Origin: Bdellovibrionales bacterium
GTDB lineage: Bacteria; Bdellovibrionota; Bdellovibrionia; Bdellovibrionales; JAMPXM01
Direction: 5' to 3'
NCBI GenBank assembly: GCA_043739525.1
Contig: JAYUEB010000584.1
Location: 1-32,425, forward strand
Length of the DNA: 32,425 bases
Shown: one piece after another, positions 1 through 32,425 of the stretch
How the letters are laid out: every line of letters begins with the position of its first letter
Numbering within the stretch: the stretch's first letter is position 1
Notes under the pieces: model-generated
What the model was told of the DNA's origin: nothing
The model's input: the letters and a program-made list of their open reading frames with translations, nothing else
Databases searched by the model: none
Translations under genes and position numbers: made by a program

Positions 1-102
1 GGTTTCGAATCGAATGGCTATTTAATCAGAGATCTTTTTGAAAAGATTTCGATTCAACCGGCTTGTTTGGGTTCTTCTCCGACAAGTACTGCTAGTAACT
101 AG
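1..102 (+). CDS. 3' end of an upstream gene (partial, product unknown)
   Basis: Frame +1 is open from base 1 to TAG at 100-102 (GFESNGYLIRDLFEKISIQPACLGSSPTSTASN*). There is no in-window start and no recognisable motif. Confidence 0.3.
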   Translation, partial: GFESNGYLIRDLFEKISIQPACLGSSPTSTASN

Positions 103-150
103 GAAATAGAGATCTCGGATTTTAATTTTAGTTTAGAAAAAGAGGCGGAT

Positions 151-858
151 ATGAAGAACTTAAATCAAAAAATTCTCGTAAGACCAAGAATAGCATTGGG
201 AGTTTTGTTTTCTGCGGTTATTTCAACCGTCGTTTTTCAAAACTGTAGTAAGGGTGTCTTGCAGGATAATACAAATTTATCGGCGAACTCTGTACCTCAA
301 ATCACTTCAAATGCTGTTGGTGTGGTTACAATGAGGCAGGTTTATAACTCAATGTTAAGCGTAACAAAAAATAATATTGGTACTTCATCTATCTCAGCTA
401 CAGACGTTGCAAACTTGACTTCTCCAGTTTCAGGTACTGGAGATCCAAGTTCTGTGAATGGTCCTAACTGGATGGCAATCACAAGTCTTTCAGGACTCGG
501 TTGTATTGACGTGATGGCAAGCGAAGCAAACCTTCAAAAAGCAGGCTCAGCTCCAAACTTTTTAACTAAAGTGAATTTGTGGGCAACACCACCAATGATT
601 CAAGATGCTCAGATACAAGACTCAGCTAGCCATTTTGCGCGAGCATATTGGGGAAGAAATCTGACATCTGATGAGAGTGCAACAATCCTTGCAGCCATGA
701 GCGCTTCGTTTTCAGACATTCGAGCTCCTGCAGGAAACCAAACTGCTGGTAATCCGAAAACAGATCCAGTGAATGCTGGAACAAATCGCATGATGTACTT
801 TCTCTGCATGGCGATGCTCTCTTCGATGGATACGCATAAGCGTGTCACTTCGAACTAG
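151..858 (+). CDS. putative lipoprotein of unknown function (Q-N-C lipobox), first gene of a three-gene cassette
   Basis: ATG at 151 is preceded by AGAGG (141-145). N-terminal signal peptide ends in 'VVFQNCSKG'. The segment 'HFARAYWGRNLTSDESATILAAM' resembles the conserved helix of partner proteins of DUF1501/DUF1552-type genes, from memory only. Confidence 0.65.
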   Translation: MKNLNQKILVRPRIALGVLFSAVISTVVFQNCSKGVLQDNTNLSANSVPQITSNAVGVVTMRQVYNSMLSVTKNNIGTSSISATDVANLTSPVSGTGDPSSVNGPNWMAITSLSGLGCIDVMASEANLQKAGSAPNFLTKVNLWATPPMIQDAQIQDSASHFARAYWGRNLTSDESATILAAMSASFSDIRAPAGNQTAGNPKTDPVNAGTNRMMYFLCMAMLSSMDTHKRVTSN

Positions 859-909
859 TCTTTCTCGTTTGTGGGTTTTAATTTTTGAGATTTTATTATT
901 GGGGGAAAT

Positions 910-2499
910 ATGAAAAAGCAACTTTTAAACCAAGATGGTATTCCGGTTTTCTTACATAATGACGGCCATCATAAGAAGCCGACCACTCGTCGTGACTTCT
1001 TGTCGACGGGACTCCTGAGCTTTTCAGGAACTCTGTTTGCTCCCTCAATTCTTCAGACTTTATTTACAAGCTCTTCAGCTCAGGCTGCTGGTTGTGCGGT
1101 TGCGCAAGCCAACACCCTCCCAGCATTTATTAATATTAATTGCTCGGGCGGTCCTGCCTTCGCAAGTTACTTCGTTCCAATGGGAAAAGATGGAAGTACA
1201 CTTCCAACTTACAGTGCTGTCGGGCTAGGAAAAGCTCCTGGTATTCAAACTGTTTTTAATAACGTTCCAATACCAATATATAATGCGACGACTGTTTATT
1301 CTGGTACGGGAAAATCGATCAGTCCTGCGAGTCCGATCACTGCAGCGACGCCTCCCTCTACAAATTTACCTCCGGGTGCCGCAGATCCAACTTTGCCTTA
1401 TGTGAGTCAGTTTATGCAGGCCGTTTTGCTTGCGATCAATCCTGATATTCAAGCAAAAACTTCGATGGTGTCTGTGTTATGCCAATCACAAGATGATAGC
1501 AGTACGAATCCAGTGAATATTACAGGTTTAGTCCAAGCTGCTGGTTATGTTGGTGATACCTTACCGCCATTGGGCACAAACGCGACATCTACGGGTGTTG
1601 CAAATATGCCTGCTCAAGTGAATCCATCTGCGCCTTCAGTGGTTCAAAGTTTTGCGGATATCACGAACGCGATTTCACTTCATACAAAAGTGCGTGCGCA
1701 ATTAAATAACGATCCAAAACTTTTTCAAGCAGTGCTCAATTTAACTAAAAATTTATCTTCTTCTCAAGCAAGAACTCTCGCAAGTGCAAATGGTTCAAAC
1801 TCAGCAACGACACTCGGAAATCTTGTCACTTGCGCGACAGGTAAAAACTATGACTTATCAAGCGCTGGAACAACAGCTCTTGACCCAATGAATGATGCGA
1901 ATACAAAAGCAATTTGGGGTCTTGGTAGTAACACAAATATGGCGAGCATGAGTCAAGCGACTCGTTACGCATTTGCCGGAATCGTTTGGAATCTTTTGCA
2001 AGGACATAGTGGTACTGGCGGTATTAACCTTGGTAGTAACGATTATCATGGTAACGCAAGAACAACTACGGATCTTGTAGATTTTAGAAACGGAGCAGTA
2101 GTTGGAAATATTTTAGCGACTGCAGCGGCGCTCGGTAAAAAAGTATTTATTCAGTTAACTTGTGACGGAGCAACTGGTTCAAACGTTTCAGATGACGTTG
2201 CTGATGCCAGCGGTGACCGAGGAATCGGTGGCGGACAACTTTGGATTGCTTACGATCCAGCTGGTCGCCCAGCTACAAGCGGAAACCAATTGGGTAATAT
2301 GACAAATTCACAGGGTGCAGATAGCACGGCTGTCGTTGGTTCGGATGCAATGCGAGCTTCAATCGCTTGCTGGAGAAATTACTTGCAGTTTGCAAGTGCT
2401 TCGACTGCTCAAACGATGTTTAATAAAATTATTCCTGCAAATACTTCTTCTGACTTTGATGCTGCAACTCTTGCTCAAATATTAAAGTTTCAAGGCTGA
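910..2499 (+). CDS. Tat-exported protein, divergent DUF1501-like (alkaline-phosphatase/sulfatase-superfamily-like)
   Basis: Twin-arginine signal 'TTRRDFLSTGLLSF...SSAQAAG'. 'FININCSGGPAFASYFVP' and 'LGSNDYHGN' resemble the N-terminal GG..D...vP and GGFDTH motifs of DUF1501, as recalled. G-rich SD-like run at 901-905. Confidence 0.6.
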   Translation: MKKQLLNQDGIPVFLHNDGHHKKPTTRRDFLSTGLLSFSGTLFAPSILQTLFTSSSAQAAGCAVAQANTLPAFININCSGGPAFASYFVPMGKDGSTLPTYSAVGLGKAPGIQTVFNNVPIPIYNATTVYSGTGKSISPASPITAATPPSTNLPPGAADPTLPYVSQFMQAVLLAINPDIQAKTSMVSVLCQSQDDSSTNPVNITGLVQAAGYVGDTLPPLGTNATSTGVANMPAQVNPSAPSVVQSFADITNAISLHTKVRAQLNNDPKLFQAVLNLTKNLSSSQARTLASANGSNSATTLGNLVTCATGKNYDLSSAGTTALDPMNDANTKAIWGLGSNTNMASMSQATRYAFAGIVWNLLQGHSGTGGINLGSNDYHGNARTTTDLVDFRNGAVVGNILATAAALGKKVFIQLTCDGATGSNVSDDVADASGDRGIGGGQLWIAYDPAGRPATSGNQLGNMTNSQGADSTAVVGSDAMRASIACWRNYLQFASASTAQTMFNKIIPANTSSDFDAATLAQILKFQG

Positions 2500-2531
2500 G
2501 GTAATTATAATTTTATTGGTTTGGGGTTGGT

Positions 2532-3413
2532 ATGTATGCACGTAAGTTGAAAATTATGTTAGCCCTGTTCGCTTCGATGCTCGTCTACCAGAACTGTGGA
2601 GGCGAGTTCAATGCAAACGGTGAAGGCGTTGTCGTCGCGAGTTCAGACGCTTGCGAAGCGGGAACACAAGCTCTCTTTCAAACAACATTTTATCCGTTCA
2701 CAACACAGAACTGTGTGTCATGTCATACGGCTGCTGGTCCTGGCCTTGGGGCTTTCGCAGATCCAAACGTAGGTTATGCTTACCAAGCTTTCGCTTTGTT
2801 AACTGCAAACACGATTGCGTCTTACGCAACAAATGCGGGACATGCGCCTCCGCACACAGGAACGCAAAACAATGCGGCGATGAATCCGATTATGTCGACA
2901 TGGAAAACCCAAACAAACTGCGGCGGTGGCGGCGGAGAGGGCGGAATTTCAACTACCCAAAAAGTCATGAATCTCACGACGGCTGGACCTACCTATGGAA
3001 TTGGAACCGCTCAAGTCATAGCTTGGGACTTAAGTAAGGATGTCTCCAACGTAAAAGGTTTGGTGGGTACTTTGCAAATTAAAGTCTACGTTGATATTCA
3101 TCAGTTGGGCCCAAACAACAACGCATATAACTATGTATTTCTGAATCCTACGATTCTTAATAACACGGCTTCGAATATTCATATTAGTGGAATTCATATG
3201 TCTATCAATGGTGCTTTGGCGAGTACAGTGACGGCCTATAATCTCGTTGATGTAATTTTGCCGATGTCGAATACAAAAACTCTCATTAGTGCTATCGGAG
3301 AGCCGTATATTATGGATGCGGGTATTATGCCGACGGATACCGTGAGCCTCAGTATTGACCTCATTGAAAACACCAAAGATACACCGACAACAGGTCTGCC
3401 AACCGGCCCTTAA
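2532..3413 (+). CDS. lipoprotein with a single c-type haem motif (CxxCH), PSCyt-like N-terminus, beta-rich C-terminal domain
   Basis: Signal peptide plus 'LVYQNCGGE'. 'TQNCVSCHTAAGPG' haem-binding motif lies about 40 aa after the lipid Cys. Gly run 'CGGGGGEGG' acts as a linker. Only 32 nt separate it from the upstream gene. Confidence 0.7.
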   Translation: MYARKLKIMLALFASMLVYQNCGGEFNANGEGVVVASSDACEAGTQALFQTTFYPFTTQNCVSCHTAAGPGLGAFADPNVGYAYQAFALLTANTIASYATNAGHAPPHTGTQNNAAMNPIMSTWKTQTNCGGGGGEGGISTTQKVMNLTTAGPTYGIGTAQVIAWDLSKDVSNVKGLVGTLQIKVYVDIHQLGPNNNAYNYVFLNPTILNNTASNIHISGIHMSINGALASTVTAYNLVDVILPMSNTKTLISAIGEPYIMDAGIMPTDTVSLSIDLIENTKDTPTTGLPTGP

Positions 3414-3420
3414 ATAGGTA

Positions 3421-3480
3421 GCTCTTCAGGCCGCGGTGCTAAGGGTGCCGCCGCTAGAGCCTCAAGAGGTCGATCTTTTT
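3421..3480 (+). terminator. candidate terminator: imperfect GC-rich dyad followed by a distal T5 run
   Basis: Positions 3421-3460 (gctcttcaggccgcggtgctaagggtgccgccgctagagc) pair as 5 bp + 3 bp + 3 bp with internal mismatches. TTTTT lies at 3476-3480. The element sits directly after the 151-3413 cassette. Confidence 0.3.
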
Positions 3481-3547
3481 CAATCGTATCAAAGCTTTCA
3501 ATAAATCTCACTTTGAGACATTTCATCTTCATGTTAGCCTTCTTGCC

Positions 3548-4120
3548 ATGAAAAACATTTTATTTTTTGCAATAACAATAGCGCTCAATCAATCATGTGT
3601 AACTGATAGCGCAAATCTTAAGGTGACGTCGGTCGATTATTCTCCCGCTGTCGAGCATTCGGTCGTACATTTTTCAAGCGGAAAAAAGCTTGAGGACTTT
3701 GGTCATTTTGCAATGCTGAGTTTTGTGGGACAGTTTGAAATACCTTCGCCAGCAAAAAAACCTTATCACGTATTTCTATTTCGTACAGAGCAAGAGTCAA
3801 GCGACACCGGTCCAAGTCTGGTCGTCTTAGTTTACGAAAATAACGAGAGATCATTGACCGGCTATCCAACGATACATAAAGACGATGAAACAGGTAAGGT
3901 GACTGGTTCCGACCGCGTATTTTACGGTAAATGTTTATCGAACGAAAATCAGGTCGTCGACTTTTGGGATGACTCGTCTGAAAAAACTCACACCTACAAT
4001 ATCGAAAAAACAATTTTTAGAGAAGCTATGCCAAGTCCTGAGAAATTAAGCATCGACAAGAAACAATTCGAAGCAAGCCTGAAGCAATTGCCCACTAAGG
4101 ATTGCAAAGAGCTAAAATGA
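3548..4120 (+). CDS. putative lipoprotein, unknown function
   Basis: Signal peptide 'MKNILFFAITIALNQSCV' with a lipobox-like NQSC. Its stop overlaps the next gene's start (ATGA at 4117-4120). Confidence 0.6.
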   Translation: MKNILFFAITIALNQSCVTDSANLKVTSVDYSPAVEHSVVHFSSGKKLEDFGHFAMLSFVGQFEIPSPAKKPYHVFLFRTEQESSDTGPSLVVLVYENNERSLTGYPTIHKDDETGKVTGSDRVFYGKCLSNENQVVDFWDDSSEKTHTYNIEKTIFREAMPSPEKLSIDKKQFEASLKQLPTKDCKELK

Positions 4121-4905
4121 AAGTTCATCACCTCAATTGTGGATGCATGTGCCCAATTGGAGCCTCGCTTTTCCCTACGGTGTTTCCCAAAAAAGTGATT
4201 TGTCATTGCTTACTACTTGAAACCAAAGTTGGGCTTATATTAATTGATACCGGATTTTCTAAGTCTGTTTTAGAGAAGCCGAAACGTATGGGAGTGCTTT
4301 ATCCATTTCTTGGGCTTCAGAAATCTTCGGATATTTCAGCAGTCAATCAGGTTCTGCGGCTTGGATTTAAAATTGAAGATTTCACACATGTGATTCCGAC
4401 GCATTTGGATGTCGATCATGCAGGTGGTATTTCAGATTTTCCGACGGCGAAAGTACATGCTTCCGATCGTGAGCTAGAAGCTGTGTTGCGTCCGAGAGGT
4501 ATTCCAGAAAGAGCTCGTTATCAGGGCTTTTCGATAGGTGATCTCTCGCGCTGGCAAATTCACTCCTTCGATGCTGGAGAAAATTGGTTTGGGTTTAAGG
4601 CTGTGCATGCGGTGCCGCAGCTTGAAGATGAAGTTTTATTGATACCCTTGTTTGGTCACACACGGGGGCATTATGGTGTGGCTGTGAAAAATAATGGCAA
4701 ATGGTTGTTTCATGTTGGTGATGCTTATTATTTTCATTCAGAACTGAATGTTGAAAAATCTTTTTCGCTTAAACTATTTCAGCGAAGTGTTCATTGGGAT
4801 TTTGAGAAGGCAATGGAGAATCAGAAACGACTGATGCAGCTTAAGTCTGCGCACTCATCCGAAATTCAGATGTTCAGTGCGCATGATCCTTATGAGATGC
4901 TTTAA
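4117..4905 (+). CDS. MBL-fold metallo-hydrolase
   Basis: 'LLIDTGFS', 'THLDVDHAGG' (an HxDxDH variant of HxHxDH), 'FGHTRGH' and 'HVGDAYY' give the motif order typical of the metallo-beta-lactamase fold. I prefer the ATG at 4117 (MKVHHLNCG) because it gives ATGA coupling to the upstream ORF. Confidence 0.85.
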   Translation: MKVHHLNCGCMCPIGASLFPTVFPKKVICHCLLLETKVGLILIDTGFSKSVLEKPKRMGVLYPFLGLQKSSDISAVNQVLRLGFKIEDFTHVIPTHLDVDHAGGISDFPTAKVHASDRELEAVLRPRGIPERARYQGFSIGDLSRWQIHSFDAGENWFGFKAVHAVPQLEDEVLLIPLFGHTRGHYGVAVKNNGKWLFHVGDAYYFHSELNVEKSFSLKLFQRSVHWDFEKAMENQKRLMQLKSAHSSEIQMFSAHDPYEML

Positions 4906-6071
4906 ACTGAAGCCGCCGGCGCAGGAGGTGCTGGCGTCGGAGTAGGTGAAGCCGCCGGCGGATTTAGTATCGTCATAAGCGCCGCCAAAAAAGTAGCGCT
5001 CTGATCAACAAATACATTGTGTGAAGCCGAATCAATCATCACGAATCTTTCAGGATGCGTATCCGCACCTAGTGAAGTCTTTATTTGAGCAAGGGATGTG
5101 GCATCGAAAAGCCCGTCTTCGCTCCCATAAATTCCTTCAATGAGGCCTTGTAGATTATTGTTTGTCACAGTCGTATTATGATTAGTCACATAAGCATATT
5201 CGTTCACATGAATATAATCTTCATTTGTTAAAAACGAATCAATTGGAAGAGTTTTGTTTTCATTCGATATTGTGACGCGTAGCTGGCTAATCATCAAATA
5301 ATATTTCGAGGCAGCTATAGTTGGAGCCTTGGGAGTATAGAGGCCTGCAGCTCCGCCACAGCTTCCAGCTTGTTCAAATATTTTAGCAATATTTTTTGCG
5401 CGCTCAATGTGAGGAACATCGGGAGTTGAAAGTCTTTTCAATGAATCTTTGATGTCCGTAACTTTATCCGCGTCACCAGGTTTCGTGTAGCGAGCTTGGC
5501 AACTTGTTGAAATGCTTCCGATCATTTGAAAAACATCGAGTGGAGTGTTGACCAAAACAATTTTGCGAGCAACGCCTGGAAACATCTCGTCATATTTCAG
5601 AGCGATAATACCACCATGCGAGTGACCAATAATAATAGGATGCGAGAGATTAAAAAATGCGATGAGAGAATTGATATCTTTTGCGTATTGACTATAGGTA
5701 TAGTCAGAAGAATTTCGGGCATTGTCACTTCGACCTTGTCCACGCAGGTCGTATGAAATGACATAGTAGCCTTTAGCCGCAATTTGCGCGGCCATTCCAA
5801 GAGTTTGAGCAATTCCAAATTCGAAGTACATGCTGTTAACACTCGGTCCACCCGAACTACGAGTTGATGGATCAACGCCTGGATCACCAAAACTGTCGTG
5901 AATAAAAATTAGTGGAGTCGTGCCTGGATCTCCGAAACTATGTGCATAGAGACCGTCAACACGAATCGGATTTGGTGGCGACTGTTGAAGTCCGTTTCCG
6001 CAACCCAAAAGGATGTTTAATGTCATGACAAGAAAAAGACTTCCGATAAAGCTTTGTATGTATTTTTTCAT
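4902..6071 (-). CDS. alpha/beta-hydrolase lipoprotein with a Pro/Ala/Thr-rich C-terminal tail
   Basis: Signal peptide plus 'ILLGCGNG' lipobox. Nucleophile elbow 'IIGHSHGG'. 'PLIFIHDS' is an oxyanion-region-like segment. I chose the start at 6071 (MKKYIQ) because the upstream ATG at 6089 lies inside the terminator stem at 6088-6116. Confidence 0.8.
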   Translation of the reverse strand: MKKYIQSFIGSLFLVMTLNILLGCGNGLQQSPPNPIRVDGLYAHSFGDPGTTPLIFIHDSFGDPGVDPSTRSSGGPSVNSMYFEFGIAQTLGMAAQIAAKGYYVISYDLRGQGRSDNARNSSDYTYSQYAKDINSLIAFFNLSHPIIIGHSHGGIIALKYDEMFPGVARKIVLVNTPLDVFQMIGSISTSCQARYTKPGDADKVTDIKDSLKRLSTPDVPHIERAKNIAKIFEQAGSCGGAAGLYTPKAPTIAASKYYLMISQLRVTISNENKTLPIDSFLTNEDYIHVNEYAYVTNHNTTVTNNNLQGLIEGIYGSEDGLFDATSLAQIKTSLGADTHPERFVMIDSASHNVFVDQSATFLAALMTILNPPAASPTPTPAPPAPAASV

Positions 6072-6087
6072 GGGGTTTATATAGCAC

Positions 6088-6116
6088 AAAAGCAGCCCTT
6101 TGCTAAGGCTGCTTTT
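6088..6116 (-). terminator. intrinsic terminator downstream of 6164-7543
   Basis: AAAAGCAGCC (6088-6097) pairs with GGCTGCTTTT (6107-6116) around a 9-nt loop. On the minus strand the GC core is followed by TTTTGTG. Confidence 0.6.
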
Positions 6117-6163
6117 GAAAATTTGAAAGATTTGCTATAGGGCTCTAAACCCCTCTTAACCCG

Positions 6164-7543
6164 CTAATTTTGGAGGGCGTGAATGATGGCAAGCTTCTGC
6201 GGGTCGGTCAACGCGCTCAAATGACTTGAATAAGAGCTATCAAAGAGCAACATCGGCTTTGAATTCGCTTGGCCTAAAATAGCTTGTTTTAAGCGATCAA
6301 GAGTTTCATTTCCGATTTGGTTGCGCGAAATACTCAAGTCAAGATGGCAAAGTTTGCAATTGTTATTGTAAAGTTTAACCCCGTCGATTGCGATCAAGTA
6401 AAAATTTTGACTTCCATCATAGACGTTAGGAATAGGCGAACCTACAGCTGGATCTCCAAATTCTGCATTGATGACACAGTCAACGAACTGTGAGTAATCA
6501 TTTGCAGCAGTGTAAGGAATTGGCCCAGTCGGAGCGCAAGGAAGTCCATTTAATCCAAATTGTTTTGAGGCACTTGCTTTATTGAAGAACCTGAGTGTTT
6601 GTCCAACAAACAGAACGGTCGTCTGCAACAAGCCTTGAGGACCAATGTAGTTGGCACTTCCAGGATCAGGAGTCGGAGGATTTCCCATATTAGGAAGACC
6701 CGCAAAAGTAACCGCTAAAGCTCCACCGTAAGTGTAAGTTCCAGACCAAGTTGCTTGAGGAATCACAAATGGTCCACCATTAGGATCGCTACCCGTCACG
6801 TTAAGTGTGACATTGATTCCGACTGAAGTCGGAGCTGGTGAACCAGTCGGAGTTGGGCAGGTAACGGTTAAAGTATTTGTGTTCGTAGCGCCGCTCGTAC
6901 AACCACCAGATAAACTCCAGTTTGCTTGAGCTTCAGGCAAGAAGTTCTGGTTGTTAAATTTGAAAGTGAAAGTTCCAGGAGTTGCAGACGTCGTCTCTTT
7001 AATAATATAGTTACCAGTTTGCATAAATGCAGGAACAAAAGTAGGAGGTGTCACACCAATCTTATTCCAGTTTCCAGTCGCGGCAGTAATCACAAACGGA
7101 ACAAGGCTTGTTGAACGAGGTAAACCATCGTTTACTACAAAGTTTGATGTCAATGGTCCGATAACTCCACCAGATCCTGAATTGACGACGAGAGTAATTG
7201 AGAGAACGCCTTTACCAGTACAATTAACAATATAAGGATCAGCATTATCTGCACTGACCTCAGTACAAGTTGTTGTTGAGTTTAAAAGGTTGGTCCAAAC
7301 AAGCGGACCATTTCCAATTAGACTTTTATCAAAACTAAATGAAAGATTTTGATTTGGACTATAGTTATTTGTGAGCGCTGCAGTAATAACAGTCGATCCT
7401 TGAATCGAGTCTGCTGATACAGTGCTTGAGTTAGAAGAAAAACTAGGGCCGCAGTTTTGAAAGCTTAAGACCATAGTTGAAAAAACATAGGTCCAAATCC
7501 AAAACTTTTGACCTTTTAGATGAGCAAATCTTGAAGTCTTCAT
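6164..7543 (-). CDS. multidomain lipoprotein: two Ig-like Cys-pair modules, a cupredoxin-like module and a C-terminal monohaem cytochrome c-like domain
   Basis: Signal peptide plus 'LSFQNCGPS'. Repeated module 'W.N...C......Y.VNC..G.L.IT'. 'VGQTLRFFN...LPC...GP...VDCV' module at about aa 305-387. 'LYNNNCKLCH' at aa 391-400, with a downstream Met ('SKPMLL') as a possible sixth ligand. Confidence 0.75.
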   Translation of the reverse strand: MKTSRFAHLKGQKFWIWTYVFSTMVLSFQNCGPSFSSNSSTVSADSIQGSTVITAALTNNYSPNQNLSFSFDKSLIGNGPLVWTNLLNSTTTCTEVSADNADPYIVNCTGKGVLSITLVVNSGSGGVIGPLTSNFVVNDGLPRSTSLVPFVITAATGNWNKIGVTPPTFVPAFMQTGNYIIKETTSATPGTFTFKFNNQNFLPEAQANWSLSGGCTSGATNTNTLTVTCPTPTGSPAPTSVGINVTLNVTGSDPNGGPFVIPQATWSGTYTYGGALAVTFAGLPNMGNPPTPDPGSANYIGPQGLLQTTVLFVGQTLRFFNKASASKQFGLNGLPCAPTGPIPYTAANDYSQFVDCVINAEFGDPAVGSPIPNVYDGSQNFYLIAIDGVKLYNNNCKLCHLDLSISRNQIGNETLDRLKQAILGQANSKPMLLFDSSYSSHLSALTDPQKLAIIHALQN

Positions 7544-7575
7544 ATCAGATCCTTTCGAGAAAAAAAACCAAAGCT

Positions 7576-8310
7576 TTAGTGGCTGAGAGCAAAAACCAGC
7601 GCAGTTAAATTTGCCGTATCAGTCGCATCCGTCTGTATTAAGGTCGTCATTGCGGCTGTGTTATGCATGTTTCCCAAGTTACCGGTAATGACAGCCGTAA
7701 TTTGAGCCGCACTTGTATAGCGAATGCTCGATATAGCAAGAGGGTTGTGACAATTAACACAATTTGCAGAGTAAATAGCGGCCCCCGTTGCCATCATCGG
7801 ATTAGGAGTCGGCGTTGGAGTTGCGTTTGGATTAGGCGTAGGAGTCGGCGTTGGTGTAGGAGTCGGTGTTGGCAAGGCTGAACCGATGGCAAAGCTTGAT
7901 GCTTCTGAGCCTACGACTTGACCTTGTTGAATAATTGCAACCGTAATCAAGACTGTCCCTGGCGACGCACAATTAATAGTATAAGTTGGTGCCGATGGAA
8001 GACTGATTTCTCTACAGATCGAATTTGAATTATTAATGTTACTCCAAGCATAGTTTGCACCAGCAGGAATGTTTCCAGACACATTAAAATCGATATTTCC
8101 ACCAGCTGGCAACGTACTTTCAACAGCTACGATCTGAACCGGTACTGATGGCAATGGTACTTGAGATTGATTTGTGCTAGAGGCATTGTTTGTTGAGCCG
8201 CCCCCGCTTGATCCAAATCCCGACCCGCAGTTCTGATAAATCAAACTGGTTGAGGTAATAAGCGCTAACATTCCAATTACGTGCTTTTGTGTTTTCATAA
8301 AAATTCTCAT
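7576..8310 (-). CDS. lipoprotein: Ig-like Cys-pair module, PT linker and C-terminal monohaem cytochrome c-like domain (paralog of 6164-7543)
   Basis: Signal peptide plus 'LIYQNCGSG'. 'YAWSNINNSNSICREISLPSAPTYTINCASPGTVLITV' aligns with the module in the downstream gene. Linker '(PT)6 PNPNATPTPTPNP'. Haem motif 'IYSANCVNCH' with 'GNMHN'. An alternative start lies at 8298 (MKTQKH). Confidence 0.75.
   Translation of the reverse strand: MRIFMKTQKHVIGMLALITSTSLIYQNCGSGFGSSGGGSTNNASSTNQSQVPLPSVPVQIVAVESTLPAGGNIDFNVSGNIPAGANYAWSNINNSNSICREISLPSAPTYTINCASPGTVLITVAIIQQGQVVGSEASSFAIGSALPTPTPTPTPTPTPNPNATPTPTPNPMMATGAAIYSANCVNCHNPLAISSIRYTSAAQITAVITGNLGNMHNTAAMTTLIQTDATDTANLTALVFALSH
7796..7875 (-). 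repeat. imperfect tandem coding repeat (Pro-Thr linker)
   Basis: ggagtcggcgttgg occurs at 7805-7818 and 7841-7854, and ggagtcggtgttgg at 7859-7872. These encode the PTPTPT... linker of the 244-aa protein. Confidence 0.6.
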
Positions 8311-8406
8311 TTTCTTTTATGACTGAAGTCTATTCTAATGTGAACTTATCGGCCTCATGGTCGCTAGACTAAAGCCCCTGAAGTGATTTAACCTATTAAT
8401 ATGAGT

Positions 8407-8447
8407 GAAAAAGTTTTAAAATGGCTTTGTCGAAATCTTCGACAGCC
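8407..8447 (-). terminator. hairpin plus T-rich tail (minus strand), second of two terminator-like structures
   Basis: Minus strand reads GGCTGTCGAA-GAT-TTCGACAAAGCC (7 bp + 3 bp with a 2-nt bulge), followed by ATTTTAAAACTTTTT. Confidence 0.45.
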
Positions 8448-8473
8448 TAGGCATGATAATTTGACCCTAATTT

Positions 8474-8518
8474 AAAAAAACCCGTCGATCTTTTAGCTTG
8501 TTTGACGGCAATTTTTTT
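8474..8518 (-). terminator. weak bidirectional hairpin flanked by A/T runs, immediately downstream of 8579-8983
   Basis: CCGTC (8482-8486) pairs with GACGG (8504-8508) around a 17-nt loop. The element is flanked by A7 on one side and T7 on the other, so either strand reads stem + U-run. Confidence 0.35.
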
Positions 8519-8578
8519 AAAAAAAAGTTTTTGTCGCATTTTGATACGTTAAAAGAAACTAAAAAATTATTTAGAAAA

Positions 8579-8983
8579 TTAAAAGCTGGCAACCCAGGCA
8601 GATAGTTGAGACAAGTCAGAGGTTGCATACACTTGGGCATGACTTGATTGAGTAGGATGAACCGCAATAACATCAAGTCGAGATGTCGCTGAACAAAAGT
8701 TAGCAAGAACGGAAGCATCTGAAGTTCCAGAGATAATTCTAAATGAACCTGCGCCTGATCCGCCGTTGGGTCCTGTGCCTCCGGCAACGTGGCAATTTCC
8801 GCAGCCCTGTTGTGCTCCAACATTTCCGGTCTGTTGAAGAATGCCGGTCATGATAGGTTGAAAAGCAGTCAATTGAGCAGGAGTTGGAGAGCATACAATG
8901 GCCTGCGCGCCAGGAGTATTGCTATTTAAATCCACAGAACAGTTTTGGCAGACCAGCATCGTTAAGATAAAAAATAAGGGCAT
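8579..8983 (-). CDS. small lipoprotein with a single CxxCH haem motif (PSCyt-like)
   Basis: The ORF track starts it at 9055, but that extension overlaps the upstream gene. Met25 at 8983 gives 'MPLFFILTMLVCQNCSV' (signal plus Q-N-C lipobox) and lies 10 nt after the upstream stop. Haem motif 'QQGCGNCHVAGGTGPNGGSG'. Confidence 0.7.
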   Translation of the reverse strand: MPLFFILTMLVCQNCSVDLNSNTPGAQAIVCSPTPAQLTAFQPIMTGILQQTGNVGAQQGCGNCHVAGGTGPNGGSGAGSFRIISGTSDASVLANFCSATSRLDVIAVHPTQSSHAQVYATSDLSQLSAWVASF

Positions 8984-8993
8984 GAGGATTTTC

Positions 8994-9242
8994 TTAGTTA
9001 CAACCACAACCGCCCCCAGCTCCGCCAAATCCACCAACAGACCCTTCGCGAGCATTGAACATATGGTTCATCGAAGTATTCTCTTTCGCATTATCCATAA
9101 GTGCCATACCGCTTTTACTTAAAATATCGCGATCATTTGGCTGAACGCGCTTTCCAAGTAAACCACAAGAACTTAATATCAAAATCGTACTGGCGATTCC
9201 GAAGATCTTGAGAACTTTATGGTAATGAGAAAAAGTATTCAT
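8994..9242 (-). CDS. DUF4266-like small lipoprotein with a Gly-rich C-terminus ending GGGCGCN
   Basis: Canonical lipobox 'LILSSCG'. The 82-aa protein ends '...NAREGSVGGFGGAGGGCGCN*', which matches my recollection of the DUF4266 family terminus. It sits next to a DUF3570-like gene and a TlpA gene, as that family usually does. Confidence 0.65.
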   Translation of the reverse strand: MNTFSHYHKVLKIFGIASTILILSSCGLLGKRVQPNDRDILSKSGMALMDNAKENTSMNHMFNAREGSVGGFGGAGGGCGCN

Positions 9243-9259
9243 CTCTTCCTTATCGGACT

Positions 9260-9778
9260 TTATTTAGATTTCAAGAGAGCAATGATCTCTTTTTCAAACT
9301 TGTCGATATCGCCATCTTTAAAACCTTTATGAATTTTCGTTACTTTGCCTTTTTTGTCTAAAACATATGTCACTGGTAAGCCTGCAACTTCAAGTTTGTT
9401 CAAGACCTCTGCTTTTTGGCCATCGGCAAGTAAAGTCATCTGAACCGGAAACTCTTTTAAGAAGGTATTCGCTTCAGCAAGCTCTTTATCTTCGTTGACT
9501 CCGATGATCTCGAGTCCTTTACCTTGAAATTTTTTGTTTATTTTATTTAGAATAGGCAACTCAACTTTGCATGGTTCGCACCAACTTGCCCAGAAATCAA
9601 CGATAACTACTTTACCTTTGAGTGAGCTCAATTTAACGCTTGAATTAGGATCCGCAAATTTTTTCAATGTAAAATCTGGAAATACTTGGCCAACTTTTAC
9701 TTTTGCAAAAGCAGAACTATTAATTAAAAGACCTACACTGAGTAGGCTCACCGATAAAAACTTTTTCGAAAAGCTCAT
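9260..9778 (-). CDS. TlpA/ResA-family periplasmic thiol:disulfide oxidoreductase
   Basis: Signal peptide present. 'VVIVDFWASWCEPCKVELPIL' contains the thioredoxin CxxC, and 'LEIIGVNED' is typical of the TlpA-like fold. Confidence 0.85.
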   Translation of the reverse strand: MSFSKKFLSVSLLSVGLLINSSAFAKVKVGQVFPDFTLKKFADPNSSVKLSSLKGKVVIVDFWASWCEPCKVELPILNKINKKFQGKGLEIIGVNEDKELAEANTFLKEFPVQMTLLADGQKAEVLNKLEVAGLPVTYVLDKKGKVTKIHKGFKDGDIDKFEKEIIALLKSK

Positions 9779-9811
9779 TTATTCTCTCTCCTTAAAAAAC
9801 AAGCATAGTAA

Positions 9812-10942
9812 TTAAAATTTCGCGCTCATTCCTAAACCATAGACATTAGCAACAATACGAACGAGTTTACCATTTTTCACGTCGCTCAGATCACCTGGAT
9901 CGACAGTGTTTTTGTAGATGTCCGTATACCATTCGTATTTAAGATAAATTGAAAAATCGTCTGTAAACTTAATCGTTGGGCGAATTCCGCCAAGGTATGA
10001 GCTATAGCTTGCAAGAGTTTTGTTTCCCGTCCAGAAAACTCCTGGAGCAGAAGAATCGTAGTAAGGTTTATAAAAACTTGCCTGTTGTTGAAGATAATAT
10101 CTGAATACGAGAGCGATATTAAAATGTTTGCTAAAATCATGATTGATTTTCTCTTCTAGAGTTTCCGAAAAAACGCCCCAGCTATCGTAGTACAGACGAT
10201 CTGTTGTACTAAATGCTGTCCGCGTGCTTTCTGAAAACCAATTGTATTTTACGGCAAAGGCATTTCGATTGCGAGTCATTGGATGATTTTCAGGCTGAGT
10301 CGTCGCGTTTCCCGAGTTATCAAGAAAAATAGCGCGGCGATAAGGGCTCGCATCGTATCCACTCTCAACACGAAAGTCGTAGAGAAAATTGATTAGGCTT
10401 ACGCGACTCAAAATTTGTGTTAGTGAAATAGAATAACCTTGGTTATTCATCGCTTGGTGAAAAGTGGGAACACCGGATTCTTCAATCGTATCTTGACCAT
10501 TACTAAAGGTGAAACCCAGAACTGTATTTTTTGAAAAGAACTCGCGTGATCCACCGGCAGAGACAATTTTAGAATGATAGTCGTTTTCGTCACTCTGAAT
10601 ATAAGCAGCACTTAAAGTTCCGTCAGGAATTGTGAGTTCGGCATTAGCATCGTATTCCACTCGGCGATCGCCAATGCGACTCTTTTGTCCCTTTGAACCG
10701 AAAGATCGAACATCAACAGAAGCACTCGAAACGATATCGGCAGCCCAGCCCACTCCAATTTTAAGTTGATCATGATAAGCCGTACCCGTGACATCGACTG
10801 ATGGAGAAACGACTTGGGTTTCACCGTCATCGTAGTCACGAATGACTGAATTCACTTCATTAGCAGCAAAAGCTGAAAAAGCCTGAAATAAAAATGCCAT
10901 TGAAACAGTCGGGATAAAAAACTTTTTCATTGGCTTCTTCAT
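9812..10942 (-). CDS. DUF3570-like outer-membrane beta-barrel protein
   Basis: Signal peptide 'FLFQAFSAFA|ANE'. 'YDDGETQVVSPSVDV...ADIVSSASVD' is the N-terminal pattern I associate with DUF3570. Alternating beta-strand sequence and a C-terminal aromatic residue ('GMSAKF'). Its ATG overlaps the upstream stop (ATGA at 10939-10942). Confidence 0.6.
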   Translation of the reverse strand: MKKPMKKFFIPTVSMAFLFQAFSAFAANEVNSVIRDYDDGETQVVSPSVDVTGTAYHDQLKIGVGWAADIVSSASVDVRSFGSKGQKSRIGDRRVEYDANAELTIPDGTLSAAYIQSDENDYHSKIVSAGGSREFFSKNTVLGFTFSNGQDTIEESGVPTFHQAMNNQGYSISLTQILSRVSLINFLYDFRVESGYDASPYRRAIFLDNSGNATTQPENHPMTRNRNAFAVKYNWFSESTRTAFSTTDRLYYDSWGVFSETLEEKINHDFSKHFNIALVFRYYLQQQASFYKPYYDSSAPGVFWTGNKTLASYSSYLGGIRPTIKFTDDFSIYLKYEWYTDIYKNTVDPGDLSDVKNGKLVRIVANVYGLGMSAKF

Positions 10943-11712
10943 AGGCCAACCTCGAGGCTGACCTGTGCTCCGAAGGTCACGAAGCTATTGTTTTGATTAA
11001 ATACCACGGCTTGAGACCCACCAAAGCTAAAAGAAACGCCACCGCTTTGATTGAACTTCAGACCAACAACTCCGTGCAAGAGATAATTAGGTGCGTTCGT
11101 TTTGCTACCTACAAAAATAGCGTTATTTGCAGAAGGTATGAACAGTCCGCCTGCGTAAGAGACAAAACCTGAGAGTTGTTTTGAGATCAGAGCATCGTTT
11201 CCGAGCTCGATACCTAGATGGTGACCCGCACTGGTTTGGGTAATCCATTCGCCGACATAATATTTGGTGTAAAAGCCTGGTGAGCGATAGCGTTGTAATC
11301 CAATCGTAATGAGATAATTGGAGCCGCGAAAGAAAGAACCTGCAGTCGAAATCGAGTTTTTAGAGAGTCCCAGCTCAGAATAACTTGCAAAGTCATCGTC
11401 ATCCATACGGTCTGTTTTAAGTCTCACGTTTGCAGTTTGTGCAATATAGCCGATGGCGCGTCGGCCATCGGGGTAAACGACGAGAACCTTATAAAAACTC
11501 GCTTCTTTTGTCTTGATAAGAACTTTTGCCACCGCAATAGAGGCTTCGGCTTTCAATATATAAAGCGGTCGATAGTTAAATCCGGCACCTGAATAGACAA
11601 TAGTCTCATCATCAATACCAATTAATTGATTGGCTGCGAGGGCACGGTTACCCGTCAAGATTCCTAGCAAAATTGTAAGCACTACTAAAATGAAAAAACG
11701 AAAAAGAAACAT
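10939..11712 (-). CDS. exported protein, SH3b-like N-domain plus beta-barrel-like C-domain
   Basis: I prefer Met37 at 11712 ('MFLFRFFILVVLTILLGILTGNRALA|AN' signal peptide). 'FYKVLVVYPDGRRAIGYI' is SH3b-like. The C-terminal half is Gly/aromatic-rich with alternating strands. Confidence 0.55.
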   Translation of the reverse strand: MFLFRFFILVVLTILLGILTGNRALAANQLIGIDDETIVYSGAGFNYRPLYILKAEASIAVAKVLIKTKEASFYKVLVVYPDGRRAIGYIAQTANVRLKTDRMDDDDFASYSELGLSKNSISTAGSFFRGSNYLITIGLQRYRSPGFYTKYYVGEWITQTSAGHHLGIELGNDALISKQLSGFVSYAGGLFIPSANNAIFVGSKTNAPNYLLHGVVGLKFNQSGGVSFSFGGSQAVVFNQNNSFVTFGAQVSLEVGL

Positions 11713-11775
11713 CTTTATATCGTGAAGAGGCGCATGATTCTTGTCAACGTGCTTAAAGTTCATTATTCTTTTCAA

Positions 11776-13155
11776 ATGAAATTTAAATTCTTGATTTATA
11801 GTTTCCTCCTGATTGTTCATGTCGACTTTGCTTTTTCAAAAGGAAAAGAGATTTTGCTGGATGAAGGTAGATCCGTTCAACAAGAAACGCAGCTGGTCTT
11901 TAGTCGAATTACCGTAGGTGATTTTAAAAACGCAGCGAACGGGCAAGCTTTCAGCCAAGATTTTTGTGGATATCTTGTCGAAGAATTCAATATGAAGAGC
12001 TATTGGGATGCAAAATGTGGGTCCTTTACCCGTATTGGCGATAAGGGTGCTGTTAACGGATCGGATGCTGTATTAAATGGCGAGTGGAAAGAGAATGAAC
12101 TCTACTTATATTTACGCTCTAAAAATCTAAAGTACATACTGGGCGCCTGGAAAGTTCCGATTCCGCTTCCAGATGGAGTATTGCTTAAGCCGACAGCAGA
12201 ACAAATCGTCGGTTTTTTGATTGCGCAGATTCCGATGATAGGTCACGTGATGAAAGTGGGCGGCAACGGAAATGTCATGATCAATATGGGTTCTCGCAAA
12301 GCGGTTCGCGTTGGACAAACTTTCAAAGTTTTTGACTACGTGTCAGTGGATCATCCGCTGAATGGTAAAGTAAAAGACATCGCAAAAGTCGAGATTAAGA
12401 GCGTTGTCGGGCCAGAGTCTTCGGTTGCGACAGTTTATTATAATTCTCCAGATGACCAAAGTATTTCAACGGGCGCTAAAATTAAAATTGATGATTCGGC
12501 TCTCGTCAAAAGTACGTTGACAGAGCGAGAAGGCGAGAGATCTTGGATCGCAGTCGGCGGTCAACTCATGAATATTCGTGTATCAACAGATCCGTTTTCA
12601 GTCGTTCAAAAGCGTAGCTACAACTTCAACTATACGCCTTTTCTTGATTTCGCATTTGGAACCAAAAAACTTTATGTCCATGGTCTTTACGGCCAGGCGG
12701 CAGGACCGAGTGCCGACATTAGTTATCTCGAAGTTGAAGCGGGCACCGATCTCTATAAAGGAAGCTTTCAAGAAGGATTTTTACTTTTTGGAATGGGCGG
12801 AAACGTCTCTCAGTTTACCGCGCTCAATCACGTGACTCCGTCACTATATGAAGATTCGCAACGAATTTCGCCTTTTTTTGATATTCGACTTCAGTATGAG
12901 CCTCGTCCAAGATTTGTTTTTTATGTCGGAGGTAAAGTTCTTTATCCTGTGTTTACAGGTTCGCAAATTGGTGGAGCTCAAATTTTCAGTTACGGAGCTG
13001 AACCTTATGTTGGAGCCAAAATTCAAATGAGCTCAAAATTTGCGGCCGAAGTCCTTGCCAGATCGCGCTACTTTTCAATCAATTATAGCGGAAATACCGG
13101 GATACGAGAAACCCAGACAGCTTTCCTAGTCCGTGGCATCTATTTCATCAATTAG
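11776..13155 (+). CDS. exported protein, periplasmic alpha/beta and beta-sandwich N-domains plus beta-barrel-like C-domain
   Basis: I prefer Met19 at 11776 ('MKFKFLIYSFLLIVHVDFAFS' signal peptide). 'GHVMKVGGNGNVMINMGSRKAVRVGQTFKVF' is a small beta-domain motif. The C-terminus is strand-rich and ends 'GIYFIN'. Confidence 0.55.
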   Translation: MKFKFLIYSFLLIVHVDFAFSKGKEILLDEGRSVQQETQLVFSRITVGDFKNAANGQAFSQDFCGYLVEEFNMKSYWDAKCGSFTRIGDKGAVNGSDAVLNGEWKENELYLYLRSKNLKYILGAWKVPIPLPDGVLLKPTAEQIVGFLIAQIPMIGHVMKVGGNGNVMINMGSRKAVRVGQTFKVFDYVSVDHPLNGKVKDIAKVEIKSVVGPESSVATVYYNSPDDQSISTGAKIKIDDSALVKSTLTEREGERSWIAVGGQLMNIRVSTDPFSVVQKRSYNFNYTPFLDFAFGTKKLYVHGLYGQAAGPSADISYLEVEAGTDLYKGSFQEGFLLFGMGGNVSQFTALNHVTPSLYEDSQRISPFFDIRLQYEPRPRFVFYVGGKVLYPVFTGSQIGGAQIFSYGAEPYVGAKIQMSSKFAAEVLARSRYFSINYSGNTGIRETQTAFLVRGIYFIN

Positions 13156-13241
13156 TTCCATTTTCTGCTGAAAGATTGTGACGCCTGGACCCACTTAAAT
13201 GGTGAATATTTAAATAATTTTCTAATTTCAGAAGTATTTAT

Positions 13242-13270
13242 TTGGAAAGCCCGGTGCCTGTCTCTATACT
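13242..13270 (+). promoter_or_regulatory. sigma70-like promoter candidate for ihfB
   Basis: TTGGAA (13242-13247), a 17-nt spacer, then TATACT (13265-13270), about 42 nt upstream of the ATG. GAGGA SD at 13300-13304. Confidence 0.4.
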
Positions 13271-13311
13271 TATGAGATCAGTGATTAATTAAGGGAATCG
13301 AGGAATTTAAA

Positions 13312-13593
13312 ATGACAAAAGCAGACCTCATCAATCTCATTTCAGAAAAAGCTGGTATCACCAGAGTGAAAGCTGAAACCGTTGTCAATACCATTTTCGA
13401 TTCAATGGTTGAATCTCTTTTGAAAGATGATCGCATTGAAATTCGTGGATTTGGCTCAATCGCAAACCGAGATTACGGCGCGTACAAAGGACGAAATCCA
13501 AGAACGGGTGAAGTGATTAACGTTCAAGAGAAAAAGCGTCCGTTTTTTAAAGCTGGTAAAGAACTCAAAGAAGATATTAATAAATCAAAGTAA
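13312..13593 (+). CDS. ihfB: integration host factor beta subunit (HU/IHF family)
   Basis: 'MTKADLI...', 'DRIEIRGFGS', 'GRNPRTGEVI' and 'FFKAGKELKE' closely parallel E. coli IHF-beta motifs (RIEIRGFGSF, GRNPKTG, FKPGKEL). Confidence 0.85.
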   Translation: MTKADLINLISEKAGITRVKAETVVNTIFDSMVESLLKDDRIEIRGFGSIANRDYGAYKGRNPRTGEVINVQEKKRPFFKAGKELKEDINKSK

Positions 13594-13611
13594 AATCTGA
13601 AATCTGAAATC
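13594..13611. repeat. tandem heptamer aatctga x2.6
   Basis: aatctga-aatctga-aatc begins immediately after the ihfB stop. Confidence 0.7.
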
Positions 13612-13673
13612 CGATATATGAAACTGCAACTGAAAAACAGGGGACAGAGGACTGCTGCCCGCAGACTGAAACT

Positions 13674-13689
13674 GATACCCGATACCCGA
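13674..13689. repeat. tandem heptamer gataccc x2.3
   Basis: gataccc-gataccc-ga. CTGAAA-type hexamers also recur between 13597 and 13672. Confidence 0.7.
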
Positions 13690-13694
13690 AATCA

Positions 13695-13714
13695 GGGATG
13701 AGAAATTCATCCCC
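13695..13714. terminator. hairpin in a convergent intergenic region (non-canonical terminator candidate)
   Basis: GGGATGA-gaaat-TCATCCC (7-bp stem) lies between the convergent ihfB and 13733-14080 genes. Neither strand has a clean U-tract. Confidence 0.3.
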
Positions 13715-13732
13715 GACAAAAAACTCACCTAA

Positions 13733-14080
13733 CTAATTCGCAACTTCAAAATAAACAGCGGCATCTTCGCCATAGTTATGATCGTAGAGTGGACCATCAG
13801 TTGTTGAACTGTACGGAGCCGTAGTAACACAATCCCAAGCGGCACCCGCTTGAACTTCAGGGCCGTGTTCGCAAGGTGCGCCAAAAGTATGTAGACGATG
13901 AACAACTGAATCGTCATTTATAAAGTGAATCGTGTCTCCCACTTTTGCTTTAATAGGTGTCGCTGCTGTATTCCATGGATTGCCAGCAGTGCCGTTCGCA
14001 ATGTGAAACTCTAGTACTGCCGCATTTGCATTGACCGCAAATCCCAAAGCAAGAGTTGCAACTAAAAGTCTTAAATTCAT
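13733..14080 (-). CDS. small secreted cupredoxin-like protein (standalone copy of a module in 6164-7543)
   Basis: Strong SD (GGAGG, complement of 14085-14089). Signal peptide 'LALGFAVNANA|A'. 'KVGDTIHFINDDSVVHRLHTFGAPCEHGP...WDCV' resembles a cupredoxin strand pattern. A canonical C-x-H-x-M copper site is not evident. Confidence 0.6.
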   Translation of the reverse strand: MNLRLLVATLALGFAVNANAAVLEFHIANGTAGNPWNTAATPIKAKVGDTIHFINDDSVVHRLHTFGAPCEHGPEVQAGAAWDCVTTAPYSSTTDGPLYDHNYGEDAAVYFEVAN

Positions 14081-14236
14081 TTTTCCTCCTTGAAAAGATT
14101 TGTTATTAGGCTCAAGGAGTTCAAGAAAAGTGTCAATTCATGGATGCTCAAATCAAAATTGCAGAGAAATTCTGGACCATATTATTTTTTTTACGAACTC
14201 TACTTGTTACGTTTGCATTTTGAAAACAAAAAATCA

Positions 14237-15607
14237 TTAAAGCGAATGATCATCTGGCACAAGACCCCGCATATAATGGTGATGAAGGTAGGCTGCAACC
14301 GCCATATAAAATGCAAATAAATTTGTGACACTCGAGTGTGAAATCGTACTCCAGTAAAGACCCGACAAATGAAAACTCACTTGGCCAGCTGCAATTGCTC
14401 CTGCAAGAACACGATGCCAAAAATGCGAAGCAGGAATTTCTTGAAAGAGTCGATATGAAAATAATAAAAAAGGCAAAATCATTGCGAAGTAAGCAAGTGT
14501 ACCTAGAATTCCGACGTGGGCTAAAAGTTCAAAATAAATATTTGTTTCAAGTTCTTTGATACTTGCATTTGTTGACGCATCAGGAGCTGAAAAGTTTCTA
14601 TTAAAGTCAGGTCCCTCTTGAAGACCAGCGCCGAAAAATGGGCTTTGTGCAAATGAGCCAAATAATTCGTTGATGTGTTCGCGTTCAACAGCCGCGCGTA
14701 AACTTTCTCGGTCTTTAATTTGATGCCAAAACTGACCTGGAGATTGATAGGCCACAAATACGACGATGGACAAGAAGACAAGCGTGCTCAATATGAATTT
14801 GAGATGACGTTGTGAATGCATGATAAGGCAAATGAGGACTCCACCCAAGCTTGCAATCCATAGTCCTGGCCGATAAGTCCAAAAGATTGCGAGCATAAGC
14901 GTGAATGTGAGTAAAAGTGAAGTCGCTCGCAAAATGTTTGAGTTTCGTTTTTCCGCTGAGAGATAACAGCAAATTGGTAGTGGTAAGATCATCGCGATGA
15001 GAGTCGCAAAAACTTCAGGATATTGACTAAACCCCGTTGAGCAAAAATAAGAGAACTCTTTAAGAGGAGCAAATTCGAGACTGCGCCCGCTAATCCATTC
15101 AGCTCCTGTAAAATGTTGGATGAAAGCATAGGCCGATGCGAGTAGGCCAGCGCCAAACAGAATTTGAAACATGTTATTGAGACCTGGAAATAACTCAAGT
15201 AAATAGGCAAAGAAATAAGGAAGAAGTAGCCATTTAAACCCAAGCAATGTCGTGAAGCCGCTATGACCTATAAAAAGTGCGTTGAGGGTCAAAACCAAGA
15301 TAAAAACACCAATAGCAACGTCAACACCAATCGGAAAAAGTTTGAACTCTCGGGTTTCCGAAAAATGATCGGCCAAAATGTAAACAGCGGCGAGTAAGGC
15401 ACAAATCCAAGCAACGATATCGTTAACGAGTGGACTCAAAAAAGTCAGAAACAAAAAAACTGTGATGAGCCATGGAAGAGGGGTGCCGGCGATTTGTTTC
15501 ACATAATAGCTCGACCAATCTTGTTTGGTTTTGGCTTTGATATCCTGATTCCAACGACCGGTGACACGTTCATGTGACTTTGCACTGGGGGTTACGAGAG
15601 TTGACAT
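14237..15607 (-). CDS. O-antigen ligase/polymerase-like polytopic membrane protein (Wzy_C-like)
   Basis: About 10 or more hydrophobic segments. 'IFWTYRPGLWIASLGG' resembles the Wzy_C core. The start abuts the stop of the upstream glycosyltransferase (15607/15608). Confidence 0.65.
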   Translation of the reverse strand: MSTLVTPSAKSHERVTGRWNQDIKAKTKQDWSSYYVKQIAGTPLPWLITVFLFLTFLSPLVNDIVAWICALLAAVYILADHFSETREFKLFPIGVDVAIGVFILVLTLNALFIGHSGFTTLLGFKWLLLPYFFAYLLELFPGLNNMFQILFGAGLLASAYAFIQHFTGAEWISGRSLEFAPLKEFSYFCSTGFSQYPEVFATLIAMILPLPICCYLSAEKRNSNILRATSLLLTFTLMLAIFWTYRPGLWIASLGGVLICLIMHSQRHLKFILSTLVFLSIVVFVAYQSPGQFWHQIKDRESLRAAVEREHINELFGSFAQSPFFGAGLQEGPDFNRNFSAPDASTNASIKELETNIYFELLAHVGILGTLAYFAMILPFLLFSYRLFQEIPASHFWHRVLAGAIAAGQVSFHLSGLYWSTISHSSVTNLFAFYMAVAAYLHHHYMRGLVPDDHSL

Positions 15608-16879
15608 CTATTCCTTCTTCTTTTTGCGGCGATAACGGCCGGTACTAAATAAAATTTCATAATAGGCATTGATACTTTCAGTGAGCATCTTTTCAATATC
15701 AAATAAGTTTAAAATTTTCTGTCGGGCGGCTTCGCCAATCTCGAGAATCGGCAAATCATCATTGAATATGTCTAAAAGCAAGTGACTCAATTCTTTTACA
15801 TCAGCAGGTCGAATCAAAAAACCATCCACAGATTTCTCAACGATACTCGACATTGGGCTCACTTCAGATCCGATAATCACTTTCTTTTGAGACATTGCCT
15901 CAATTAAGCCCGGCTCAAAACCTGTTGTTCGAGCACTGGTATTGACGTAGACGTCTGCCAAAGCAATGTAATCTGGAATATCACTACTATGAATCGCACC
16001 GGCTAAAATCACCTTACTGCCAAGAGCTAGGTTGAGCATGATGCGTTCGATATCAAAAAATTTAGGGCCGTTTCCGAGAACAATAAGCCGTGAATTTGGT
16101 TTCTTGATGACCAGTTTTTCAAAGGAGTAAAACAAATTTCTGATTTCGTTTACTTCGTTCATTTCAGAGATCGTGACAATCGTCTTTGCGTTCTCTGGAA
16201 TAGATAACTGCTTTCGAAGCTCGTCTGATTTTTCGCGCGGACTTAAATCTCCGACTTCAATTCCGTAAGGTACGGTGTGAATGCGAGCATCAGGATAAAG
16301 ATAATATCTTTCAAGCATAATTCTTTGTTGTGGACTCGTGACAAAAACGCCGTCTGCACTTTGGAGAAGCTTGCGATCTGAGCCTAAGTAGGTGCGCAAA
16401 AACTTATAGGCAACAGCAAAGGTCGTGCTCAGCAGGCTGCCGAGTGTCTCTTGTGCCATGCCTTGTATGGCAAAAAGTTGTGACATCTGAGTTGCTTCGA
16501 CGTCGTAGACGACAGAGATTTTGTATTCATCTTTAAATTTACTGATTTTGTACGCGGCCGGATCAATGCTATGTAAAACATGAAAGGGCGTTTGCTTATG
16601 TAGCTCCAAAAATTTTTCTTTAATAAGATCTGAAAAAGATAAACGTCGCTTTGAAGATCTGCCTTCGCCCAAATAAAAAATTTGTACGCCGTCTTTTTCA
16701 ATGAGTTGAGTGGAACTCGGATTTTGATAGGCCAAGACTTTAACACTGTGCCCGCGTTGAACGAGTCCTCGCGCGATCAACCAGAAAAAATTATGCTCAG
16801 ACGAACGTTTCGGTACGTGAAATTGTCTTGAGACAAGACAGACATTTAATTTTTCAGGTAAAAAATCCTTCGCAGCCAT
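15608..16879 (-). CDS. glycosyltransferase, GT-B fold (family 4-like)
   Basis: 'NTSARTTGFEPGLIEAMSQKKVIIGSEV' is the C-terminal sugar-donor-binding motif. 'LIVLGNGP' is present, and the N-terminal 'VSRQFHVPKRSSEHNFF' region is typical of GT4. Confidence 0.85.
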   Translation of the reverse strand: MAAKDFLPEKLNVCLVSRQFHVPKRSSEHNFFWLIARGLVQRGHSVKVLAYQNPSSTQLIEKDGVQIFYLGEGRSSKRRLSFSDLIKEKFLELHKQTPFHVLHSIDPAAYKISKFKDEYKISVVYDVEATQMSQLFAIQGMAQETLGSLLSTTFAVAYKFLRTYLGSDRKLLQSADGVFVTSPQQRIMLERYYLYPDARIHTVPYGIEVGDLSPREKSDELRKQLSIPENAKTIVTISEMNEVNEIRNLFYSFEKLVIKKPNSRLIVLGNGPKFFDIERIMLNLALGSKVILAGAIHSSDIPDYIALADVYVNTSARTTGFEPGLIEAMSQKKVIIGSEVSPMSSIVEKSVDGFLIRPADVKELSHLLLDIFNDDLPILEIGEAARQKILNLFDIEKMLTESINAYYEILFSTGRYRRKKKKE

Positions 16880-16918
16880 AATTTAGGTTAACTTCTGAAA
16901 TCAAGACTCGCAAGTCGC

Positions 16919-18010
16919 TTACGAAAGAAGTTTGGCGTACATCCGACTCAACTGGTTTCCGAGTTCGTCTTCGGAGTGGATCAACTTTAGCTGTGCTAGA
17001 TTATTACGCAGCAGTTCGCGAGTGGATTCGGAATTTAAAAGCTCCGAAATGGCTGGTCCAATCTGTGAGTCCTCAATCACCTTCGCATGAACATTGTTTT
17101 GGATTGGAATTTGGCTAGCCTGTACCTGCCGATGGCTCATCACAGTCGCCGTTTGAGCGGCCAAAATGAGTCCAAGATTTTCATGTATCAAGTGGGGCGA
17201 AAAGCGCAGTCCAGATAGTAATGTCAGTTGGGCGGATCTCAAGTAAGACAATTTCTTTTTTTGGTTGAGAGGTCCAGTCCATTTCACTCGAGATGCCACC
17301 GGATCAAGTGCTTGAAGAATTTGTCTTCGAGTCTTGAGGTCAAAATCAAGCTGACTGCCTGAGCAGACGAGATTCAGACTCGAGTCTTTTTGCATGAGAT
17401 CAACCAAAATTGAAATGAGTGACTGCGACTGATCATAAAGATGAAAGTTCTCAGGTAAAAAAATGTATTTTTCGGTATACGTGACTTCAAAGTTTGTTTG
17501 AGCGGATAAGTCTTGATAGGCCCTTGCTGGAAGACACTCAATTGAAAGGCTTTGAAAACGCTTTTTAAGCGGAGCCGCCTGCGAAGGATCAATGACACTG
17601 ACATATTGGGAGGCTAAAATCATCGTTTCAAGCCCGCGACTGAGTTTAGGATCAAAATCAAAGAGACTAAAAATATTTTGTGTATTCGAAGTTTTTGCAA
17701 ACGCAGCTAGGATCGGAAAAGCGTGGCCTAGGCCCATTTTTTTCTGTGGCTGAACAAAATGAAAAATGTCGGCTTTAATCTGAAAGAGGATAGGTAAAAG
17801 TTTTGCGGCCTCGAGGATATTCCATTTTCGAAAGGCTCTCATGATTTGAACCTTGGAATGGTAGCCAGAGAGTTCGGACTCGCCGTCATCATGAGTAATA
17901 AAATAAATCTCGTTGGCAGTTTCGGCTGCAAAGTTGACGATTTGTTTTGAAAAATAAGTACGGGATAAGCCATCAATGGTAGCGTCACTAAAGACAACTA
18001 TTTTGGCCAT
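16919..18010 (-). CDS. glycosyltransferase-like protein (GT-B-like, degenerate catalytic motif)
   Basis: Size, position in a glycosyltransferase/ligase run, and 'LLSGLRFSPHLIHENLGLILAAQTATVMS' at the place of the E-x7-E motif, with the second Glu not evident. Confidence 0.45.
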   Translation of the reverse strand: MAKIVVFSDATIDGLSRTYFSKQIVNFAAETANEIYFITHDDGESELSGYHSKVQIMRAFRKWNILEAAKLLPILFQIKADIFHFVQPQKKMGLGHAFPILAAFAKTSNTQNIFSLFDFDPKLSRGLETMILASQYVSVIDPSQAAPLKKRFQSLSIECLPARAYQDLSAQTNFEVTYTEKYIFLPENFHLYDQSQSLISILVDLMQKDSSLNLVCSGSQLDFDLKTRRQILQALDPVASRVKWTGPLNQKKKLSYLRSAQLTLLSGLRFSPHLIHENLGLILAAQTATVMSHRQVQASQIPIQNNVHAKVIEDSQIGPAISELLNSESTRELLRNNLAQLKLIHSEDELGNQLSRMYAKLLS

Positions 18011-18026
18011 AAAAGACTCTTTTCGA

Positions 18027-18437
18027 TCACGAAGTCAAAACAGAGGTCAAACGATCGAGAATCTTTTTGTTGGCGTCTGGAATTTGCAAACTTGAAAGCT
18101 CTCGTGGATGAATCCACTTGAGTTCCATGTGATGCACAGTCTTCGGTTCGCCTTTCCAAAATAAGACCTCAAAAAATAAAATTAAGATTCCGGTGTCGCC
18201 ATAAGAATGGGTACTCGCAATTTTGAGAGTGCCGATCTCGGCGTCAATCGCGAGTTCCTCGCTTAATTCACGGGCCAAAGCTTGTTCAGGGGTTTCACCC
18301 TTCTCAATTTTTCCGCCAGGAAATTCCCATTGCCCAGCCAAAGAATGTCCGACTGGTCTCTGGCCGACAAGAACTTTGTCACCTTTTCGAATAAGTCCCG
18401 TTACAACGGGAATCCATACCGGACGTTTCAATGCCAT
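18027..18437 (-). CDS. mutT: 8-oxo-dGTP diphosphatase (Nudix hydrolase MutT)
   Basis: Nudix box 'GQWEFPGGKIEKGETPEQALARELSEELAI' is nearly identical in pattern to E. coli MutT 'LEFPGGKIEMGETPEQAVVRELQEEVGI'. Confidence 0.85.
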   Translation of the reverse strand: MALKRPVWIPVVTGLIRKGDKVLVGQRPVGHSLAGQWEFPGGKIEKGETPEQALARELSEELAIDAEIGTLKIASTHSYGDTGILILFFEVLFWKGEPKTVHHMELKWIHPRELSSLQIPDANKKILDRLTSVLTS

Positions 18438-18448
18438 AGTGAAACAGC

Positions 18449-19459
18449 TTAGTTCTGAGGCGGCTTTTTATCAAAGTATTTTGCAGTCTCTCTAAAAAAT
18501 AGTGGACCTCGAAAAATCAAAGCAGCATAGACTTGCACAAGGTCAGCTCCAATCTCGAGGCGCTCGAGAACATCCTCGGGAGTCATAACGCCTCCGACAG
18601 AGATGAGCAGCCGGTCTTGTTTTGAATTTCCTAAAAATTTGACTGCCTGCTGCAACTTGATTTTCGACAATTCTGCGAGCGGTGAGCCAGAGACGCCGCC
18701 CTCTTTTTGAAATTTTGAATTGGGCCCGCGCGAGAGAGTTGTATTGGTCAGAATCCAACCGTCAATTTGCGATGCCGCGGAACGATCTAGCATATCCAAG
18801 CTCTCGGCTTCCGTCATGTCGGGACTTAGTTTAAGTAAAATTGGTTTTTTAGTCTTTGCTTTGAATTGTGCTTTTGAAATTTCAGCGAGCAAATTTTCTA
18901 AAAAATGACGATCCGCTAAGTCACGTAGGCCAGAAGTATTAGGGCTCGAAATATTAACGACAAAAGCATCGGCAAAAGGATGCAATTTTTCAAAACAAGT
19001 CACGTAATCCTGAAAAGCTTGTTCGTTTGGGGTCGCACGATTTTTTCCGATGTTGATAAAAAGCGGTCGTGGCAAATCGGATCCGAGTGCTTTTAACTTT
19101 TGAACAACCGCATCGGCCCCTGGGCCCGGAAATCCCATCTTATTCCAAACCGAAAAATCAGTGAGGTCGCGATCCATGATGAGACCGGGGTTAGGTGATT
19201 GCTTAAGTGGAGTGACAGTGCCGAGTTCTAAAAATCCACTGCCAAATTTATTCCAGGCAACCAGTGAATCACCTGTTTTGTCGACTCCGCCTGCAATTCC
19301 CAATGGATTACGAAAGTGAAGTCCGCGCCAATTTCGTTCACGCCAATTCAAATTTTTTTCAGATAAAAACTGTGACCAAATTTTGAGGCCTAGCGGCCCA
19401 AGATCGTGGGCCATCTTTGGCGAAAGCCAAAGCCAAGGCCCACTTATTTTTGAATTCAT
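18449..19459 (-). CDS. pyrD: dihydroorotate dehydrogenase (quinone), class 2
   Basis: 'FRNPLGIAGGVDK', 'GFLELGTVTP', 'INIGKN', 'VVNISSPNTSGLRDL', 'LLKLSPD' and 'GGVSG' are present. I chose the start at 19459 (MNSKISGP) because the longer ORF (to 19510) overlaps the gdh 3' end. Confidence 0.9.
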   Translation of the reverse strand: MNSKISGPWLWLSPKMAHDLGPLGLKIWSQFLSEKNLNWRERNWRGLHFRNPLGIAGGVDKTGDSLVAWNKFGSGFLELGTVTPLKQSPNPGLIMDRDLTDFSVWNKMGFPGPGADAVVQKLKALGSDLPRPLFINIGKNRATPNEQAFQDYVTCFEKLHPFADAFVVNISSPNTSGLRDLADRHFLENLLAEISKAQFKAKTKKPILLKLSPDMTEAESLDMLDRSAASQIDGWILTNTTLSRGPNSKFQKEGGVSGSPLAELSKIKLQQAVKFLGNSKQDRLLISVGGVMTPEDVLERLEIGADLVQVYAALIFRGPLFFRETAKYFDKKPPQN

Positions 19460-19469
19460 ATTTTTGAAA

Positions 19470-20726
19470 TCATCTCGGATAAAGTCCGCGAAGGAGCATC
19501 GCTTTTTCAAGACGTCGGATAGCTTGTGCCATCGCAGCTGTTCGCATGTCGATTTTCTTTTCGATTTTCATTTCCCAAACTTTATCAAAAGCGGCCGTGA
19601 TGATTTGTTTCATTTTGTTGTTTACTTCATCTTCATTCCAGAAGAACCATTGCAAACCCTGAACCCATTCGAAGTAACTGACGATCACACCGCCACCATT
19701 TGCCAAAATATCCGGAACGACAACGATACCTTTGTCGACCAACATTTTTGCGCCATCCATTGTGCATGGACCGTTTGCACCTTCAACGACAATTTTTGTT
19801 TTGATTTTACCTGCGTTCGCAACCGTAATAACTCCATCTAAAGCACAAGGAGCTAAGATATCACATTCAATGCCGAGAATTTGTTCGTTCGTGATGGGCT
19901 CTGCTTTCGGATAACCGCGAAGAGATTTTGTTTCAGTCATGTACTTAATGACATCAGGAATGTTCAAGCCTTTAGAATCGTAAATTCCGGCGTGAACATC
20001 ATTCACAGCAAGAACTTTGCAACCGCGTTCATGAGCGTACATTGCTGCGTGCATACCCACGTTACCAAAACCTTGTACAACCATCGTTGAGTTTGCGAAT
20101 TTCATTCCCAATTTTTCACAGGCTTTTTCAGCAGAGAATACAACACCTAAACCAGTCGCGCCTGTTCGGCCGTAAGATCCGCCGATTTCAATTGGCTTGC
20201 CAGTGACAACCCCAGGTTGAGCGAAGCCAACTTCTTGAGAATAAGTATCCATCATCCACGCCATTGTTTGCGCATCCGTTCCCATGTCAGGAGCTGGAAT
20301 ATCAATATTGGGTCCGATGGCGTTTCCGAGTTCGCTTGTAAATCTGCGAGTAAGATTTTGTTTTTCAGTTCGTGATAAAAGTGTTGGATCGACTTTGACT
20401 CCGCCTTTTGCTCCACCAAGTGGGAGGGTGAGAAGCGAACATTTAAAAGTCATGAGAGTTGCCAAGGCTGCAACTTCACCGATGTCAACGCCCTCATGGT
20501 AACGAATACCACCTTTGTAAGGACCAAGAGTCGAACTATGCTGTACGCGATAGCCTGTAAATACTTTTACTTTGTAGTCGTCCATTCGAACAGGGATACT
20601 GACGACGATTGATTTGCGCGGACGCTTGATTCTTTCGAGAACGTTTGGATCGCAATTGATGACATTGGCTGCGGTCTCAAGTCCTGTAATGGTATTTCTA
20701 AAAAGTACGTTATCTGTATATTCCAT
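19470..20726 (-). CDS. gdh: glutamate dehydrogenase (Glu/Leu/Phe/Val dehydrogenase family)
   Basis: Catalytic 'LPLGGAKGGVKVDP', dinucleotide fold 'VVQGFGNVGMH', and 'ANGP' / 'PDILANGGGV' near the C-terminus. Confidence 0.9.
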   Translation of the reverse strand: MEYTDNVLFRNTITGLETAANVINCDPNVLERIKRPRKSIVVSIPVRMDDYKVKVFTGYRVQHSSTLGPYKGGIRYHEGVDIGEVAALATLMTFKCSLLTLPLGGAKGGVKVDPTLLSRTEKQNLTRRFTSELGNAIGPNIDIPAPDMGTDAQTMAWMMDTYSQEVGFAQPGVVTGKPIEIGGSYGRTGATGLGVVFSAEKACEKLGMKFANSTMVVQGFGNVGMHAAMYAHERGCKVLAVNDVHAGIYDSKGLNIPDVIKYMTETKSLRGYPKAEPITNEQILGIECDILAPCALDGVITVANAGKIKTKIVVEGANGPCTMDGAKMLVDKGIVVVPDILANGGGVIVSYFEWVQGLQWFFWNEDEVNNKMKQIITAAFDKVWEMKIEKKIDMRTAAMAQAIRRLEKAMLLRGLYPR

Positions 20727-20799
20727 GACCTATTCCTTATGAATTAAGATTTGGGTCATATTATTCAGCTTTGCATTTTGCTTTGCAAGTTGAATTCAA

Positions 20800-21558
20800 A
20801 TGGAATTACTATGGATACAACGCCTTAATCTCATAGAGGACGGAGCTTTGGCATTTTCAGTTCAACTTAAAAACAACGACTCCATTTTCATGAGCCTGGA
20901 TGGCCCCCAAGATGTGAAGTCCTCTTTTATGCAAGCAGTTGAAACCGCCTTAAAACGTCGCGTCATCAAATTTGAAATCGATATTGCGCAAAACCTAAGC
21001 GCACTAGATGAGATTTTTTTGCAACTGGTGGCTCTGCAGAAGGTGCTCGGTAAAAGGGGAGAGCGCGTTGTTTTGGTTTCAAAAGTAGACCTACCTGCTG
21101 AACTTGAAATCAAGCTTCATGAGGCAGGGGTTGAGCTAAGGGTTGATCAAGAAATCAAATCCCTCAGTGAGGTCCATTCTTTGACTGGTCTTGCGTTTGG
21201 AGAGTTCTATAAACAAGCCCGACTTAAAAATTGGCCCAAACTCGAAGTTCGCTTTAAAGAAGTTTATGACGAACTGAGAAGTCTTATTCAGGCTGAACGT
21301 GCTCTTCAAAAAGAAATTGAATTTTACAAAAAACGAATTATCAGCCTGAGGCCACTCATAGCGGAAAACCTCAAGCTTCCAGAGCTTGCTGAAAAAAATC
21401 TTCAACAAGAAAGAAAGTTAATTGATATCCGCAATCAGAATGAGGTCATGCAAGTTGAAATTGCGAAGCTGACGCAAGACTTGCAATCCCAACGGGCGAA
21501 GTATAAAGCTTTGGTGGCGCAGCTCGAAAATCCAGAAGCAAAAAAAGGTTTGTCATGA
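20800..21558 (+). CDS. hypothetical protein: STAS-like N-domain plus C-terminal coiled coil
   Basis: 'FMSLDGPQDV...VIKFEIDIAQNLSALDEIFLQLVALQKVLGKRGERVVLVS' resembles the anti-sigma-antagonist (STAS) pattern. The C-terminal 120 aa is heptad-rich (E/K/L/Q). The stop overlaps the hldA start (ATGA at 21555-21558). Confidence 0.5.
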   Translation: MELLWIQRLNLIEDGALAFSVQLKNNDSIFMSLDGPQDVKSSFMQAVETALKRRVIKFEIDIAQNLSALDEIFLQLVALQKVLGKRGERVVLVSKVDLPAELEIKLHEAGVELRVDQEIKSLSEVHSLTGLAFGEFYKQARLKNWPKLEVRFKEVYDELRSLIQAERALQKEIEFYKKRIISLRPLIAENLKLPELAEKNLQQERKLIDIRNQNEVMQVEIAKLTQDLQSQRAKYKALVAQLENPEAKKGLS

Positions 21559-22565
21559 CTAATACCTATAAAGACTACGCGAATTACGTTCGTCAAAATA
21601 TAAACAAGCTCGATCAAAAAAAGGTCATTATCATCGGTGATATTGGACTTGATGAATACGTATTCGGTTCTGTACGTCGTATTAGTCCAGAGGCTCCGGT
21701 TCCGGTTGTTGAAGTTGAGAGCCAAGAATTTCGCTTGGGTCTCGCAGCCAATGTCGCTCAAAATATTTCAAGTCTTGGTGGCGTGCCATATTTACTCAGC
21801 ATTGTTGGCAGTGATTCAGCGGCAGAGGATTTGCGTCAACTTCTAAAGAACGCAGATGTTTCAACAGAAGGACTCATAACAAGTCCTGATCGTCCGACCA
21901 CTCGCAAAACACGTATCATGGTTCAAAATCATCATGTCGTTCGCGTCGATTATGAACGCAAACAATTTTTAAATGAAGAAACCGAGAGGCTTCTATTTAA
22001 AAAGCTCGGCGAGCAAATTGATTCATGCGTTGCTGTGATCGTTCAAGATTATGCAAAAGGTGTTTTGTCCAAAAGTCTCATTTCAAAAATTGTGAATCTC
22101 GCTCACCAAAAAAACAAGAAAGTCTTAGCGGATCCGAACCGATTAACACCGATTGATTACTATGCGGGTGTCGATCTGATGACTCCAAATTATGAAGAGT
22201 CCGTCGCCCTTTCTCACTTTGTCGTTGATAGCTTGAGACCTGATAAAGACGAAATCACCAAAATCGGCTTTGAACTCATGAAGTCTATCGGGAGCACCAA
22301 TATGGTGATCACTCGTGGAAAAGAGGGAATGAGCCTGTTTCAAAACAGCCAAGTCACCGAAATGCCGACTTTTGCAAAGCAAGTTGCAGATGTGACTGGC
22401 GCTGGAGACACAGTCATCGCTGCGATAGCTCTCGCTTGGGGGGCCGGCTTTAGCCTTGAAAATGCCTGCGCTTTAGCGAACTTAGCTGCTGGTATCGTGG
22501 TCGCTAAGGTCGGTTGCGTTCCCTGTTCGAGGGCTGAGGTCCTCGATCTGGTGCAGGGCTTTTAA
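21555..22565 (+). CDS. hldA: D-glycero-beta-D-manno-heptose-7-phosphate kinase (RfaE domain I only)
   Basis: 'IIGDIGLDEYVFGSVRRISPEAPVPVVEV', 'VQDYAKGVL' and 'VADVTGAGDTVIAA' are collinear with the E. coli HldE kinase half. There is no adenylyltransferase domain. Confidence 0.9.
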   Translation: MTNTYKDYANYVRQNINKLDQKKVIIIGDIGLDEYVFGSVRRISPEAPVPVVEVESQEFRLGLAANVAQNISSLGGVPYLLSIVGSDSAAEDLRQLLKNADVSTEGLITSPDRPTTRKTRIMVQNHHVVRVDYERKQFLNEETERLLFKKLGEQIDSCVAVIVQDYAKGVLSKSLISKIVNLAHQKNKKVLADPNRLTPIDYYAGVDLMTPNYEESVALSHFVVDSLRPDKDEITKIGFELMKSIGSTNMVITRGKEGMSLFQNSQVTEMPTFAKQVADVTGAGDTVIAAIALAWGAGFSLENACALANLAAGIVVAKVGCVPCSRAEVLDLVQGF

Positions 22566-22621
22566 TCAAGATTTGAAAGAAATCTAAGCTCCTCTGAATT
22601 CATGGTTTTTTAAGTCTAATC

Positions 22622-23752
22622 GTGCTATTTGACTGCATGCCTGAAATCGAAAACGCACAACATAACTTCTACGACCTCACACTTGCTCAAATTCAGAGTT
22701 TGATTGCAGGTAAAGGTAAAGAAAAGTTTCGTGCTCAACAAATTTTTCGTTGGGTTTATGAAAAGCGCGTGAGTAGTTTTGCTGAGATGTCGAATCTCTC
22801 AAAAGACTTTCGCGAAGAACTTGAAGGCGTATTTCATTTTGCTCTTCCAAAAAAAGTAAGCGAACTCAAAAGCCTTGATGGTACTCGAAAATATCTCTTC
22901 GACATCGGCCAGGGAAATACCATTGAAACGGTCTTAATCCCTTCAGGTGAAGATCGACTGACGCTTTGTGTGTCCTCTGAAGTCGGATGCAATATGGCCT
23001 GTAAGTTTTGTTTTACCGGCAAGCAAAAACTCAAACGAAGACTTTCTACTTCCGAGATTGTTGGGCAATTCATGCACGTTCATGACAGCCTACAAGCCGA
23101 AGCTAAACGTATCAGCAACATCGTTTTTATGGGAATGGGCGAACCGCTCGATAATCCTGAAGCGGTGTTTGGTTCCATTGATATTTTGACAAACGAGTGG
23201 GGTGTTAACCTCTCGAAAAAGAAAATCACGGTATCAACATCAGGCTTAGTACCGCTCATGCCACTCATTACCCAAGCCGGTGTAAGGCTTGCTGTGAGCT
23301 TGAATGCTCCGAATGAAGAAATTCGCGATTATGTGATGCCAATCAATAAAAAGTATCCTCTAAGTGAGCTTCTTGCAGCCTGTAAAGAGCATTGCTCAGA
23401 GACAGGTGATAAGGTCACGTTTGAATATGTCTTGCTGAAAGGCGTGACAGATTCACTTGAGAATGCTCGCGAAGTTCACCGTTTGACTCGCGGAATCCCT
23501 TGTAAAATTAATATTATTCCATTTAATGAGCACCCGGGTTCGGACTTTCAGAGACCTGAGCGCGAGAGCGTTTTGAGATTTCAAGCTGAGCTCATACGCC
23601 TTGGAGCCCATGTTCTTTTAAGAAAAACTATGGGTCGTGATATCTACGCTGCTTGCGGACAGCTCACCTCAGTCTACGAAGGCCGCCCTGAGACCTTTAA
23701 AATTGGTCAAGACGACATCCATAGGCAAGCCCATAGCTCTCTTCGGGTATAA
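22622..23752 (+). CDS. rlmN: 23S rRNA/tRNA (adenine-C2)-methyltransferase RlmN (radical SAM)
   Basis: 'FRAQQIFRWVY', 'TLCVSSEVGCNMACKFCFTG', 'FMGMGEPLDN' and 'ACGQL' are present. The start is either GTG at 22622 or ATG at 22637. Confidence 0.9.
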   Translation: MLFDCMPEIENAQHNFYDLTLAQIQSLIAGKGKEKFRAQQIFRWVYEKRVSSFAEMSNLSKDFREELEGVFHFALPKKVSELKSLDGTRKYLFDIGQGNTIETVLIPSGEDRLTLCVSSEVGCNMACKFCFTGKQKLKRRLSTSEIVGQFMHVHDSLQAEAKRISNIVFMGMGEPLDNPEAVFGSIDILTNEWGVNLSKKKITVSTSGLVPLMPLITQAGVRLAVSLNAPNEEIRDYVMPINKKYPLSELLAACKEHCSETGDKVTFEYVLLKGVTDSLENAREVHRLTRGIPCKINIIPFNEHPGSDFQRPERESVLRFQAELIRLGAHVLLRKTMGRDIYAACGQLTSVYEGRPETFKIGQDDIHRQAHSSLRV

Positions 23753-23770
23753 TTCGTTGAAGACGCCGCA

Positions 23771-23798
23771 CATTTTGAAAAACTTATTTGTCAAAATG
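23771..23798. promoter_or_regulatory. 8-N12-8 perfect inverted repeat upstream of the PfkB kinase gene
   Basis: CATTTTGA (23771-23778), 12 nt, then TCAAAATG (23791-23798), 55 nt upstream of the ATG at 23853. It could be an operator or an AT-rich rlmN terminator stem. Confidence 0.25.
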
Positions 23799-23852
23799 CC
23801 TGCGTTTGATGTAGTTTTCAACGTACTCCAAAAGTTCAACCGGAGATTCCAA

Positions 23853-24770
23853 ATGTCAGAATCATCGCCTTCAGAAATTCTAGTCGTCGGAAGTCTTGCT
23901 TACGATTCGATCTCAACGCCGCAAAGCCGCACTGAGCGCACCTTAGGTGGTTCTGCGAATTATTTCTCTCTCGCTGCTTCTATGTACTCAAAAGTTCGCG
24001 TGGTGGGAGTTGTTGGCGAAGACTATCATGATGGGGATCTCAAACTTTTACAAGATCGCGCTGTTTGCACGATGGGCCTTCAGAAAAAAACAGGTCTGAC
24101 TTTTCATTGGGCTGGTACTTACAAAGATGATATGAACGAAGCGATTACGCTTGCGACTGAGCTGAATGTCTTCGAACATTTTAATCCTGAATTACCTGCA
24201 AAATATAAAAAAACCCCTTTCGTTTTCTTGGCGAATATTGATCCTGAACTTCAATTAAAAGTTTTAGATCAAATTGAAAATCCAAAATTTGTCGGCAGCG
24301 ATACCATGAATTTTTGGATTAAATCAAAGCCAGAAGCGCTCAAAAAAGTTTTGGCTCGAGTCGATGTCCTTCTGATTAACGAGGGAGAATCAAAGCTTTT
24401 GACTCACAAATCAAACGCAATTGCAGCCGCTGCTGAAATTTTAAAAATGGGTCCGAAAGCAGTGGTCATCAAACGCGGTGAATACGGATTTGTTCTCAGC
24501 ACAAAAGATGCGATTCATATTTTACCTGCGTTTCCGATTGCAGATGTTGTCGATCCAACAGGTGCAGGTGATACTTTCGCCGGAGCGTTTTTTGGATTTT
24601 TGTCTAAGAAAAATCAAAAAGTGGACATCGACACTTTGAAGCAGGCTTGTGTACAGGGTTGCCTCATGGCAAGCTTTACAGTTCAAAAATTAGGTCTCGG
24701 TGCTCTTGTGGACCTGACTTGGGCTGATGTCGAGAGACGCCAAAACCAATACCAAAGTATTATTAGCTAA
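23853..24770 (+). CDS. PfkB-family carbohydrate/nucleoside kinase
   Basis: I prefer the ATG at 23853, with GGAG at 23842-23845; the longer ORF overlaps rlmN. 'ILVVGSLAYDSI', 'LGGSANY' and 'DPTGAGDTFAGAF' are ribokinase-family signatures. Confidence 0.8.
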   Translation: MSESSPSEILVVGSLAYDSISTPQSRTERTLGGSANYFSLAASMYSKVRVVGVVGEDYHDGDLKLLQDRAVCTMGLQKKTGLTFHWAGTYKDDMNEAITLATELNVFEHFNPELPAKYKKTPFVFLANIDPELQLKVLDQIENPKFVGSDTMNFWIKSKPEALKKVLARVDVLLINEGESKLLTHKSNAIAAAAEILKMGPKAVVIKRGEYGFVLSTKDAIHILPAFPIADVVDPTGAGDTFAGAFFGFLSKKNQKVDIDTLKQACVQGCLMASFTVQKLGLGALVDLTWADVERRQNQYQSIIS

Positions 24771-24789
24771 ACGACCTCAGATTCTATTT

Positions 24790-24809
24790 GGCTCGACTTC
24801 GGTCGAGCC
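24790..24809 (+). terminator. perfect 8-bp GC-rich hairpin with a UUCG tetraloop (terminator or RNA element)
   Basis: GGCTCGAC-TTCG-GTCGAGCC lies 20 nt after the kinase stop. No U-tract follows on the plus strand. Confidence 0.4.
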
Positions 24810-25019
24810 CCTGACCAGCTTCATCGCTTTGTAGGCGAGTTATCTCCTAATTACCTAGACCAAGGCCTATGGGCTTTTTAACAAATTGCACATTTATCGC
24901 TCTTGCATATTCATAAATTTCAAAGAATTTCCGATATATGAGCTAGGTGGATCTCACTTTTAACAAGTGAAAGGAATGAGCTCAGCACAGATTTTTGAAG
25001 ATGTGTTGCGGCGAAATGG

Positions 25020-26273
25020 ATGTCAAAAAGTAGCAAACCGGCTCCTAGTCAAAAAGCATCAGAGATTAAAGATCTCTTGTTGGACGTGATCCAGCAGGAA
25101 GATGCGTCTATGAGCGAAACAGAAATCTTTCGCCTCTCTCAGCCATACAAAAAGGGCGATTCACTTGCGCCTAAGCCGACTTCTGCTAAACCTTCCGCTC
25201 CTGAAAAAGAAGCCGAACTTGATTTGAATTTTGAAGATCCAGATGAGCCTGCTCCCGAGGTGAAAAGGCAGAGTAAGTTTGCGGATGAAGATAGCATGCT
25301 CAAGATTGATTTTGACTTGAATGCTGAAGATCCAGACGCTCCGTTGTCTCAGCCGCTTTCCTTGCAAACTTTTGGTAAGCCAAATCCACCTCCTGCGCCA
25401 CCGGTTGTCGCTAAGACGCCTGAAAATCCTCAATCGGATAAGACAGTCAAGCTGAGTTCTCCTCCGCAATCCCGTGCACCGATGGACTTTCAGGCAAAAG
25501 ATTTAAAACCACCGCAAGCTCTGTCGCCTGTGAATTCGAATGAGTCGACGGTTAGACTCACCCCGAAGCCGAAAACTCGAACCTACGAAACCGAAAGTCG
25601 AGTTGCGAGCGGAGGGCAGGGGTCAAACTCGGGACATCAATACAAGCCTGAAGCACAAATTGGAATATCTTCGCCAGCAGAGGCTGTACTTAAGCAATCT
25701 GAAAATTTGCGAATTGCACAAATTCGAATTACATCTCTTGAAGAAGAGCTTGAGAAATTAAGACAAGAAAACTCTCAGCTTTCATCTGCCGGAGATATTT
25801 TAAGACGTCGTGCGGACGAGCTCTTGTCACAATCCGAAGCTTTTGAAAATAAAATTCAAGAGTCGGCTGTGATCTTTGAAGAAGAGAAAAAAGTATTAAA
25901 GGCACAGAATCAGAGTAAGGACAAAGAACTCGAAGTCCGTCGTCAGAAAATTGACCAATTAGATCAAAGATTAAATTCCCAATTTGATACAATTAGACGT
26001 CGTGAACGTGAACTCGAACATCGTCTTGAGATTTTAAAAGTTGAAAATCAGGACATTTTGAGTGGCAAAGACAAAATGATTTTGGATTTGAAACGCCAGG
26101 TTGATCTGCTCAACACAGAAGTGAATTTCTCAAAAGAAAGAACTCAAGAGTTGTATGGTCAACATAAAGATAAACAAGAGACAATTCGCCGTGTGGTAAA
26201 GGCTTTGCGCATGGCTATGACAATTTTGGAAGGCGATGAGGAAACAAAATCACCACTTAAAAAAGTGGACTAA
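25020..26273 (+). CDS. hypothetical protein: acidic/Pro-rich disordered N-half plus long coiled-coil C-half
   Basis: Codon-consistent 417-aa ORF. N-half is rich in P/S/K/E with the duplicated motif 'DLNFEDPDEPAP' / 'DLNAEDPDAPLS'. C-half (from about aa 225) is heptad-like E/K/L/Q/R sequence. No SD; the start is uncertain. Confidence 0.6.
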   Translation: MSKSSKPAPSQKASEIKDLLLDVIQQEDASMSETEIFRLSQPYKKGDSLAPKPTSAKPSAPEKEAELDLNFEDPDEPAPEVKRQSKFADEDSMLKIDFDLNAEDPDAPLSQPLSLQTFGKPNPPPAPPVVAKTPENPQSDKTVKLSSPPQSRAPMDFQAKDLKPPQALSPVNSNESTVRLTPKPKTRTYETESRVASGGQGSNSGHQYKPEAQIGISSPAEAVLKQSENLRIAQIRITSLEEELEKLRQENSQLSSAGDILRRRADELLSQSEAFENKIQESAVIFEEEKKVLKAQNQSKDKELEVRRQKIDQLDQRLNSQFDTIRRRERELEHRLEILKVENQDILSGKDKMILDLKRQVDLLNTEVNFSKERTQELYGQHKDKQETIRRVVKALRMAMTILEGDEETKSPLKKVD

Positions 26274-26343
26274 ATAGCCGAAGAGAGACTGTGGTCACAG
26301 CCGATGTGAACTGTCTCAATTTGCGAAAAAAAAGAATGAGAAA

Positions 26344-27732
26344 ATGAACAAAGAAAAGATCCTTGTATTAGAAAACCAATCTTATGTAAGTCAAAGACTT
26401 AAGTCTTGGCTGACTTCTTTTGGCTACGAGATCGAAACTCATTTTGATTCGAAGAATTTAGATTTGAATTCGAACTTCATTTTACAAAATCGCTTTAGCC
26501 TGGTTTTGCAAATTTCTAATTCAGTCAATCAGTTTGGAGCTTCTCTCATGGGTCTTGTTGAGGGCGAGTTTCCGATTCCGATCGTCCATGTAGTTGAGGA
26601 AGCCGTGTTCAATCCTAAGAAATGGCTCAGGACTCCACATCACGATTGGGCAAATCCAAATATTTCGCAATTCGAGTTTTTACGAAAAATTCAGAATATG
26701 ATTTATTTTTGTAAAAAGGATCGTGAGCTCTTCGATATTCGTTATCGAATTGAACAAATCGAAATTTTTTCAAGCTCACTACGTCGCAAGAGACTTCACG
26801 AAGTAGTAGATATCGGATTTGAATTATTTAAAAAAGAATACGGCGTTAAATCGCTTTTGTGGTTTCAGCCAGGCGCCCTCAAAGACGAATTGCGACGATA
26901 TTCTCGCATTCGTGAAAAGCATCCCGAAGTACAAGCAAAAGATATCGAGCTCGCACCGAATTGGCTTTCAAATCTCGAATTTAACCATGAAGATGTTTTT
27001 AGACTTTTTGAAAAGTGGGATATCGTTGAGGTCGAACACGCACTCGCCAATGTTCAAAAGCTTGAGCAGGGGACGGTCATTGCTCCGCTCTCTATTCACG
27101 GCACTCAGCTTGGTCATGTTGTGATGATAGATCCTGAGAACTGGCAAGCTGTGGATGAAACCTCGGAGTTCACAGATTATTATAAATGCTTTTTACATCA
27201 TCTTGAACAATCCTATGCTTATCAGCAAATCGAACATATGACGTTTCGAGACGATTTAACTGAGCTCTATAATCAACGATATCTGCCAATTATTTTAGAG
27301 CAAGAAATGCAACGAGCAGTCAGACATGGACATCACTTTTCCGTTCTATTTTTGGATGTCGATTTTTTTAAACTCGTGAATGATACAAAGGGCCATTTAG
27401 TTGGATCGAATGTTTTAGTCCAAATTTCGAAACTGATTAAAGAGAGCATTCGCGGTACGGACTTTGCGTTTCGCTACGGTGGAGATGAGTACGTCATCGT
27501 ACTCTCGGATGCCGCATCAAAAGAGGCGACGATTGTAGCAGAGCGCTTGCGCAAAAAAACTGAAAGTTCGGTCTTTGAAGTTGGCGACTCTCAAGTTAAG
27601 GTAACTGTCAGCATCGGAATTGCGACTTATCCAGAGCATGCTAAAACCACCGCGGAACTTCTCCAGATGGCGGACGATGCGATGTACAAGGGCAAACATA
27701 AGAGTCGAAACATTGTTTATCTAGCGAGCTAA
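26344..27732 (+). CDS. diguanylate cyclase: pseudo-receiver N-domain, middle sensory domain and GGDEF domain (GGDEY variant, I-site present)
   Basis: 'KILVLENQ...' and 'FSLVLQIS' occupy the acidic-pocket and phospho-Asp positions of a REC fold without Asp. 'RDDLTELYNQRYL', 'FLDVDFFKLVNDTKGH' and 'RGTDFAFRYGGDEYVIVL' give an RxxD I-site five residues before GGDEY. Confidence 0.85.
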   Translation: MNKEKILVLENQSYVSQRLKSWLTSFGYEIETHFDSKNLDLNSNFILQNRFSLVLQISNSVNQFGASLMGLVEGEFPIPIVHVVEEAVFNPKKWLRTPHHDWANPNISQFEFLRKIQNMIYFCKKDRELFDIRYRIEQIEIFSSSLRRKRLHEVVDIGFELFKKEYGVKSLLWFQPGALKDELRRYSRIREKHPEVQAKDIELAPNWLSNLEFNHEDVFRLFEKWDIVEVEHALANVQKLEQGTVIAPLSIHGTQLGHVVMIDPENWQAVDETSEFTDYYKCFLHHLEQSYAYQQIEHMTFRDDLTELYNQRYLPIILEQEMQRAVRHGHHFSVLFLDVDFFKLVNDTKGHLVGSNVLVQISKLIKESIRGTDFAFRYGGDEYVIVLSDAASKEATIVAERLRKKTESSVFEVGDSQVKVTVSIGIATYPEHAKTTAELLQMADDAMYKGKHKSRNIVYLAS

Positions 27733-27744
27733 AATAAATTTAAA

Positions 27745-28848
27745 ATGGAAGAAACTACCACACCTCAGATTAAGCCTAAAAAAATTAAGCTCGTGATAAG
27801 CGATCTTCATTTAGGCTTGGGTCGTACCATCGGTGGCGGCATTACCAATTCACTCGAGGAGTTTTTTTTCGGAGATAAGCTCGCCGAGTTTATTCACTAC
27901 TATACAAGCGGCGAATTTCGCGATTATGAAGTCGAGCTCATCATCAATGGCGATTTTCTCAATTTTTTACAAGTTGATTATCGTGGTCATCACCTCACGG
28001 TCATTACCGAGAGTGTTTCTCTCGAAAAGCTCAAAAACATTGTCAAAGGCCATCCGGAGGTTTTTGCAGCCCTTAAAAATTTTGCGAGCCAAGATAAAAA
28101 CTCCATTGCGTATGTTGTCGGAAACCATGACCAGTGCATGCTTTGGCCCGCAACACGTGCTTATTTGAATGAAGTGATTGGTAAGCCTGTTCGATTTAAA
28201 AACATCGTGTACTTTTTTGATGGAGTTCACATTGAACACGGTCACATGCATGAAGCCGCAAATCGAATTGATCCTAAGAGATTTTTTCTTAAGAAAAATT
28301 TACCGGAACCCATTCTCAATTTACCTTTTGGATCACACTTTTTCGTCGACTTCGTTTTGAAAATAAAAAAAGCTCATCCACACATTGATAAAGTAAGACC
28401 TTTTCAGGCGATGATTCGTTGGGGTTTTTACAACGAGACCTTTTTTACGATCAAAGCGATGTTCAGCCTTCTTGGTTATTTTTTACAGTCGTCTTTGGTG
28501 AAAGATCCAAGACGTCAGTTTCCGCTCAAGCGGATTTTACAGGTGTTACTCGAGAGTGCGGTGTTTCCAGATTTGAGCGAATCGGCTAGACGCATTTTAA
28601 ACGATGAAAGAGTTCACATCGTGATTTTTGGTCATACTCACGTTTATCAGTATCGCCAATGGGCCGGTAAAGAATATTTTAATACCGGTACGTGGACCGA
28701 TATTACCTCTCTTGATATTCCTTCATTGGGTAAGATCACAAAACTGACCTACGTGCTCATCGAGTACCCAGAAAATGGTGAAAAGCCCCGCGGTCGCCTG
28801 AAAGAATGGCGCGGCTATCATCGAATCGAAGAGGACGTCGCCATTTAA
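27745..28848 (+). CDS. calcineurin-like metallophosphoesterase
   Basis: Ordered motifs 'VISDLHLG', 'INGDFLNF', 'VVGNHD', 'IEHGHMHE' and 'IFGHTHV', with a roughly 100-aa insertion containing a hydrophobic segment 'TFFTIKAMFSLLGYFLQSSLV'. Confidence 0.8.
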   Translation: MEETTTPQIKPKKIKLVISDLHLGLGRTIGGGITNSLEEFFFGDKLAEFIHYYTSGEFRDYEVELIINGDFLNFLQVDYRGHHLTVITESVSLEKLKNIVKGHPEVFAALKNFASQDKNSIAYVVGNHDQCMLWPATRAYLNEVIGKPVRFKNIVYFFDGVHIEHGHMHEAANRIDPKRFFLKKNLPEPILNLPFGSHFFVDFVLKIKKAHPHIDKVRPFQAMIRWGFYNETFFTIKAMFSLLGYFLQSSLVKDPRRQFPLKRILQVLLESAVFPDLSESARRILNDERVHIVIFGHTHVYQYRQWAGKEYFNTGTWTDITSLDIPSLGKITKLTYVLIEYPENGEKPRGRLKEWRGYHRIEEDVAI

Positions 28849-30108
28849 TTGACGAGTGTGAGTCTAAATGTTAACTACGGCCTCATGCTTAAACATCATT
28901 TCGCGACTCTTAAAACAGATCCACAAATTTTAAAAAAATCAGAGGCAGCTCTTGCCGCTTTACGCCTTCGTGAAGACCTAGGTTTCATGCAGTTACCCTT
29001 TGGACTTGAGAAAATTGAGTCTCGAGCTGCTGAAATTAAGAAGTCTTCAAAAGAAGTCGTTATTCTTGGAATTGGCGGAAGTGCTCTCGGCACAAGAGCT
29101 ATATTAGATGCTCTCGATACCAAGACTGCGATTCACATTTTAGACAATGTTGATAGCTTCAGTTTTTTTAAATCACTAGATGCACTTGATCTTAAGGAAT
29201 GCCATTTTCTGATAATTTCAAAAAGTGGACAGACAATTGAAACTCTCACACAAGCTGAGTTTGTCGATCAAGCTCTGTTGAAGAGATCTCTTCCAGGTCT
29301 TTCCAAAGTTTCGACCGTGATTTCAGAATTTGAAAAAAATCCTCTGACCGATTGGGCAAAACAAGAAAATGTTCCGATGCTTGAAATCCCAAAAAACGTA
29401 GGCGGAAGATTTTCCGTTCTCACTCCTGTGGGTCTATTGCCTGCGGCAGTTGCGGGCCTTGATATTCGTAAATTCAGTGAAGGTGCGAACTGGGCGAAAA
29501 AACAAGATCAACTCATCACAGAACTTTCAGCTCAAGCTCTCATGAGTTTTGAGCGAGGAGAGTGGATCACACTCTTTTGGAGTTATTGTGATCGTCTCCT
29601 TAGTTTTGGATTTTGGTTGCAACAACTGTGGGCTGAATCTTTAGCTAAATCAAATAATCGCTTGAAGCAAAAAGCTCCACGCGCAAGTACACCGCTTCCC
29701 TGCAAAGGTTCAACGGATCAACATTCAATTTTGCAACAAGTGATGGAAGGCGAGAGAGATAAATTTATTTACTTTTTTCGTGTCTCTGAAAGTGAAAATT
29801 CAGGTCCTAAGATTCAGAAGAGTCTTTTTCATGGTGGACAGGAGAGTATGAACCAAAAAACGATGGGTCAGCTTTTCGCGGCTCAGGCTGAAGCCATGCG
29901 TGTTTCACTTGCTGAGGCACAAGTTCAGTCGGTCACATGTCAGGCCGAAAAGCTGGATGAGGCTAGCCTAGGTGCGCTTTTTATGCTGTTCCAGTACGTC
30001 ATTGGTACTTTGGGCGAGGTCATGAACATCAATGCTTATGATCAGCCGGGTGTCGAAGCGGGCAAAGTGGCTACCAAAAAGCTTTTAGCTGGTCCGAATG
30101 CTAGGTAA
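28849..30108 (+). CDS. pgi: glucose-6-phosphate isomerase (short form)
   Basis: 'ILGIGGSALG', 'IISKSGQTIET', 'NVGGRFSVLTPVGL' and 'NAYDQPGVEAGK' match both PGI signatures. The start is uncertain: TTG at 28849 directly after the upstream TAA, GTG at 28858 or ATG at 28885. Confidence 0.9.
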   Translation: MTSVSLNVNYGLMLKHHFATLKTDPQILKKSEAALAALRLREDLGFMQLPFGLEKIESRAAEIKKSSKEVVILGIGGSALGTRAILDALDTKTAIHILDNVDSFSFFKSLDALDLKECHFLIISKSGQTIETLTQAEFVDQALLKRSLPGLSKVSTVISEFEKNPLTDWAKQENVPMLEIPKNVGGRFSVLTPVGLLPAAVAGLDIRKFSEGANWAKKQDQLITELSAQALMSFERGEWITLFWSYCDRLLSFGFWLQQLWAESLAKSNNRLKQKAPRASTPLPCKGSTDQHSILQQVMEGERDKFIYFFRVSESENSGPKIQKSLFHGGQESMNQKTMGQLFAAQAEAMRVSLAEAQVQSVTCQAEKLDEASLGALFMLFQYVIGTLGEVMNINAYDQPGVEAGKVATKKLLAGPNAR

Positions 30109-30187
30109 TTGAAACGTTAAAAATATCTGGCAGGACTGTACTCCGAGTTTCTTGTTTTAAGCTAAGTAAGTACCTTACAATGTTTAT

Positions 30188-31186
30188 ATGGGTGCAAAGA
30201 AAAAAGAGATAGTGGATTTGGCGGATGATTCGTCGGAAGAAATAACCGAAAATATCATCGAAGAAACCACTACCGCCGAAGAAAAAACAAGGCTCGTCAA
30301 TAATAAGACTTTCAATGAAAAGCGAGACAAATTTGCAAAATCTCCTGCAAGTCTGGTGATGCTAGAAGGTCCCGCAGGCTACGTCGGAAAAAGATGGCCT
30401 CTTGATCAGGCCGACATCATTATTGGCCGCTCGATGACCTCAACAATTTTTGTCGACGATAAGAGTGTTAGTAAATCGCACGCAAAAATCACCGTTTCAA
30501 ATGGCGATGTTTATCTTCTTGATCTGGAATCGACAAATCGCACAGAAGTGAACGACGATACGATTCAATCTTTGCTCCCAATAAAATTAAAAAATAATGA
30601 TCAGGTAAAGACTGGGAACGTTTTATTTAAATTTCTAGAGAGCGGAAGCTTTGAAGCAGCGGCAATCGAGCAACTTCAAAACAGAAGCGAAAAAGATCCA
30701 TTAACAGGAATTTATAATAAGGGTGCCTTGAACCTAAAAGGTCTTGAGTCTTTCAAGAGAGCAAAGCTCTTAAAAGTTCCCTTAAGCATCGCTGTTTTTG
30801 ATATCGATCATTTCAAGAGTATCAATGACAAATATCTTCACACCGCAGGCGACTTTGTTTTAAAAGAACTTGCGAGTACCGTACAGACCAAATTGATTCG
30901 TCTCGATGATATTTTGGCAAGATACGGCGGAGAAGAGTTCGTTGTTTTGTTATTTGGAAGCAATCTTCAACAAGCGACTGAAATCGGTGAACGTTTAAGA
31001 GCGACCATCGAGAATCATGCTTTTATCTACGAAGGCATCAAGCTTCCAATTACGATCTCTGTTGGTGTTGCGACAAAAGAGCCACAAATGACTGCGTGGG
31101 AAGACCTCTTTGCAAAAGCCGATAGTGCGATGTACATGGCTAAACGCGGTGGACGTAATCGTGTGTCAACCGGAAGTACCTCGTAG
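30188..31186 (+). CDS. FHA-domain diguanylate cyclase (DgcB-like FHA-GGDEF)
   Basis: FHA residues appear in 'IIIGRS...VSKSHAKI...LESTNRTEVN'. GGDEF domain: 'DPLTGIYNKGAL', 'VFDIDHFKSINDKY' and 'RLDDILARYGGEEFVVLL' (RxxD I-site plus GGEEF). The N-terminal tail of about 55 aa is acidic and Ser/Thr-rich. Confidence 0.85.
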   Translation: MGAKKKEIVDLADDSSEEITENIIEETTTAEEKTRLVNNKTFNEKRDKFAKSPASLVMLEGPAGYVGKRWPLDQADIIIGRSMTSTIFVDDKSVSKSHAKITVSNGDVYLLDLESTNRTEVNDDTIQSLLPIKLKNNDQVKTGNVLFKFLESGSFEAAAIEQLQNRSEKDPLTGIYNKGALNLKGLESFKRAKLLKVPLSIAVFDIDHFKSINDKYLHTAGDFVLKELASTVQTKLIRLDDILARYGGEEFVVLLFGSNLQQATEIGERLRATIENHAFIYEGIKLPITISVGVATKEPQMTAWEDLFAKADSAMYMAKRGGRNRVSTGSTS

Positions 31187-31224
31187 CATTTCGCAATTCA
31201 GAGCATCAAGTTTTCAAGGGCTGA

Positions 31225-31244
31225 CAGCCGATAATTGACGGCTG
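31225..31244. terminator. hairpin between convergent genes (no U-tract)
   Basis: CAGCCG (31225-31230) pairs with CGGCTG (31239-31244) around an 8-nt loop, between the stops at 31186 (+) and 31269 (-). Confidence 0.3.
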
Positions 31245-31268
31245 CCTGTAAAAACAAAACAGTAAATT

Positions 31269-32425
31269 CTAGGGCTTCGATCTGAACAGAGTTCTGAGAA
31301 CTCCAGACTTCGTCTCGTTAATACGAATCGGACCATCCGCCATTCGGAAGTTAAAATTGATCTGCAATTGAACTTCGATTTTCTTTCCAGGTTTAGTCGT
31401 CAATAGTCCAACTAATTCGGTTCTTCGAATTCCACTGCAATCTGCGATGATATAGAAATCTCCAGAACCGCGATATTCAGAGCCTGTATGATAGCATAAC
31501 CCACCATTCTCCCAAAGCATTGGGTTTTGATCAGGTGAAGAGTTGACCTTGATTCTAATGTCGTATTTTCCAACAGAGTCTGAAACTTCTAAGATCGCAA
31601 ATTGTTCTTTCGAATAATCAAACCTGATGTAACCCTCATAGATAAATCGAGCCTTGATTTTACCTTTTGGAAAACGGCCTACTAATTGTTGAAAAACTTT
31701 TTCTTGGGATTGTGTCGGCGCCGGAAAATTCCCTTGGACATCCTCGCCATTTCCTAAGTTTCCGATTTCATCAAATTTCATATTATCTGCATCAATCAGA
31801 AGTCTGCTATTAATTTTTGAATAAAAGGCTTCAAGATTTTCTAGCATGTGAGGATCAGGGTGTAGGCTTTCTTCTAATCCAAGGCGTGGATAGTCGATGT
31901 CGAAGGCCAGTGTCGGAGTCATGATTGTACCATCTGTGTGGTTTGCACCAAATACGTGACCGAGCTCGTGTAGAAGAATCGCCTTCAATTCATATCTGAG
32001 TGACCAATTTGGATGGCCTGTATGAACTGAGTTATCTGGTGAAAGATAAATAAATCCGCTTGTCCAGCTAGGATCATTTTCGATATTTGTTTGAACCGCC
32101 ATACCAACTGGCTGATTGTAATTTTTCTTAGCGTCTAAGATTTCTTGATTTTCAACTCCGAAATAAAAAGTGAGATCTGTTGAGTTCGAGCATGCTTCAT
32201 CTTTTTTATAATTAAGCGCAAGATGTGCCCGTTCTTCCCAAGTTCCTTTTGGTGGACCGTTTGTTACGAGATCACTCCATTTGCCGATGGCAAATTGGAT
32301 AGCTGATTCGATTTCTGATTGTGTCGCGCCAAAATTTTTACTTCGCTCGATACAGTAGTGCACCTCACGATCTTGATGTGAAAACCAAGCAAAAATTTGG
32401 TTTGGATAACTTGGAGAATAATCGC
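31269..32425 (-). CDS. metzincin zinc metalloprotease with a C-terminal beta-rich domain (5'-partial, runs off the window)
   Basis: 'LLHELGHVFGANHTDGTIMTP' gives HExxHxxGxxH plus a Met-turn. The reading frame stays open upstream of the listed GTG (32363) to the window edge (...DYSPSYPNQIFAWFSHQDRE-VHYC...), so the true start is probably outside the window. Confidence 0.75.
   Translation of the reverse strand, partial: DYSPSYPNQIFAWFSHQDREVHYCIERSKNFGATQSEIESAIQFAIGKWSDLVTNGPPKGTWEERAHLALNYKKDEACSNSTDLTFYFGVENQEILDAKKNYNQPVGMAVQTNIENDPSWTSGFIYLSPDNSVHTGHPNWSLRYELKAILLHELGHVFGANHTDGTIMTPTLAFDIDYPRLGLEESLHPDPHMLENLEAFYSKINSRLLIDADNMKFDEIGNLGNGEDVQGNFPAPTQSQEKVFQQLVGRFPKGKIKARFIYEGYIRFDYSKEQFAILEVSDSVGKYDIRIKVNSSPDQNPMLWENGGLCYHTGSEYRGSGDFYIIADCSGIRRTELVGLLTTKPGKKIEVQLQINFNFRMADGPIRINETKSGVLRTLFRSKP

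Follow-up and report, generated by a model that had tools for sequence, protein, structure and literature searches.

Two families of predicted monohaem lipoproteins at one Bdellovibrionales locus: probable ties to an envelope redox cluster and to PgcA-type carriers

Four lipoprotein genes in the genome of a Bdellovibrionales bacterium each carry one CxxCH haem-binding motif and lie within 6.5 kb of one another, and, as the preliminary description of this DNA had stated, respiratory-complex genes are absent nearby. The locus raises the question of what these proteins are, whether they belong together and with which neighbors they would work. Here, we report a computational analysis of the whole stretch (32,425 nucleotides; the window), its homologs in other genomes and its likeness to known redox systems.

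Four predicted cytochromes in two families

An open reading frame and motif scan confirmed four lipoprotein-type frames with exactly one CxxCH apiece, in two architectural classes (Table 1). The hydrophobic N-terminal stretch closes in [F/Y/C]-Q-N-C in all four. The chance expectation for CxxCH in the 1130 residues of the four proteins is ~0.0025 (genome-wide, 2.2e-6 per residue), and 80 motifs were observed in the genome against 2.6 expected. The earlier concern that the motif might not be conserved in orthologs was dispelled, as it was invariant in every ortholog examined (n = 12 for the 293-aa protein, n = 44 family representatives for the 134-aa protein and each ortholog examined for the 244-aa and 459-aa proteins). 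Two marks of c-type cytochromes were found together, namely, export signals or lipobox-type N-termini on the proteins and, in the genome, system II cytochrome c maturation (CcsA, 118 bits, and ResB, both on contig C781). Judged from sequence, the four are predicted to be exported, lipid-anchored monohaem c-type cytochromes of two families that have the haem motif alone in common. Both classes scored under the Pfam gathering cut-offs. AlphaFold2 models were poor (mean pLDDT, 52), and fold assignments are therefore unreliable.

Table 1. Coordinates, strands and characteristics of the genes and motifs discussed
Feature	Position	Strand	Remark
PSCyt3/PSD2-like monohaem gene, 3' end (33 codons + stop)	1..102	+	First gene of four-gene cassette, truncated at contig start
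235-aa lipoprotein without CxxCH	151..858	+	FQNC lipobox; second gene of cassette
Tat-signal protein (TRRDFLS), 529 aa	910..2499	+	Family unmodelled by Pfam
Class 1 predicted cytochrome lipoprotein, 293 aa	2532..3413	+	Last gene of cassette
CxxCH of 293-aa protein	C61, nt 2712-2726	+	Motif scan
Class 2 predicted cytochrome lipoprotein, 459 aa	6164..7543	-	C-terminal PgcA-type monohaem domain, ~nt 6164-6391
CxxCH of 459-aa protein	C396, nt 6344-6358	-	Motif scan
Class 2 predicted cytochrome lipoprotein, 244 aa	7576..8310	-	Ig-like module with Cys pair, linker, PgcA-type monohaem domain
CxxCH of 244-aa protein	C184, nt 7747-7761	-	Motif scan
(PT)n linker of 244-aa protein	Residues 149-171, nt 7798-7866	-	Directly before haem domain
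Class 1 small predicted cytochrome lipoprotein, 134-142 aa	8579..9007	-	Last gene of DUF3570 operon
CxxCH of 134-aa protein	C61, nt 8789-8803	-	Motif scan
DUF4266 lipoprotein with C-terminal CGCN	8994..9242	-	Pfam PF14086, E = 1.1e-14
Exported TlpA-like thioredoxin-fold protein (WCxxC)	9260..9778	-	Pfam Redoxin, E = 9.6e-26; AhpC-TSA, E = 3.7e-24
DUF3570 protein	9812..10942	-	Pfam PF12094, E = 1.3e-33
Exported 293-aa protein without family assignment	10939..11820	-	First gene of DUF3570 operon

Class 1 comprises the 293-aa lipoprotein and the small cytochrome. For the latter, candidate starts are ATG 8983, GTG 9007 and ATG 9055; GTG 9007 (VVTKKILMPLFF...) appears more likely than ATG 8983, giving a charged n-region and an overlap with the DUF4266 stop, and was chosen by gene callers in several orthologs. 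In the 293-aa protein, an N-terminal monohaem domain would be joined by a beta-sandwich at the C-terminus and a tail rich in Pro and Thr, the secondary structure being taken from an AlphaFold2 model of low confidence. The haem domains of the two class 1 proteins matched each other (hhalign probability, 93%; E = 2.7e-7). Class 1 matched no cytochrome model above its cut-off. The proposed resemblance to PSCyt domains holds at a distance (hhalign probability, 92-95%; E = 5.5e-7 and 1.4e-8 over 77-83 columns, with a hand-selected PSCyt1 set and the haem motif weighing on the score), but the Pfam PSCyt1 model (PF07635) misses both proteins; across the whole genome, it matched four genes (on C652, C578, C579 and C360) and nothing in the window, and hmmscan likewise gave no PSCyt1 hit. 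The class 1 haem domain is unmodelled by Pfam and a predicted distant relative of PSCyt1. Its alignment with PSCyt1 takes in the helix that precedes CxxCH as well as the region of the distal ligand, but the Met-Pro ligand motif of PSCyt1 is replaced by an invariant His, and class 1 has additional conserved Cys residues.

The candidate distal His occurs at a frequency of at least 95% (70 class 1 domains); His104 is invariant in orthologs of the 293-aa protein, and His115 is nearly so in the small cytochrome (at least 90% of 44 aligned sequences). Because CxxCH is accompanied by this invariant distal His, bis-His ligation is predicted. The Gly-rich stretch pointed out behind the haem motif corresponds to a conserved "GPGxGxF" in the 293-aa family but is an indel in the 134-aa protein, missing in about half of its orthologs. 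Homologs of the 293-aa type in other phyla are larger, LamG-containing forms with N-terminal lipobox-like Cys contexts (e.g., AAGCG, VSGCD and LGACS). In larger class 1 homologs the haem domain is repeated, as in multihaem proteins, and a second one follows a Pro-rich linker in 43/72 homologs of the 293-aa protein.

The class 2 proteins end, as first described, in a Cytochrome_CBB3-like domain of ~70 aa with a downstream Met (Met215 of the 244-aa protein, invariant in its aligned orthologs). The corresponding Pfam model (PF13442; gathering cut-off, 27 bits) matched the 244-aa protein below the cut-off (21.6 bits; E = 2.8e-4) and gave no match to the 459-aa protein; six relatives scored 15 to 25 bits, and these and the 244-aa protein cover most of the model length. 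A class 2 profile matched the solved structures of PgcA (PDB 8QJ6 and 8QJG) with E = 7e-19 and 4e-18, the next best match being 3e-8. As a single sequence (phmmer), the 244-aa protein matched 8QJ6 with E = 1.8e-4, Met215 aligning with the haem-ligand Met of PgcA, and the 459-aa protein matched PgcA weakly (E = 0.15), with its Met two residues off. The predicted His/Met haem domain of class 2 is considered homologous to domains I and II of Geobacter PgcA, and the 244-aa and 459-aa genes are tandem paralogs. In the 459-aa model (AlphaFold2, low confidence), a helical C-terminal domain comes after three beta modules. A lipid-anchored monohaem domain behind other modules had been described as a non-standard electron-transport layout; the idea that it lacks precedent is not supported, PgcA being both a solved precedent and a sequence relative.

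Genomic context of the class 1 genes

Relatives of the Tat gene were found as 83 encoding stretches, of which 80 loci were kept. Nine genes are contiguous and co-directional in four other genera, in the order exported 293-aa protein, DUF3570, TlpA-like protein, DUF4266, small cytochrome, PSCyt3/PSD2-like cytochrome, lipoprotein, Tat protein and class 1 cytochrome, with ApbE just downstream. The cluster is broken into two convergent halves in this genus; owing to this rearrangement, all four monohaem genes lie close together, a proximity restricted to the genus. Class 1 proteins had been suggested as partners of the DUF3570 and Tat proteins, and synteny across genera and phyla agrees. The 293-aa type adjoins the Tat gene in 58/61 Bdellovibrionota loci, with CxxCH in all, and the small cytochrome always follows DUF4266 in Bdellovibrionota loci with DUF3570 (9/9); DUF3570 and TlpA are adjacent in 13/19 loci of other phyla. 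The Tat protein had been described as "DUF1501-like", but a whole-genome search with the DUF1501 model left it unmatched; neither it nor three distant homologs had a Pfam match. It is presumed to be the catalytic subunit of the cassette.

The first 102 nucleotides of the window are part of a fifth CxxCH gene, whose frame-0 translation (...YLIRDLFEKISIQPACLGS...) matches the C-terminus of a 518-aa protein at locus L001. In L032 and in 55/61 Bdellovibrionota loci, the PSCyt3-like gene is complete and precedes the lipoprotein gene; the full gene was not recovered from this assembly (89% complete). The ortholog has weak Pfam matches (PSCyt3, E = 0.025; PSD2, E = 0.017), and a paralog on C171 matches PSD2 with E = 1.7e-5. 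The 235-aa lipoprotein, with no Pfam or NCBIfam match, has homologs between the PSCyt3-like and Tat genes in 42/61 Bdellovibrionota loci. At the other end, the position of the exported 293-aa protein is kept in L028-L031 and other loci. The DUF3570 protein contains DIVSSAS (DxxSSAS; motif scan), a variant of the flavinylation site Dxx[ST]GA[ST], and its family is described as an ApbE flavinylation substrate in PMC8238504. A search for ApbE in this assembly (89% complete) found none; the gene was present in 3/3 further species of the genus that were searched and adjoins the cluster in other genera.

Proposed roles and alternatives

We consider it probable that the class 1 pair are components of a conserved envelope redox cluster, that the class 2 pair are PgcA-type tethered carriers and that all four are monohaem c-type cytochromes. 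In the cluster, the TlpA-like protein and DUF4266, with its CxC tail, would form a thiol relay, and flavinylated DUF3570 with its ApbE would form the flavin part. The small cytochrome, the PSCyt3/PSD2-like cytochrome and the 293-aa type would be the three monohaem members of the cluster, class 1 carrying electrons between the thiol/flavin module and the Tat-exported protein of ~530 aa, the likely catalytic end-point. Class 2 proteins would serve as one-electron carriers that move on a tether, as PgcA has been shown to do, and may provide in trans the second tethered haem domain that most 293-aa homologs have in cis and that is missing in this genus. Tentatively, and with less confidence than in the assignments above, we propose that the ~10 genes (the nine of the cluster, with a tethered haem on the class 1 cytochrome, and ApbE) may constitute one previously unrecognised envelope redox machine, in which thiol, flavin and three to four haem carriers would feed a Tat catalytic subunit of a new family, with the tethered haem in cis in most lineages and in trans (class 2) in this genus.

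A stricter version, in which a single dedicated pathway comprises DUF3570, the Tat protein and all four cytochromes, with class 2 obligatory rather than brought alongside by rearrangement, seems unlikely. It would fit the retention of the arrangement, both class 2 genes included, in L032, L003 and L004, the class-2-type second haem domain of the 293-aa homologs in L033 and L038 (domain E, ~1e-15) and the class-2-like gene directly 3' of the 293-aa homolog in L082 and L083; the fusion in two relatives does link the two classes. However, class 2 genes are absent from the clusters of four other genera, and class 2 relatives there sit at unrelated loci beside unrelated genes. PgcA-type domains occur in 1 to 8 copies per genome in 28/35 genomes of the family, against a small-cytochrome match (E ≤ 0.01) in only 21/35. 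The adjacency of class 2 to class 1 genes may be accidental.

It is quite improbable that the class 2 proteins act as adhesins at the cell surface, as sensors or in metal handling, with the haem domain as an accessory, instead of as electron shuttles. Ig-like beta modules do make up most of each protein, and in relatives a beta module rich in His separates the Ig-like part from the haem domain, but the His residues of this middle module are gone from the 459-aa protein, conservation across the family is highest in the haem domain and the closest solved relatives of that domain are the electron-transfer domains of PgcA. We give still less credence to a thiol-disulfide or metal-binding CxxC in class 1, working with the TlpA-like protein and the CxC relay of DUF4266. 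The small class 1 gene directly follows two thiol-redox genes, class 1 falls under the cut-off of all cytochrome models and conserved extra Cys occur in pairs, as such a role would have it; against it stand the His after CxxC, invariant in >110 sequences, the second invariant His, the extent of the PSCyt1 profile similarity and the multihaem-like domain repeats of larger homologs. Haem-bearing class 1 cytochromes and class 2 carriers remain our preferred reading.

Comparison with known systems

The ApbE/DUF3570/thioredoxin-like/DUF4266 flavinylation cluster (Meheust et al. 2021, PMC8238504) is a close counterpart of the operon, as DUF3570, a thioredoxin-fold protein and DUF4266 all occur together in the window; no DsbD was seen nearby. 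Unlike in that cluster, the fixed neighbors here include three monohaem genes and a Tat gene, and the available part of the source makes no mention of cytochromes or a Tat protein.

Planctomycete-type PSCyt/PSD proteins are paired with DUF1501 or DUF1552 (PMC5615132). A haem-motif protein with weak PSCyt3 and PSD2 matches similarly stands beside a Tat-signal protein here, but the domains are distributed over three separate small proteins, and for the Tat protein there is no match to DUF1501 or to DUF1552. Elsewhere in the genome, C513 carries a true pair of PSCyt3/PSD4 and DUF1552. Loci L086-L107 hold a haem-flavin-thiol module with DUF3570 and TlpA divergent from a PSCyt3-like gene, a LamG cytochrome and a Tat protein; in Bdellovibrionales, by contrast, the LamG cytochrome is shortened to 293 aa, the gene set gains a small cytochrome and a lipoprotein, and the genes are co-directional, though split in this genus. 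Bdellovibrionales have the DUF3570 thiol/flavin module and the PSCyt/Tat module in one gene cluster, whose small, separately encoded monohaem proteins should express easily. Cassette homologs are found in Bdellovibrio strains that are in culture and completely sequenced, and knockouts and biochemistry are therefore feasible. If the genes do form one redox machine, the long-enigmatic PSCyt/PSD-with-Tat-partner pairs would gain a first functional context in those cultured strains.

PgcA of Geobacter sulfurreducens, whose biochemistry and (PT)x linkers have been described (PMC11520253), has three haem domains, against one per class 2 protein. Multiple haem domains joined by such linkers are absent in class 2, as are the mineral-binding His/His domain III and conservation of the acidic residue that hydrogen bonds the proximal His in PgcA; the class 2 N-terminal parts are Ig-like modules, and the host, a member of the Bdellovibrionales, is no metal reducer. 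Like class 2, PgcA is a lipoprotein with monohaem domains of ~70 residues (domains I and II; 8QJ6 and 8QJG), whose four-helix fold and His/Met ligation are predicted for class 2 as well, and a (PT)n linker likewise directly precedes the haem domain in the 244-aa protein, the only class 2 protein with one. Class 2 would take the "haem on a string" layout of PgcA beyond the bacteria that reduce metals, which suggests that letting single haem domains diffuse on a tether may be a more general route for cell-envelope electrons.

Haem motifs and predicted export

The window is one complete contig (C584) of an assembly of 4.19 Mb (793 contigs; 42% G+C), and its relatives carry the labels Bdellovibrionales, Bdellovibrionaceae or Pseudobdellovibrionaceae. 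Motif counts in the ORFs bore out the preliminary description of four genes with exactly one CxxCH each (see the table). All four N-termini have a hydrophobic stretch followed by [F/Y/C]-Q-N-C, and other phyla have homologs of the 293-aa gene with lipobox-like Cys contexts at the N-terminus (AAGCG, VSGCD, LGACS); because of these features, the four proteins were accepted as predicted lipoproteins. Genome-wide, an N-terminal [LVIFYAM]-Q-[NS]-C occurs in 49 ORFs, apparently as the main lipobox variant in this lineage.

Haem-motif ORFs and the truncated cluster member in the window
Feature	Position	Strand	Description
Class 1 ORF	2532-3413	+	293 aa, single CxxCH at Cys61
Class 2 ORF	6164-7543	-	459 aa, single CxxCH at Cys396
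Class 2 ORF	7576-8310	-	244 aa, single CxxCH at Cys184
Class 1 ORF (as first read)	8579-8983	-	134 aa, single CxxCH at Cys61
PSCyt3/PSD2-like gene, 3' end	1-102	+	Cluster member cut by contig start

From the Cys and His frequencies of the genome, CxxCH is expected at 2.2e-6 per residue, or about 0.0025 times in the 1130 residues of the four proteins; genome-wide, 80 motifs were observed against 2.6 expected (ORFs of ≥150 aa). Since the motif is conserved in orthologs of all four proteins, we judge that it is not a chance occurrence. System II cytochrome c maturation is encoded in the same genome (CcsA, 118 bits, and ResB). Conserved haem motifs, candidate distal ligands, export signals and a maturation system are established at the level of sequence. 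The window holds no respiratory-complex genes, in agreement with what had been said of the neighbouring genes. Predicted promoter and terminator sites in 3300-8700 were no more numerous than in shuffled sequence.

AlphaFold2 models of the 293-aa and 459-aa proteins (12- and 11-row alignments) had a mean pLDDT of about 52, and their secondary structure alone was used. Foldseek returned generic tandem Ig-like matches for these models (TM-scores, 0.1-0.15) and weak MATH/TRAF-like beta-sandwich matches, none diagnostic; the labels "Ig-like" and "cupredoxin-like" used here reflect secondary structure and very weak matches, and are tentative.

Class 2 and the PgcA haem domain

In class 2, CxxCH was kept in every examined ortholog and family relative of both proteins. 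Pfam Cytochrome_CBB3 was matched only below its threshold: the 244-aa protein scored 21.6 bits, and six relatives scored 15-25 bits across most of the model length. A profile of twelve C-terminal domains matched PDB entries 8QJ6 (E = 7e-19) and 8QJG (E = 4e-18), with the next best match at 3e-8. Both entries bear the deposition title "Lipoprotein cytochrome c" and represent PgcA domains I and II from Geobacter sulfurreducens, which are four-helix His/Met monohaem domains with (PT)x linkers between them that pass electrons by tethered diffusion (PMC11520253). In the 244-aa protein, a PT-rich linker of 23 residues (149-171) leads straight into the haem domain, where the invariant Met215 falls on the ligand Met of PgcA in the alignment; the 459-aa protein aligned more weakly (E = 0.15), with its Met offset by two residues. 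Profile comparison demonstrates that class 2 is homologous to an electron-transfer domain of solved structure, and the proposed division into two architectural classes, with a downstream Met in the C-terminal haem domain of class 2, holds.

Of 35 genomes of the family, 28 carry the class 2 haem domain, with 1 to 8 copies apiece and four in the window's genome. Two of three further congeneric species searched yielded a full-length ortholog of the 459-aa protein, and none of the other genera searched did. Elsewhere in the family, class 2 relatives of 310-370 aa comprise a lipobox, an Ig-like module with a Cys pair, a His-rich beta module (NDDxxxHxLHTGGxPCxHQ ... YDHxxG) and the class 2 haem domain itself. 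In the 459-aa protein, the His residues of the middle module are gone, and an extra module of ~150 aa has been added. The His-rich module matched no Pfam family and, in the PDB, only plastocyanin (E = 0.81), and "cupredoxin-like" is a guess at its nature. A stand-alone secreted protein of 115 aa (window 13733-14080, - strand) keeps all His residues of this module (NDDSVVHRLHTFGAPCEH ... YDHNYG); the same plastocyanin match is the only PDB hint.

Class 1 haem domains and their gene neighbourhood

The 134-aa protein had 11 close relatives. When 1.84 billion representative proteins were searched exhaustively with HMMER, 43 clusters were found, all of stand-alone proteins (134-182 aa). In an alignment of the 43 cluster representatives and the window protein (n = 44), the lipobox Cys, Cys31 and C64-H65 were invariant, and C61, C97 and H115 were conserved at ≥90%. 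The haem motif near the N-terminus stands as first described, but the Gly-rich run after it is an indel that about half of the orthologs do without. The predicted lipoprotein gene more likely starts at GTG 9007 than at 8983: the GTG start gives an n-region VVTKK, has a G-rich stretch 6-10 nt upstream and overlaps the DUF4266 stop codon. The long ORF upstream (window 8994-9055, - strand) arises when the conserved Gly-rich DUF4266 tail is read out of frame; several gene callers took this ORF as an N-terminal extension, and it contaminates profiles built from such proteins. It inflated some profile matches of our small-cytochrome alignment and was trimmed before hhalign.

The 293-aa protein and its 11 relatives (identity, 54-80%) share invariant C61, C64, H65, H104, C130 and a post-motif GPGxGxF. 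Across 70 aligned domains of this type, the pattern was Cys ... CxxCH ... FA ... AY ... H ... W ... C, with CxxCH and the distal His each in ≥95%.

The class 1 domain matched no recognised family in Pfam, NCBIfam or PDB sequence searches, and PDB profile searches with class 1 alignments gave nothing significant. With signal peptides and the out-of-frame extension removed, the two class 1 families aligned with each other (hhalign probability, 93%; E = 2.7e-7; 70 columns), with CxxCH, GxF and the invariant His all inside the aligned region. Between the two classes, only 14 columns around CxxCH were shared. Against a hand-picked set of PSCyt1 domains from relatives, the class 1 families reached probabilities of 92% and 95% (E = 5.5e-7 and 1.4e-8), so the suggested PSCyt likeness survives only as distant profile-profile similarity, but not as a match to the Pfam PSCyt1 model (PF07635), which found four other genes in the genome and none in the window. 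At the Met-Pro position of PSCyt1, class 1 has its His. Class 1 would work like a PSCyt1-type domain and, by the family model, is not a member.

In four other genera (loci L028-L031), one co-directional cluster encodes, in order, a 293-aa exported protein of no assigned family (distinct from the class 1 ORF), DUF3570, a TlpA-like protein, DUF4266, the small cytochrome, a PSCyt3/PSD2-like cytochrome (one CxxCH), a lipoprotein, a Tat protein and a 293-aa-type cytochrome, with ApbE next downstream or one gene further on. In two genera (L028, 4274-5653, -; L031, 9050-10408, +), a gene for a ~455-aa methyltransferase-domain protein separates ApbE from the last cytochrome gene, and in one case the protein has a PqqD-like C-terminus. 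In the window, the cluster forms two convergent halves (1-3413, +; 8579-11820, -), and the remainder of the PSCyt3/PSD2-like gene was not found in the assembly. The split arrangement, with both class 2 genes and a hydrolase, recurs in L032, L003 and L004.

As a query on its own, the Tat protein retrieved no loci; the Tat alignment yielded the 80 loci fetched around Tat homologs, in which related genomes are not independent samples. Sixty-one group with Bdellovibrionota, including two with other labels that are probably mis-binned. Among these 61, the 293-aa type adjoins the Tat gene in 58 (CxxCH always kept), and the PSCyt3-like gene is present in 55, the lipoprotein gene in 42 and DUF3570 next to the cassette (PSCyt3/PSD2-like, lipoprotein, Tat and 293-aa-type genes) in 9, all 9 with the small cytochrome. 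Cultured Bdellovibrio strains are among the carriers of the cassette (loci L043, L050, L056 and L059). The remaining 19 loci are from Myxococcota, Gammaproteobacteria, Spirochaetales and others; in 13 of them, DUF3570 and TlpA adjoin the cassette in divergent orientation. In these loci, the class 1 protein takes forms of 716-839 aa that combine a Laminin_G_3 domain with one or two class 1 domains. Loci L086-L107 are consistent with a haem-flavin-thiol module in Gammaproteobacteria. Sequence comparison thus demonstrates a conserved class 1 neighbourhood, and the proposed partnership with DUF1501-like and DUF3570-like proteins keeps its synteny with the Tat gene and DUF3570 but loses DUF1501: the Tat protein matched no Pfam family, DUF1501 included, and a PDB profile search with its alignment gave nothing significant.

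A paralogous cassette elsewhere in the genome (contig C171, 1416-6680) encodes a 398-aa PSCyt3/PSD2-like, a 195-aa and a 470-aa Tat protein. Its neighbours are a 93-aa ORF with a class-1-like CxxCH and a 587-aa repeat protein rich in Gly and Cys. Contig C513 (42-3620) carries a canonical PSCyt3/PSD4/PSD2 and DUF1552 (HXXSHH) pair, so the standard pair and the divergent cassette coexist in one genome.

The DUF3570 proteins of these clusters (window 9812-10942, -; L032-L105) have DxxSSAS or DxxTSAS instead of the published flavinylation site [S/T]GA[S/T], which is retained in homologs from Myxococcota and Spirochaetales. That ApbE is absent from the window's genome because cytochromes replace flavin was considered and rejected: each of three further congeneric species searched has ApbE, so its absence from this assembly is most likely a gap.

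Proposed electron path and known counterparts

A second CxxCH domain follows a Pro/Thr/Ser-rich linker in 43 of 72 homologs of the 293-aa protein, CBB3/PSCyt1-like in most and class-2-type in L033 and L038 (domain E ~1e-15); in L082 and L083, a class-2-like gene lies directly 3' of the homolog. The window's protein ends in a Pro/Thr-rich stub (...DTPTTGLPTGP) without a second domain. We infer that the 293-aa-type cytochrome regularly has a tethered mobile haem as its accessory. In the window's genus, this haem may be provided in trans by the class 2 lipoproteins; their relatives in other genera lie at loci unrelated to the cluster, which counts against such supply. Class 1 proteins would be bis-His one-electron carriers of low potential that join the Tat protein to a thiol relay (TlpA-like, DUF4266) and to flavinylated DUF3570, and class 2 proteins would be His/Met carriers swinging on a tether.

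The observation of four haem-motif lipoproteins is confirmed, and its earlier interpretation is partly supported. The association of DUF3570, thioredoxin-like, DUF4266 and ApbE proteins has been described, with its function left open (PMC8238504), in passages that mention neither the present cytochromes nor the Tat protein. As predicted here, class 2 is a PgcA-like tethered haem domain, and class 1 is an unmodelled PSCyt1-like domain in a conserved, uncharacterised haem-flavin-thiol cluster. PgcA-like tethered haem and the PSCyt1-like domain are kinds already known; what is new is the variants of them found here.

Follow-up and report, generated by a model that had tools for sequence, protein, structure and literature searches.

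A five-gene envelope operon of a Bdellovibrionales bacterium as a probable variant of the DUF3570/DUF4266/thioredoxin-like electron-transfer system

The five minus-strand genes g1 to g5, found in the 32,425-nucleotide stretch of Bdellovibrionales DNA that was analysed (hereafter the window), very probably constitute a variant of the DUF3570 system, and most likely encode an outer-membrane flavin/thiol/haem electron-transfer module. A cluster of DUF3570, DUF4266, a thioredoxin-like protein and ApbE has been reported by Méheust et al. (eLife 2021, PMC8238504), where ApbE covalently attaches FMN to DUF3570 and electrons are proposed to pass from DsbD via the thioredoxin-like protein to DUF4266, with its CXC motif, and the FMN of DUF3570. 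The view in the original prediction that this gene neighbourhood has no assigned function is therefore outdated. The version found here is specific to Bdellovibrionales and adds a cytochrome c and a small outer-membrane protein to this partly described system.

All five ORFs were present in an ORF listing where the original prediction had placed them, at 8579-11712, and each has a signal-peptide-like N-terminal segment when read by eye. They encode g1 (10939-11712, 257 aa), g2 (9812-10942, 376 aa), g3 (9260-9778, 172 aa), g4 (8994-9242, 82 aa) and g5 (8579-8983, 134 aa). An ATGA overlap (10939-10942) joins g1 to g2, and the remaining intergenic gaps, from g2 to g5, are 33, 17 and 10 nt, so the tight packing described earlier was confirmed from the coordinates and the sequence. 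The earlier product identities also held: g2 is a DUF3570 and g4 a DUF4266 protein, g3 is TlpA-like, g5 carries CxxCH, and g1 is an outer-membrane protein whose N-domain weakly resembles SH3b. The profile-HMM searches proposed as a check placed the three core proteins above the respective cut-offs.

For g2, a short-type DUF3570 protein, the match to DUF3570 (PF12094) reached 116.9 bits (E 1.3e-33, cut-off 25), spanning only profile positions 113-411 of 427. A high-confidence AlphaFold2 model (pLDDT 91.7, pTM 0.82) predicts a 16-stranded outer-membrane beta-barrel with the C-terminus ...AKF, in which turns of 2-4 residues follow the even strands and long loops follow the odd strands. Foldseek searches with this model returned generic outer-membrane barrels, e.g. 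FadL, PgaA, OmpG and porins, and MtrB appeared at rank 49, which reflects generic barrel similarity only. Residues 69-83 (D-I-V-S-S-A-S-V-D-V-R-S-F-G-S, minus-strand bases 10694-10738) align with the D..[ST]GA[ST].DV..SGAS of other DUF3570 proteins, i.e. with the position of their tandem ApbE flavinylation sites. In site 1 of g2 (D-I-V-S-S-A-S75) the Gly is replaced by Ser, and site 2 (S-F-G-S) is degenerate. The canonical [S/T]GA[S/T] motif was found in none of the 57 members of the g2 subfamily, of which those named are all Bdellovibrionota; g2 itself lacks both motifs of the Méheust system. The position itself is strongly conserved, with D69, S75 and V78 each found in 56/56 subfamily members and S73 in 55 of the 56, while residue 74 is Ala in 39 and Ser in 17, and residue 83 is Ser in 53 and Thr in three. 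In the model, residues 69-83 cover the last part of strand 3 and extend into loop L2, which spans residues 74-89 and contains a helix at 76-81; topology rules applied to this prediction would place L2 at the barrel surface or in the lumen.

A Ser at the site-1 Gly position is shared by 75/145 of the nearest non-Bdellovibrionota representatives. Four loci of other phyla carry tandem Ser-variant sites (D..TSAS/D..SSAS), and ApbE lies 29-239 bp away in all four. A Gly-to-Ala exchange in the flavinylation motif has been described to leave approximately 50% flavinylation (review PMC12052999). Judged from the sequence, the balance leans slightly towards g2 being flavinylated.

The genes flanking the core triad, g1, g5 and the divergent gene div, are most likely lineage-specific additions, and all three are absent from every other phylum sampled. 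The original prediction had likewise treated the SH3-like/barrel gene and the haem gene at the operon ends as additions. The g1 family was found only in Bdellovibrionota, directly upstream of DUF3570 in 19/19 loci. No Pfam match was obtained for g1, and SH3_3 matches were weak in four of 16 family members (best E 0.0054), with none for the window's own g1. An AlphaFold2 model of this secreted protein (pLDDT 78) consists of a small N-terminal beta domain, with strands within residues 28-99, and a C-terminal OmpA/OprF/OmpX-like antiparallel barrel with eight strands within residues 119-256; the C-terminus, ...EVGL, is not aromatic. Foldseek matched the barrel to the OprF N-domain (E 7e-5) and also to NspA and OmpX, with TM-scores of 0.49-0.65 on the target (0.65 for the OprF N-domain).

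The g5 protein is a putative small monohaem c-type cytochrome, in which the CGNCH haem motif (residues 61-65, bases 8789-8803) is invariant across the family. Its signal has a non-canonical, lipoprotein-like 'QNC' box, as read by eye. The alignment revealed an extra invariant Cys pair (C31 and C97) and an invariant His115, and no conserved Met; the invariant histidine suggests that the haem may have His/His ligation. Pfam gave no match above cut-off, and among PDB entries the profile search matched class I cytochromes c weakly (c555 6e-6, c4 0.02-0.1). The divergent gene div (11776-13155, plus strand) encodes a secreted protein of ~459 aa that combines a FlgT_C-like beta domain with a C-terminal half rich in beta structure; FlgT_C matches were obtained for 7/13 family members (best E 2.3e-4). 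A div homologue occupies the equivalent divergent position in 13/15 loci, and the gene belongs to a conserved unit with the five-gene operon. It had been left out of the original prediction.

In agreement with the predicted conservation, the five-gene order was retained in 19-20 of the approximately 20 distinct Bdellovibrionota loci that were informative, with identities of 40-85%. Counted by gene, g1 was present in 19/19, the TlpA-like protein in 20/21 and DUF4266 in 20/20 loci, and a g5-type protein with CxxCH in all 19 loci extending that far. No ApbE was found in the 32-kb window, neither by Pfam scans of the large ORFs nor by a phmmer search in which every ORF of at least 50 aa was compared with an ApbE from Bdellovibrionota; its absence had been noted originally. 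The Pfam scans revealed no DsbD or CcdA in the window either, and DsbD (PF02683) was also missing from the Pfam annotation computed beforehand for related loci; co-localisation of DsbD is optional, with 316 clusters lacking it (PMC8238504).

Among the relatives, ApbE was located within 10 kb in 12/23 loci overall, and at most 10 kb downstream in 8/11 loci with full flanks, most commonly at a distance of 6-9 kb (in locus L003, the PF02424 match has an E-value of 2.4e-68). In locus L024, ApbE is immediately convergent on g5 and abuts it, and a relocated div homologue overlaps the ApbE start. General synteny is also kept in the Bdellovibrionota lineage, where glycosyltransferase, Wzy_C and HU genes stay in place, and linkage of ApbE at 6-9 kb is therefore weak evidence on its own. 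In most relatives, the block n225-n490-n283, preceded by a cytochrome, n430, which carries PSD2/DUF1585 (29.4 bits in L005), lies directly between g5 and ApbE. This block, which is probably associated with the operon, encodes two QNC lipoproteins, the second with CxxCH, and between them a Tat-signal protein (TRRDFLSTG), and in the lineage of the window it is inverted and displaced (151-3413, plus strand). The window's own lineage has a local rearrangement, so there is no sign that the system has lost ApbE. Since g5 and ApbE co-occur in most relatives, the idea that the haem lipoprotein is present instead of ApbE is unsupported. Taken as a whole, the original interpretation stands in its product identities, the added end genes and the absence of ApbE from the window, but not in the replacement of ApbE or the lack of an assigned function.

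A possible explanation for the altered motifs is that the flavinylation sites of g2 have decayed and that haem, in g5 and the neighbouring cytochromes, replaces FMN. This would leave a thiol/haem system on a flavin-free DUF3570 barrel, near to what was originally proposed, and is the alternative that survives best, although we consider it unlikely. Decay would account for the missing canonical motif and the degenerate site 2, but it does not predict that the site-1 residues of importance to ApbE, namely the Asp, the Ala/Ser at -1 and the acceptor Ser, should be invariant or nearly so, and Ser-variant sites adjoin ApbE in other phyla. The gain of g5 in all Bdellovibrionota loci, compared to a CxxCH ORF within 3 kb in only 7/54 loci of other phyla, would fit a switch to haem, as would the window without ApbE and the functional redundancy between flavinylation and cytochromes among species that is stated in the eLife abstract (PMC8238504); ApbE is nevertheless still linked in most g5-bearing relatives, including the adjacent copy in L024.

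The thiol components of the operon are g4 and g3. The g4 lipoprotein matched DUF4266 (PF14086) with 55.5 bits (1.1e-14, cut-off 27) and contains a canonical lipobox, LSSC, with Gly at +2, as judged by eye. Its glycine-rich C-terminal tail, ...GGAGGGCGCN, is invariant in the alignment; the C-terminal CxC is encoded within the CGCN codons at 8997-9008, and the GGCGCN terminus is found in 20/20 Bdellovibrionota DUF4266 copies. The adjacent g3, a periplasmic TlpA/ResA/DsbE-like thiol-disulfide oxidoreductase, exceeded the cut-offs for Redoxin (90.8 bits, 9.6e-26) and AhpC-TSA (85.5 bits, 3.7e-24), which identifies it as an extracytosolic thioredoxin-like protein; its match to Thioredoxin_7 (PF13899), the family listed by Méheust et al. 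2021 (PMC8238504), reached 13.3 bits only. Both the fold and the WCEPC active site (CEPC at residues 67-70, bases 9569-9580) support membership of the superfamily, and WCEPC was present in the TlpA-like protein of 19/21 Bdellovibrionota loci. The closest PDB entries were the Chlorobium DsbE-like 3gl3 (1.8e-26), ResA (1e-21) and TlpA (1.5e-15). The best NCBIfam match was the ResA subfamily model (2e-30), under its curated cut-off, and assignment of g3 as an equivalog was rejected for ResA (106 vs 170 bits), TlpA (76.6 vs 230) and DsbE (64.8 vs 123). The invariant CxC of g4 would be the obvious target of the TlpA-like protein, whereas g2 is not a target because it has no cysteine.

Such a thiol pair could also serve copper or iron handling, with DUF3570 as an outer-membrane channel, the DUF4266 CxC as a Cu(I)/Fe chaperone reduced by TlpA as for ScoI and CoxB, and g5 sensing or reducing the metal. 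The similarity of g3 to the TlpA family and the terminal CxC on the flexible g4 tail are in line with this, and C-terminal CXC motifs of the CCS chaperone bind Cu. VIT1 iron transporters moreover occur in 25 DUF3570 clusters (PMC8238504). However, Pfam and NCBIfam revealed no family of metal transporters or cupredoxins in the operon, and the conserved flavinylation-type site and the ApbE linkage would be left unexplained, which makes this role improbable as an alternative, while a flavin that reduces a metal would be compatible with the main explanation. It is less probable still that g3 simply reduces the apocytochromes of g5 and of the haem lipoproteins nearby, as a housekeeping enzyme of the ResA/CcmG type, beside otherwise unrelated envelope proteins, since, although CEPC is the ResA active-site motif, ResA is the best NCBIfam match and several CxxCH lipoproteins lie nearby, g3 falls under the ResA cut-off, the five genes keep their order as one unit, and the TlpA/DUF4266/DUF3570 triad is conserved across many phyla, without cytochromes in 47/54 loci.

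The preferred explanation remains that the operon is the version of the DUF3570/DUF4266/thioredoxin-like system for extracytosolic electron transfer that Bdellovibrionales have; together with the full mechanism outlined here, we put it forward with moderate confidence. An ApbE encoded elsewhere in the genome would flavinylate Ser75 in the D-I-V-S-S-A-S of g2 as the barrel precursor, still unfolded, passes through the periplasm, and after insertion of g2, loop L2 would set the flavin at the outer mouth of the barrel or in its lumen. An unlinked CcdA/DsbD-type membrane protein would recharge g3, which would hold the CxC of g4 reduced, and g4, anchored in the outer membrane, could then hand electrons to the flavin through its flexible glycine tail. 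The monohaem lipoprotein g5 would provide a second connection, for single electrons, to the pool of periplasmic cytochromes, and g1 and div would be small outer-membrane barrel proteins with a scaffolding or anchoring role. The end effect would be to reduce a substrate that lies within the outer membrane or past it; where the electrons come from, where they go and which way they flow are all our inference. That electrons cross the outer membrane is possible but rather unlikely.

Like the 'DsbD systems' of Méheust et al., the operon has adjacent genes for DUF3570, a DUF4266 with a C-terminal CxC and a periplasmic thioredoxin-fold protein, has ApbE linked in most relatives and keeps the position of the flavinylation site in g2. 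It differs in gene order (g1-DUF3570-TlpA-DUF4266-g5, compared to the usual TlpA-DUF4266-DUF3570-ApbE in ~45 loci of other phyla), in having ApbE outside the operon instead of in the cluster (6-9 kb off in relatives, none in the window) and no DsbD, in a DUF3570 barrel of ~370 aa with a shorter L2 instead of ~430 aa, in a site 1 of [ST]-S-[AS]-S with a degenerate site 2 instead of [ST]-G-A-[ST], and in the three lineage-specific partners g1, g5 and div. With TlpA, ResA and CcmG/DsbE, g3 shares the fold, the WCxPC-type active site (CEPC as in ResA), the secreted location and the presumed need for CcdA/DsbD for recharging, but it lies under every curated equivalog or subfamily cut-off and its likely substrate is the DUF4266 CxC, not an apocytochrome or a Cu-site protein.

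The MtrCAB porin-cytochrome conduits offer a works-like analogy only, as there too a redox cofactor sits inside or passes through an outer-membrane beta-barrel and lipoproteins take part. In MtrCAB a periplasmic multihaem cytochrome sits in a 26-strand barrel, whereas the operon encodes a 16-strand barrel and, in g5, a single CxxCH, its proposed carriers being FMN, a dithiol and one haem. LptDE and RcsF-OmpA are pairs of a lipoprotein and an outer-membrane protein in which the lipoprotein plugs the barrel. Similarly, g4 is an outer-membrane lipoprotein whose gene lies beside that of a barrel and whose flexible segment could reach into the lumen, but these pairs have no homology to g4 and g2, and the putative g4-g2 pairing is drawn by analogy. 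A bolder proposal, which we regard as doubtful, is that the FMN-bearing DUF3570 barrel and a barrel-threading, CxC-tailed lipoprotein, joined in Bdellovibrionales by a monohaem lipoprotein, make up a compact electron conduit through the outer membrane that works without multihaem proteins and is the flavin/dithiol equivalent of MtrCAB, and that [ST]-S-A-S is a previously unrecognised ApbE target motif. If true, this motif would lead to more proteins being predicted as flavinylated.

Two terminator-like hairpins were predicted originally at 8407-8518, and RNA folding placed them at 8464-8528 (A-tract/CCGUC...GACGG/U-tract) and 8423-8447, in the 268-nt gap between g5 and the next gene; the minus-strand region 8423-8528 folds with -31.9 kcal/mol (z = -2.3 vs shuffles). 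A strict consensus terminator scan reported neither hairpin downstream of g5, because the loop is long. The ORF of g5 is open to 9055, and GTG 9007 is probably its start, since homologues begin at the equivalent position and a charged n-region results; the protein would then begin MVVTKKILMPLFF, and the gene would overlap g4 by 14 nt. The 63-bp divergent spacer described between g1 and div (11713-11775) holds given a g1 start at 11712 and a div start at ATG 11776, and it is short; the g1 and div promoters must overlap coding sequence. A promoter scan gave one sigma-70-like match on the minus strand (11839-11812), and such matches were no more numerous in the spacer region as a whole than in shuffled sequence. 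The ORF of g1 is open to 11820, and translation may start at ATG 11763 as an alternative to 11712; the resulting N-terminal extension, MNFKHVDKNHAPLHDIKM, is kept in four homologues, and the gene caller chose the long form of the g1 homologue in locus L085.

Five consecutive minus-strand ORFs were present exactly where the original prediction had placed them: g1 (outer-membrane protein, 10939-11712), g2 (DUF3570, 9812-10942), g3 (TlpA-like, 9260-9778), g4 (DUF4266, 8994-9242) and g5 (CxxCH protein, 8579-8983). The packing claimed for them was likewise borne out, with an ATGA overlap between g1 and g2 and gaps of 33, 17 and 10 nt at the remaining junctions. The observation thus stood, and its interpretation as an outer-membrane thiol/haem redox module was supported in part. 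The operon represents a version of the DUF3570 system rebuilt within one lineage: compared with the published form, its genes stand in another order, its flavin site is a variant, the flavin transferase ApbE has left the operon and three partners have been added. The core of the system is already published; concrete, testable extensions are the placement of the flavin site on an outer-membrane barrel, the motif with Ser and the recruitment of a cytochrome.

The DUF3570/DUF4266/TlpA/ApbE cluster is widespread. ApbE has been shown to flavinylate the DUF3570 protein of Chlorobium luteolum at two [S/T]GA[S/T] motifs, and clusters uniting ApbE and DUF3570 with a thioredoxin-like protein and a CXC-bearing DUF4266 were reported 227 times with DsbD and 316 times without it; a hybrid thioredoxin/flavin electron path was proposed for them, the function being uncertain (Méheust et al., eLife 2021, PMC8238504). 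That paper makes no mention of an outer-membrane barrel, and Bdellovibrio, PF12094 and PF14086 are absent from its text-form supplementary tables. Library searches for the two families, by name or by their Pfam and InterPro accessions, turned up no further paper addressing what DUF3570 or DUF4266 do; besides this paper, the accession search gave an unrelated algal genomics preprint. The earlier statement that the DUF3570/DUF4266/TlpA neighbourhood has no assigned function consequently holds for physiology only, since ApbE flavinylation of DUF3570 has made it outdated for biochemistry.

Profile searches placed g2 in DUF3570 (PF12094, 1.3e-33), g4 in DUF4266 (PF14086, 1.1e-14) and g3 among the Redoxin/AhpC-TSA thioredoxin-fold proteins, as had been proposed. 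The best curated matches of g3, which carries a WCEPC active site, were ResA, TlpA and DsbE, all under the cut-off, and its nearest solved structures were a Chlorobium DsbE-like protein, ResA and TlpA. Neither g1 nor g5 had a Pfam match, and both families are narrow. A PDB sequence-profile search with g1 gave no match; its AlphaFold2 model (pLDDT 78) consists of a small beta domain and then an eight-strand barrel, which by Foldseek resembles the OprF N-domain, NspA, OmpX and OmpA, and SH3_3 matched weakly in 4 of the 16 g1-family members. Homology of g1 to the product of div, the divergently transcribed secreted-protein gene beside it (11776-13155, plus strand), both being modular and beta-rich, was rejected (hhalign probability 0.1%). 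The g5 protein weakly resembles class I cytochromes c; its haem motif is CGNCH, and C15, C31, C61, C64, H65, C97 and H115 are invariant in the family, C15 sitting in a 'QNC' lipobox-like signal.

The profile search returned 3392 DUF3570 relatives, each standing for one 50%-identity cluster, over the whole representative library. The g2 protein falls in a subfamily of short members (about 365-380 aa; 57 relatives), of which all named ones are Bdellovibrionota. A genome scan yielded 78 loci, which were annotated with custom HMMs. Among some 45 loci of other phyla, TlpA-DUF4266-DUF3570-ApbE was the usual, tightly packed order, against div (divergent) followed by g1-DUF3570-TlpA-DUF4266-g5 in 23 distinct Bdellovibrionota loci. 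Counting only Bdellovibrionota loci that extend far enough for the gene in question, g1 was present in 19/19, TlpA in 20/21, DUF4266 in 20/20 (all with a GGCGCN end), g5 in 19/19 (all with CxxCH) and div in 13/15. The g1, g5 and div profiles had no match beyond Bdellovibrionota in the 78-locus set, and a CxxCH ORF of any kind within 3 kb was rare in other phyla (7 of 54 loci). This lineage recruitment of a cytochrome c together with additional small barrels offers natural variants for tracing electron entry and exit; the source organisms are uncultured Bdellovibrionales known from metagenome-assembled genomes only. A gene for a dihaem or nine-haem cytochrome stands directly upstream of, or no more than 3 kb from, a few canonical TlpA-DUF4266-DUF3570(-ApbE) clusters in Calditrichia (L030), Krumholzibacteriia (L048) and Gammaproteobacteria (L070), which independently hints that the DUF3570 system connects to haem electron carriers. 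Two module copies (L022 and L027) occur in one Oligoflexia MAG (nzgw168), the L027 copy reading g1-DUF3570-DUF4266-g5, without a TlpA gene and without a nearby ApbE.

The g2 model is a 16-strand barrel (pLDDT 91.7) with turns of 2-4 residues after even strands, long loops after odd strands and a C-terminus ending in ...AKF. Its Foldseek matches were generic outer-membrane barrels only, and those to MtrB and PcoB were accordingly given no evidential weight. Residues 69-83 (DIVSSASVDVRSFGS) line up with the tandem D..SGAS.DV..SGAS sites seen in DUF3570 proteins elsewhere. The motif [ST]GA[ST] was absent from every member of the g2 subfamily, and site 2 of g2 is degenerate; at site 1, D69, S75 and V78 were each found in 56 of 56 subfamily members and S73 in 55 of 56, with residue 74 being Ala in 39 and Ser in 17. 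Tandem D..TSAS/D..SSAS sites occur in four loci from Deltaproteobacteria, Thermoanaerobaculia and Vicinamibacterales, ApbE lying 29-239 bp away in all four, and the motif Gly position is Ser in 75, Gly in 34 and Ala in 19 of the 145 nearest non-Bdellovibrionota representatives. A Gly-to-Ala change in a model substrate kept ~50% of flavinylation (PMC12052999). Given the site-1 constraint, the Ser-variant sites beside ApbE and this tolerance, Ser75 is a probable ApbE target in g2. The accepted ApbE motif may moreover be too narrow, since the Ser-for-Gly site is strictly conserved and stands beside ApbE in other phyla. When outer-membrane-protein topology rules were applied to the predicted model, the flavin site would occupy the last part of strand 3 together with loop L2, facing either outward or into the barrel lumen. 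ApbE-type flavinylation would thereby extend to the outer membrane.

Beyond g5, most Bdellovibrionota loci carry a second block of conserved genes, namely n430 (PSD2-type cytochrome), n225 (QNC lipoprotein), n490 (Tat-signal protein) and n283 (QNC haem lipoprotein); next comes a convergent ApbE gene, whose assignment is solid (PF02424, 2.4e-68). The ApbE gene was no more than 10 kb away in 8 of the 11 Bdellovibrionota loci with full flanks (12 of 23 overall), and in L024 it adjoins g5 and overlaps the div homologue. The suggestion that a haem lipoprotein takes the place of ApbE is therefore not supported: both are present in Bdellovibrionota loci and are not alternatives. In the window's own lineage (the window, L001, L007 and L085) this second block has been turned round and moved away, to 151-3413 in the window. 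No ApbE was within reach there: the same-lineage loci L001, L007, L084, L085 and L087 end before they become informative for ApbE, and an exact look-up of the n225 protein gave no longer contig of this genome. A flavin-free haem/thiol variant of the system is an unlikely reading, though the likeliest of the rivals. The displaced plus-strand genes, n225 (151-858), n490 (529 aa, TRRDFLSTG, 910-2499) and n283 (with CxxCH, 2532-3413), match no curated family and are a remnant of the conserved four-gene block, the first gene of which (a cytochrome with a PSD2/DUF1585 domain) would fall left of the window start.

The analysis establishes the family memberships, the modelled barrel folds, the conservation of the genes as a unit and, in relatives, their linkage to ApbE. 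Under the preferred reading, a flavin/thiol/haem redox module, the unfolded g2 precursor would be modified by ApbE in the periplasm. The g3 protein, recharged by an unlinked CcdA/DsbD, would reduce the CxC of g4, a lipoprotein of the outer membrane; the target of g3 cannot be g2, which contains no cysteine. The glycine-rich tail of g4 would then reach the flavin, g5 would couple the module to a one-electron cytochrome pool, and g1 and div would act as scaffolding outer-membrane proteins. That the genes instead form a metal-handling module appears improbable, and a role in housekeeping cytochrome maturation is highly improbable.

Shine-Dalgarno sequences were recognisable for g2, g3 and g4. No convincing sigma-70 pair or Shine-Dalgarno sequence preceded any candidate g1 start, of which 11763 may be an alternative, and promoter-like sites in a strict consensus scan did not outnumber those of shuffled sequence. 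Depending on the g1 start chosen, the g1 and div starts lie 12-63 bp apart (11713-11820), and both promoters must therefore sit within the neighbouring coding region. A leaderless promoter TTGACA...TATAAA just upstream of ATG 11712 was dropped (spacer ~22 nt). For g5, the database annotation is a long form from ATG 9055; by analogy with the N-termini of homologues, GTG 9007 is the more likely start. The seemingly conserved N-terminal extension of the long form ('VVVTK'/AVVVVTK, 8994-9055, minus strand) is an overlap artefact and no evidence for that start, since it comes from reading the invariant GGCGCN-stop of g4 in a different frame. The 268-nt gap 3' of g5 gave no terminator by strict consensus scan and contains two hairpins (8464-8528 and 8423-8447), their sole support being the fold z-score of -2.3 against shuffles.

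A signal-peptide end [FLIY]-Q-N-C, where the canonical lipobox L-[AS]-[GA]-C would be expected, recurs in g5, in the products of 151-858, 2532-3413, 7576-8310 and 6164-7543, and in matching genes of L003-L005; it may be a lineage-specific lipobox variant. The minus-strand genes at 7576-8310 (244 aa) and 6164-7543 (459 aa) each encode a 'QNC' lipoprotein-like protein with a single C-terminal CxxCH. Their products are paralogues (30% identity over about 80 N-terminal residues), confined to the lineage of the window itself (L001, L007 and L085) and inserted between the operon and the displaced block. Finally, a secreted 115-aa protein encoded at 13733-14080 (minus strand) had no Pfam or NCBIfam match; judging from its His/Cys cluster (VVHRLHTFGAPCEHG), it could be a small metal-binding or cupredoxin-like protein. 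Its position is occupied by a 117-aa gene in L001 and by a tRNA-synthetase-like gene in more distant relatives.

Follow-up and report, generated by a model that had tools for sequence, protein, structure and literature searches.

What might an 82-residue lipoprotein ending in Cys-Gly-Cys-Asn do beside a gene for a thioredoxin-fold protein? The earlier note on this DNA had suspected in the tail a flexible arm for metal or thiol-disulfide chemistry, and we addressed the question both within the window, i.e., the whole 32,425-nucleotide stretch of Bdellovibrionales DNA that was analyzed, and among homologous loci.

The DUF4266 lipoprotein and its Cys-Gly-Cys tail

The ORF at 8994..9242 (minus strand) encodes 82 amino acids followed by a TAA stop codon and is a genuine gene of the known DUF4266 family: residues 33-82 of its product matched positions 1-50 of the 50 in PF14086, i.e., the entire model, with 55.5 bits against a cut-off of 27 (E = 1.1e-14). 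DUF4266 was the sole Pfam match, and no match was obtained in NCBIfam. Exactly as the earlier note had described, the product is a lipoprotein with a terminal C-G-C-N; its translation opens with MNTFSH, runs through the lipobox LSSC26 into GLLGK, and ends in REGSVGGFGGAGGGCGCN, with C79, C81, and N82 just before the stop. A Shine-Dalgarno-like AAGGAAG (9245..9251, minus strand) is located 2 nt 5' of the ATG, within the 17-nt gap between the DUF4266 gene and the stop codon (9260..9262) of the TlpA-like gene.

The signal peptide with its lipobox L23-S-S-C26 is encoded at 9165..9242 (minus strand; lipobox codons 9165..9176). The lipobox Cys column was unchanged in 80/80 diverse members, and the +2 residue, Gly in the window protein, was Ser, Ala, or Gly in 58/80 and Asp in only 2/80; the lipoprotein is probably anchored in the outer membrane. 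The mature part comprises 57 residues, within the family range of 51-62. While the lipobox itself was present as noted earlier, the claim that it sets this gene apart from its neighbors proved wrong: the three genes downstream bear a lipobox-like QNC, at which position one relative has a canonical LQGC, and a 395-aa hydrolase of the window has LLGC. Signals of the signal-peptidase-I type were seen only in the two genes upstream of DUF4266, namely those for the TlpA-like and DUF3570 proteins.

The Gly-rich tail (residues 69-82, VGGFGGAGGGCGCN) is encoded at 8997..9038 (minus strand), with C79-G80-C81 at 9000..9008. In the alignment of 80 diverse members, the lipobox Cys, M46, G78, C79, and C81 were invariant, G70, G76, G77, G80, and N82 were retained in at least 90%, and H60 and E66 were present in 71/80 and 79/80, respectively; the terminal Cys pair was therefore kept across homologs, as had been supposed. 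Exactly two non-lipid Cys residues occurred in 78/80, and the spacing was similarly strict, with an E66-to-C79 distance of 12 residues and final 42 residues of the same length in all 80. A word index retrieved 147 homologs, 119 of the 120 listed ending in GCGCN, and 880 clusters (50% identity) matched a profile at E ≤ 1e-3, the best 150 of which all carried CxC at, or no more than 2 residues from, the C-terminus (150/150). The invariance of the tail is drawn from HMM-based searches, which likewise favor the tail and of whose 880 matches the best 150 were inspected, since the loci L007-L086 came from a genome scan baited with the pattern AGGGCGCN and hence cannot test it. The tail codons at 79 loci varied synonymously (GGA/GGC/GGG/GGT for Gly, TGT/TGC for Cys), indicating that selection acts on the protein and not on the DNA, and this variation ruled out a DNA-level repeat as the source of the conservation. 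A C-terminal sorting signal was also ruled out, there being no transmembrane segment after the tail Cys residues. Apart from the Cys pair, invariant M46 and the frequent H60 could equally serve as metal ligands.

An AF2 model built from the 80-sequence alignment placed helices at residues 3-24 and 52-68, the latter (ENTSMNHMFNAREGS; 9039..9089, minus strand), which contains H60 and E66, being the sole predicted helix of the mature peptide and the rest of the mature part being coil. The block-mean pLDDT dropped to 57 for residues 71-80 and to 45 for residues 81-82. DUF4266 is thus predicted to have no globular fold of its own; PDB profile searches for DUF4266 and for DUF3570 returned nothing usable. 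The idea of a flexible swinging arm was upheld insofar as the tail is predicted to be disordered in isolation, whereas the fixed length of the last 42 residues (80/80) argues for a defined conformation docked on a partner over a free tether.

The redoxin, the DUF3570 barrel, and the flanking genes

The gene directly upstream (9260..9778, minus strand; 172 aa) encodes, as noted earlier, a TlpA-like protein, i.e., a periplasmic thiol-disulfide oxidoreductase of the TlpA/ResA family, and its active site WCEPC (9569..9583) is that of the reductant ResA. Its Pfam matches were Redoxin (E = 1e-25), AhpC-TSA, and Thioredoxin_8, not PF13899, which is the family named for the published cluster (PMC8238504). 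The top NCBIfam match was ResA (NF002854; 106 bits against a cut-off of 170), and the TlpA equivalog (NF047696) gave 76.6 bits against a cut-off of 230, so that the redoxin is not the equivalog of the Bradyrhizobium TlpA to which it had been likened. As its scores lay under the ResA, TlpA, and DsbE cut-offs, the sequence places it in the broad TlpA/ResA/DsbE family only. A co-directional redoxin occurred no more than 3.5 kb from DUF4266 in 72/79 loci from several phyla, always with (W)CxxC and nearly always with WCxPC. This pairing makes a reductase-substrate relation, which the earlier note had thought plausible, the best-supported reading, although it is not new (PMC8238504).

Upstream of the redoxin gene lies that of a DUF3570 protein (9812..10942, minus strand; 376 aa; PF12094, E = 1.3e-33), an outer-membrane β-barrel and putative FMN carrier. 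Its AF2 model (mean pLDDT 91.9) has 16 long strands, a C-terminal Phe (...SAKF), and long connections at odd positions only (74-89, 196-222, 286-312, and 349-358), and we are confident in modeling it as a 16-strand outer-membrane barrel. A Foldseek search with this model retrieved solely outer-membrane barrels (FadL, PgaA, CdiB, porins, and MtrB; TM 0.32-0.52), which were generic barrels, no specific relative being found among them. A C-terminal Phe, Tyr, or Trp was found in 74/76 DUF3570 homologs, and Cys was absent from the window protein and from 72/76 DUF3570 proteins. In 76/79 loci, DUF3570 was encoded within 3.5 kb of DUF4266 on the same strand, and the DUF4266/DUF3570/redoxin trio spans Gammaproteobacteria, Bdellovibrionota, Myxococcota, Bacteroidota, and Alphaproteobacteria.

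ApbE flavinylates the motif D-x-x-[S/T]-G-A-[S/T], in which replacing Gly with Ala leaves a model substrate with about 50% of its flavinylation (PMC12052999), and one DUF3570 protein has been shown by experiment to be flavinylated by its cognate ApbE (PMC8238504). The window DUF3570 bears a single flavinylation-like motif, D69-I-V-S-S-A-S75 (10718..10738, minus strand), in which Ser replaces Gly and the Asp, Ala, and acceptor Ser are conserved. In the AF2 model it spans the junction between the end of strand 3 and the start of the long loop 74-89. Among 56 DUF3570 homologs of the Bdellovibrionota type, D69 was invariant and S73 and S75 were retained in at least 90%, and D-x-x-[ST]-[GS]-A-S was found in 69/76 DUF3570 proteins with all three subfamilies represented. 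An adjacent ApbE gene accompanied 3/21 of the S/T-variant motifs as against 41/48 of the canonical ones.

Overall, ApbE was present in 53/79 DUF4266 loci. No match to ApbE (PF02424) was obtained among the 28 ORFs scanned in the 32-kb window, nor any to DsbD/CcdA (PF02683) in the window or in annotated relatives, and ApbE was not found within 10 kb in L001, the closest relative. In six other Bdellovibrionota-type loci, ApbE lay 0.4-8 kb from DUF4266; it was 6-8 kb downstream in L003, L005, L030, L084, and L087, and directly 3' of the cytochrome gene on the contig of P0072. Flavin is the defining context of DUF4266, one that the earlier reading had overlooked, and the window DUF3570 itself may be flavinylated.

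The cytochrome-like gene follows DUF4266 after a 10-nt gap (8579..8983, minus strand) and encodes a 134-aa monoheme c-type-cytochrome-like lipoprotein with CGNCH (8789..8803) and a lipobox-like VCQNC15, for which a Pfam search gave no match. A CxxCH homolog was found 3' of DUF4266 in every Bdellovibrionota-type locus whose sequence was available, and three further contigs had an unannotated gene of fitting size at this position. Other CxxCH proteins are also encoded nearby. An ORF at 8579..9055 that overlaps the 3' end of DUF4266 was rejected as an over-extension, the downstream gene most likely starting from the ATG at 8983.

At the other end, the first operon gene is a 293-aa ORF (10939..11820, minus strand; start probably M36 at 11715) that overlaps the start of DUF3570 by 4 nt. 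Gene-finder calls occupied this position in every annotated Bdellovibrionota-type locus, with a homolog cluster in 7 loci. The protein had no Pfam match; its residues 64-127 resembled the SH3 domain of an "SH3 + OMP barrel" protein of type-B loci (hhalign probability 35%; BLASTP E = 0.21), a weak lead. Because scanning the operon for promoters and terminators gave results no better than shuffled sequence, the limits of the operon were set by gene spacing.

A possible thiol-flavin electron path and its rivals

The best explanation, on which we place about half of our confidence, is that the CGC tail shuttles electrons between the redoxin and a flavin-carrying DUF3570 barrel in the reductive direction, each electron-transfer step and its direction being what we infer around the observed genes. 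The fixed-length C-terminal module of DUF4266 would cycle its Cys-Gly-Cys between dithiol and disulfide. The co-transcribed periplasmic WCEPC redoxin, presumably supplied by a membrane protein of the CcdA/DsbD type whose gene lies elsewhere, would reduce the CGC disulfide, and the resulting dithiol would give two electrons to an FMN that ApbE attaches covalently to the barrel. Since the DUF3570 barrel has no Cys, DUF4266 would supply the flavin-proximal dithiol in trans, as a counterpart of the in cis dithiol of flavoprotein disulfide oxidoreductases. In the Bdellovibrionota-type operon, the flavin could then act as a one-electron donor to the monoheme cytochrome c lipoprotein. In favor of this path are the invariant Cys pair, the conserved linkage to redoxin and barrel, the Cys-free barrel, the published flavinylation of a DUF3570 protein, and two precedents, namely a CGC peptide that mimics PDI with an E0' of -167 mV (Woycechowsky and Raines, 2003, as cited in PMC4316792) and the shuttle disulfide of Erv1 (PMC7318334). 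Counting against it are the Ser-for-Gly motif, which seldom has ApbE next to it, the lack of ApbE and DsbD/CcdA genes in the 32-kb window, and the extracellular position that standard topology gives the motif, which a periplasmic lipopeptide could reach only by threading through the barrel. The direction of electron flow is uncertain because CGC at about -167 mV is no obviously better reductant than FMN.

Electrons might instead run in the opposite direction, with disulfides generated or dumped as in the Mia40-Erv1-cytochrome c relay, which we consider unlikely. They would then pass from substrates through the redoxin to the CGC disulfide and on to the DUF3570 FMN, which would turn two-electron into one-electron transfer, and finally to the downstream cytochrome c lipoprotein. 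Such a flow is at odds with the ResA-type, reductant active site WCEPC of the redoxin, and the commonest architecture (Tlp-DUF4266-DUF3570-ApbE, in Gammaproteobacteria) lacks a cytochrome. It is also at odds with the co-localization of the cluster elsewhere with the reductant supplier DsbD, present in 221 published clusters and absent from 316 (PMC8238504). On the other hand, a CGC at about -167 mV is relatively oxidizing and PDI-like (PMC4316792), the monoheme CxxCH lipoprotein lies directly 3' of DUF4266 in the sequenced Bdellovibrionota-type loci with more CxxCH proteins nearby, and Erv1 provides a precedent in which electrons move from a shuttle disulfide, carried by an unfolded arm, to flavin and thence to cytochrome c (PMC7318334).

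We attach a similarly low probability to a role in metal transfer, in which CGC, with or without M46 and H60, would bind a soft metal such as Cu(I) for delivery to a partner, the TlpA-like protein serving to hold the thiols in their reduced state. TlpA-type reductases serve the copper-site cysteines of Sco/CoxB in Bradyrhizobium, and the invariant Cys pair together with invariant M46 and H60 (71/80) would make a plausible soft-metal ligand set. Domain 3 of CCS, the copper chaperone for SOD1, uses a CXC close to the C-terminal end of its flexible tail for Cu(I) transfer and disulfide chemistry, a likeness to the DUF4266 tail in motif position but without homology and in a context that here is not copper-related. 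Indeed, the window holds no gene for Sco, PCuAC, CopA/CopZ, or a multicopper oxidase, and the annotated recurrent neighbor clusters include no copper- or metal-trafficking gene, so that the copper role suggested for CxC in the earlier note found no backing there. Pfam, NCBIfam, and PDB searches revealed no similarity to any metallochaperone family, and the obligate partners of DUF4266 are a flavinylated barrel and, mostly, a flavin transferase.

About equally improbable is a purely structural role, in which DUF4266 would plug the DUF3570 barrel or partner it in assembly, much as LptE does for LptD, and CGC would form a static 11-membered disulfide ring or a tight docking turn without redox turnover. 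A fixed 42-residue module that is mostly disordered alone is what would be expected of a peptide folding on a partner, and the barrel strands are rich in conserved charged or polar residues such as R281-Y283-Q285. Such a role, however, explains neither why a thiol-disulfide oxidoreductase is an obligate, co-directional neighbor (72/79 loci) nor why a Cys-free barrel is combined with a peptide of exactly two Cys residues, and strain makes a vicinal CxC disulfide reactive, not stabilizing (PMC4316792).

That the Gly/Cys-rich tail undergoes post-translational heterocyclization or another RiPP-like modification, as in the Gly-Cys stretches of the microcin B17 type, has a negligible probability. 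The cores of thiazole-forming precursors are superficially similar to GGGCGCN, and nothing more speaks for such a RiPP-like precursor, which was ruled out as no gene for a YcaO/cyclodehydratase, dehydrogenase, or leader peptidase/transporter was found in the window or the annotated recurrent neighbor clusters, and DUF4266 has a Sec/lipoprotein signal and envelope redox proteins as conserved partners.

Likeness to known systems and implications

The idea of thiol-disulfide chemistry with a TlpA-like partner is already contained in the bioinformatic description of 2021, and the earlier reading adds nothing beyond it. Meheust et al. (2021; eLife 10:e66878, PMC8238504) defined a "DsbD-type" flavinylation-associated cluster of ApbE, DUF3570, a thioredoxin-like protein, and DUF4266, the last being described as small and secreted, with a conserved CXC that "may undergo redox cycling"; neither the mSystems 2024 paper nor the JBC 2025 ApbE review mentions DUF4266, DUF3570, or DsbD systems. 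The window shares with that cluster a DUF4266 with C-terminal CXC, a DUF3570, and a thioredoxin-fold protein, but differs in gene order (X-DUF3570-Tlp-DUF4266-cytochrome versus Tlp-DUF4266-DUF3570-ApbE), in having neither ApbE nor DsbD within 32 kb, in a DUF3570 of 376 aa instead of about 435 with one motif and Ser for Gly, and in including the monoheme cytochrome c lipoprotein. Moreover, the DUF4266 proteins called secreted there are uniformly lipobox-bearing in the 80 members aligned here. New in the present analysis are the 16-strand barrel model of DUF3570, the mostly Cys-free nature of the barrels, the predicted lack of a globular fold in DUF4266, and the fixed 42-residue module, as well as the Bdellovibrionota-type operon with its other gene order, DIVSSAS variant, absence of ApbE and DsbD in 32 kb, and downstream cytochrome.

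The Erv/ALR/QSOX sulfhydryl oxidases, among them Erv1 with its N-terminal CxxC arm, offer an analogy. Gross and colleagues are said to have described, in 2002, a C-terminal Cys-Gly-Cys as the shuttle of Erv2p. In these oxidases, as may be the case for DUF4266, a terminal unfolded Cys pair relays between a thioredoxin-fold partner and flavin (PMC7318334). The resemblance is functional only, since no Erv-type helical FAD-binding domain was found by Pfam in any operon protein; in contrast to the oxidases, the flavin here would be FMN, phosphoester-linked to a β-barrel, the arm is a separate lipoprotein and not part of the flavoprotein, the Cys-free barrel offers no flavin-proximal CxxC, and the likely direction is reductive. 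The TlpA/ResA/CcmG reductases are similar in being secreted thioredoxin-fold reductases with WCxPC, each serving one particular Cys pair of the envelope, but their substrates are apocytochrome c, ScoI, and CoxB, whereas the substrate here would be a 57-residue lipopeptide that is neither a cytochrome nor a copper protein.

The pairing of a 16-strand barrel with a lipoprotein at the genetic level also recalls the porin-cytochrome conduit MtrAB(C), RcsF as threaded through OmpA/C/F, and LptE in LptD, compared with which DUF4266 offers a slim, disordered, fixed-length segment. The likeness to MtrB (Foldseek rank 37, TM 0.32) is generic, no multiheme cytochrome is involved here, and threading is only hypothetical. 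Nevertheless, DUF4266 and DUF3570 might, although we regard this as rather doubtful, form a heme-free conduit across the outer membrane, the tail threading the barrel lumen with CGC against FMN where strand 3 ends on the outer side (loop L2). The standard topology of outer-membrane proteins puts the motif of the AF2 model on the extracellular side, at the tip of strand 3, and a periplasmic lipopeptide would therefore need to thread through the barrel. If this were true, reducing equivalents from cytoplasmic thioredoxin would reach the cell surface via CcdA/DsbD and the redoxin, surface electrons would pass to lipoprotein cytochromes in Bdellovibrionota, and the barrel and the lipopeptide would together make a split "flavoprotein disulfide reductase".

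The widespread DUF4266/DUF3570/redoxin trio is among the few proposed envelope electron-transfer systems that join thiol-disulfide and flavin chemistry. The modeled barrel fold, the Cys-free barrel together with a two-Cys peptide, the 42-residue module, and the cytochrome-linked, ApbE-distal variant give experimental handles on it. If the CGC lipopeptide does feed the flavin on the barrel, it would represent a new route by which reducing power gets to the outer membrane, or across it, with no multiheme cytochromes involved.

The DUF4266 lipopeptide and its terminal Cys pair

The 82-residue open reading frame proposed in the earlier note was borne out at 8994..9242 (-), with an SD-like AAGGAAG located 2 nt before its ATG, inside the 17-nt spacer behind the preceding gene, and the product matched the full Pfam DUF4266 model at 55.5 bits (gathering threshold 27; E 1.1e-14). 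Its signal peptide covers residues 1-26, the last of which form the lipobox L-S-S-C26, and its C-terminus reads ...NAREGSVGGFGGAGGGC79-G-C81-N82, followed by TAA. The claim that this lipobox sets the protein apart from its neighbors did not hold, as VCQNC, YQNCG, and FQNCG were found in the downstream genes and LLGC in a hydrolase. One relative carries a canonical LQGC at the site equivalent to the QNC sequences of the window, and Q-N-C may represent a form of the lipobox particular to this lineage.

The terminal Cys pair was conserved throughout the family, as the note had anticipated. A word-index search detected 147 DUF4266 homologs, and among the 120 listed, 119 ended in GCGCN and one in GSGCN. 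A profile search gave 880 matches at E<=1e-3 among 1.84 billion cluster representatives; HMM searches for this family reward the tail itself, and the best 150 of the 880, which were inspected, all had C-x-C at or within 2 residues of the C-terminus (GCGCN in 133; CAC in nine and CCC in one; most of the rest kept CGC and differed in the flanking or terminal residue). When 80 diverse members were aligned, five positions proved invariant (the lipobox Cys, M46, G78, C79, and C81); L41, E66, G70, G76, G77, G80, and N82 were kept in at least 90%, and H60 in 71/80. Exactly two Cys residues, the lipid-modified one aside, were present in 78/80. Across 79 genomic loci (the bait of the genome scan, AGGGCGCN, being part of the tail), all Gly, Cys, Ala, and Asn codons in the final eight positions varied synonymously, indicating selection on the peptide. 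We conclude that the feature is real and under strong selection.

AlphaFold2, run with the 80-sequence alignment, predicted no globular body: besides the signal-peptide helix (3-24), the sole helix comprised residues 52-68, residues 25-51 lacked structure, and the Gly-rich tail 69-82 was unstructured (block-mean pLDDT 57 for 71-80 and 45 for 81-82). Among the 80 members, the C-terminal module beginning at L41 was constant in length, with no residue gained or lost (L41-M46, 4 residues in 80/80; M46-E66, 19 in 79/80; E66-C79, 12 in 80/80), the linker past the lipid anchor (9-19 residues) being the only variable part. Whereas a free tether would tolerate indels, such a fixed length fits a defined conformation that the peptide may take on a partner. 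The +2 residue was S/A/G in 58/80 members and Asp in only 2/80, which, by the E. coli Lol rule of sorting by this residue (a rule that may not hold in this phylum), points to the outer membrane as the probable location.

Gene organization in the window and in other genomes

In the window, DUF4266 lies among five tightly packed same-strand genes (8579..11820 (-)). The first, a 293-aa ORF with no assigned function and no Pfam match (10939..11820 (-)), overlaps by 4 nt the start of DUF3570 (9812..10942 (-); PF12094, E 1e-33), which is followed after 33 nt by a TlpA/ResA-family redoxin with a WCEPC site (9260..9778 (-)) and, after a further 17 nt, by DUF4266. The last encodes a 134-aa lipoprotein-like protein with a single CGNCH heme motif and no Pfam match (8579..8983 (-)); it most likely starts at the ATG at 8983, 10 nt past the DUF4266 stop, and the mechanical ORF 8579..9055, overlapping the DUF4266 3' end, is an over-extension. 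A CxxCH homolog follows DUF4266 in every locus of the Bdellovibrionota gene order whose sequence was read, and is absent from gammaproteobacterial loci. Two more lipoprotein-like proteins with QNCG and one CxxCH each (CVNCH, CKLCH) are encoded at 7576..8310 (-) and 6164..7543 (-), the former (244 aa) having a (PT)n linker and a weak Cytochrome_CBB3 match. Domains of the flavin transferase ApbE and the membrane electron donor DsbD/CcdA were found in none of the 28 scanned ORFs of the 32-kb window.

A recount of neighborhoods by HMM at 79 loci with a DUF4266 gene detected DUF3570 in 76 and the redoxin in 72, always on the same strand and within 3.5 kb; the redoxins carried (W)CxxC in all cases and WCxPC in nearly all. 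ApbE was present in 53/79, within 3.5 kb in 48. Two of the three loci without DUF3570 were contig ends. The third, L028 from an uncultured proteobacterium MAG, is the only full-flank locus without detectable DUF3570 and has redoxin, DUF4266, and ApbE-like ORFs; it is possibly a natural exception or an assembly/frameshift problem.

The loci fell into three architectures, each with its own tail flavor. Type A (Shewanella, Glaciecola/Paraglaciecola, Kangiella, and others) is ordered redoxin-DUF4266-DUF3570-ApbE, with the tail ...FSKEASSGGRSFAGGGCGCN. In type B (Steroidobacteraceae, Cellvibrionaceae, and some Flavobacteriales; tail ...EAREGARGAEGSAGGGCGCN), three genes precede the trio of DUF4266, DUF3570, and redoxin (L012, L007, and others). 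One encodes a ~930-aa protein that combines PD40 repeats and CxxCH motifs with a hydrazine-synthase-alpha (HZS-alpha)-like domain in its middle, another an SH3 + OMP-barrel protein, and the third a lipoprotein with an OMP barrel; this set makes up a large, conserved redox module of the envelope that is missing from the published account of the system (Meheust et al., 2021). Type C, of Bdellovibrionota including the window, is ordered X-DUF3570-redoxin-DUF4266-cytochrome. In five type C loci (L003, L005, L030, L084, and L087), a convergent ApbE lies 6-8 kb downstream, and between it and the operon are co-directional counterparts of three genes found at 151..3413 (+) in the window (235, 529, and 293 aa, the last with CxxCH); in another type C contig (P0072), ApbE lies immediately past the cytochrome gene. 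Both the window and L001, its closest relative, have the block 151..3413 inverted and ApbE out of reach, which suggests a local rearrangement.

Several neighboring proteins deserve mention. Residues 64-127 of the 293-aa product of the first operon gene weakly resemble the SH3 domain of the type B SH3 + OMP-barrel protein, and this product is a candidate for a second small outer-membrane protein belonging to the system. A divergent 477-aa protein without Pfam match (11722..13155 (+); cluster c20), conserved in position in type C loci, could also be an outer-membrane protein, its L003 homolog having a beta-signal-like end, ...GLVFSF. A 115-aa secreted protein without Pfam match (13733..14080 (-)), with a His/Cys cluster HRLHTFGAPCEHG, is possibly a small protein bearing a metal or redox site; a 117-aa gene is called at this place in L001. 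In five high-GC, Myxococcota-like sequences (P0262, P0264, P0282, P0295, and P0308), the DUF4266 frame runs on from an upstream Cys-rich/CxxCH protein ending in a hydrophobic stretch and RRRR, a continuity that may reflect either a genuine fusion or an ORF call that ran on. A 2023 preprint by Haft noted the DUF4266/DUF3570/TlpA neighborhood beside some JDVT-CTERM proteins, and these upstream parts may be such C-terminal-sorting-signal proteins.

The predicted DUF3570 barrel and its flavinylation-like motif

A profile search gave no PDB structure for DUF4266 or DUF3570. The AlphaFold2 model of DUF3570 (56 homologs; mean pLDDT 91.9, pTM 0.82) comprised 16 long antiparallel strands, with long connections at odd positions only (74-89, 196-222, 286-312, and 349-358) and even-position turns of 2-4 residues. 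Its Foldseek matches were outer-membrane barrels only (FadL, PgaA, CdiB, porins, and PelB; TM 0.32-0.52), MtrB ranking 37. The window protein ends in ...SAKF, and the C-terminal residue was F/Y/W in 74/76 homologs. Model, matches, and aromatic C-terminus together indicate that DUF3570 is an outer-membrane beta-barrel. The last 340 residues were free of Cys in 72/76 proteins, as was the part past residue 30 in 51/56 type C homologs.

ApbE recognizes D-x-x-[S/T]-G-A-[S/T] (PMC12052999). This motif appeared as DxLTGAS in type A, as DMVSSASxDVVTTAS in type B, and in the window as a single D69-IVSSAS75 with Ser for Gly, where D69 was invariant and S73 and S75 were kept in at least 90% of the 56 homologs. 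ApbE was adjacent at 41/48 loci with the canonical Gly motif, and with Ser/Thr variants at 3/21, being distal at another three. The motif Ala is replaced in some proteins with ApbE adjacent or linked (DSLTGPS, DSLTGSS, DVLTSSS; L043 and L058 of Shewanella, L005/L006), so that either ApbE accepts motifs beyond the textbook consensus or these sites are in decay. In the model, D69-IVSSAS75 lies where strand 3 ends and connection 74-89 begins. In standard outer-membrane-protein topology, the termini are periplasmic and long loops are outside, which would place the motif in extracellular loop L2.

A proposed thiol-to-flavin relay and its rivals

DUF4266 in the window belongs to a known family with a functional hypothesis already in print, in which the DUF4266 CXC was suggested to cycle between redox states (Meheust et al., 2021, eLife, PMC8238504). 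According to that paper, 221 DsbD-associated clusters contain DUF4266, 316 further clusters combine ApbE, DUF3570, a thioredoxin-like protein, and DUF4266 without DsbD, and Chlorobium luteolum DUF3570 is flavinylated by its own ApbE at two [S/T]GA[S/T] sites. The thiol-disulfide reading of the earlier note, together with its observation, is thus a rediscovery of that hypothesis, to which later flavinylation papers did not return.

The best-supported reading is a thiol-to-flavin relay, whose steps, direction, and localization we infer as follows: a membrane donor encoded elsewhere would reduce the WCEPC redoxin, which would reduce the CGC of DUF4266, which would in turn pass electrons to FMN on DUF3570 and, in the type C lineage, these may continue to the downstream monoheme cytochrome c lipoprotein. 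The obligate trio argues for it. The only redox-capable Cys residues in the trio are the redoxin CxxC and the DUF4266 CGC, and since the flavin carrier has none, the dithiol talking to the flavin, if any, must be that of DUF4266. A flavin is a natural two-electron/one-electron converter, here placed between dithiol and heme, and the Erv2p arm is a C-terminal CGC. A CGC peptide is cited in PMC4316792 as a kinetically labile PDI mimic with E0' ~-167 mV; by analogy, the DUF4266 pair would fit well as a step from a TlpA/ResA-type reductant to flavin. The Erv1 relay, where a Cys pair on an unfolded arm can feed flavin and then cytochrome c (PMC7318334), is a precedent for such an arm serving a flavin.

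The relay has weak points in the window, namely that no ApbE or DsbD is in view, that the motif has Ser for Gly, and that the putative FMN site lies on the far barrel side from a periplasmic lipoprotein, so that the 14-residue Gly tail (~45-50 Å fully extended) would have to enter the lumen. The same components running oxidatively are a rival. A metal-binding arm, an idea of the earlier note, is chemically plausible given the invariant Met46, the frequent His60, and the two Cys, but has no metal-handling context in the window or among the annotated recurrent neighbor clusters; a purely structural plug is a further rival. Three other readings of the tail were rejected: RiPP-like modification, as no modifying enzymes were found in the window or among the annotated recurrent neighbor clusters; a sorting signal at the C-terminus, as there is no transmembrane segment; and a repeat at the DNA level behind its conservation, as the codons vary synonymously.

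To the published system the window adds a lineage variant: its genes are ordered differently, its barrel is shorter and carries one Ser-variant motif, ApbE is not encoded in cis, and the operon includes a cytochrome c lipoprotein. At the family level the analysis adds the predicted barrel fold, the pairing of a barrel without Cys with a peptide that has two, and an unfolded module of constant length. Should barrel and lipopeptide together turn out to conduct electrons through the outer membrane by way of flavin, the importance of the system would rise sharply.
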